DNA from: Pseudovirgaria hyperparasitica
Taxonomy: Eukaryota
NCBI GenBank assembly: GCA_010093815.1
Contig: ML996575.1
Reading direction: 5' to 3' (one strand)
DNA: 64,000 nt
Within the stretch, counting starts at the first letter, position 1. Every line of letters starts with the position of its first letter. The translations under genes and the position numbers were made by a program. Shown here piece by piece: positions 1 through 64,000 of this stretch. The notes beneath the pieces are model-generated. The model did not search any database. It had not been told where the DNA came from and saw only the letters and a list, made by a program, of their open reading frames with translations.

Positions 1-269
1 TGTCTGTCGATAATTAAGGGTTCCCCCGCATTCTCGGGTCTTAGAACCTACTAGGATGTAGGCATCGTTGCATCTAGCTTGACAGCGTATTTTTTTGCCT
101 TCTTATCACGCCTAAGACGATATATACTATAGTAATTTGCAAGCATAGTGTGCGTTACTAATAATGTTTAGCGCACGAGCCTTTGGACCCATAACTTAAA
201 AAGTCTTCATTCACCACACGACCCTTCATGACGACCATCCTTTATTTGGAACACTGAAGAAAAACAAAA

Positions 270-353
270 AGGCGAGCCTGGGGCTCGAACCCAGAATCTC
301 CTGATACTCTACGAGGTCGTAGTCAGACGCATTACCAATTATGCCAACCCACC
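270..353 (-). tRNA. tRNA-Arg(ACG) with a short intron
   Basis: Reverse complement folds as a tRNA: acceptor GGTGGGT/GCTCGCC, D-arm TGGCATAATTGGTAATGC, anticodon arm TCTGA-CT-ACG-A-[~11-nt intron]-A-TCAGG, T-arm CTGGG-TTCGAGC-CCCAG. A T-run (Pol III terminator) follows. Confidence 0.9.
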
Positions 354-1221
354 ATTTGTTGAGGTGCCACTTTGAAGCTCACAAAATATTCTCTTGCAAA
401 GATGTATATTATCTATACCACTGCGCGTTCCAATAGTCCCGGCTAACCCGACTCGGAGGGTGACGAATCATTCGCTACAGGTATTAACACAATGTCTGAC
501 GACAAACGTGTCTTTTATCCTTTATTTCTTTTATCTAAGGCAATTCTTTAATCAAATCTACTAATATGATTTACAACCCTAGACCGGAGCCATGCAGAAC
601 CCTACAGCCAACATTAAGTGTGACTCATCCACGTTCGTTGGCTTCGCTCTTCTTAAAAAATCACAAGTACTCTTTCAACAAACTAGTGTTCAAGATCCGC
701 AATGTGAAATATATGAAGTGATTGCGAGCGCAGAGCGGCTTCTGTCACATTTGTTCCACTGGCTCGACCTCGACAAGAGAAAGAACATGCACGACTAGTA
801 CAGTCTCTCCCGGTCAGACTGTATGTTGCAGATAACAATCGGTGTACGTCAAGTGCTCGTCATGGTCAGGTCTCCAACACAACGGTCTACAAAACCTCGA
901 ATTACCGACACTTACTTCATACCAATCAAGGATACAAGGCTTCAAAAATTTTACAAGGACACCGCGTGGAAACAAACATGACTAATCTCATCTGTGGCAT
1001 ATACATAGTGATATCTCTGTACTCAGCAGAAGATAAGAGGCAGTTCGCATTAGCTCAAACAGCGTTCTGAAAACCGCCGATGAATAGTTGGCGAGAAGCG
1101 GCTCGAAAAGACAATGGCCACAAGTCAAAAGGTTGCAAAAGCTTGATCTTCGTTCATGGTCTCGAATCTGCTTGAACAGAGTAGTCTTGACGCAGAAATT
1201 ATTCGATTCAAAAAGCGATAT

Positions 1222-3138
1222 CTACAGGTGTACCTCAACAATCGGACCCCGATATGCTTTTTGCCCTATGGCCACATACCAGATTGCAGCAAAGAGCGAT
1301 ACGAATCCAAATACAAGTACGCTAAAATTCATATTCTGTGGAGTGACTGGCGTGCCTGGGGGCCAGAAAGCCCAGAACCACAACAAAGCAAGGTAACAGC
1401 ATGCAAAGGCATTGTTAAGCGTCCCTATGAATCCTGGGATGCTCCAAGGACCCCATGAAAGGTTTCCTGGGCCTACGAGCGATGTGTCGGAGCTATAGGG
1501 TCTGATACCACCTGGTTGGAGGCGACGCCAGAGCAAAAGAGCAGCACTCAGGAAGTAGGAAGCGTAAAGTCCTGCGATACTGAGGTTGACAATGTTGTTA
1601 AAAGCTACGCTAGAGCCAAGGATGATGAGCGATAAGAGGACAGAGATTATGGTGGTTACAGCGATCGTGTAGATGGGAATCGACGTGCGAGGATCGAGCT
1701 GACCAGATATTAGTTCAAAGAAGTGCCTTGGACGAATGAACGTTGATATCCTTACCATAGTGAGCTGTCTCCAAAATGGTACGCCTTGGTCTCGGGCGAA
1801 TGACCACAACTGGCGGGACGAGGAAGCAAGTACTCCTACAGTACTGCAGATTCCCAAAACGACAATTATGATGCCCATGACCGCAGTCCCTCCGGTAGAT
1901 CCTGTGGCATTGTAGAATACATATAGAAAAGTGTATCCGTACCGAGTTGTTTCATCTAAAGCTGTCGCGAGATCGCCTAGACAAAAAAGGTAGGCAAGCA
2001 TCATTGCGAAGCCCAAAATACCGTTCAGCACAATACTGATGAGAATCGCTCGCGGTACGATTACGGATGCATTCTTGATTTCTTCGGCCATCTATTCGAT
2101 CAGTCAGCAGTTGATCATGTTTCACACCTAAAGATCACTTACATGGACTGCCGAATCTGCTCCAATCAAGGAGAAAACCGACGCGGGGAGTCCGACCATG
2201 AAGGAAAGCCCCTGAGTCTTCCAGCCGCCGCTGTTGACGAACGTAGTGAAGAACGAGGTATCGCCATGCGGTCCAAGGTACACCAACGGGATGAGGATAC
2301 CAAGGAAACCAAAAATGTGTAGGATGAGAATGACACCCTCGAAGTGTGCAAGAGTCCTACTCGCCACAGTGTTTATAAAAACTGCAAATGCAAGAATGGC
2401 CCACAGAAACATCATGGCCTGCCAAGGCTGGGGGACATATGTAGGATGGGTCAGAGCTATCACACTTTGAAGCAGTGTTCCTATCAAATAAGCTGCTGAA
2501 GCCACTACAGCTTGCCATCCAGCGGCCGTCATCCAACCTGAACTTGTCAGTGGTCTCAATCATTGAACATCGCCCATGAACAAACCAGTAATGTAGCTTA
2601 AAAATTTGCTACAGCTTGGGGGAGATAACATTGCAACCCAATGGTACTGCCCTCCAGCAGTGGGTGCCATAGATGCCAATTCTGACAATGTTGTGAAAGT
2701 TGACAATGTGCCAAGCCAAACAATGATGTATCCCCATATCACTCCAGCAGGTCCCCCGCTAGAATTTGTTAGAGACAAGGAAGGTACAGAATCACTGCAA
2801 TGCGTACTTGGCGAGGCTCGCCGTGGAGACGCTAATCCACTATCAGCTACATGTGGTATCAAGTGATTTTGCGAGCGATACATACATTAGCATTCCCTCC
2901 CACGTAATCAAGACTGTGCAAGAGAACCCCAGAATGGACATGAAGCCGAAGTTGCGCTGTGTGATATCAGCAAAGAGTCGTATATCGTCTCCAAAATCGA
3001 TACCAGCTACCATACCTTCAACACTGGCTTCTTCCCGACTCTCATGAGGTCTCGCGCATCATTGCTCAAGATGCTCTCATGACCCGCATCGTCGACTGAT
3101 GCGACTGACGCATTCTTAGAACGATTCTGGAGCTCCAT
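1222..3138 (-). CDS. APC-superfamily amino acid permease (GABA/choline transporter-like), multi-exon
   Basis: Joined ORFs give MELQNRSK...GKKPVLK, RNFGFMSILGF, GGPAGVIWG, ELASMAPTAGGQYHW, DSAVHMAEEIKNAS and SRQLWSFARDQGVPF, with many hydrophobic helices. GT-AG introns lie between the segments. Confidence 0.9.
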
Positions 3139-3859
3139 CCTGACCGAATGTATGGCTTCGCAGAACAGGTCTTCCGTGGTAAAATCAATTGCATGAATTG
3201 AGGTCAAATGAAGAGCACTGTCGCATACTTGGGTCTGTAGATGCGAAATTAATTCCAACAGAAGCTTGGACTGAGCATTTGTCGCGTGGCGTAAGCCGCC
3301 GATACTATCCATGCGGCATGGGGGCTGGTCCACGCTATACATTAGCTTGGGCCACGCATAAATGCCTACGGGCACGCACATAGACTGCGGCCCCAGTATG
3401 GCGTGATAATCCTTGACGCTCTCTAGTCTTCGCAACCTCAAACCACATGCCAATCTCTTGAAAGATATCGTAGAATGCTGAGAGCATGTCCAGCTTTGCT
3501 AGCCAGCTTTGCTGTACTGCGGCCTGCAGCCTGCATCATTTAGACTCCCATGTAACAATGACCTGGACCCATAACATTCCTATTCGGACCTACTGTCGTC
3601 AACTAGACCATATTCGACAATTGCGAATTTTAGCCTTGAATGCTGACGCGAAATCTCAAGTTCGCATGGCATAGCACACGGCTCCTTCGATCCTGCATCT
3701 ATAATGTTCTACGCTTGAAGTGGGACACTCTGACAGACAGACTGAAAGATTAGCCGCTCAGGCAGACTGTAAATACCCTAGGGACCATATTCAGTCCATG
3801 CACGTTCGTCCTTGCACGGTCCGAAATCCATCACGGCTGTCAATCTTTTGATTCTAATC

Positions 3860-5034
3860 ATGGCGACTCTTTTGCTCCCGAGAGATAGGCCTACAGTCAC
3901 CGACGACAACCTCTCCGCTGTTGTCCAAATTCTCGCTATCCTTTTTCTCTCCTTTTCAATCGTCGCAGTTGCCGTAGAGGCCACAACGAAACGTGCCATC
4001 TCCAAACGATTTGCCAACGGCGACTATGTACTCTTTGGGGCTCTTATCTTATGCATTGCTGCTACTTCTACTCTTTTGAGTCCAGCCGGTCGAAGCGTTG
4101 GTAACTCAATCGCCAATGTAGCACCAGCGACGGCGGAGAATGCTTTCAGGGCAAGAGAAACTCAACATACAAACCCCGAGAGACTACTGATTGTCTGATT
4201 GTAGGCTGTCTACGCAGGTGCCATGTTGGACGTAGTGGCTCTGGCTACGATCAAAGTTGCGATGCTATTCGCGTTCCATGGTATTACACCTGTCAAGATA
4301 CATCGCTATGCCATATACGCTGCAGGACTTGTCACACTCGCGTGGGCTATCTCAGGGCTATTCGTCATTGGTTTTCAGTGCGATGGTCCTGATCGCTGGG
4401 TGCTGGGTAAGACTAGATGCATTGAACTGGTCAGTAAAGTCAATTGCGGAAAGTGGAAGATTGCTAATCTATCAAAGACTGGCACAAGAACATACATAGC
4501 AGCTGGGAACATACTAACTGACTTAGCTCTCATAGCCATTCCAACAGCAGTCATCTCGAGAGTGAAGTTGCCCCTCACAAAGCGTCTAACTTTGCTGTCA
4601 GGCTTCTGGGTGCGACTGGTGTGAGTAATCTACAACATGCAAATTGAGCACATGTCTGACTGGTCTACAGCGTAATTGGTGTCACAACCACTCAAATCGT
4701 ATTTCTTCAGGAGCTCAATTATGCGGACGACAACTTGCTTCAAAACATTTGGAAAGTGGTAATTTGCAGAGAAGCTGTACAGTGCAGCAGCATTATGACT
4801 GCCTGCATCCCCTTTTTGAAGCCATTCATGGGTAGCCTGCAATCTGGCTTCCTTCGAGCAGACGATGTAAAGCGTCGAAATGCTGCTGGCATCACTTTGA
4901 ATGGTAACGAGTCAGATTGGTCCTCACGATATGTAGAGATTCAAAAGCAACACACCAACTCCTCGCTCCGTCTTCAATCTTTGACCGTTCAGAGTAATCA
5001 TTCGACACCTGGGACCCCTCAAAATCCTGTCTGA
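3860..5034 (+). CDS. Pth11-like (fungal rhodopsin-domain) integral membrane protein without CFEM domain
   Basis: Spliced product has about 7 hydrophobic segments and family motifs DYVL, K(VAMLF), FQC..P..W, NILTDLALIAIP, KR...F.RL, IMTACIPFLKPF. Introns at about 4151-4204 (GC-AG), 4430-4477 and 4621-4670. Confidence 0.8.
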
Positions 5035-5654
5035 ATCAAAAATGTCATGTTTTGCAAGAGGTTATATACCGTCAGTTCGTAGTGTACCTCATTTCTTTCG
5101 AAATCGAACAAAGTAAATCACATACAGTTGCAGCCCATATGTGACTAGAAGCTCAGGTCATACACAAGCCTAAACAATGGCTGATCCGGTCGTCGTGTCA
5201 TCAAATGTAACCATAGTAGATTCCCTGCCACTGACGAAAGACTTTGGCAAATCTCCACACAAACCATCTCTCGAAGTATCCTCGTTCATTGGTCGGGAGC
5301 TCTGCACTCATGCGAGGACCAACATATTCTCTAGTATATAATATATATATGCGCGCGTGTGTGTTGACAATCATTCTAACTAGATGAGACCACGAGCCAT
5401 GGATCAGACGTCCTATTCGCCCTATGAGATGCATTGTATTTGTTACCACAAGCTCATACAACCAGTTGCTCAGGTTCGAAAGTAGCTGAGCACATGATAT
5501 CCTTGAACTTCACATAAGAACGTAATGAAAACAACCATTCATCTCTATTCATACTAGTGCGCCTGTATTCTGAGATGTCAAGGTACCCATGCTCCAGCAT
5601 CATCTCCTAGTCTGTTGCCACCCCGGGATCGAACACGGGTGGAAAGAGGACCCC

Positions 5655-6042
5655 TTACTTTGATTCTACACCACCTATGTCTATAGTCAGGCGTAGAACA
5701 ATACATTGATAATGTTTTGATAGTATGTGTATGAGGTGCAACATACCATCGAACAAAGGTGGTACTGGACTAGCACGCTTTCTGTCCACGCCACCGTCGA
5801 ACAAAGGTGGTACGGGGCTACTACGCTTTGCGTCTACACCACCATCGAATAGAGGTGGGACTGGGCTGCCTCGCTTTGAGTCTACACCGCCATCAAACAG
5901 AGGTGGGACTGGGCTGCCACGGCTCTCAAATGCTGCACAGGCTGAGTAAAAGCACCTCAATCTTGCTTTATTGTATGGACGTACCGAGCGGAGCAGCGCA
6001 TGCCATAGCTGTGAAAAGGAGGACTACAGAGTAAGCCTTCAT
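5655..6042 (-). CDS. Kex2-processed repeat protein (KEP), putative RiPP precursor, 87 aa, 3 exons (6042-5985, 5932-5747, 5674-5655)
   Basis: MKAYSVVLLFTAMACAAPL-AFESR-GSPVPPLFDGGVDSKR-GSPVPPLFDGGVDAKR-SSPVPPLFDGGVDRKR-ASPVPPLFDGGVESK*. It has a signal-peptide-like N-terminus, 16-aa repeats split by KR, and canonical introns GTACGT..TGCAG (52 nt) and GTATGT..CTGAC..ATAG (72 nt). Confidence 0.9.
5658..5918 (-). repeat. Four 48-nt coding tandem repeats of the precursor (fourth interrupted by an intron)
   Basis: Units differ almost only at synonymous positions within the SPVPPLFDGGV codons. Confidence 0.9.
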
Positions 6043-6615
6043 GATGTTTGATAGGTGGTATGCTTGGTTTCGAAGAAATAGAGCTGTAGAGTATATCTTT
6101 AGGCAAGAGGTGATACTTAAATAATTCTTTCGCTTATCAAATAGTGGACGGAACGTGGTCGGACGACCTGCAATTGAGACGGAGATACACATGGAACTAG
6201 GAATATACATGCAAGGTGATTCTTGCACCGGTGACTTCCGTTCGCATAATGCAGAATCTTGATATCAGTGGCGAATGGATTTCTAGAACTCCCCAACATC
6301 GGCTAATGTGTAACCCCACGGGCCCATGGCCTTCAGTGAACAGTACAGGGTGTGACTAACGGTAGGGGTCCGTAAGAACGCCAATATGTTAGTGCGCATA
6401 CATGACAATTCTCGGAGCCACGAGCTAGTAATGGTGCTTGTAGGACGGTAGACGATCCCATACCAAGTTTTTATTCTAATCTTCTTCTTAGCTAGGTAGT
6501 TGCATGCAAGATAGAGGTAAGCCGTGGAATCTCACCCTTCTTACTCTTCGCCAATATCTAGGAATATACTGTTTCTCTCACGGCTTCTTTCATCACCATT
6601 CGGACTTCTACAAGT

Positions 6616-7591
6616 ATGGAAAGGTCAGAATTCGAACATATTCAAGATTTCAAAGACTCGCAACCTCTTCTAGAGGAGAGTGAACCTGTCAGCAGGAGCC
6701 AGAAAGCGTTCAAGCTATCATGGAACACTATTTTCACAACCCTAACAGGATTGTACATCCTGATATCGGCACCTTTCATTATCTGGCTGTTAAGGAATCG
6801 CATACCTCAAACATATTGTACGTATATCAAGGCTCTTAATATCTGGCAACCCGACTGACAAGTCCATTTATAGCCCCTGCTGCTCGTATTCTCTCTTACT
6901 CGCGCCAGCCATTATATTTCGGCGAGGAGAAGAAATACACAGGAGTCCCCGAGGACGTAGACGACGCATGGGATAACTTGCTTGCACGTAAGCTAAACAC
7001 TTTCTGCGCTATATTCTTCTGGCTTACTGGTACCGATTAGCTATGAACATTCGTGCAACCAAGAAGGAACTAGAGCAGGCTCGTGCAGACTTTGGAGAAG
7101 ACAATGTTCTGCTTACAGACGGCGATTATGTCTCCGTTCTGTCAGTGTATCACGAGCTACACTGCCTCAATGCTCTTCGAATGAACATCTATCACGACCA
7201 CTACTATCCGAACATGACTGAAGATGAGTTCAAGTACAACATCGAACACATGAGTATGTTTTACGCTCGGCGTGTGATCTCAATTCGCTGATTCTTCTTA
7301 GCCCATTGTGTTGATACTATCAGACGCAGCCTGATGTGTAAGGCAGACGTAGCCCTGTATTCGGCCTACTGGATCGGTGATCAATATACGTTTCCCAGCA
7401 AGGAGCTCCAGTCGAACTCCGACACGGTGTGTGTCGATTGGAATTCGATCGATGCCTGGTCAAGGAAACGGCTCCTACCCCGGAACAAGTACAAGGTAAA
7501 AGCAGGCCCGTTCGAGGGAAAGGCCACGAATAAGGACCATGAGCACCCCCATGAACACCCCCATGAACACCCCCATGACCAACAGACTTGA
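6616..7591 (+). CDS. DUF3328 / UstYa-like oxidase, 272 aa, 4 exons (6616-6817, 6874-6987, 7041-7253, 7302-7591)
   Basis: Single N-terminal TM helix, YSPA, VDDAWDNL, first HxxHC (VYHELHCLNALR), second HxxHC formed across intron 3 (EHMTHCVDTIRRSLMCKAD), and C-terminal CVDWNSIDAW. All three GT-AG introns keep frame. Confidence 0.93.
7538..7579 (+). repeat. 12-bp tandem repeat CATGARCACCCC x3.5 encoding (HEHP)3-HD tail of the DUF3328 protein
   Basis: Directly visible: CATGAGCACCCC CATGAACACCCC CATGAACACCCC CATGAC. Confidence 0.9.
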
Positions 7592-7876
7592 GTGATGATC
7601 GTCGTGCAGCAGGATGGGTGTTTATCCTGGTTTTAAGCTGGTGGGGCTACATTGGTGTACATGCGGCGTAGAACACCTAGCGTGCCGGTTTAGCCCGAGA
7701 TGTGCGCAACTAACACTATCTGTGTCAAATCGAAATGATATGCAGGGACATTTGTAATCCCGGATATCGTAACATGTATGGTGACCCGGGTGCACTGTTG
7801 GTGGCGCAGTGGTTATATCATAACTTTGCTCCAAAGCTCAGCAAGTCTGAACATACACCTACGACGCCCTAGCACC

Positions 7877-8884
7877 ATGATGGTATCCAACACAGAAGGC
7901 ATCGCCTCCTTTGCTGTTCCCGGGCTTGACAAACCCTGCGAGACCTGGTACAAGGTGGTTGGAGATCTCGCGTCCCCTAAGACTCCTTTGATAATTCTGC
8001 ACGGTGGTCCCGGGGCTTGCCACGACTATCTCCTTCCTCTCTCAGATATTGCATCCCACTTTCCATTGGTCTTCTATGACCAAATAGGCAATGGCAAGTC
8101 AACTCACTTGCCTTCCAAAGCCGGCGACGAAGCATTCTGGTCTGTTGACCTCTTCCGCGCGGAGTTGGACAATCTACTCGAGCACTTGGGCATCTCGGAC
8201 CGCACAATAGATGTCTATGGCCATTCGTGGGGTGGAATGCTTGCGGTGGAATGGGCTGCCAAGTCTCCTTCGGCTGTAAGACTGCGCCGTCTGGTGATAT
8301 CCAACAGCTTGGCCAGTATGACAGGATGGAGACAAGGGATGTCCCATCTGCGCAGTCAAATGCCGGCTGACCTACAGGCAGTGCTCGACCGCGGCGAACA
8401 GGAGGAGAATTTCGAGACTCCCGAGTATGAGGCTGCCATGGATGTCTTTTACCAGCGACACTTCAGTCTGGCGCGACCATGGCCGTGCAAGGAAGTCAGT
8501 GTAGCGCTGGAGTGGTTTGGCAAGGATATGACCACCTACGGTACAATGTAAGCAGGTCACTGCTCCAGGTCTTACTACGCACTGTTCAGACACCGCCCTG
8601 CTCAACATGCTAATCGTGAGACATTCAGGTACGGTCCGAGCGAGCTATACATCTCTGGCTCCCTCCGCGACTGGACGTCGGTTGCGTTCCTGCCGGACAT
8701 CAAAGCTCCAACCCTGCTGATCAATGGAGCGCAAGATGAGGCCCAAGATGTAGCCATGCAGCCATTCTTCGACCTGATTCCCAAGGTCAAGTGGGTCAAG
8801 CTGGACAATGCAGCTCACTTCTCGCATGTGGACCAGAGAGACCGTTATATGCAGGAGCTAGTTCAATTCCTTGATGTACAGTGA
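7877..8884 (+). CDS. Proline-specific peptidase / proline iminopeptidase-like (alpha/beta hydrolase, S33 family), 2 exons
   Basis: LHGGPG, YDQIGNGKS, nucleophile GHSWGG, TMYGPSE across intron 8548-8628, NGAQDE, and catalytic His in AAHFSH. No signal peptide. Confidence 0.9.
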
Positions 8885-9915
8885 AACCAGCCCGTGCGCA
8901 CGCTTAGAAGGAAGGTCTGTCAGGAGAACGAGACTGGATGTTAGGAAGTTCCGTGATGACACTAAAAAAACCACTTCCTCATCTTAGACTAGTCCCGATT
9001 GTTGTTAATACTGGTGAATCATCTTGCACTGAACTGGGTAGACGTTACTCGGCATGGCACTGGCATCAGCAGCCAAGTTGTAAACCATGCACATAATACA
9101 GGTCTGATGGGTTCTGGCTTCATTGGCGTTAGGGGAGGTCCGAGCGACGAATGCTTAACAGACGCCATGTCATTGTCAAAACACAGACTGTGGGGAACTT
9201 GCACAAGCCTGACGGTCCGTTTTGGCGTCGCGCGGCCCGTTAGTCTGCAGGGATCACGGAGCGCGCGAGTTGTGCCCATTGCAGATGTGCCGCAGACCTG
9301 ATGCGGACACGCGCGCACGTGGGGGTCTCAGCGGCGGATAATAGGTACTGAAGTCTGCATGTTGGTAGTTTTTTTTCTTTTCCTCTAGACACTTTTGATG
9401 TAAGCCCAGAATCCTATTTCCTCATTTGTAGTATTCGCTTGGTGGCAATAGCGACTAAATAGTTCAAACCAACACGCTCGCTTAATACTCTCAGCCTTTG
9501 ACAGTAAAGGCCAACCAGGAGAGGCTTATGATGCATGATATCACATTGATAGCTTAGTTGAACCAACATCCGCCACTTGTACATGATGGCACCCCATCCA
9601 GCAAACACAATGCCCAGACAACCTGCAGAACACATTGATGGCAAGCCTATACTCTCCTACCCAATTCGTCCAGGCGGCAAAGCGCCGTCCGCTAGATCAT
9701 GCCGAAAACCCACAAACCGATTTCCAAGCATCATTACACCATAGGCGCTGGACCAAGTCGGAGCGTGGCACAGGACTAGACGGGAAGGACCCCCACCAAC
9801 TTCCTCACGAAGGATTTATTGACGTACCTATTGTGCTGCTGTCGACCTCGAAACGTAATCTGCCCCTGACATCTCGCGTGAACCACAGACAACCACTATC
9901 CATCTAGTGTCTGAT

Positions 9916-20458: not shown

Positions 20459-21809
20459 AGTTGACGTACCCACTAATGAGCCAACCCACTAATGAACCAC
20501 GTGATTTGAGTACGACTCCAAACGCCTATATTAATAACTATATACTTAAAACAGAGGGAATTCATATAAACAAGCCTTATATGCCTCCTTAGAGACTATC
20601 TATCTAGTCTATAGTAATTAAGTCCCTAATTCCTTAAGCTTTTCCGCACGTTTAATGGCTCGAACTACCTCTACTACCGCCTCCTTCTTCTCCTTATCTA
20701 TAGCCTTCTTTATATATATAATATTCGTAAATTACTTATTAAGATCTATTTTAACCTTCTTCTATTTCCTCTTTTAGACTAGACTATTATAATAAATTAC
20801 TAGCTAGAGCCATAGAAAGATACGTAGACTCTAGTATAAGTAGCGTAAGAGATAGTATAATATATAGAAGAGAGGCCTATAATATAATAGATAGCCTTAG
20901 ATAATAATCTAAGACTAAGGTAGGTATCTATAGGGGGAGCTAATCATAGATACTTAGAATAGATATTCTAAGTAACCTAGTAATTAGGAATAGAATATTA
21001 GTATTCTAAGTAACGTACTAAACGCTTAGAATAAGTATTCTAATTAGAGGACCTTAGTAGAACTATATAGACCCTTTAGACCTAATCTCTAGAGATAGTT
21101 CTATAGTAATTAATTTAAACTTATACTAATATAATTACTACTTTACTCGCCTACTAGCTAGTTACTATTTATACTCTATTAATACTTACTATAAATCTAC
21201 TTATACCTCTTAGAGCCTTCTAAGAATCTTTACCTTTAGAAAAGCTAGGATACTCTATAGAACGGACTACTTTAGGGATAAGCCGTACCCTTATTAAGGA
21301 AGGTTTATTATAGAGCCTTACTAAGGAGTATTTTAACACATGTATTCCGTATTAGGAACTTTATAATCTATCTCTTACCTAATTTAACTATTACTCCGGA
21401 TATAGCCGTGATTTTAATTACTATATTATAGATAATCGTATGGCTTAGGGCTATCTATATCTAATCTAAGTAGATTATCTAATTATATAGGTCCTTCTCT
21501 TAATTAGGAGATAGTATTTAAAGATAATAATTAGCTACTTAGCGTGAGCCTTACTATCTATTAAGGCGTTTTTAAAGAGTAGAGTATAGAATACTATAGG
21601 CGGTAGCGACGGCCTAGATTAATACATAGAGATAATAATAGCGATAGTAAATAGCCATTAAGAGATTATCTTCTAAATAAGGTATTATAAGAAGGTAGAG
21701 GAGGCGTGGTTATTAAGTATTTTAAGATTAAAGATTGAGTATGCGTGTAGACGCGTACTTAAATCACGTGGTTCATTAGTGGGTTGGCTCATTAGTGGGT
21801 ACGTCAACT
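20459..21809 (-). mobile_element. RIP-degraded, internally deleted Fot1/pogo-type DNA transposon
   Basis: About 56-bp TIRs (AGTTGACGTACCCACTAATGAGCCAACCCACTAATGAACCACGTGATTT..) with one mismatch and TA on both sides. The minus strand near 21690-21313 retains a degraded HTH-type transposase N-terminus (AYSILYSTL*KRLN, LGKR). TpA-rich. Confidence 0.88.
20788..21312 (+). mobile_element. Solo LTR of the same gypsy family as the 37153-44192 element, inside the pogo relic
   Basis: Reverse complement aligns along its length with the 530-bp LTRs at 37153-37682 and 43663-44192 (e.g. GAACGGACTACTTTAGGGATAAGCCG, CTTTACTCGCCTACTAGCTAG). Confidence 0.9.
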
Positions 21810-22189
21810 TACAGAACGTGGAGCCTGGTTCCCAATCTGATCCCTTGTCCACCCGGGAAACTGGAGGGCAGTCCACCCGCCCTTAGCCAGCGACTCTCGG
21901 GCCACTACCCAGCCAACCTCCCAAGTTCCTGCCAACGACACCACACCACCACTTACTCACCACCTCCACACCACCTACCTATACACCAGGATCCATGGCA
22001 TCTGGTGTACATAACTACCTACTGTAATTAGTTACATACAGTATGTACGTAAGGTGACCAGCCGTACCTAGGTAGTCCGCTTTCCCTTCACTCCACTCCC
22101 TTCTCTCGTTCTCACCACCACCACCACCCTCCCTCTATTGCAGCGACCATATCACCGCCAGATATCCCGAATATTGCGCCAACCTTATC

Positions 22190-24378
22190 ATGAGCCCGCA
22201 GCATTCCTCGTCGTCTTCATCTGCCAACAAGGAACTGCCGTGTGATCAGTGTCACAAGCGCAAAGTATGTCTGTCTGTTTGTGGTTCTCCCTTCCGCCTC
22301 CCCGCTCTTCTTGTGTGTGCTTAGACATGATGTACATGGTCAGAGGAAGCAGCCGCTCCGCCTGCTCAGAAGACGCAAGAAACAGGCCATCTGACTCTTG
22401 CTGCAGGTGAAATGCGGAGGTGGGACGCCTTGTAGTCGCTGTGTCGACTCTGGTCTGCAATGTTCCCGTAATATTGTGCGTAAGAAGAGAGGTCCCAAAA
22501 AAGGTCACGGGGCCGTCATCTCCAGACTGCGAGCAGAGTCGACCTCGTCACAGCCGCCGGAGGACTTTGTGCCTCATACACATCCTCCTCCGCAGTCGAC
22601 AAGTCATCCTGCTAGCCTAGTCGATCACCCGTCGACTGGCTTGCCCGTGTCGTCGTTGCTCAACGATGTAAGCTCAAAAGGATGTCCAGTAAGAATCTGG
22701 AGTCCTATGTGCTGACGGTCTGTAGCCTCACGATGTATCTCATCCGCCCCAACAAATCCCAGGACTAGGAGATCAATTTATCACCCTAAATGACTTTGCT
22801 CAGCACATCTTGAGTGCGAACAACCTGTTTGGTTCTCAATCTCAGTATTTTGCTTCTCACACTGAGCCTACCTTTGGCTCTCCGCTAGCCTCTAGCTCGG
22901 CTTCAAACAGCATCGAAACGTTTCCGAAGATTGAATCGCCTGACGATTATGTGACTCCCATCATGATGGACACCCAGCTTAACCTGGGATCTCCTGCTTT
23001 CTGGGCGCAAGGCTCCCCAGAGAGCGAGACACTATTACACAAATGCATTAACCTGTTCTTCCAAAACATGTATCCAATTTTTCCTTTAGTTCACGAAGCG
23101 ACTTTCCGTGCAAAGCTCGGTAATCCTGGTGAACTGGAAACCATCGACAGGGTCCTGATACTTGCCATGTGCGCCTTGTCCATCATACAGGTCTCGGATG
23201 TCGCATGGGGTAACCTCAGCCATGACTCGCGCATGACCAAGGGCAAAGATCTCATACGACAAGCTTTGGAGTTGCGACTCACGTGCGACTTCACTGAGAT
23301 GAGCTCACTCGCCGGTATCTTGACATCTTTGTTCCTACAGACTGCCTATTTCGAGCTTCGCAGGAGACGATCATCATGGTTCTACTTACGTGAAGCCATC
23401 ACACTAGCTCAGGCAGCGAGATTACACGAGGCATCTGGCTATGAAGGTATGGACTATGTGGAGCGGATATGTGCTCAAAGAATATATGCTATACTGTTCA
23501 TAACTGAGCGCGGCGCCTCGATTCTTAGTGTGCTGCCGGTCAGCATAAAATTCGTTCCCGTACTACCAGCAGATATACTTCCTGGCGAGGATCCAAGTAT
23601 TCTATCTGGCTTGCAAAGCATATATACTTTATTCAGCCTCTTGGACGAAAGCTTCGTGGAGCTCTGGAATGCACCGACTGAGCCTTTTCCACAGCGACAA
23701 GGTCACGTCAATATCGCTGCAATGCAGCACAAACTAAAGGCTTTAGATCTCGACACCATGGGGCTTACCGTTATCCAAAGCGCTGACATTCGGGTCACAC
23801 AACAATGGCTGAGACTAGTCTTCTGGCAAGCTGCGATGCGCCAAGGGTTGGTCTTCCGACGTGTGCCCCATAACGTGTCCACTGACATTTCTTGAATAGT
23901 CTGATTTCGAGTACTGCGGAGGACTCAGCTTTCACTTACGATTTTCCTCGTGAAATCGGTCATTTACTGGTCAATATTCTCAAATCTCTACCTCCAGCGG
24001 CGATCCAGGCACATGGACTTGGCATAGTAAGTTTGTCCTACGAGCATAGTACCTGCGAGAACGCTTGTGGCGCTGCGACTGTTCCCAGTACAAAAAATGA
24101 ATACTGATATGCTAGTATAGTTTGAGAAGCAGTTCGAGGTTGCTTACTCGCTTCTGGACAACTTGACGCTGTCCCAATCAAAGTCACCAGAGGACTACGA
24201 GAATCTACGATTTATATTCCGATGCTTATCAGCATCGCCTAGCTCAAGAGATACCTACGTGCGTGCATTGGAAACAAAGATGGACAATCAACGACGACCG
24301 TCGAACACTGCTGGTATCGAGTTTGTCGTTAATTGGGATCTAAGGACTCATGAAGGTCGTCGCCTCTCTGTCATCTGA
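22190..24378 (+). CDS. Zn(II)2Cys6 transcription factor, MalR/AmyR-like, multi-exon
   Basis: CDQCHKRK|VKCGGGTPCSRCVDSGLQC across intron 22265-22406, RKKRGPK linker, and a fungal TF middle region (YPIFPLVHE, WFYLREAITLAQ, LFITERG, ADIRVTQQWLR, HGLGIFEK). Confidence 0.9.
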
Positions 24379-24564
24379 GCGAGTTCGTATAATTTCCCCG
24401 CCTCTCTTCGTCACATTATTATTCCGCACTCATCACGGAACGAATATAAAAATCGGAGAAAAGATGAGCTTTCGCCAATATCGTCATCGTATACCCGTAG
24501 GATACAGCCAATCAGCAGAAGGCGACAAGACAAGGTAGCGTTCCATTGGGCATACGCCCCGCAA

Positions 24565-24590
24565 CATGCACGTGCTCGTGCACGTGCATG
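24565..24590. promoter_or_regulatory. 11-bp inverted repeat containing two CACGTG E-boxes upstream of the sugar porter
   Basis: CATGCACGTGC-tcgt-GCACGTGCATG, about 235 bp before the ATG at 24825. Function is inferred only. Confidence 0.35.
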
Positions 24591-24824
24591 CTTTGACCAT
24601 GATCTCAATTATCGACATACGAGTTCGACTTTTCCAAAAGCATGCATCAACTGTCATTGACGAAGCCTGCCACGATGGAGAATACTTTACAAAGTTCGTT
24701 CCATCGTCGTTGTTGCCTTGATTGACGCTGTATCTTCACAGTGGCGACCACTCATTTTTCGAGTATTCTTAGTCGTTGAGTTCTTCGACATACCCACCTC
24801 ATCCTGTCTAGATCCTCGTCCATA

Positions 24825-26435
24825 ATGCCAGCTGGATCAGCATCTACTTCCAAGGGTAATGATGTCTACAAAACTCTGGCAAACAATACCAACGCATGTT
24901 GGTGGAAGGATCCAGGTCTACGACGCCTTAACATTGGTATCATCCTCACTTTTGCCTCCGCAACCGCCAATGGCTTCGATGGCTCATTAATGAATGGCTT
25001 GCTTGCCATCCCAGCTTTCAAGATCGACATTGTGAATCAAGTGAGCACGAATGTGTTGGGTCTGATTATTGCCGCGATCTCACTCGGAGGTCTACCTGCT
25101 CTTATCCCAGCTGGCTATGTCTCCGACCACTTCGGCCGGAAGAAGTGTATTGGCTTGGGAACTTTCATAATGGTCGTCTGCGCTCTCACACAAGCTCTCA
25201 CCAATGGCCCGTGGGCCTTTCTAGGAATGAAGGTTGCATTGGGTGTTGGAATTGCCTTTGTCCTCATCGGCGCACCACCTCTAGCCACAGAAATTGCTCA
25301 TCCACGAATGCGCGGTCAAGTCTCGGCGACATTCCAGACGACATTCTATTGGGGCGCAATTGTCTCTGCAACCGCGACACTCATTGGTTTGTACGTTCGT
25401 GGATCCTGGGCATGGCGTATGCCTGTCATTCTGCAAGTCTTCTTCCCAGTGCTCCAGATCATCGGCCTTTGGATCGTACCTGAATCTCCCCGCTGGCTTG
25501 TTGCTAACAATCGCCTGGATGACGCTTTAGCGATGCTCTCTCGCTACCACGCCAATGGCGATACGTCCGATGCCCTCGTCCAGTACGAATTCAAAGAGAT
25601 TCAAGAAGTCGTTCGCGCTGAACTCGCCACCAAAACATCCTCCTCGTGGGCAGATTTTCTTAGCACATCTGGAAATCGTCGCCGTCTCGCCATATGCATC
25701 ATGGTCGGCTTCATGATCCAATGGGCCGGAAATGGGATCGTTAGCTACTACCTCGCGCCCATCCTCGCATCCGTAGGTGTGACAAACCCCATGCAACAGG
25801 CCAGCATCAACCTGGGCCTTCAAATCTGGAATGCAGGTTTTGCGCTCGCTGGTGCATTTGCATCGGAGCGCTATGGCCGTCGTCCATTATGGCTCACATC
25901 TGCCATCGGCATGTTGGTGTGCTTCATTCTGATCACGCTCCTGGCCGCACTTTACGACGAGCACCACAACACCCACGCCGGCACCGCCGTCATCCCGTTC
26001 CTCTTCTTCTTCTTCGCCTTCTACGACATCGGCTTCACGCCCATGTCTCTGAGCTACCCAGTCGAGATCTTGCCATACAAGCTCCGCAGTCGCGGTCTCT
26101 CAATCACCCTCACGACCGTCTTCGCCACTGGTTTCTTCAACCAATACGTCAATCCCGTTGCGCTGGAGTCGCTTAGGTGGCGCTTTTATTTCGTCTATGT
26201 GGCCTGCTTGGTCCTCTTTATTTGCGTCATATATTTCTTGTTTCCGGAAACGAAAGGACGTACTTTGGAGGAGATTGCGGTCGTGTTTGATGGGCCTGGG
26301 GTGGGGAGTCAGGTGCAACGGAGGGTCAGTGTCAGTGGCACGCAAGAGGAAGAGATGGATGTAAATGGCTATACAAGTGAGAAGGCGCAGGCGTTGATGT
26401 TGGGGACCGAGGAGATGCGGATTGCTAAATTGTAA
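24825..26435 (+). CDS. MFS sugar porter (Lac12/cellodextrin-transporter-like clade), 536 aa, intronless
   Basis: WWKDPGLRRLN, NGFDGSLMNGL, DHFGRK, EIAHPRMRG, PESPRWL, QWAGNGIVSYY, ERYGRR, PETKGRTLEEI. Confidence 0.93.
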   Translation: MPAGSASTSKGNDVYKTLANNTNACWWKDPGLRRLNIGIILTFASATANGFDGSLMNGLLAIPAFKIDIVNQVSTNVLGLIIAAISLGGLPALIPAGYVSDHFGRKKCIGLGTFIMVVCALTQALTNGPWAFLGMKVALGVGIAFVLIGAPPLATEIAHPRMRGQVSATFQTTFYWGAIVSATATLIGLYVRGSWAWRMPVILQVFFPVLQIIGLWIVPESPRWLVANNRLDDALAMLSRYHANGDTSDALVQYEFKEIQEVVRAELATKTSSSWADFLSTSGNRRRLAICIMVGFMIQWAGNGIVSYYLAPILASVGVTNPMQQASINLGLQIWNAGFALAGAFASERYGRRPLWLTSAIGMLVCFILITLLAALYDEHHNTHAGTAVIPFLFFFFAFYDIGFTPMSLSYPVEILPYKLRSRGLSITLTTVFATGFFNQYVNPVALESLRWRFYFVYVACLVLFICVIYFLFPETKGRTLEEIAVVFDGPGVGSQVQRRVSVSGTQEEEMDVNGYTSEKAQALMLGTEEMRIAKL

Positions 26436-27082
26436 AAAATACGGCGTCTGGCACAGACGCATAACTTGTTGTACCTATACGTAAAACTTTTGACACAACT
26501 AACGGCGTTTTGGAGGTGGGAAACTGACTGGGGCAAGGGATGGATATAAAATGTACACACGGACATATCAATGCGATGTTTGAACCAGTTCCTCACAAAG
26601 AAGTCTCCCTCTTACATCTACAACCGTACCACGTATCTGAGTTCAGCGTTCTAGGGCACCAGTAACAAGAATCCGCCAGATGAACAAAATGTCCCGATGT
26701 TAGATATTGAAAGCCACATTAAATGCTGTGTGTGTAATTTGATATAGTCTATAGGACAATGTGGTCGCTATACAAAAGAGATCAGGCCTGTTCGGATCCT
26801 CTTGTTGGGGTCCTGTTAATGCTGCCTGCCAATGTCTGAACAATGTCTGGTAACGGACAGCGATAACTGCGCGATGCCAGCCAGTCTAAGTGCTAAATTG
26901 TATCGATTGGTGTGTTTGTTTTGGGGGGATATCACTCATACAACTTCGTATTCTGCCCATTCGACTTCGTCTTTTCCTTCTCACTGAAGAGTACGAGCTT
27001 CTGCTTTCCGTCTTGGTATTTTCTTTCCTTTCTTCTCTCGGCTCCACTGACCAGAGTCTCGTCTGCTTTCTTGTAAGCCCAA

Positions 27083-28220
27083 TCACGCTGCACTTCCCTC
27101 AACCAATCTCCTTCTCCACCCCTCACAGGCCTCCTCAAATCCCCTTACCACACCTTCACACGTACTCTTGCCCTCCCGATCCGCGAGCTTCTTCTCCCAC
27201 CCGCCCTTCTCGATATACCGTATTCCCTCCTCCTTTGCCTCTGCCTCGCGTCGCCACTCTGCAAGCGTCTCCCGCACGCCGCGTAGTCGGCGCTGTGCCG
27301 TGGCTTGATTTTGTCGCGCCATATGAAGGCTATCTGTGAGTAGAGAGAGGGTTTCGAGGAGTTCGGTCGACGATTGTGAGAGTGCATTGAGGCTGTGGAG
27401 TGGTTGGGAAGGCGCGGTCGGGATGAGCGGGAGTGTGGATTCGATGAGTGGAATGAGAGCAGCGAGGATGTCTGCATCGAGGGGCGGTGCAAGCGGAGAG
27501 AAGAGGGTCGAGGTGAGGGATGTGAGGGTACGGGTTTGGTGGGTTATGTGGGATGCGAGGGCAGTGTGGGCTGTCGTTAGACTGTCATACAAGATTAGCA
27601 TTTGAGCAGAGATACGTATACAGAATGACACACCGAGACGCACTGCTCTCCACGCCAGCCTGGCTGCCCAGGTCACGGAGTGATGCGGTGACGCGAGACA
27701 CGACACCGTCGTTTGCGCTGCCGTTTTCTTCGAGACCGCGTCGTGCCAGACTCTCTACTTCTGCGATCTGGCGCTCTAGACCCTTGCTCATATTCTGGTC
27801 CGCCTCCAGGTCGTCCTCGTCGCCGTAGTCGCTGCCATCATACAGGCTCTCATTGCGCCGATGTGCATTTCCTGGCTTTAGACCTTGGATGTCACCTTTT
27901 GTCCTGTCCGCCCCCAGGATGGAGGAATCGTTCGCTTCGCTTGCAATCTGTGTTTCGTCCTCTACGGCATCTTCGTCGGAGTCCCATTCGCCGAGTTCGT
28001 CTGCTAGACTACCCAGACCATTTCCACTACCAGCGGCAGGGACGTCGTGTTCGCCATCAAACTGAGGCTGGGTCGGGGATCCGATGGGTGAGAAGTCTTG
28101 GTATGAGGAGGACTGGCGGCTGTGCTGGTATGAGCGTCGGCGGGCGTTCTGGGCGGAGGTGGAGATGTTGGAGGGGTTGCGGCGGTGAGATGTCGTTGGG
28201 GATTGTGGTGGGGATGACAT
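27083..28220 (-). CDS. Hypothetical fungal protein (Ser-rich/acidic N-terminus, helical C-terminus), 2 exons
   Basis: Two long ORFs joined by an intron near 27596-27646 (GTGTGT..GCTAAT..ACAG). Motifs LGSLADEL, YDGSDYG, RLTTAHTAL, GFEEAC..WR.RL look conserved, but the function is not recognised. Confidence 0.75.
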
Positions 28221-30451
28221 CGAGATGATGTGGGTGAATTTAACTTTCTACCCTTCTTGATGCGTCCAAGACAATATCGTCGGTACGATTCTGATACTGA
28301 CGTGGTGAGCTATGCGGTGGAAGTGTTTTGTGGGTAGTCTGATGGAATTATTTAGACTGGTCACTGCCGATACCGACGTGGACCGTTTCGACGGAGCACA
28401 AACACGCTAGCGTGTATACAAGTCTTAGACAATGACCAAGGGCTCTTTCAGTGTGATGCTGATATGGCTGACACTTGGAGTGCAACAGTGAGTAGACGAA
28501 AGAAACACTTCTCGCTGAGGTAATTTAATGTGGTTCCGTTCCCGCATGGTCGTGGGTTTAGGGACCCTGAAGTCGCCTCGGCCTAGCCGTTGTTGCCGTG
28601 ACGGTCATCCTTGCAATAACTATTAATTATCACAAGCTTCATGTACCAAGAAACGAACATAGCGAGGCATATGTTGATGTTCAAACATTTCCGTTCACTA
28701 AAAGACAGACTTTATTGCTACGTATGTAGTATCGAGTCCCGTCTATAACGACAGTTTGCAAGTTACAGCCGACTTTGTGAGCCCTGTGACCCCCATCCAT
28801 GCAGGCTAGGGCCGTGGTCCTAACATTGTCTCCTGTAACGACGCGCATGCTGGTTACTGTAGGTGTTTCAACCCGTAGACACCAGCTCGCGCACTTGATT
28901 CTTGCCTGTGAATAGTCTCCGCTCATCGCAATGGTCTCATTTTCCCTGCTCTGCCTTTTGAACTTGCAGCGAAAGCTGCGACCAGAAATTTTGTCCGTTT
29001 GCCATGTTCTTCGCGTCAACTTCTGCATCACTGTGAGCTCCCAATTTGGTATAGCTTGGCAGGTGAGTTTTACGATTCTTGGTCCATACGCCGCTACTTC
29101 GCTTTGATACCGAGTCCCCTTGCACTTTCATATGTGGATCGCCTGTCCAGGAATCAGCTACAAAGTGCGCGTGAACTTGATGATGGCTTACCGGAACCCG
29201 AGCCAATGGCTTCTTTGTAGTCTATAACAGTGTCAGCGTGTCAGCGATGACTATCGTCGTAGCACCAGCGAAGTCCAAGAGGAGGCTACCTACTCTTTGT
29301 GAGGAAATTTTTGACTTCAGTGGAGTTGAAGCCTCTGATCGGCGCATATGCAGGCGCGCCAGCTTTACCGCTTACTTGCGGTGCAGCCGGCACTGGTGTA
29401 CTTCTGCGGTCGCCTCCTGCAGCGGATCCGCTCCGCGAATTTCTGTCCTGTCCGGCCCAAGCATTACCGGAGGACGAAGAAGGTATGGCTTGGCGACTAG
29501 TATCTTGACGGTTGGGTGCGTTCGTGCCAGAGCGGTCTTGCGTCGCGTTCTGGCCTTGCTGTCTGTTCTGGCGCTGCTGCTGCTGAGGGCCGCCCCGGGA
29601 CCAGCTGTGTTGTCAATAAAGACTCTGTTGATGGGGTGCAACACGTGAAACTTACCGATTCTCAGCCGCTGCGCTCATTGCAAGAGGGGCTCTGAAGCTT
29701 TGCGGTGTGGTGAGAGAGCACAGAGCTTGAGCTGGTCTGGACTGTAAGTACCGAGCTCCAGTCTGAAGGTGTGTTGGATATCGTGGTCCGTGCACAGAAG
29801 CGGAGGAACGGAGGACTAAGTCCGGCTTTCCCGTTCTCATCTACGGGCTGCTGTCATTCATGTATTTTGAGTCCATACCTGTGCCATTCCCGTAGCTTTG
29901 TACTTGAAGGAACGATAGAGCCGTGGTTGAGCAGACAAGCGATACGACTCAACCCTATCCACCATACTAAGCGCTCTGTAATACGAGTCGTCTTCATATC
30001 AACTCTCTTCGCATACTCCACTTCAACCTTCTCATTAGCCACAAGATCCAAAGCGTTCCAGGCACAAATTTCTGATAATATTTTAACATTCTACTGACCA
30101 TAGTAACCTTCGATCGTTACTTCCTTCTCAATGTCTCCAAATACCCACCTTTCATTCATGTCGTCAGTTGAACACATGGTGCGAAACACTATAGATATCA
30201 GCTTGCATTTTTCACCACCACAGTCTTCACGCGACAAACATGACGAAATCTGCCAAGATCTCTGACCGAATTACAGCTGTTCTTGTACATTAAAATATTC
30301 CAATAGCCACCCACTAGAATTACAGCACGCCCAGCAGCATATACTCCAGTGATCGTAGACACTCTCCCAATCATTCTCGGATCTGAACGATATCGTCCCT
30401 TATCTATACATTTCATTCGATGCCCATCTTTCACCATTCTCTAAGCTCTGG

Positions 30452-30739
30452 ATGTGTATCATTATATCAACGGTCCATACCTGCGCCCATACACACCCCG
30501 AACCCACAGTAGTCCGCTGCCAACGCCATATGATCGAACGTGGCGTGTACCGCAAGAGCCACTGTATGTCCAGGAACTGTCAGAAGAAGACTTGGAGGAG
30601 CTTTGAACGGTGTGAAAAATGTCAAGACCTTGATCGAACAGCGACAATGGGGATAAGAGGGAAAAGAGGGAGGCGAGAAGCAGTAAGGAACTGGGCGCGT
30701 GAGCGGTCTATGGGGAAGCTCTGGTCTGTAAAGAGATAG
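30452..30739 (+). CDS. Small Cys/His-rich hypothetical protein (95 aa), possible zinc-binding
   Basis: MC-x8-CAH...C...C...C-x2-C pattern of a type common in small fungal ORFs, with a basic C-terminus. Confidence 0.5.
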   Translation: MCIIISTVHTCAHTHPEPTVVRCQRHMIERGVYRKSHCMSRNCQKKTWRSFERCEKCQDLDRTATMGIRGKRGRREAVRNWARERSMGKLWSVKR

Positions 30740-31235
30740 ACTGCAAGGCATATGCAAAGATACGAGAAAGACGAAATGAGATGAAGAAAACGGCACCAGA
30801 TGTATGCAGGCGTATCGAGTCGTGAATTTTGAATGCTGATGATAGCAACATAAGGGTAGGGTATCTGTATTCTCTCTTGTGTGCTAATCGCACATTCGAC
30901 ATCCTTTTTTTCTGCTTTTCATTCTTTGCTGTGCCATGTTCAATTCGTCGTCTCGCATCTCAACCATCTTGCCAGTGTTTTCCAATCGTCCCTCCCTACG
31001 GTGGCTTACCGATCTCTTCGGCTCTCCGTCAAGTATATAGCGAAGCTATCATGTATCATAGAGTGAGAGTGCGGTCTTCTGCGGCTCAGACTCGTGTGTT
31101 GTATCCACTCTGGAGTCGACACTTGGAAATAATACTCACTATCAGCGACACGTAGTCCCCAAATCTTTTTCTCACCCGGTGTAAGTGTGCTGGCTCTCAG
31201 AATCAATTATAAAGCTACAGTGTGCATTGGTAAGA

Positions 31236-31700
31236 TCAACGACATATCCCTCCCTTTGAAGCTCTAGACGAATACCGATGCAACCCTTGAGTAGCTGCAA
31301 GGTCCTGTTCCTGACATGACAATCGTTTAACTTCAGCCTCAACTCCGATTTCATCGATAACGATTGTACCTGTTATAGTGAGGTAAGACCCTTTAAGGCC
31401 CTCGATTTTCCCGTGGACGCACCCGTGTGGAAGTTGAAACAGTAGCATCTCCGCGAAGGCGAGGCTTCGATCATCACACAATGTCTCATGTCTCGGCCAG
31501 TCCACAGCCTTGCAAGCTTTCTTGAAGTAGCCAGGAAGTCGATCGTCAACATTGCTGGAACAACTTCCGCAAGAATGCATTCTTTCCCGGGCAAATATAG
31601 TCTACGCTCCTTGTCTTCTCAGGTAAAGTGTCGGAGTTGCAGAGGGTCCGCTCCTGAGTTTGGCGCGCTCAATACCCTCAGAGATTAGAGTTACTGTGAC
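31236..31700 (-). pseudogene. Degenerate MYND-type zinc-finger protein remnant
   Basis: CGSC...YFKKACKAVDWPRHETLC resembles the MYND consensus CxxC..YCxxxCQxxDWxxHKxxC with a lost Cys. An in-frame stop lies just upstream. Confidence 0.4.
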
Positions 31701-32238
31701 GACAAGGGGTGTTGGAAGGGTCATTACCTCAAGGTAGGTGAGTAGAGATTGCAGTACTGAGGTTGTATTTCTCTGGCTCAGTCTGCTCGTATAGTACTTC
31801 TCGAACGACAAGCTCGATGTAGCCGCGTATGACAGTACCGAATGTGAGTTCTTCGAGTGCTTTCATTGCTCTTTGTCAGCTTCTATTTATGATCTAAATC
31901 AGAGGAAGCTTCGTTCTCGTACTGTTATCAGACTGCTAGTCCTTCACCGTGATCGATCTTGATTGGTTGTGATTATGGAGTCAGCCAGCAAGAGGCTGAA
32001 GTAGTGAAGAGGGAGAACATAGGTGTGTGTGAGGAACGGCAACACTTCTTCAAGTTTCAGAAAGTCAGATGAAAATGCTGTGGCGAAGAATAGTAAACGA
32101 GGCGGACGAGATACGCCCTAAGGCAAGTGGTTGGTCACATGCGTGTCGCCGGTGCGTGCGTGCTTGTTGGGCCTATCTGCGCTTCTAGCAAATTTCACCT
32201 TTTATATTTTCAAAAAAGTCAGCTACTTTCAGTCAGCG

Positions 32239-32349
32239 GCACTGATGGCTTAACTGCCTCCAACGCGCACACAATCTCGCTCAAAAAACCACGCTAGTCC
32301 CAAGCGCAGGTTTCTGCAAGAGATCCCAGGTTCAATCCTGGGCCCTGCA
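32239..32349 (+). pseudogene. Possible tRNA-derived pseudogene / Pol III remnant
   Basis: A-box-like TGGCTTAACTG, T-arm-like CCAGG-TTCAAT-CCTGG and a downstream T-run. The acceptor stem pairs poorly and no anticodon arm could be assigned. Confidence 0.3.
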
Positions 32350-33106
32350 GTTTTGTTTTGAATATACATTGTCGCGCTAGGCCTAATCGGGAGATTCCAA
32401 GTGAATTCAGGGGTCGTAATTTTTCCGGTTCGTAGAAAGCGATAACAGACTTCATACTAAGTTAGTACTAATACTTTTAGATAGTGTAATATAAGAGTAG
32501 AAAGAGGACACTGTATCAGTAAGCGACATGACAAGTCGTAGGCAATGATGCGGCCGGAGAGCAAGTCACTTAGACTATGATTATGTTGGTCTGGAACGAG
32601 TGAGCCATCAAACTGTGTCAGGTGAGGAAGAAACGTCGTTGAATAGGGCGTAGGGTGTAATGCATTATAGTCACTGCGAGAAGCTATCATGCAGTGTTCC
32701 ATTGCTAGAAAAAATCTTTTGTCGACACGAGGAAAATTAAATATCGAAGTACATTTGTTGCGAAGCTCAGTCACCTTTAACTGAGATACAGAACATAAAA
32801 GAGAATAAAACATGGCGTATGACCTGATGGGGATCCTGCAGCCCAAAGAAGAAGCAGCCCATCAGCGACTACAGCACACATGTACTAAAGAAACAGAGAA
32901 AGACGAATAGATTTGCAACTTGTATGAAAGAGTCACAAGTAGTCGCTGAAAGAAGAAGACGATAGATAGCAATACAGCAGTATCTCACGTACAGTAACAT
33001 AGACCATACATCTTCCAATACCACACCATCTTCATCCCAAGCTACATATATTCACACCTCTCCGAACCTTCCTAGGACCTCTCGAATCATCTCGTCGATG
33101 TCCTTC

Positions 33107-33488
33107 TCACGGACACAGCGATTGGAACTCATCCAAAGCCTCTATACACATATCAGTTCTCCTCTCGTTGAAACCACTCTCATCTGTCCTACGCTTATCA
33201 AACGACAGTGAAAGGGACTTGCGCTGCGCATCCTCCGCACTACATTCTGCCACAACACACGGCCCAGCGCTATCACCAACCGCTTCTTTATTGTCGCAAA
33301 TGCATTGGACGTCGTTGGACAGACAACCGACAGACGAAATTGCGGCAGCAACGCAGGGTTGCTGTTCCCATCAGTGAAAGAAAGTAAGAAACGGGGATAT
33401 AAAGACGTAAACATACCGCGCAGTTGGGAACTTGGGCAGCAACAGTAGCGACCAGGATGGCCAGAGTAGCGGGAAGTAAGAAGTGCAT
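33107..33488 (-). CDS. Small secreted CFEM-domain protein, about 81 aa, 3 exons
   Basis: MHFLLPATLAILVATVAA-QVPNCA|QPCVAAAISSVGCLSNDVQCICDNKEAVGDSAGPCVVAECSAEDAQ|QALDEFQSLCP*. Eight Cys in CFEM spacing. The second intron is GCAAGT..CTGAT..ATAG. Confidence 0.85.
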
Positions 33489-34188
33489 TGTATGTTCTAG
33501 GTCGAGGCTATGAATTTTAAGCCAAGGAAGAAGGTGAGGAATGATATGTTATGGTGTGTAACGAAACGTAGAGGTGTGGCATCATATATAGTCATCGCTC
33601 GCGGCGTATTTCAGCTCGAAAAAGGCAGAGATATTGAAACAGAGACATTCAAGCGCGTTAATGTCGTGTTTGCGGTCAGTAGAATAGGTTCTTGTAAGCG
33701 AAAGCGGCGATACGTAACCCAATCAAAAACATCAATAACAGATGTGGGCTCGGTATTTTGCACGACTTTGAAACCTCTCTAAGGAGCAAACTAAGACAAT
33801 GAAGTCATGGTGGTCCTCATTCGTGCGTGTATTGCTGAAAGTGGACTTGATAGGCACCAGTAAGCGATAGTGCTGACATTAGACAGGGGTCAATGTGATT
33901 GCCTGAAACGGCGGTTGGCGAGAATGCGATAAATTAAGCGAGCGAAAGCAATGCTGGTTTGTGTCTGAGAGCAGGAAGCGAGAATAGCATTTACTGTTCA
34001 AGGAGAGATCAAAGATTATGACGCCAGCTCACGAGTATTTTGTGTTTGTCAGGAAGTTTCTCGGGCGATAATACGGCTTGGCTATACGAGGCTGAATTCG
34101 GACTGTCGCCTGAAACCTGAAATTAACGGACTACAATAATTGACGGCGAATGATGCTCGAGTGTTACTATGGTTTATGTAGCATCGAA

Positions 34189-36054
34189 CTATGATCCCTG
34201 GGCAGCGATTCTGATGACCTCATTTTCTACCATCTCGAAACCAGTCAATGCATTTCCATATTGCTCAAAGACCCCTTCCGTGTAGCCATCCGCGACCCTT
34301 TTCACGAAATCCTCCTCTTTCCATCTCGCTTCTACGAAGTCCTCAAACGTCTCTCTTCCCTCCCTCCTGCATCCCCACACTGCCTTGTACGCACTGCCCA
34401 GAGCACATGCATTCCCCCCAATGTCCAACTTGAACACGCCTTCGGAGCCACCAAGCACCTCGCCCGCGATTTTGGCGATCGCGTCATTGTTGCTGCCACC
34501 GCCGACGAGGTACACACGGCGCGGCTGCGCGGGAAGGAGCTTTCCCGTCTCGGTTCGTTGTGGGTGTACGAGATTGTGTGAGCGTAGACGTAAAGAGAGG
34601 AACTGTGATTCCACAATAGCGCGGGCGTCGGCTGTGGCGCTGGGCCATGAGTCTGTACCAGGTTCTACAGGTTTTAGGTCCTTGGATGTAGAGTTCCAAA
34701 GATAACGCCAAGAACCGGCTTTCACATTCGGGACAATTTCAGGGCGAGGGAAGAATAGACCAATGCGAGCGTTATCCTTCGAGGAATCCTTCTGGCCAAG
34801 AGCAGGGGTGCTGAGGAGTGTTCTGTTGAACGCGGCCCATATGTTAGCGTCTTCTGAGGATTCGAGGTCATTAATGGCATCGCGGACGTGCTCACGGGCG
34901 AGGCCGCCATTCTTATAACACAGCATGAACATATAGAGACCGGCTGTAGCTGGGTGGTTCATGAAGTGATATGAGGGATCTGGCTGGTACTGCGGGGTAG
35001 ACATGAGGAAGGTAGTCGAGGTCCCCAGCGATACTATGGCATCAGAGGCCTGGAGAGGGAGAGCAAGAATGGTGGATGGGTTGTCGCCAGTGCAAACGAT
35101 GACGGCGCAGTCTTTGCGGAAGCCAAATCGGTGAACAAAGTAAGGCGAGATCGGTCCAAGCGTTTCGCCACCATCTTCAGGGACGGGGCCAAGCTTCTCC
35201 TTCAGTCCTTCCGACCCATCTTCACCAGCAACAAGAGCTAGGAGATCCTCCTGCCATCGGCCTTTGCTGACGTCCCACATGTTCATTCCGCCGACATCGC
35301 CAATGTCGATTGGCGCTATCTTTCCCATGAATATCGAAGCAATGAAAGAGGACACGAGGGATATGCGAGCAGTTTTCTTGTAGTGTTCAGGGTACTTGGT
35401 GCGGAAACGAAGAATTTGAGGTCCACTGAAGCGCTATCATGGATATCAGTAGTATGTTCGTTCCAGCCGTAGAACACTCACATGATGCGCCTTGCTACCA
35501 GTGACCATAGCCAGCCTTCCCGGGCTCCCTAGATGTAAATCGAATATCTCACATTGCTTCTGTGTGCTCGCATCTTGCCAATTTGGACTGTGTGGATGAC
35601 TAAAAACACCGCCAGCCTCATTGCTATGCTCCGGACCCATCTGCTCCACTAAAGTCTTCGCCGGATTTAGCGAGCTCATGATCTTCTCCGCATCTGTGCT
35701 CCAGAAAACAGTGCCATGCTGCATGCCAGCACCAGATATGCCTGCGATCCTCGAGAAGTCCAGTCCCTGCGCCTTTAGACGCTGAAGCACTAAGTCAAAG
35801 GCCTCAAGCCACATGTTATTCGGTGCGAATATCTCTCCCTCGGAGGGGTTGGTAAGAACGCCTTTAGTGATGCCATATTTTCTAAGGTCGGCATCGAAGT
35901 CGACTTTTGCTTCAAAGACGAGCTTGAGATCTGCCTTGACCACGATACCTGCATAGTTTGTCAGCGCTGTGCCCCAAGTTTGGGACCTTGTAAGCGCACC
36001 TTTGAGCTGTTGGGTACTCAGGTCGAATCCCAAGAATAGATCATTGTCAGCCAT
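34189..36054 (-). CDS. XKS1: D-xylulose kinase (FGGY family), 3 exons
   Basis: [72 protein letters not shown]. Confidence 0.95.
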
Positions 36055-37152
36055 TATCGATATGGGTAGGGCATGTAAATCGTCCAAGCATATGTAGGAC
36101 AGAACATGGGATCAGTTCAAAGTAGAAGAGAATGATCGAAGGGCGCATTACGTTCAATTGGGCCAATAATTAATTGGGCGCAAGTTGAGACGCGGTGTAA
36201 GGTGGCAGGAGCTCCCCGGCGGGTTCAAAGAAGTGGGGCTTAGTGTCAACTGCTTGTAACGTCAGGGTCCAGCGTGGTAGCGTTGCGCCAAGCCTCGTGG
36301 GATGATATTACCCGGTGTCCCAATCATCTATCAGCCTATACCTGTTCTCGCGTTTGGCTTAGATCGCCAGGCTCGTCGACACATTCATTTTTGTTGGAAT
36401 ATTCAAGGCATCCTTATTAAGTTTAAGTTACAACCTACTAACCTTAGCCTCTTAACCAAGATAATACAATGATAATCTAAGATTCATTAACTATATTATA
36501 AGAGAAACGGAGACGTAATTAAGGTCATTAAATATATTCTATAATTATATAAAGAACTAAGTTCTAGGAGATAGAGTCGAAGCTATTTAACCGTTTAGAC
36601 ACTAGTTCTATTTAGAAAATAGTATCTCTTACTTAAAGTACCTTCTAATAATACTCCCCTATACTAGATATATATATATATTTAGTAATATTAGAATAAA
36701 GGAAAGCTTAAAGTAAGTAATAGTAAGAGATAGTACTAGAAGAATAAAGGAGAGATATAACTATAAGAGAAATAACTCTACTATAAACTAATTATTATCT
36801 TTATTTAATCTAGTAGTAGTAAGGGTAGTCCTTTTATTTCTATATTAGTAATATTATTATAACTTATAATATACTATATAGATATAACTCTATTAGTAAA
36901 TAATTCTTAAATTATATAATAGTATATCGTGATATATTTAGACTATACTATAATTTACTAGTTTTAGATAAGGGCTATAGTAGCTTAATTATCTATAAGA
37001 AGATAGAGAACTAGAATATTATAACTTATAAAGATCTCTTTTATATCTAGTAGAGCCTACTATAAGTAACTTATAGTCTTTAAGTAGACTATATACTCTA
37101 CTTCGTAGGTTGACTTAGTAATATATAATTACCTTTTACTATTCTAGACTAT

Positions 37153-40100
37153 TATAATAAACCTTCCTAGATAAGGGTGCGGCTTATCCCTAAAGTAGTC
37201 CGTTCTATAGAGTATTCTAGCTTTTCTAAAGGTAAAGAGTACTTAGAAGGCTCTAAGAGATATAAGTAGGTTTATAGTAAGTATTAATAGAGTATAAATA
37301 GTAACTAGCTAGTAGGCGAGTAAAGTAGTAATTATATTAGTATAAGTTTAAATTAATTACTATAGAACTATCTCTTAAGGTCAGGTCTAAAGGGTCTATA
37401 TAGTTCTACTAAGGTCCTCTAATCGGAATACTTATTCTAAGCGTTTAGTATATTACTTAGAATACTAATATTCTATTTCTAATTACTATATAGATTACTT
37501 AGAATACCTATTCTAAGTATCTATAATTAGCTCTTCCTATAGGTATCTATCTCGGCCTTAGGTTATTACCTAAGACTATCTATTATATTATAGGTATCTC
37601 TTCTACGTACTATACTACCTCTTATACTACTCGTGCTAGAGTCTACGTATCCTTCTATAGCTCTAGCTAGTAATTTATTATATAATGCCCCTTCTAAGGT
37701 ACTTCGTCCCGAAGTACTTTCGTAGTTACTTATAAGTAGAGGGTTATCCTAATTTTCTTTAGTAAGGAACCCTTCTTCTTTTTCTTCCGTTATACCTAGA
37801 GTTATAAAATTAGTTAAGTCTTCTAAATCTAATCCGGCGAAATAGAGAGTTACTTTATCTATTTTAATTAATTATAAAGGTAATAAAATACCTTTCCCTT
37901 ACTTATTCTATAAGAAATATAGTTTAACTTATAGAGCGGTATTCGTAAAGTCTAATAAGTGTTTAGAGTATATTTGGCGGGGTCGCTCGGTAAGTAAGTA
38001 TAGGATTAAGGCTTTAAGTAAATTATCTTATAAGTTCCCTTTCCTCTTATTAGGGCTAGTAAGTAATATTTCTAGATAAGAAGGTTTATTCTAAAAAGAC
38101 TTATCTTAAGTTAGAGAAAGAATATACGGCCGCTACTTAGCGAAAAGCTTAGTAGAACGCTTAGACCGCCTTTACGCGTCTAGAGCGTCTAGAGAAATAG
38201 TAGAAGCTATTAGAGTATCGTTAAAATAATATACTTTATTAGAATCTATTAGTAATAGACCTTAAGGAGGAGAAGGAGCGATTTAAATAATAACGGAGAG
38301 TTACCGTTAAGGAGGTTCCGAATCCTCCCTTAGGTTTTAATAATTCTTAGCTTAGTATAGAGGACTAGGCGAATCTAGGTTTATTTAATAGAACTTCTAT
38401 AATAGTTACTAGTAGTTCATTAAATATTCCCTAGGTTCCTAAGTATTTAATTCGTATCCATAGCTCTTCTATTTAATTAGGTATTCTAGTATTTTATTAC
38501 TAATTCTAGATTCTAGAATTCTTTTAACTTCGAATTCTTCGTCTATAGCTTTAATATTAGTTTTAATTTTTATATTATATAGTGCTGGTTCTAGTAACGA
38601 GATATAAAATACTAGGTATATCCTTATATTCTAAGGTAAGAATAGTTTATAATTAACTTCTAAAATTTTTCGTTTTATTCGGAAAGGTCTAATCTTTTTA
38701 AAGTCTAGTTTACTATTTAGTCGTTATATCTTAATATTTTTCCGTATAAGGAATACTAGGTCTCCCCCCCTTAGGGATAGTCCCTTTATTCTCTTTTAAT
38801 TTATATATTTTACTATTCTTTTATTTATAAAAGAAAGTTCGGTCTATAGCTCCGAGTATAGCTTATATAGCTATTCTACCTTAATCTTTACTTTCGGTAT
38901 AGACTATTCTAGTCTATAATTATAGCTAGCTATAGAGTTAAATCCGTAGTTCGTGTAGAACGGTAAGGTTTTAGTTATTAAGGTTATCACGCTATTATAG
39001 GCGAATTAAGCTAGTAGTAGTAGTTCTATCTAATTATCTTATTATTTATTAATATAGTATTAGAGGTATTATTCTAGTATCCTATTTAGAATCTCTATTT
39101 ATCTATCTATCTATAGATAATAGGCTATCGATAGTTAGTAGTTCGTTCTAAGCTATTATACTAGGCTTTTCTAAAAGTTTAATATAAAGAGCTTATCTCT
39201 ATTAGATATAATACTATTAGATAAACTATAGTTCGCTATAACCACCTATAGAAATACATAGGCTATTTCTTCTACATCTATATCTTTCTAATAGGGTATA
39301 AAGTAGGCGTACTTCGTAAGCTTATTAACTACTACTAGTATAGCATTATACTATACTCGCAAAACTAGTTCCCTTAAGAGTAGTAGATCTATTATAAAAT
39401 CTATAGAGATTATTTCCTAAGCACATAATAGTAGGGGAATTAGTTAGAGTTCTCCATATAGTTTATATCTATTAGATTAGCTTTTATTATATAAGATATA
39501 GTCTTATATAACTTCCTTAATAACTTATCTTTCCTTATAAGTTATATAGTATCTCTTAAATCTTTTATAAGTTTTTATTTCTCTTTAATATACGTGTATT
39601 AGATCTTCATAGAATTCTTTAATAAAATAGTAGACCTCGTCCCTTAGGATTATACTCCTTCCCTTAGGGTCCTTAAATATAAATTCTTTCCGTGTTACTA
39701 TAATATATCGCGTTAGTCTAAGGTTTCTATCTTTAGTAATCTCTAATATAGTCTATTCTATAGTAGGTTCTTTTTACTCGTATTCCGCTTATTAGCTAAG
39801 GGCGTTAGCTCTTCCGTTTTCGGATCCTTTATAGTATATAATTTAGATATTAAATTCTATAAGAAGCTCGTACTAACTAATTTATTTCTTTTAGAGTTCT
39901 TTCGTGGTAGTAAAGGTAGTTAGGTTTTTATAGTTAGTATATATCTTTACTATATAGCCTAATCTATAGAGGTAGCTTCTCTATTTCTTAAGGTATTTAA
40001 TAATAGTATAGAGTTCTTTTTTATAGATTAGCTAGTTTATTTCTAACTCTCGGAACTTTCGGGAGTAAAATACTATAGAGTATCTTTTCCCTTATTTATC

Positions 40101-43100
40101 TATCTAGGTTAACTACCCTCCGATAGTAAATTCTAATATATCTATCTCGACTTTATAGGGTTTTCCTATTTAATATATCTTTAATATAGGTTTAGTTATA
40201 ATAGACTCTTTTAATTATTAAAATACTTATTCTTACTTTAGTCTCTATTTAAATATTATATTTTTCTTTATAAGCTTATATAGTAGGGCCGTTTTCATAG
40301 AATAGTTATATATAAATTTTCTATAAAAGTTCGTGAATCTAGTGAATCCTTAGATTTCCTTAACTATCTTAGGTTACTTCTAGTTTTTAATAGCCTTAAC
40401 TTTCTTTAGGTCTATTTATATTTCTCTAGGTATAATCTTAAATTCTAAAAATATAACTTTCTATATATAGAAGATACTCTTCTTTAACTCTACTAGTAGA
40501 TTTACTATCTATAATTTCTAAAGTACCTTATATACGTGTTCTCTATACTCTAATAGGTTTCTTAAATAAATTAATATATCGTCTAGGTAGACGATTATAA
40601 AGTAGTTAAGGTATTCTTATAGCACGTTATTAATTAGTACTTAGAATATAGCTAGTATATTAGTTAGTCTAAATAGTATTACTAGATATTTATAGTAGCC
40701 GTATTAAGTCCGAAAAGCTATTTTCTATTTATCTTCTTCTACTATATATATAAGGTTATAGACTCCTTATAAGTCTATTATAGTAAAGTACTAAGCTTCT
40801 ATAAGTTAGTTCTATAATTTATTAATTTAGAGTAGAGAGTATCTATTTTTAATAGTAATATTATTTAAGTATTAATAGTCTATATAGGGTCGTTCACTCC
40901 TATCTTTCTTTAGTATAAAGAGTATTAGATATCCGGTAGGTGATTTAGAGGGTTAGATATATCCCTTTACTTCTATTTTTTTAATATATTATCGCGTTAT
41001 CTCTAGTTATTTTTTAGTAAGTTAGTATATACTTTTTAACGTGGGTACTATTCCTAGTTAGAGTATTATTATATAATTATACGGCCTACGCTTTAGTAGT
41101 CCCGTCTTAAGTTCTTCTTTAAAGATAATATAGTATTAGTAGTATTCCTTTAGTACGAGTACGTCGTTTATTTTTTAAATCTATTTATTTATGGGCGTGC
41201 CTTATTATACTATATATTTCTTATATAAGGGTCTACTCTTTACGTTACCTTACTTATCGTTAAGCTTCCGAATATAGTAAATAGACTTTCTAGTTATTAG
41301 CGCCTTCACGGGTTTATTAATCTCTACTTCTTCTTTAATAGTTTCTAAGGGTCTTAATATTCTCTAGGGTATAATTTCCTTAGTTTTCTAGTTAATTATA
41401 GGATTAACTTCTTTAAGCTATAGTATTCCTAGGATTAAGTTATATTATTCTAGTTCCGCTATATCTAGTCGTAATTACTAGTATCCTACTATTAAGACTA
41501 AATCTAGGGGTTCTATTTCTAAGTATACTATTCTATTAGTATATTCTATATCGAGTCCTTTAAACGTAGATAGCTTCTATAGTTCTTCTTTACTATTATA
41601 AGGTATTTTTAGTTTATCTACTATATTTAGAGAGATAAAATTAGACTATACTCCGCTATTAATTAGTACTTTAATAGAGTATCTTTAATAGAGCTAAATT
41701 TTAAGAGATATTTATGTTTCGTTATCTAAGCTACTAATAGATATAAGAGATTTTCTTTTTAGCTTAGCTACTTCTCTTAGTACGTCTAGTCTTCCTAGTT
41801 TTTTTATAGCTTACTAAGTTCTTATTCCGTTTCTTATATAAGTTAGATTATAGATTAAACTCGTTTCTTGATTTCGCCTAAGTCTACTTAAAGGTTATAC
41901 TATATAATAGTCTTAGATATTAAATAGATTCGGCACGTAACGTCCGGGCATTAGGTATATCGGTTCTCTAGATAAATTTCGTTTTCTACCCGTTTTAATA
42001 TAAAGTAGTTTTTATTAGCTTCCTTAGTAATTATTTTATACTATTATATATCTTCGTCTCTAAAGGCTTTTAGAATCGCTTGGTTTTAATACTATTATAG
42101 AAACTATTTCTAGGTTCGCTTCTTATAGAGGTGGCGAAGATAGTTATTATAGATATAAGTAACCTAGGAAGTCTTACCGTGTTCCTTGTGGTAGGGTAAA
42201 ATAAGTTAGTTATCTTCTAATTAGATTTCCGCGTCTCTCCTAGGTAGATCTCTATTATCCTTATCTATATACTTTCCGTAGTAATAGATAATATAGTAAG
42301 TAATAGGGTCTTATATTATTATTAACTTATTATATAGTTCCTCTATAGTAAGGGTTTCTTCCTCGCTATCTTCTTTTATAGTACTTCCTTTAATTATTAC
42401 TTCTTTAGATACTATTTCTTTAGTTAGTTTAGATCTTCTTATTACTTCTAAGTGTTTCTATAGTTCTACTTTTTCGTGAAGCGATAGGGGTTATTTACTA
42501 GCTATTAAGGCGTTTCTTTTCTTTAGATACTACTCTATACTATCTTTCTCTAACTTATATATAAAATAGAGGTTATTAGTATAACTAGTCTATAATATAG
42601 CTATATAAGGTACTTCTTTCTTTTCTATAGCGAAGTTCCCTTATCTTAGTACCGGGTCTTTAATCTAGTTTTTCTTATTCTTATTTTTCGGGTATTCTCG
42701 TACGTAGTACCCCTTTTCCTTATAGTAGAGATACTTATCTTTCTTCTTTAGTTACTCCTTTTCTTTATTAGATAGACGTTTTATCTATAAGGCGCTAAGT
42801 TCTATAGGTGCGGGTCCGTTATAGAATCTCTTATATAAGTAGTTTAGGGCTTTATTAACGTAGCCCCTCCTTATATCTTATTTAAGTATAGGTTAAAAGA
42901 TCTTCTTCCCTCTTTTCTTATAGTATCTCTTATATAGTTAGTTATTAATCTAGACTATAAGCTTAATATACTCCTAGAGATTAGTAGAACGGTCTCTCTC
43001 TCTAGAGATTTCGTTCTTAATATCGTTATATAATCTAGTATAGAACTAGAGGATTAGGGGTTTATCATCCTATCCTAGCTAACTAGAGATTTATTAGAAT

Positions 43101-44192
43101 TTAGAGGTGTAGTTAGACGCGGATTTCGTTTAGACTATTTACTAGATTTATCTCTTAGCTATCCTTTATTTATCTATATCTCTAAAGGTTATTTTAATAT
43201 ATTCCTTAAATTCTTCGAAACGTTTAAAGATCTTAGTAGTATTATTCTATTAATCCTACGGATTATTTTCTATAAAGTCCCTTAAGTAGGGCTTAAACCA
43301 CGCGAGTGCGTCTCCCTTTAGTAGTCTAGTAGTAAATATAACTTATTTCTCTAGGTTCTAAATTTAATAGGCCTAAAGGTATATTCTAATCTATATTAGG
43401 AATCCTTAGAGTTTACTTTACTTACCTTTAAAAGGTTCTAGGATTTTTCTTTTAAAGCCCTCTTTAGCTTTTCTAAGTTTAACGTTTTCCCTCCGGAGCT
43501 CTATAACTTACTCTCCTAGTTCTATAATAAGATATCTAACTTATTCTATAGTTAGTACTTATAGGGCGGTTTGTAAAGATAAGGATTATCCGTCGTTTAC
43601 TATTTTACGTTTAAATAGATAGCGTGAATACTTACTTTAGAGTCTAAGACGAGTAATTAAACTATAATAAACCTTCCTAGATAAGGGTGCGGCTTATCTC
43701 TAAAGTAGTCCGTTCTATAGAGTATTCCGGCTTTCCTAAAGATAAAGGGTACTTAGAAGGCTCTAAGAGATACGAGTAGGTTTATAGTAAGTATTAATAG
43801 GGTATAAATAGTAACTAGCTAGTAGGCGAGTAAAGTAGTAATTATATTAGTATAAGTTTAAATTAATTACTATAGAACTATCTCTCGAGGTCGGGTCTAA
43901 AGGGTCTATATAGTTCTACTAAGGTCCTCTAATTAGAATACTTATTCTAAGCGTTTAGTGCGTTACTTAGAATACTAATATTCTATTCCTAATTACTATA
44001 TAGGTTACTTAGAATACCTATTCTAAGTATCTATGATTAGCTCTTCGTATAGGTGTCTATCTCGGCCTTAGGTTACTATCTAAGGCTATCTATTATATTA
44101 TAGGCACCTCTTCTACGTGCTATACTACCTCTTACGCTACTCGTGCTAGAGTCTATATATTCTTCTATGGCTCTAGCTAGTGATTTATTATA
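37153..44192 (-). mobile_element. RIP-degraded Ty3/gypsy LTR retrotransposon 1 (7040 bp), nested in the copia
   Basis: 530-bp LTRs at 37153-37682 and 43663-44192, TSD ACTAT/GCTAT, and PPT AGAAGGGG. Minus-strand RT relics GYI*PSKSP..KKD near 40950 and VYLDDILIY near 40580, with gag-PR-RT-RH-INT order. Confidence 0.92.
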
Positions 44193-45197
44193 GCTATTAA
44201 GCTTCTATTTAATTAAAGTATATATATAGAGATAGACTTTATAGTATTAGGGTCTAAACCCTAAGAAGTATCTAAGAATATATTAATTTCTATTATACCT
44301 TTAGATTTCTTTAGTATAAGGCATTAGTTAATAGTATACTTAATATATTATAATATACTAAAGGCTATTTAAGTATATTATTCTAATAGATTTATATTAA
44401 AAGTAGTATATATTCTAACTATAAAGGTAAGATCTAGATATATACTAGTGATAAGATAATTAAGTAATCTAATTAGTTATATATATATAAGCTAGTATTC
44501 TTAATTAATAATTTCTTCTAATCTTATTAGAAAGGTATTTATATTAACTAGAGTCTTTCTACTATTATAATCTATTATACTAAACCTTTTTAGAATATAT
44601 TAAGAGTAAGCCTTTTAAGAAAGCTTAATTTAGTCTTCTTAAGATTAATTAATCTTAATACCTAATATTAAGCGCGCTTCTCTAAGATCTTTATATTTTA
44701 TATATTTTATAATCTATTACTTAAAGTATTAAATATAAGGTTTCTCCTCTATAAGTAGTAGATTATTAATATATATAGTAATAATAATATATCTAATAAA
44801 GATATATAGATTAAACTATAACTATTAGAATTTAAGAGATTAAATGAGGTTATATAAGGTATAAAACTATTTCTAACTAGATTATTTTAATCTATAAATT
44901 ACCTTTTAGAGCTTAAGAATCTTATCTAGTTTTTTAAATCCTAGCGGGTGCCTTATATAGATATTTTTAGATAGACTACTATTTAGATAGATAGTATTAA
45001 AATTAATCTAGTAAATATACTTACTATATTATATAGTCTATTAGAGTATAATATAAAGAGAATTATACTTAATAATAGATATAAAAGTTTTATTATAATT
45101 AAGACTATATTTCTACGTAAAGCCCTATATAATAAGATATACCTTATAAACTTTAGTATTATCTATAGTAGTCTTAATATTAAATACCTATCTAGAG

Positions 45198-48100
45198 TAT
45201 TATAGCTATAGTAGTAGCATATACCATGTATAATTAATGTAGGTAGTTGCGAACCGGTCGTTTATATAAATATAACTAACCGGATACGTATATAGAAAAT
45301 AGTATACTTTATAACTAATATAACTTAACTTATTAATAATCTTAATAAAGTAGTAGCTAAAAGCTAGTACCTACTAGTTTATATACTTCGAATACTAAGT
45401 CCTCTTTACTAGGCTATCTTAGTCGATATAGTAATAATAGAATAATCGCTAGTTTAAGCGACCTCCTTCTTACTATACCACCTATACTAACTACTTTATT
45501 ATAGGCTAGTAAAACGTCCTCCTTCTAGTATACGGTATAAGTAGAATAGACTCGTCGTATTACTATAAACTTAACTCTCTAGAGCTCGAGAACGCTCTAT
45601 TTACCGGTTACGAAACTATATATAGATCGAACTAGGTATCTATAACTCTATCGCTTCTATATCTTACTATTTAGCTTAAAAGTTTTCCGTTATACGCCGG
45701 ACGCTAGCGATTTTATATTTCCTATACTCTTACTAGCCGCTTATAATAATAGCTTATATCGCTACTAGAGGACTTAGTTCTCCTAGGGTATTAACTATTT
45801 AGTTATAGATAAGTTAATCGATAGGCGTTTAGAAATCTACTACTACTTAAGATAGTACTTAATCGTCTTATTACTAACTATCTACCGCCCTCTACTCTAG
45901 AATGTTCCTTACGAAGTAGAAGGCTAGCTACCGAGCCTTTTCTACCGTAGTAGTTAATAAATCGCCTAGCGTTATAAGAGACGTATAACTCGTTCCTAAA
46001 TAACCCGTTAATTCAAGCTTAGTACCCTTTAACTACTAGGCTTTCTAGGGCTTTCTTAAGCTCGTCGGACTCGGTTAATTATATAGTAAGCTCTAGCATA
46101 GACGCTACTATATCCGACTACCCTAAACGTGCTAGCACTTTAGTAGAATATACTATACTACGTTAGATAGATATAGACGCCGGTAATAGCGGCACGCTAG
46201 CTAGGGCCCTAACGACTAATAATAGGGACTTTACGGCAAGGTAGTAAGCTATAATTATAGCTATAATCTAGTAGACTCTTACTTAGTAGGCGGGTAGTTC
46301 ACGAGATAACGACTAAAACCTAATAGATAGCGGTAAAAATCTACTATTTAACGATAACGAAGACGGTCGAGGGTTTAGAATATAAGAAATTAGATTCTTC
46401 TAACCCGACTTAGATTATAGCTTCGGAGACGGAGATATTATTTTTACCGGTTAGAACACGTATATATATAGCGTGTATATTTTCCTTAACCGGATTAAAG
46501 ACGCTACTACGGCTAGAGGAACCGAAACTATTAAGTTAAAAATCTCTTAGTATCTATAAGGATATGCCCTCGAGTGGTTTATATTAGGTTTATCTAATCT
46601 TAAGAAGGAGGCGCTCCGTTACTTACCTAGTTTAGACGCCTAGACTACGGCCTTAATTAAGTAGTTTAAGTAGCTATTATCCGACGCTCTATTATCCCTT
46701 ATAACGCGAAGATATACTCTCTAATAGACCCGCTCCCAAACCGACGTCGCTTTATATATATATACTATAGCTCACGACTATAGTGCCGTATAATTATTAG
46801 GCCCTTCTAGCTAAAACGCTTAGATATTTACATAGAACGGTATTAACATCCTCCTTTACTAGGGTCTACCTCTACTAATAGAATCTACGTCTCTAGTCTA
46901 ATTTATATAAACTCTATAGATAAAACGCAAAGAATAGTACTAACTCGCCTACTATTACCTCGGGGGTACGTAGCGCGATACTTTAAGTTAATTTACTTAA
47001 TAAGGAAGAGGAGATAGTTAATATAACGGCTCTTATCGCTATAACTTACCTTAACTATTTAGTAACTCTTAAGACTAGGGCTAGCCTAATAGCCGTTATC
47101 TTATAACTAATTAACCCGATTAACGCTATAACTCGTACTAGCCCCGCCCTCTATAATAGTTCTAATAAGGGTTAGAAGGTTTAGATAAAGGCGGTCGAAA
47201 GGCATTAGCTAACGCACGTTAGCTACTAGCTATAACTAGCGCTTCTATAGGTTATTCTACCGGTTCTAGAACGACTAATAAGCTCTATACTAGCTAGCCT
47301 CGGTCTCTCGGTAATAATAGACGATTTACCTAACCGCTACGACCGTTCTACTAGGCGTATAATATTTAGAAAGAATTATATAACCTAGACGTTAAAGATA
47401 CTTACTATACGGGGGTCGAAGAAGCTTTCTTCTACCTTAGGCTAACTAATATAGATACTATTAAACTCATATAGTTTAGTGACGAAACCGGCCTCGCTAG
47501 CCTTAACCCGCCGCCTAGCGATATTGACGAGAGTCTACCTTCGTAGTTTATAGCGTGCTAAGTAACTAATGCACGTCTAGTACGCTAGATCTAATATAAC
47601 GTTTATAACGAGGTATTTCTATCGCGAAATAAGCTATTTAAGTACCTTAAGAATAGAAAGTACCTTAAGACGATAGTAAAGGCTAAGGTTCCCCTACGTA
47701 ATCGTATAGTCCTAAGATCGGACGTCGTATATTATAATATCTAGGGTAATATAGTACTATTATTAGTTAGTAATCTACTAGGCACCGGCTAAGCGTATAA
47801 AGGATCGTATTATATCTAAGTCGAGGCCTCGCTTAGTCTTAACGGCCCCATTGAATATATCTACCTAGATATAGGAAGCGTGGTAATACTAATCGACTAA
47901 GCCTTTCTTAAATAGTAGAACTCTAATACCTAAATACTTATCTAACTAGCTATTTCTATTTAAGGAGTAGAGGGAGTTAAGTCTATAAAGTCGACCGAGT
48001 TCGCGGTTATTATACTATTTCTCCTAGGCCGAACGTCCGACGGTTCGACCGCTATAATTATAAAAGTAATATACGAAGTATATATCCTTAACTATCTATA

Positions 48101-51100
48101 GATAGGTCTCCTTCTCGGAACCGACGTTATAGTACCTTAGAAGATAGATATCTATATAAGTACGTATATAATAACTATCGGTATATATGGCGGGATTACT
48201 ATACTAACCTTTACTACTACTATTTAACTAGTAGTACGCCGGGGAGTAACCGTTTCGTAGTATACCGTCCTCTAGCCACGAATACTTATACTAGTCCCGA
48301 TTATAATCTATTACTAGTATAAATTAGTCGTAGGAGATTACGTGTTTACCCTAACGTACGTAAGTATAAGGCTTAGTTAGAGCGGAGGCGTCTATGTATA
48401 TCTTACTAACTAAAATATAGCGTATATATTTATTATAAACCGTGGATTTAGATTGGTACGCATAAATAAAAATATAAGACTTAGTATATTAACGGACGAA
48501 ATAGACGCCCTCTATATATTTTAGACTAAAGTAGTCTCTTTAGATAGTACGGAGGAATTATCTATAAAGCTTACTCGGCTTAATAAAGTTAAATAGATAG
48601 GCGCGTTTAGTATAAAAATTTACGCTAAAGACGAAGTAACTACCTAGATATTTAATAAGATCGTCCGAAGTTACGCTATCTTATTTTATAATACTAGACT
48701 CGTAAATATTCTAGAGAAAGACTAGATGCGTATCCCTCTAGTAAGTGACTAGAAAACGGCTAGTATAAAGCTAAGCTACCGCATCTACCCGTTAGGAGCG
48801 AGCGGTAAGGCCATTATTAATAAGATATATAATAAGCTTTATATATAAGGTCGTATAGAATACCCGATATAGATAATACCGTTCGGTTTCCTAATATTTA
48901 TTATATACTCTATAGTAAAGTTACTTACCTAGATATTACGCGAGGACGCTAGTCGGGCAGTTAGAGATATAAGAGGCCTAAATAAAATTAGTATTAAGGA
49001 CTCCTACCTATTACTACTCTAGGGCGATATTATCTAATATATAGCCGGAAAGAAGTTCATATCTATCGTTAATATAGCTAGCTTCTTCTACTAGTGGCCG
49101 GTTACTAAGGAAGACTATTATAAACTAATATTTATATCGTACCGGGGCTAGGAGTAGTTAAACGTCGTTCTAATGGGTTTCTATAACTCTCTACCGTACG
49201 TATAGAGGTAGATTAATAAGATCTTACACGACGCTAGATACGAGGCGTTTACTATGGCATATATTAATAATATTCCCGTATTTAGTAAGGAACTTAACGA
49301 GTATCTTAACTACCTTTAGCGGGTGTTCGCTATACTATAAGTAAGAAACCTAACGCTTAAAGGTAAAAAGTATTACTTAGGATACCTATCTATTACCCTA
49401 CTTAGTTAGAAGGTCGACGCTTATAGACTCTCTACTATAGCTGAGAAATTAGTAGCTATACGTAATCTCTAGTATCCTAAAACGCTCGATAAGCTCGAAT
49501 ACTACCTTAGACTAACCGGATAGTTATAGTAATACGTGCTATATTACGCTTAGCTTACCTAGGATCTATAGGCCGAGAAAATGCGTCTTCTTAAAGAAGT
49601 ACCTTTAGCGAGATATATATATATAGTATACTATAAACGAATAAAGATCGCTCGAATAGACTAGCTATTAGCGTTATAGAAGGGTATTTAGGCCGCCTTC
49701 GCGGACGAGACTAAGCTCGTCTACTATAATCTAAAATAATAGCTCTACGTAGATATCGACGTATTAAAGTACGGCTTTAGAGTCTTCGCTTACTATATTA
49801 AAGAGGAAGTAGGCGATATTATAAAGATTAGATAATTAGATATCGAGCCTATTCTATACCTTAGTAAAGAACTCTCTATAGCCGAGTCGCGGTACTAGCT
49901 AATAGAGCTAGAAGTAGTAGCGGTCGTGTAGACTATACGCCGAATACGCTATATAGTTAACGGTTTAGACTAACTAACGATTATTATTACTAACTATATA
50001 GCCACGCCGAGTATCGTTTAATAGATAGCGCTTATAAGCTTATTAGTTAATAAGCTAAATCTCCGACTAGTACGGGCCTTATAGTATCTATTCTAGTTTA
50101 ACCTAGAGCTTAAATATAGGCTAGGTAAAGAACACGTGGTACCTAACGCTCTTTCTCGGCTCCGTTAGATCCACGATAGAGCCTAGCTAAGAGACTTAGA
50201 TATCCTTAAGAAGCTCTCGACGTTTAACGTCGTAATAGTTAAAATCAACCTAAAATTCGTAAGGTAGCTAGCTAACGCATATAATAATAATAAGTACTAG
50301 GTAAGTATAAAAGCTATAGTGCTAGACTAGGATAACGATGTTACCCGACTAATTCCTTTTTAATTTACTAATAGTATAGTTTATTACATCGATTAGCTTA
50401 ACGGACGATATTAGATCTACGTGCTAAAATCGCTTAATAGAGATATCTTTACTTAATTCTATAATAAAAGCGCTTATATAGGATTTTTCCGAGTATACGA
50501 TCGAATTCGTATAGACTACTTTATTTATCGGCTTATAAAGCGCCTAAAGCACTATATTTAGTACTATCCCACCTATAAAACTTACTAGATATAAAGATAT
50601 ACGCCGTATAGCGAATTAAAGCTAGTCTAGTTACCGCTAATACCATTTTATACGGTTATAATAGACTTTATTATTAGACTACTAATATAGAATAGGCTTA
50701 ATACGCTACTTACTATAACGGATAAGTTTACTAAGCAAATCTACCTCGTCCTAGGCCGGAATAACTAGACTACCACGTAATAGGTAACTACGTTTAGGAG
50801 GAGTATACTACTAGAATAGAGAGTTCTAGCCGTAATTATTTATAATAGGGACCGAAAATTCCTATTATTATTTTAGAAAGGAATTTTTAAGGGTATTAGT
50901 ACTAAAATCCTAGTATTAACCGCTTATTATAAATAGAGTAACGGTTAAAGTAAACGCACGAACTAAACGGTGGAGATTGCCCTATATTTCCTTATTTTAA
51001 TATCACTAGCCATAGGCTAGACGACCTATATCCTATTAGTCTAGCGGCTTATAAATAATTTAATAAACGCCTCGATATAAAAATCTCTAAATAAGATAGT

Positions 51101-54100
51101 ATACGGCTTCCGACTATCTAAAGGCACCCTATTTAAGAAGACTAGTTTAATAGAAGCGAATAATTACGCCCGAAAGCGTAATATGAACCGGAAAGAGGCG
51201 TTAGACGCGCTAGTATTCGCCTAGACGCGTATAAAGAAGCGTTTTAATAGGCGCTATACGTCTCTACTAGACCTCGCTCCTAGTAACTAGGTCTATATTT
51301 AACTATATAAAGGGTATAAGATTCTAGGCGCTTATTATAAGCTTAGCTAATAACGAGTCGGACCGGTACTAATTAAACGCGTAGTAGGCCGTTAGACGTA
51401 CGAACTAGAGCTACCGGAGATATAGAAAATATACCTAGTAATATCTATTAAATAGTTAGAACTATTTCTAAAGGATCGCGACCGTTTCAACCATAGAGAA
51501 GATATACACCTACTTACTATTATAAATAAGTAGATGGCGATAGCTATCTATAATCGGTACCATGTTCGAATTAGGCGTAATTATAAACTAACTATCGAAT
51601 ACTAGGTAACGGTATATAGCGATAGTCTAGAATTCGGTTAGTAGATACGGCGAAGCATACTCCTATTAGACTTAGTTAAAGAATACGACCTTAGATAAGC
51701 CTATAGAAATAGTCTACTAGGAGCCTAGCTAGGTTAACGACTACTTAAAGTCGCGATATCTATCCGCCCCTAGCCGTTATAGATAGAGAGCCGTTAATAT
51801 CTATTATAATAAGCGGCGTTATAATATATATATTTACTAAGCATCCTACGCATCTATAACTATTAAGTACTTCCTTACGTTATTTACTTAAAGGTTAGTA
51901 CCGGACCTAGATCCGTTAACTAAAGACGACTACTACGGTTAAGCTAACCGCACGGCCTACTATTCGTAGTCACTAATCTATAAATATTCTATAATATCGA
52001 CTAATTACTATATATAACTAGCTTTATCCTTACTAGACCTAGTATATCGATTTAGTAGACTTGTAATAGTTATATTTAATCTAAACTAACTAATATTCTC
52101 CTACGTCTACGTCTAAAGATAGGCGAAAAGTACTACTAGTAGTCTATAGAAAAGATTTAGGCGCGAGTAAATATCGACCTAGCTAACTAACTATTCTATA
52201 TAGCTCTATACGACGTGATAGCGAACTAGGTAGATTCTAAGAGTTTTCCTAGCTTATTAAAAGCTTTTCTACTAATTCTTCTAGAATATATGGTAATAGG
52301 ATACCCTTCGTCATCGGCTCTACCTATATAGGTCTCTAGCGACGGGCTAGTAGTAGGTAATTTCTCTATAACTAAATAACGGTACCTATTAAAATATAAT
52401 TTACAGCCGTTTTATATAGATTATTCTATTAATATTATAGAGGACCGTATAACTTAGCCGTCTATAAATATCTAGCCGTCCGACCGAGTAAAGTTACTAA
52501 TTATTATAGTAATAGAGTAACGGATTATAAGGAAGGGTACGGTCGGTATCTAATAGCCGGCCGTATTCTTAAAAGAAGGATAGTTTTAGGACGGTTGTCT
52601 CCCGCGCGGAGCCCCTAGCGTTTTAAATAATAAGGTCGCGATTATCTTTAATCCATTTATACTTAGTAGAGTAGCGATATTACCGCTATATTATTAGTAG
52701 ATTCTAGAAAAGACTCGTCCTAAGCCCTAGGTAATTAAAGATAAGCTATTTATAGTAAATGAAACCGACCGTTATACTTAGGCGGTACCCTTAGATATTA
52801 ATCTAATATATGGGCACGAAGATAATAATAGCGGTATTTTAGCTAAGCGACTATTAAAGATTATAAGCGCTATATATCCGACTATAAAAAGTCTAGTAGG
52901 CGATCTAATTTTAGCCTGATTACGATAAGTAGATTATATACGTACTACGTTACTTATATCGCTAACTACCGCTAATAATTCGGACTTTAGCTCGCTATAT
53001 AGTTAGTTAAGTAGATAGTAAATAAACTTAGGTAGCTTAGTACTAAACGTTAGTAACCTATTACTATTCACGTCTAAATCGAGTCGGGTAATTAATTTCG
53101 AAACTAGTACGCGAAGATTTAACCCGATCGCAATTCTATAGAAAGATTAGCCGAATAATAAGGAAGCGACTATATTAGATATCTACGTGTATAACCTTAA
53201 CGTAGTCGAAAGAATCATCGACTAGTTAATCTAGGCCGACGCCTATCTTACCGATATCTACTAATAACTATATAATATAACCTCGTCTATTAAGGTAAAT
53301 ATAGTTAACTAGAGAACCACGGTAGCTACCTAGGTATAATTTTTAACGTCCGTTCTAATAGCTACCGGGAATAACCTACGCGTAATACTTCTCGAGTAAG
53401 CTAAAACTCTTTATAAACTTATTAGTAATAAAGGTATTAACTTAGTCGAAAATAGATATAAGCGATCTATATTTAAGTATACTATTTTAACGACTAAAGA
53501 CTCCTTCGAAGTTAAGAGTAACCTAGATATATATATTATATTATTCTAGGACTTTCGGTAGAAAGTAAGCACTACTAAAAAGATATAGGGCCTTAATAGA
53601 GTAGTTATAGGAAGTCTAGTTTTTCAAAAACTAACTATTAAGAGGGACCCCTATATTATCTAACCTAAGCTCGTAAAGGAACGAGTTATTATCTTGTCTA
53701 ATAAGGAAGAAATTAATAGTAATTTTACTATAGTATAGCCCCGCCCGGTTATAAAGACAACCTTAGCTACCTTAAAAATATTATCTCGGTTATTTTAACG
53801 AAAGTCTAAGTAGCCTAATTTAGTCGACCGTCTAGGTCTCCTACCTAGCCTAAGTAAGTTAGCTTGTCCTCTAGCCGACTATAGAGAACTAGGATATTAC
53901 TCGTACTAAATAGGTAAGCTAATTAAGCGACTAGAGCCTCTAGGGGAGGTAGTTAACCTCCTTAAGTCTATAAAGTTAATTTATAAGTGCGATAAATACG
54001 CTATAAGGTCGTTTAATAACGAAATTAGCGAGTATATATAGGAGTACCTAAACCGTACCTACGACGCTAAATATAAGTTTTATACTAAGGAGTTAAGACT

Positions 54101-54744
54101 AAAGTAAATGGTTAAATACTACTAGAATATCTACCGCTATTATAGCTTTAGACTCGAAGACGCTACTACGGCTATTTATAGTTACGAGTAGTACGAACCT
54201 TACCTTACTAAAATACTACCGAATAGACTATTATATTATAAGACGTACTAAAAGGTTATAAAGCTAGTTTTTCTAGATAATAACTCTAATAGCGTATAAG
54301 GTAAGCCTGTAATAGCTTTACACGAACTAACTAGCGTACTATCTACCGGTAAAGTATAGTAAGTTAACTAGGATGATAATAAAGACGTTAAGGTTACCGA
54401 GCCACTAGCTAAGCGATAAGGTCGCCCTAAGGGGACTATAAAGTATATCGTGCCCGCTAAGGAACTTCCTAGCGTCGGTTTAGCCGTAGGTCGACCGCGC
54501 CGTAGTGTCTATAAAGATATAAACCCGTGCCTAGCTAAGCGTCCCGCGTAAAGCCACTAAGGGTAGTAGCGGGTTTTCTTAAATTCGGGCACCTTATTAT
54601 AGCTATAGTAGTAGTATATACTATATATAATTAATATAGGTAGTTACGAACCGGTCGTTTATATAAATATAACCGACCGGATACGTATATAGAAAATGGT
54701 ATACTTTATAACTAATACAACTTGACTTGTTAATGATCTTAACA
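45198..54744 (+). mobile_element. RIP-degraded Ty3/gypsy LTR retrotransposon 2 (9547 bp), nested in the copia
   Basis: 150-bp LTRs at 45198-45347 and 54595-54744 with perfect TSD TAGAG. RT relic AYINNI (YV/IDDI) near 49260, followed by RNase H and integrase relics. Confidence 0.92.
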
Positions 54745-55490
54745 TAGAGCTAACTATTATAGGGATATTTATAGTAAGTAGAGCTTTCTACTATAATTAA
54801 TTAATCTTATAACTTCTTAGCTCCCTCTTAATAGCTATTTACTACTAATACTAATTAGAAGAATTTCTAGCCTCTTTTAGATTTAAAGGAATATCTATAT
54901 TAGAGGTAGTATTAACTAATAGAGTATAGATTATTTCCTTCTCTTCCATATCTATAAAATTTATAGAGTTATTAAAATAAATTATATACTTATATTTCCT
55001 CCTAAAATAAGATATATTAGAAGGTAATCTTAATAGATATAGATTTTTATAAGGTAGGTTATAGCTAGAGGAAGATTTAAATTTTAGTTAATTTACCCTA
55101 GGCGTAGTAGAAGGCGTCCTACTATAAGAAAGGGTAGATAATCTTTATTAGGGTATCTTAGTAAGATTTATTATATTATCTATATAGGGCTAGAGATTCT
55201 ATATATTTTAGATTATAACTAGTATATTATAAGATACTTCTCTATTATCTAACTCTTCTTTAGAGCTATCTCTTTCTATAATAATTAAGGAAAGAGATTA
55301 CTATAGAAGTAGTCTTAGATTAAAGGGTATAAAAGTAATATCTTATAACTTAATAATAACCTTATAATTAGAAATATAGTACTTATAGATTTTATCTAAT
55401 TTACTATAGCTAACTAGAATACCTTTCTCTAATCTATAAAGGAGCTTACTATCTAGCTTTTATACTTCTTTTAGAATATATATATAGTAG

Positions 55491-55642
55491 TATCAGGCAC
55501 GTGAGGAGCACGTGGCCTGCCAGTTGATTCTACATGTGTGTAGCAGTCGTATATAAGCAGTGTGCTCCACCCTTGAAGCAGTAGCTTCAAGATTCGGTCC
55601 TTTTGGTGTAGTTGGTTGGTGCGTGGAGCCCGCCTCCTTACA
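55491..55642. mobile_element. 152-bp solo LTR of a fourth family, largely unmutated by RIP
   Basis: TA(TG)...CA ends, perfect TSD AGTAG, internal TATATAA. Visibly GC-richer than its surroundings and retains CpA/TpG. Confidence 0.8.
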
Positions 55643-58597
55643 AGTAGATAACTCTAAATAGATATAAGTTTTAGATAGAAGGCTTCTTACTAAAGAGAGT
55701 ATAATATAGTATATTAACTATTAGAAGAGAGGTATATAGTATAATATTCTTAATAAATATTATTATATAAATTACTTTAGTCTAGAATTTTAACTTAGTA
55801 TTAGAAGAGAGAATAGATCTTACTAATATTTAAACTATATAGTTAAACCTTTCGGCTATTCCGTTTAACTTATAAGAGTAGATAGAAGAGATAATATAAA
55901 TAGTACCTGTTTTATAAAAGAAGTCTTAAAGACTTTTAGTAATATATTTACTACCTTAGTTAGATATAAATTCTTTAATATCTATATTAAACTACTTCTT
56001 AATATATATAAAGAACTATATAATAATATTAGAAGCTTCTAATTTATACTTTATAAAGCGGACTTATATAAAGTAAGTTAATTCTTTAATAAAGGAAATA
56101 TAGTACTATAATCTATTTAGAGACTTATATAGTATTTTACTAGAGAGATCGCTATAAACTCTACTAAACTATATCTTATATTATCTATTTAAGCTTAAAG
56201 GCTTCTTATATATAGATTTAGATATACTATAACTCTTATAGTAGAAGTTACTTAGCCGCTTAGGAATTATATTAAAATCTTTATAAAGTCTTTTAGAATT
56301 TATAATATAATAATAACCTATAGTATAATAGAATTCTTTATATAATATAAAGTATACTATAGTATATAATAGAAGTAGAGGAGATATATAGCGTAGATGA
56401 ATCTTTATAAGGCCCTTATAAAATTTTACCTATATTACTTTAGATCTATAGTAGTTATATAGAAAGAGATTATTCCCTTTTACTCTTAAGCTATACCTTT
56501 AATTCCTAATATATAACTAGAAGAAAAGATATATAGAATTTAGTTACTTACTAAAAAGGATATTAGTAAGTTTAACCTTTTTTATAGAACTATCTAAGAG
56601 GATATAATCTAAGAAAACTATTCTAATACTATTAATTAGAATCTTCTAATAATTTATAATTAATATATTATCTAAGTTACGCGGTTCTAGAGAGAAGAAG
56701 TTATCTATATAGCCTAATATATATCTTAAGGCTCTAGAATTAAAAATCTAATTATAGATATCTATAATAATATTAGAATTTATAAGAAGTCTAATAGCTT
56801 TAATATTAAGGTCTAAAAGAGTTACTAAATTAAGAAGAGGACTTACTATATAAGATCTCTTACTATTTATATTAGCTATAGTAGTAAAGAAACTAATAAT
56901 ATTATTATCGGAGTTAGAGTTAGATTTAGAATCTAAAATTTTAATAACTTTAGTCTTATTAGCCTTTTATTACTTACTTAAGGAGTCCTTTTTAGAGAAG
57001 GACTTAGAAGCCTTCTTACTTTTAGACTTATTATCTTCTTTAGAGGCTTTAAGTTTATAATAGTCTTAATACTTATAACCTTTAGAAGAGAAGCCGCGTT
57101 TCTTATACTAGGTATATTTAACGTTAGAGGTAGAGGCGGAGATAGAGAAGTTAGACTTCTTTAACTTAGAAGGCTAACTAGACTTACCCTTATAGCTTAC
57201 TTTATAGCTAGTAGTATTAGATTTAATACTATATTTCTTAGCTAGGTTAAGTATCTTTAGCTCGATATCTTAAAAATATAATATATCTTAAGTTAATAAA
57301 TTATTAATAATATAGTCTATAGTATTAGGTAATAAAATAAAAAAGAATAAGCCCTTAATCTCTTTAGACTTAAAGATTAGATATATTACTTTTATAACTA
57401 TATAAGATAAAGTAGTATATCTTTTTACTATTTATATCTAGATATAATAGAAATTATTAATATATTTATAGATATCTTCTCTATCTTTATAGTAGAGGTT
57501 AGTAAGTAATCTAAATAGATATATTAAAGAATTATCTATATTATAGTTAAAACGTAATAATAGATAACTCTATATAGCTACTACTATATTATAGGAAGTA
57601 AGATCTATAATAAGATCTTAATATATTAATAAGAGTAATATAATTATTATCTTATTATCCTTTATATTCTAATCTATTATATCTATATATAAATCCGTAA
57701 CTCTAGTACTAAAGGGTCTAATAACTCTACTAGAGACTATTATCTATAATTATATATATTTAAATATAATTATCTAAGCTAATCTCTACTTAGGGAAATT
57801 TTCTTCTCTTAAAGATAGCTTAGATAGAGAGAATAGGTTAAGTTTAAAGTTAATAGATATATTTATTATTAATAAGTTCTTTAAGTTCCTTCTCTTTTCT
57901 TTATATAGAACTTATTCTAACTCTTTCTATTTATTATATATTTATAAGGAAGATAGTAAAGATAAAAGAGGTAGAAGAATAGTATAGAGAATAATATAGA
58001 GGCCAGGAGTTAATAAGATAGTAGAATTAAAGTAAAACTTTAATAAGATTAATAAGATAACTAAGTTTTAGAGAAGGGACTTACTTTTATTAAAATATAA
58101 TAGTTTTTATTAATAAAGAGGTGTTTTAAGGCTTTTATAGTAAAGCGCTAGGCTTATAATCTATTATAAGAGAAACGGAGACGTAATTAAGGTTATTAAA
58201 TATATTCTATAATTATATAAAGAACTAAGTTCTAGGAGACAGAGTCAAAGCTATTTAACCGTTTAGACACTAGTCCTATTTAGGAAACAGTGTCCCTCAC
58301 TCAAAGTGCCTTCCGACAACAGACTGCGGGGTTGACTGTATGGTGGTTAAATGGCAAGATTCTAGGAAAAATCGGTGTTTATACAGTCTTTTGTGGCCTT
58401 AGGCCGAACCAGAGTATATACAGGAGTTGAACCAAGCTCTGATATACACCATTTCAGAACGCCATTCATGCTTCACGCCTCTCCACCGCCCAAATACGCC
58501 TCGTAGTGTGTCAATATATGGCCTGATGTATTCAGATGTCTTAAGATTTGTAACGCCAGTATAGTATTAAAACATGTACAATGTTGCGGTCGGTCGC

Positions 58598-60125
58598 TTA
58601 TTGCCTCTTGCTGATAGATTGGGGTGCACCATTGCTGTGTGGATGATTGTGGTCGTGGTCGTGATCGTGGTCGTGATCCGCTTGTAGCTCACGCGATCGC
58701 GGATCGAAGTTGATGAACTCGTCGAATACGTTTGGATCGGTATTATCTGCAACGAATCGGACACGTAGTCTCTTAACACCCTTGATCTTCTCGCCAATCC
58801 TTTCCCGCACTATTGTCTCGACTTCACGAGTCTTGGTGATGGTCCAGCTCTCTGGCACAGCTAATTCAATGTCCATCAGGTAGTTCTGGCCCGACTTGAC
58901 ACCCTCGACGTTCCGTACACCAACCGATGATTCTCCGATGCTCTCGAGTGCCTGAGTTGCCCGCCCCCGTACGTTGTTTACCATCTCCTCCTCTACGCCG
59001 ACATCTGCAAGTTCAAGAAGTGCGGCTTTGGTATTTCCGTAACCTGCCTGTACAACCATGAGAGAGATTACAAGGCCGCCGACAGGGTCTAGCCAGGAGG
59101 CGTTTGTGAGAAAATTCGAACCCCCAATCATGAGAAGGGCCACGAATGCTGTGAGTGAGTCTACACGATGGTGGTATGCGTTGGAGGCAAGGACAGAGGA
59201 TTTGCGCTCGTTGGCGACTTTGAGAGCTAGAAAAAAAAGTCAGCAGGGTCTCCTCGACTGGATGGTGATGATTTTGTTCCTCACTTGCTCGATACAGCCA
59301 TTCTTTGATCACGATGGAGCCTGCCGCTAGCCATATTGCGTTTATATTGGGCCCCAATTCTTCCACTCCGTGATGGTGAGAGTGTCCGTGTCCCATGATT
59401 CCCAGATTCGATGCCAAGTCGGCAAAGTCTGGGAAGAATTGTTGGCAGATTGCAGCCAGTGCGGCCCATCCCATCATCAATCCTCCTCCTACGAGTAGTC
59501 CACTGACACCAAGAGAACCTAAGCTCTCGAACTTGCCATATCCGCCCGGAAAGCGAGTCGATGGTGGTTTCAGCGACCAGGAGATGGTTGCCAGCGTCAT
59601 GAAGTCGCTGATAAGATCCGTCAGGCTATGAATTGCATCTGCTAGTAGTGCTAGAAATATTATCAGCTCAAGAGGTCGTGGGAAAGCCTTGTGATGCCAT
59701 AGTCACGTACCTTGGCTGTTGAAGAAATAACCCCCTACCCCCTTCCCGATGGCCATGCCAAAGTTGACATACAGGCCAATTCTTGTGATTTTTACGCCAG
59801 CATCGTTCTTATTCTGTGACAGGAGATATGTATTATCGTGATGATGGTGATGGTGCGAGTGGCCAACATGGTGCCTGATCTGCGTTATGGTACTGGTAGC
59901 CATGGCGGAAGTTGGACGAGGTCGGAGGGATGTCGAGTGAGGATTATGCAGGACAAGTGATTTATGTAAAGAAGGACGTAAGCAGAGTGCGTCAGGACCG
60001 GTGCGGAGTACACGAAACTGGTGGAACCGATATAGTGAAGGGGTAGATGAGGTGTGGTAGATTGTATGCAGTATTGTACTTGTCCTCCGAATTACGGGTG
60101 AGCCGCCATGGATGGGCGGCAACAT
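58598..60125 (-). CDS. Cation diffusion facilitator, mitochondrial metal transporter (Mmt1/Mmt2-like), multi-exon
   Basis: HSHHHHHDNTYL, ITRIGLYVN, ADAIHSLTD, GYGKFESLG, KEWLY, NAYHHRVD, LDPVGGL, and a His/Asp-rich tail. The start codon is uncertain. Confidence 0.9.
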
Positions 60126-61365
60126 CAAGGCTGGCGCGACAAGGCTAATGCGACGGTCAGAGCCAATTTACGCGTCTTGATGTCGCAAGAGAGAGTACGT
60201 CGAGAAGAAGTCCAGGGCAATACAGCAATGACAACAACGTTCGTCTCGAGTTGATAGAGTCGTCGCGGGAACTGTAGGTTCTCTCCATCGCCATGCGCGG
60301 GCAAAGCACCGAAGCGTGGATGTGGGGATGGAAGGATGGATCGTTTAGTGGACCGACCGGCACACCGAACGCTGAATCTACTTCACCAGGTTCATGCCTA
60401 TCTATTTTGACGATACATCCGTCTCGTCAAGCTTTACGCTTCTTTTCTTGGCTACGTGACCACCTGCTATCTCGGTGTTGTTCCAACTCTAGCTGTGATA
60501 CTTGCTTCCGGTCGCTACGATATCCTTGCCACGGTGCCTGGCTGAACGGGGTAGCAAGTGTCGAAATAACATCCTGCATCGTTTCATCGAAGCCCAAAGG
60601 AGAAACGAGCTTCCATGACTCGACCTGCCTATTCTCTCCGGGATCCATGATTAAAACATCAACGGCTATTGGTTTCGGGGTTTGCAGCAGATCAGTGCGG
60701 GAACATCCGAGCATGGACTGCACTCTACTCGGTGCGCGACGCGTATGCGCTGATCTGAAACTATTCTAGCGATGAAGACAAAGTGAAGCCTTCCCCAGAT
60801 CTCACGCCAGAAACTGGAAAGTCTAGATCGCCCCTTGGAATCGAATGATGCCTTCAGATTTCAGACATCACGCAGTACGCGTACTTGCAAGACCGGCGTA
60901 AGAGAAAGCTTAGCTACACGACGACGGCCTGCACTTATGCGATAGCACGATAGTTTGGACGTATATTTGAAGCTCTAAGATGCCGAGCGCACTGTCATTT
61001 CAAACCTCACTAACATTGCGAAGCATGAAACTAGGTATGGGTACTCTCATTGGAATTTCAGCGATGACTACCATCAGATGAAATTTGAAACAAATGAAAA
61101 TCCCAAAAGATCGTCGCCCTCACGTTCACATCCGCATGTTCAGAAAGAGACTAAGTTTCAGGGCAAGATGAAGCGACCTCATATCTAGCCCGGCACATCT
61201 GTAGTATGTTTTACCGACACATAGTGAGCGCTAAGGCACGTCATTCCGCTTGCTGTAGTACGAAGAGCAGATGCCGACTTTCATGTTTCCAAGTCAGTGA
61301 CACATTTGGTAGATCCAGACAATTTTCTCATACTCATCCAGGTTCATCCTTCCAAGTCAATCAGC

Positions 61366-62322
61366 ATGTCAGCAGGCTTCTTCCCGAAAAGCGAGTCACT
61401 CGAAGTCAACGAACTGTGGAAAGGCCTCATCACAGCTTCTCATATATTGCACTATCACCGTGTCCTTGATGCTTACGGTCACATCTCAGTCCGCAATCCA
61501 GATAATGCAAACACATTTTACATGACCCGCAAAGTTGCTCCAGCACTCGCAAGTCGAGGCGAAGACATTGTAGAATACAAGGTAGAAGATGCAACACCTG
61601 TACAATCCAATGCGCCAGACGGTTTCATCGAGCGATACATCCACAGCGAAATATACAAGCGCTTCCCGTCGATGAACTGTGTTATCCACAGTCACTGTCG
61701 CGAAATCTTGCCGTACTGCATCAACGACATCCCCTTACAGGCAGTCATTCATCAAGCCGGATTTATAGGCAGCCGAGCCCCAGTATGGGATATCTCAAGC
61801 ACATACTCGACGTTCTCATCCTCCGATCCGTATGACCTACTTGTCCGAAACACCTCTATAGGCAGTTCTCTCGCCGCTGAGTTCAAGCCTTCCACGTCTG
61901 CTGGATTTATCTTCTCACAGATGAAATCCGCGCTGCCGAACATCGCCGGGAAGTCGTCGAACAACACTAGCGTTCCATCCTATGCAGTCGTTCTCATGCG
62001 TGGCCATGGTTTCACAACATGTGCTGAAGGCATTGAAGCTGCTGTGTATCAAGCGATCTATACTAAGGAGAACGCCATCGTGCAGACTACGGCACTGAAT
62101 ATGAAGAACGCAGTCAGCGGAAGCACTATTGAAGGCAAAGTGGATGTTGAGGGCAGCGGAAAGATCAAGGATGGAAAGTTGAAGTCTGACAAGGGATTAC
62201 GTGGACTGAGTGATAAAGAAATTGCAGATACAGTTAAGATGAATCAGGAGTCAATGATGAGGCCATGGGAGTTGTGGTGTCGAGAGGTCGAGGTGCAGCC
62301 TCTGTATATCAACGAATGTTAG
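61366..62322 (+). CDS. Class II aldolase/adducin-domain protein
   Basis: LDAYGHISVRNP, ERYIHSEIY, VIHSH, LMRGHG metal-binding motifs and RPWELW C-terminus. Confidence 0.88.
   Translation: MSAGFFPKSESLEVNELWKGLITASHILHYHRVLDAYGHISVRNPDNANTFYMTRKVAPALASRGEDIVEYKVEDATPVQSNAPDGFIERYIHSEIYKRFPSMNCVIHSHCREILPYCINDIPLQAVIHQAGFIGSRAPVWDISSTYSTFSSSDPYDLLVRNTSIGSSLAAEFKPSTSAGFIFSQMKSALPNIAGKSSNNTSVPSYAVVLMRGHGFTTCAEGIEAAVYQAIYTKENAIVQTTALNMKNAVSGSTIEGKVDVEGSGKIKDGKLKSDKGLRGLSDKEIADTVKMNQESMMRPWELWCREVEVQPLYINEC

Positions 62323-64000: not shown

What the first reader, a model, noticed from the sequence alone, without database searches (positions are those of the whole stretch)
5658..5918. Tyr/Trp-free, Pro-rich core SPVPPLFDGGV held invariant by purifying selection
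Seen: all four repeats encode identical SPVPPLFDGGV while codons vary (Leu CTG/CTA/TTG/TTG, Phe TTT/TTC, Asp GAT/GAC, Gly GGC/GGT, Val GTC/GTA/GTG). Only residues next to KR change (G/G/S/A before; DS/DA/DR/ES after). Established: ustiloxin (YAIG), phomopsin (YVIPID) and asperipin-2a (FYYTGY) use Tyr aryl-ether crosslinks, while victorin (GLKLAF) is the Tyr-free precedent. Inference: the single DUF3328 here must do different chemistry, such as Phe-centred crosslinking, Pro/Val/Leu hydroxylation or desaturation, or halogenation, implying a new scaffold.
Basis: partly seen in the sequence, partly recalled or inferred. Interest (0 to 1): 0.8.

Follow-up and report, generated by a model that had tools for sequence, protein, structure and literature searches.

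The report
Fungal repeat-peptide precursor beside UstYa oxidase
This is a real, expressed small gene of a rust-parasitising fungus that encodes four identical copies of a proline-rich peptide and sits in a three-gene unit (peptide, oxidase, peptidase) shared by distant fungi including grey-mould relatives, so it probably makes a still unknown modified peptide.

Summary
A three-exon minus-strand gene (6042..5655) encodes a signal peptide and four KR-separated units with the identical core SPVPPLFDGGV. All 10 variable core bases are synonymous (P about 3e-6 to 1e-5). Spliced contigs confirm both introns; intron 1 is 52 nt, giving 87 aa.

The gene lies 573 bp from, and divergent to, the only UstYa/DUF3328 gene found in the window. 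An S33 proline-iminopeptidase-family gene follows. The public 562-aa fusion of those two looks like an annotation artefact. That named hit places the window in Pseudovirgaria hyperparasitica.

An exhaustive search found 15 related precursors in Dothideomycetes, Sordariomycetes and Leotiomycetes. Consensus: KR-x-S-P-x-P-P-[LI]-x-D-[GA]-G-[VILM]-[DE]. Consecutive accessions or locus tags place the precursor within two steps of the S33 gene in seven further genomes.

The Phe position is the most variable: W 15, V 14, M 4 and F 3 of 39 units, F only here. "Trp-free" and Phe-centred crosslinking are therefore not family traits.

Best reading: a new variant of the dikaritin-type RiPP cluster whose chemistry needs no aromatic anchor. 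The product is unknown. One member was already catalogued as a stand-alone Kex2-processed repeat protein with DUF3328 nearby.

The parts
5433..6223 (-). Minimum extent of the precursor transcript (5' UTR to at least 6223, 3' UTR to at least 5433)
   Evidence: Spliced contigs of runs X1 (5501..6223) and X2 (5433..6073). Contigs cannot show true ends.
5985..6042 (-). Precursor CDS exon 1: ATG at 6042..6040 and a hydrophobic N-terminus (signal peptide by inspection)
   Evidence: The downstream exon boundary is confirmed by the joint 5985|5932.
5933..5984 (-). Intron 1, 52 nt, GT..AG on the minus strand
   Evidence: Joint 5932->5985 in one contig of each of 2 runs. This replaces my first 43-nt prediction.
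5747..5932 (-). Precursor CDS exon 2: pro-region ending in SR, units 1-3 and the first 8 1/3 codons of unit 4
5883..5915 (-). Core copy 1, SPVPPLFDGGV (preceded by SR-G, followed by DS-KR)
5835..5867 (-). Core copy 2 (KR-G before, DA-KR after)
5787..5819 (-). Core copy 3 (KR-S before, DR-KR after)
5667..5771 (-). Core copy 4 (KR-A before, ES-K-stop after), interrupted by intron 2
5675..5746 (-). Intron 2, 72 nt, GTATGT..CTGAC..ACATAG
   Evidence: Joint 5672->5745 (cut +2) in one contig of each of 2 runs. The alternative acceptor 6 nt upstream was not seen.
5655..5674 (-). Precursor CDS exon 3 (end of copy 4, E-S-K, stop TAA at 5657..5655)
6616..7591 (+). UstYa/DUF3328 gene. Exons 6616-6817, 6874-6987, 7041-7253 and 7302-7591 give 272 aa. 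It has an N-terminal membrane anchor (by inspection), HXXHC motifs at residues 143 and 175, and a (HEHP)x3 tail.
   Evidence: Pfam PF11807, E 1.6e-13 and 1.9e-12 on two exons. Model and alignment to the stand-alone orthologues P0005-P0007. Intron 6988..7040 confirmed.
7877..8884 (+). S33 proline-iminopeptidase-family alpha/beta hydrolase. Exons 7877-8547 and 8629-8884 give 308 aa. GHSWGG nucleophile elbow; no signal peptide by inspection.
   Evidence: Pfam Abhydrolase_1 and Hydrolase_4. TIGR01250 best family. Intron 8548..8628 in contigs of both runs. End-to-end alignment with orthologues.
9859..11791 (+). POT/PTR2 peptide transporter gene; membership of the unit was not tested
   Evidence: Pfam PF00854, E 2.7e-46

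Best explanation
The region is the repeat part of a small secreted precursor gene in a conserved three-gene fungal unit. The unit comprises a Kex2-processed repeat precursor, one UstYa/DUF3328 oxidase (divergent, 573 bp away) and an S33 proline-iminopeptidase-family hydrolase directly downstream of the oxidase.

Shown here:
- the gene structure, its splicing and its presence in spliced contigs;
- selection on the core;
- the family consensus;
- the conserved gene neighbourhood in three fungal classes.

Inferred steps:
1. The exon-1 signal peptide takes the 87-aa protein into the secretory pathway.
2. A Golgi kexin cuts after the three KR sites, and after SR before unit 1. This frees four 14-16-residue units.
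3. The membrane-anchored UstYa, with two HXXHC motifs, oxidatively modifies the invariant part of the unit.
4. The hydrolase and other peptidases trim the product.

No aromatic residue is conserved in the family, since the Phe site is W, V or M elsewhere. The conserved reaction is therefore most likely C-H functionalisation of an aliphatic residue: hydroxylation, desaturation, or a crosslink to a non-aryl partner. Likely targets are Leu/Ile at position 6, Val/Ile/Leu at position 11, or a Pro. Position 7 would then serve as a diversity site. This makes the unit a variant of the dikaritin type of RiPP pathway with an unknown product.
For: - Gene and repeats.
- Splicing: both introns are seen in one contig of each of 2 runs, with GT..AG ends.
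- Selection: 10 of 10 variable core sites are synonymous, P 3e-6 to 1e-5, while the linker codons change residues.
- UstYa next door: PF11807 on two exons. Two HXXHC motifs and a full-length alignment to stand-alone orthologues. No second copy in the window.
- Family: 15 of the 26 hits of an exhaustive profile search carry the motif. Of those 15, 13 carry source names, from Xylaria (4 species), Whalleya, Camillea, Hypoxylon, Monosporascus, Stachybotrys, Melanomma, Botrytis, Botryotinia and Sclerotinia.
- Consensus over 39 units of 16 proteins.
- Synteny by consecutive accessions or locus tags:
  - Camillea: S33 KAI5923266, UstYa ..67, precursor ..68.
  - Botrytis byssoidea: precursor EAE97_002842, UstYa ..43, S33 ..44.
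  - Whalleya, Hypoxylon argillaceum, Nemania diffusa, Botryotinia convoluta and Sclerotinia sclerotiorum: S33 and precursor lie two accession steps apart.
- Xylaria grammica RWA11502.1 is listed with DUF3328 in its vicinity in Table S2 of PMC7329392.
- S33 identity: TIGR01250 scores 219 and 201 bits for two linked orthologues against a cut-off of 167.65. Solved proline iminopeptidases match at E 1e-71.
- Published reviews state that UstYa-family proteins act on Kex2-released repeat cores (passages of PMC9233826, PMC12048977 and PMC10540207).
Against: - No product, mass or mutant data exist for any family member.
- The S33 protein has no signal peptide by inspection, whereas the precursor and UstYa are secretory. 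Where the two would meet is unexplained.
- In metagenome contigs a UstYa-S33 pair also occurs with a proline-free repeat precursor (L010). It also occurs with no detectable repeat precursor within 10 kb (L016). The peptidase is therefore not tied to the SPxPP motif.
- An S33 tree did not resolve cluster-linked copies as a clade.
- The first cleavage site is SR, not a canonical dibasic site.
- For five of the seven further genomes, the gene between S33 and precursor is assumed, not shown, to be UstYa.
- For 8 of the 15 relatives, S33 linkage could not be checked.
- Except at positions 3 and 7, the regular expression used to collect units limits the residues that the consensus table can show.
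- The runs are not on record as RNA. That they are cDNA is inferred from the spliced joints.
Confidence: 0.68

Rival explanations
1. In this species the UstYa enzyme makes a Phe-centred crosslink, as proposed for victorin between a Phe and a Leu side chain. The adjacent Leu-Phe pair is the reactive centre. The relatives with Trp would do the same through the indole.
For: Phe follows the invariant Leu/Ile. 18 of 39 units have an aromatic residue (W or F) at that place. [quoted passage not shown]
Against: 21 of 39 units have V, M, S, R or P at that position in otherwise intact cores, and 5 proteins have only V there. Their UstYa and S33 neighbours are nevertheless conserved; for example Botrytis byssoidea has M/V. 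No copper amine oxidase or further UstYa genes, as reported for victorin, were found in the window.
Confidence: 0.15
2. The peptides are released by Kex2 as unmodified linear secreted peptides, acting as a signal, pheromone-like factor or effector. The neighbouring UstYa and S33 genes do not act on them.
For: Most Kex2-processed repeat proteins have no DUF3328 partner: only 22% do, per the abstract of PMC7329392. The Sclerotinia relative SS1G_12778 is listed among putative effectors (PMC5381539) and called a necrosis-inducing effector (PMC7026392). These are table and text passages, with no functional test seen.
Against: The gene neighbourhood is kept across three classes of Pezizomycotina, which is hard to explain without a shared function. 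The promoter region is shared and divergent, 573 bp between the start codons.
Confidence: 0.12
3. The identity of the four cores is kept by recent gene conversion or unequal crossing-over among the repeats, not by selection on the peptide.
For: Tandem 48-nt repeats are prone to homogenisation.
Against: The copies differ at 3-8 of about 9 synonymous sites per pair and at 0 non-synonymous core sites, while the linker codons do change. The same core is kept in 15 relatives from other classes.
Confidence: 0.02

Closest known systems
Ustiloxin and phomopsin pathways (dikaritins)
   Same: The precursor has a signal peptide and KR-flanked repeated cores. A UstYa/DUF3328 protein with two HXXHC motifs is encoded next to it. 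Kex2 release followed by oxidation is the accepted route (passages of PMC9233826, PMC7329392 and PMC12048977).
   Different: Those cores are Y-x-I-x and are cyclised through Tyr and Ile. Here there is no Tyr in the core and no conserved aromatic residue in the family. There is one UstYa gene only, and no tyrosinase or methyltransferase gene was found in the window. An S33 hydrolase is the conserved partner.
Asperipin-2a cluster
   Same: A minimal cluster with a single ustY homologue (passage of PMC12048977).
   Different: Asperipin is bicyclised through internal Tyr side chains (PMC9233826). The reductase named there as an accessory gene is replaced here by a hydrolase.
Victorin
   Same: A Tyr-free core. 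A Phe and a Leu side chain are said to form the ring (PMC9233826). This gene has adjacent Leu-Phe.
   Different: Phe is not conserved in this family. No chlorination-related or amine oxidase genes were seen in the window.
Epichloecyclins (gigA, gigB, gigC, kexB)
   Same: A repeat precursor plus one DUF3328 protein needed for cyclisation. A ring closing onto an N-terminal Pro or Ile is discussed (passages of PMC10540207).
   Different: A conserved Tyr is the bridging residue there. A SET-domain methyltransferase, not an S33 hydrolase, is clustered.
Xylaria grammica RWA11502.1 in the catalogue of Kex2-processed repeat proteins of Umemura 2020 (PMC7329392, Table S2)
   Same: It is a member of this very family (P0010, SPVPPIVDGG units) and is flagged 'DUF3328 in vicinity'.
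   Different: It is listed only as type 0, that is stand-alone without homologues. No family, consensus, peptidase partner or product is described. 5 other accessions of family members were not in that table.

Membership tests
Kex2-processed repeat protein (ustiloxin-type precursor) | N-terminal signal peptide | tested here: inconclusive
   Exon 1 encodes a short basic start, a hydrophobic stretch and small residues, judged by inspection. No signal-peptide predictor was available.
Kex2-processed repeat protein (ustiloxin-type precursor) | Tandem repeats of a core peptide | tested here: met
   Four units with an identical 11-residue core, period 48 nt
Kex2-processed repeat protein (ustiloxin-type precursor) | Dibasic KR sites between the repeats | tested here: met
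   KR follows units 1-3 and SR precedes unit 1. In the family, 30 of 39 units are preceded by KR-x.
Dikaritin-type RiPP cluster | DUF3328/UstYa gene near the precursor gene (suggested as the class-defining enzyme in a passage of PMC12048977) | tested here: met
   PF11807 on exons at 6992-7288 and 7292-7588. The start codons are 573 bp apart and the genes are divergent.
Dikaritin-type RiPP cluster | Two HXXHC motifs in the UstYa protein | tested here: met
   HELHC at residue 143 and HMTHC at residue 175 of the 272-aa model
Dikaritin-type RiPP cluster | Core cyclised through a Tyr side chain (Y-x-I type or internal Tyr) | tested here: not met
   No Tyr in the core and no conserved aromatic residue in 39 units
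Dikaritin-type RiPP cluster | Product is an oxidatively modified, usually cyclic, peptide | not testable with these tools
   Needs mass spectrometry and NMR
Dikaritin-type RiPP cluster | Tyrosinase and methyltransferase genes (older definition; not obligatory according to PMC12048977) | tested here: not met
   None among the Pfam hits for ORFs of at least 70 aa in 1-22 kb and at least 130 aa in 20-64 kb
Victorin-type pathway | Conserved Phe that forms the ring with an internal Leu | tested here: not met
   Phe occurs in 3 of 39 family units, all in this gene
S33 proline iminopeptidase family (TIGR01250) | Score above the curated cut-off | tested here: inconclusive
   Exon 1 of the window gene alone scores 132 bits, below the cut-off of 167.65. 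The full-length linked orthologues P0034 and P0158 score 219 and 201 bits. The whole window protein was not scanned.
S33 proline iminopeptidase family (TIGR01250) | Nucleophile elbow G-x-S-x-G-G and homology to solved proline iminopeptidases | tested here: met
   GHSWGG is conserved in the alignment. The orthologue P0034 matches 3wmr at E 1.3e-71 and the 1mtz group at E 1e-34.
S33 proline iminopeptidase family (TIGR01250) | Releases N-terminal proline | not testable with these tools
   Needs an enzyme assay

The most novel reading that the evidence does not exclude
The precursor, UstYa and S33 hydrolase form a so far unrecognised, widely conserved class of fungal ribosomal peptide natural products. 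Its single UstYa enzyme would carry out an aryl-independent crosslink or C-H oxidation on a proline-rich scaffold. Its dedicated S33 hydrolase would be a maturation enzyme of a kind I found with no described RiPP pathway. The 'effector candidate' of Sclerotinia and its Botrytis relatives would then be the precursor of a small modified peptide rather than a protein effector.
Probability: 0.35. Interest if true: 0.75.

Novelty: new variant of a known kind. Interest (0 to 1): 0.55.

Why it matters
UstYa/DUF3328 enzymes are known mainly for Tyr-based ether rings. This precursor family has no conserved aromatic residue yet keeps the enzyme next door across three fungal classes. It would therefore give a direct test of what else these poorly understood oxidases can do.

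The unit is small: three genes, with one member in a rust hyperparasite and others in Botrytis and Sclerotinia. It is well suited to heterologous expression.

The case also shows how such units are missed. The search returned no protein matching this window's precursor. The oxidase and peptidase are merged into one 562-aa model. The Sclerotinia relative is filed as a putative effector.

Tried and rejected
- Whole-genome search: no genome is held for this window. Other copies in the genome could not be sought.
- Sequencing runs: no RNA holder listed. The two holders of unrecorded kind were laid, and their spliced joints are used only as such.
- My first 43-nt model of intron 1 is rejected in favour of the 52-nt joint.
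- The alternative acceptor of intron 2, 6 nt upstream and also in frame, was not seen in the contigs.
- Metagenome scan with the UstYa alignment: 62 pattern matches, none confirmed.
- Metagenome scan with the S33 alignment: 80 loci, and 0 of 80 hold the SPxPP core. 3 of 80 hold UstYa directly upstream of S33.
- The JGI contig of 12,314 nt, the length given for both precursor P0019 and S33 protein P0086, was not among the loci returned.
- S33 tree of 40 proteins: a quick tree only, since the careful search did not finish. 19 of 37 inner branches are open, and the linked copies are not a supported clade. It gives no conclusion.
- Literature:
  - Six core motifs were searched in the full-text library: 0 papers.
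  - Motifs in the supplements of PMC7329392 and PMC6339444: 0 hits.
  - I saw only those supplements that are held as text.
  - bioRxiv supplements and subscription journals were not searched, so 'not in print' holds only for these searches.
- Solved structures for UstYa: none (best E 0.74).
- Earlier findings of this scan: nothing for this genome or sequence. The four word hits concern bacterial and archaeal repeat peptides and do not bear on this case.
- Gene conversion as the cause of core identity is rejected.
- A fused UstYa-S33 enzyme, as in the public 562-aa model P0004, is rejected as unlikely:
  - the stand-alone orthologues align through the C-terminus that the fusion model splices out;
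  - a contig runs on from 7117 to 7739, past the proposed donor and the stop codon;
  - the S33 contigs start at 7841 and 7855.
The table uses stored proteins only and so holds three, not four, window units.

Full report
**1. What is in the sequence**

The finding lies on the minus strand. A start codon at 6042..6040 opens an exon that encodes a short hydrophobic N-terminus and ends at a GTACGT donor. The next exon carries a short pro-region ending in SR, then units of the form x-SPVPPLFDGGV-(D/E)-x-KR.

The fourth unit is interrupted after the first base of its first Gly codon. The interruption is a 72-nt intron (GTATGT .. CTGAC .. ACATAG). The unit ends in E-S-K and a TAA stop at 5657..5655.

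Tandem Repeats Finder sees one array at 5745..5921, with period 48, 3.7 copies and 82% matches.

**2. Transcript evidence**

Two public runs hold this stretch. Their kind is not on record. Laid on 5200..9200, one contig in each run covers the precursor gene in three pieces: 5501 or 5433..5672, 5745..5932, and 5985..6223 or 6073.

- The first joint skips 72 nt and the second skips 52 nt. Both have GT..AG ends on the minus strand.
- The 72-nt joint is the predicted intron 2, so the fourth core is real.
- The 52-nt joint corrects my 43-nt prediction for intron 1. The protein is 87 aa, three residues shorter in the pro-region, and the repeats are unaffected.
- Because the joints sit at canonical splice sites of three different genes, I infer that the runs are cDNA. 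Run X1 also holds unspliced stretches.
- Contig depth says nothing about expression level.

**3. Is the core kept by selection?**

The four 33-nt cores differ at 10 sites, nine at third codon positions and one at the first position of Leu. All 10 differences are synonymous.

- Per pair, 3-8 of about 9 synonymous sites differ and 0 of about 24 non-synonymous sites differ.
- The three variable linker codons carry 1-5 non-synonymous differences per pair.
- Ten random substitutions on this core would all be synonymous with probability 3e-6 to 1e-5, for kappa 1 to 4.
- The high synonymous divergence rules out recent homogenisation of the repeats.

**4. Neighbours**

Pfam scans of open frames give this order:

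| Position | Strand | Gene |
|---|---|---|
| 1222-3500 | - | amino-acid permease |
| 3782-5034 | + | Fung_rhodopsin-domain membrane protein |
| 6042..5655 | - | the precursor |
| 6616-7591 | + | UstYa (PF11807) |
| 7877-8884 | + | alpha/beta hydrolase of the S33 type |
| about 9860-11791 | + | POT/PTR2 transporter |
| 13410-15017 | - | TRI-like/BAHD transferase |
| 16198-17767 | + | TRI-like/BAHD transferase |
| 18091-20021 | - | GH13 glucosidase |

Further on lie a transcription-factor-like gene, a sugar transporter, an FGGY kinase, a 22-kb AT-rich tract, a cation-efflux gene and an aldolase.

A profile of the orthologous UstYa proteins finds no second copy in the window. No tyrosinase, methyltransferase, P450 or amine oxidase domain was found.

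The UstYa model has exons 6616-6817, 6874-6987, 7041-7253 and 7302-7591, giving 272 aa. It has HXXHC motifs at residues 143 and 175 and a unique C-terminal (HEHP)x3 tail. Its second intron is confirmed by a joint.

The S33 model has exons 7877-8547 and 8629-8884, giving 308 aa, with the intron seen in both runs. It aligns end to end with orthologues, keeps GHSWGG, and has no signal peptide by inspection.

**5. Organism and a mis-annotation**

The best hit of a UstYa exon is a 562-aa protein named 'proline-specific pep[tidase]' of Pseudovirgaria hyperparasitica. It carries both UstYa and hydrolase domains. Its sequence is identical to the window's UstYa exons up to '...SDTV' and then jumps into the hydrolase. 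The window therefore comes from this species or a near-identical strain. [quoted passage not shown]

The fusion is probably an artefact, for three reasons:

- Three stand-alone orthologues of 255-268 aa align through the C-terminus that the fusion model removes.
- A contig runs unbroken from 7117 to 7739, past the proposed donor and the stop codon.
- The hydrolase contigs begin at 7841 and 7855.

A 547-aa model in Botrytis tulipae sits in the same 90% cluster as the 304-aa hydrolases and may be a similar fusion; I did not inspect it.

No protein matching this window's precursor came back from the word-based search. The precursor gene therefore seems to be unannotated; this is an inference.

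**6. Relatives of the precursor**

A word-based search gave two relatives, from Xylaria curta and Melanomma pulvis-pyrius. Both have SPVPPLWDGGVDF units.

A profile of the three sequences, scored against 1.84 billion representatives, gave 26 proteins at E up to 0.001. I read all 26.

- 15 are small secreted repeat proteins with the motif.
- One (P0029) is a repeat precursor with a different, Tyr-containing core.
- One (P0023) is ambiguous.
- Nine are unrelated repetitive proteins.

The named members come from Xylaria curta, X. digitata, X. grammica, X. longipes, Whalleya, Camillea, Hypoxylon argillaceum (the same protein also in Nemania diffusa), Monosporascus, Stachybotrys elegans, Melanomma, Botrytis byssoidea, Botryotinia convoluta and Sclerotinia sclerotiorum.

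Over 39 units from 16 proteins (three units from the window), the consensus is [KR]R-x-S-P-x-P-P-[LI]-x-D-[GA]-G-[VILM]-[DE]. Position 3 holds ten different residues. Position 7 is W 15, V 14, M 4, F 3, and R, S and P one each. F occurs only in the window's gene.

One caution applies. The units were collected with a regular expression that fixes the allowed residues at the other ten positions. Only positions 3 and 7 are free measures of variability.

**7. Conserved gene neighbourhood**

| Genome | Precursor | UstYa | S33 |
|---|---|---|---|
| Botrytis byssoidea | EAE97_002842 | EAE97_002843 | EAE97_002844 |
| Camillea tinctor | KAI5923268 | KAI5923267 | KAI5923266 |

All three Camillea genes lie on a contig of 591,403 nt.

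In five further genomes the S33 and precursor records are two accession steps apart:

- Whalleya: KAI1073899 and ..901
- Hypoxylon argillaceum: KAI0875763 and ..765
- Nemania diffusa: KAI1147698 and ..700
- Botryotinia convoluta: TGO52727 and ..725
- Sclerotinia sclerotiorum: EDN97921 and ..923

In these five, the gene in between is assumed, not shown, to be UstYa.

Xylaria grammica RWA11502.1 is flagged 'DUF3328 in vicinity' in Table S2 of PMC7329392. For the other eight relatives I could not check S33 linkage. No unlinked case was seen, but none could have been seen with these tools. Gene order kept across Dothideomycetes, Sordariomycetes and Leotiomycetes argues for a functional unit.

**8. 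The peptidase**

Two linked orthologues pass the curated cut-off of TIGR01250, 'proline iminopeptidase-family hydrolase', with 219 and 201 bits against 167.65. The window's first exon alone scores 132 bits. Solved proline iminopeptidases match one orthologue at E 1e-71 to 1e-34.

A link between a proline-specific aminopeptidase and the S-P-x-P-P start of the core is tempting. Several results speak against a simple version of it.

- 3 of 80 metagenome loci fetched with the S33 alignment carry UstYa directly upstream of S33.
- One of these, L010, has a divergent repeat precursor whose KR-flanked units contain no proline.
- Another, L016, has no detectable repeat precursor within 10 kb.
- The third, L019, is too short to tell.
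- The S33 protein lacks a signal peptide.
- A tree did not separate linked from unlinked S33 copies.

I therefore treat S33 as a conserved maturation or trimming partner of this UstYa lineage, with its exact step unknown.

**9. How it most likely works**

Shown: the gene, its splicing, the selection on the core, the family and the neighbourhood.

Inferred, from what reviews state for dikaritins and epichloecyclins (passages of PMC9233826, PMC10540207, PMC12048977 and PMC7329392):

1. The protein is imported into the ER.
2. A kexin cleaves at KR.
3. The membrane-bound UstYa enzyme oxidises the units.
4. Peptidases trim them.

Known UstYa reactions join a Tyr oxygen to the beta-carbon of Ile (ustiloxin, phomopsin). 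In victorin they link Phe and Leu side chains. In other pathways they hydroxylate or chlorinate.

Here the only residues kept family-wide are Ser, three Pro, Leu/Ile, Asp, Gly/Ala-Gly, an aliphatic residue and an acidic residue. The conserved reaction must therefore act on an aliphatic or Pro C-H, or use Ser or Asp as the partner. The residue at position 7 (F here) is a diversity site. A crosslink through F or W in those members that have one is possible but cannot be the family's common step.

**10. Comparison with what is known, and novelty**

The unit works like a dikaritin-type pathway. It meets the enzyme-based definition: a UstYa with two HXXHC motifs next to a Kex2-type repeat precursor. 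It fails the chemistry-based one, because it has no Tyr anchor.

It is closest in layout to the minimal asperipin-2a cluster, and closest in core type to victorin.

One member was already catalogued, as a stand-alone Kex2-processed repeat protein of type 0 with DUF3328 nearby. The Sclerotinia member is listed as a putative effector. I found no description of the family, its consensus, the S33 partner or a product in the searches.

A passage of PMC12048977 says that antiSMASH calls fungal RiPP clusters from a peptidase next to a DUF3328 gene. Loci like this one may therefore already be flagged automatically.

I rate it a new variant of a known kind and of moderate interest. It is a well-defined, conserved, three-gene lead for non-aromatic UstYa chemistry, but no chemistry has yet been shown.

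Noticed in passing
window 6616-8884: The public 562-aa protein model of Pseudovirgaria hyperparasitica (P0004) fuses the UstYa gene to the S33 hydrolase gene and drops the conserved UstYa C-terminus. It also uses a different splice in the hydrolase from the one seen in the contigs (intron 8548..8628). A 547-aa Botrytis tulipae model in the same 90% cluster may be a similar fusion; it was not inspected.
   Followed up: yes
window 7535-7579: The UstYa protein ends in a His-rich tail, D-(HEHP)x3-HD, that is absent from the three orthologues compared. It may be a metal-binding tail.
   Followed up: partly
window 36000-58000: A 22-kb AT-rich tract (GC 22-38% against about 50% in the flanks) holds no open frame of 130 aa or more. 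It looks like a repeat-rich or RIP-type region.
   Followed up: no
window 9859-17767: A POT/PTR2 peptide transporter and two TRI-like/BAHD acyltransferase genes follow the S33 gene. Whether they belong to the same unit was not tested.
   Followed up: no
L010 4264-7858: This metagenome contig has the same layout: a divergent repeat precursor, then UstYa, then S33. Its KR-flanked units are proline-free (GEAISE..EG..VD type). This may be a sister family that uses the same enzyme pair.
   Followed up: partly
window 6607-7117: Run X1 shows two joints with CT..AC ends, that is GT..AG on the minus strand, inside the plus-strand UstYa gene: 6607->6806 and 7026->7117. The sides are only 28-30 nt. They could be antisense spliced RNA or assembly artefacts.
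   Followed up: no
P0025 (Sclerotinia sclerotiorum SS1G_12778): This family member has only one intact unit in its public model. It is listed among 70 putative effectors (PMC5381539) and called a necrosis-inducing effector in PMC7026392. Its neighbour SS1G_12775 (S33) is reported 3-fold up, in the last of six expression columns of a table of the Brassica napus infection study (PMC5372324).
   Followed up: partly
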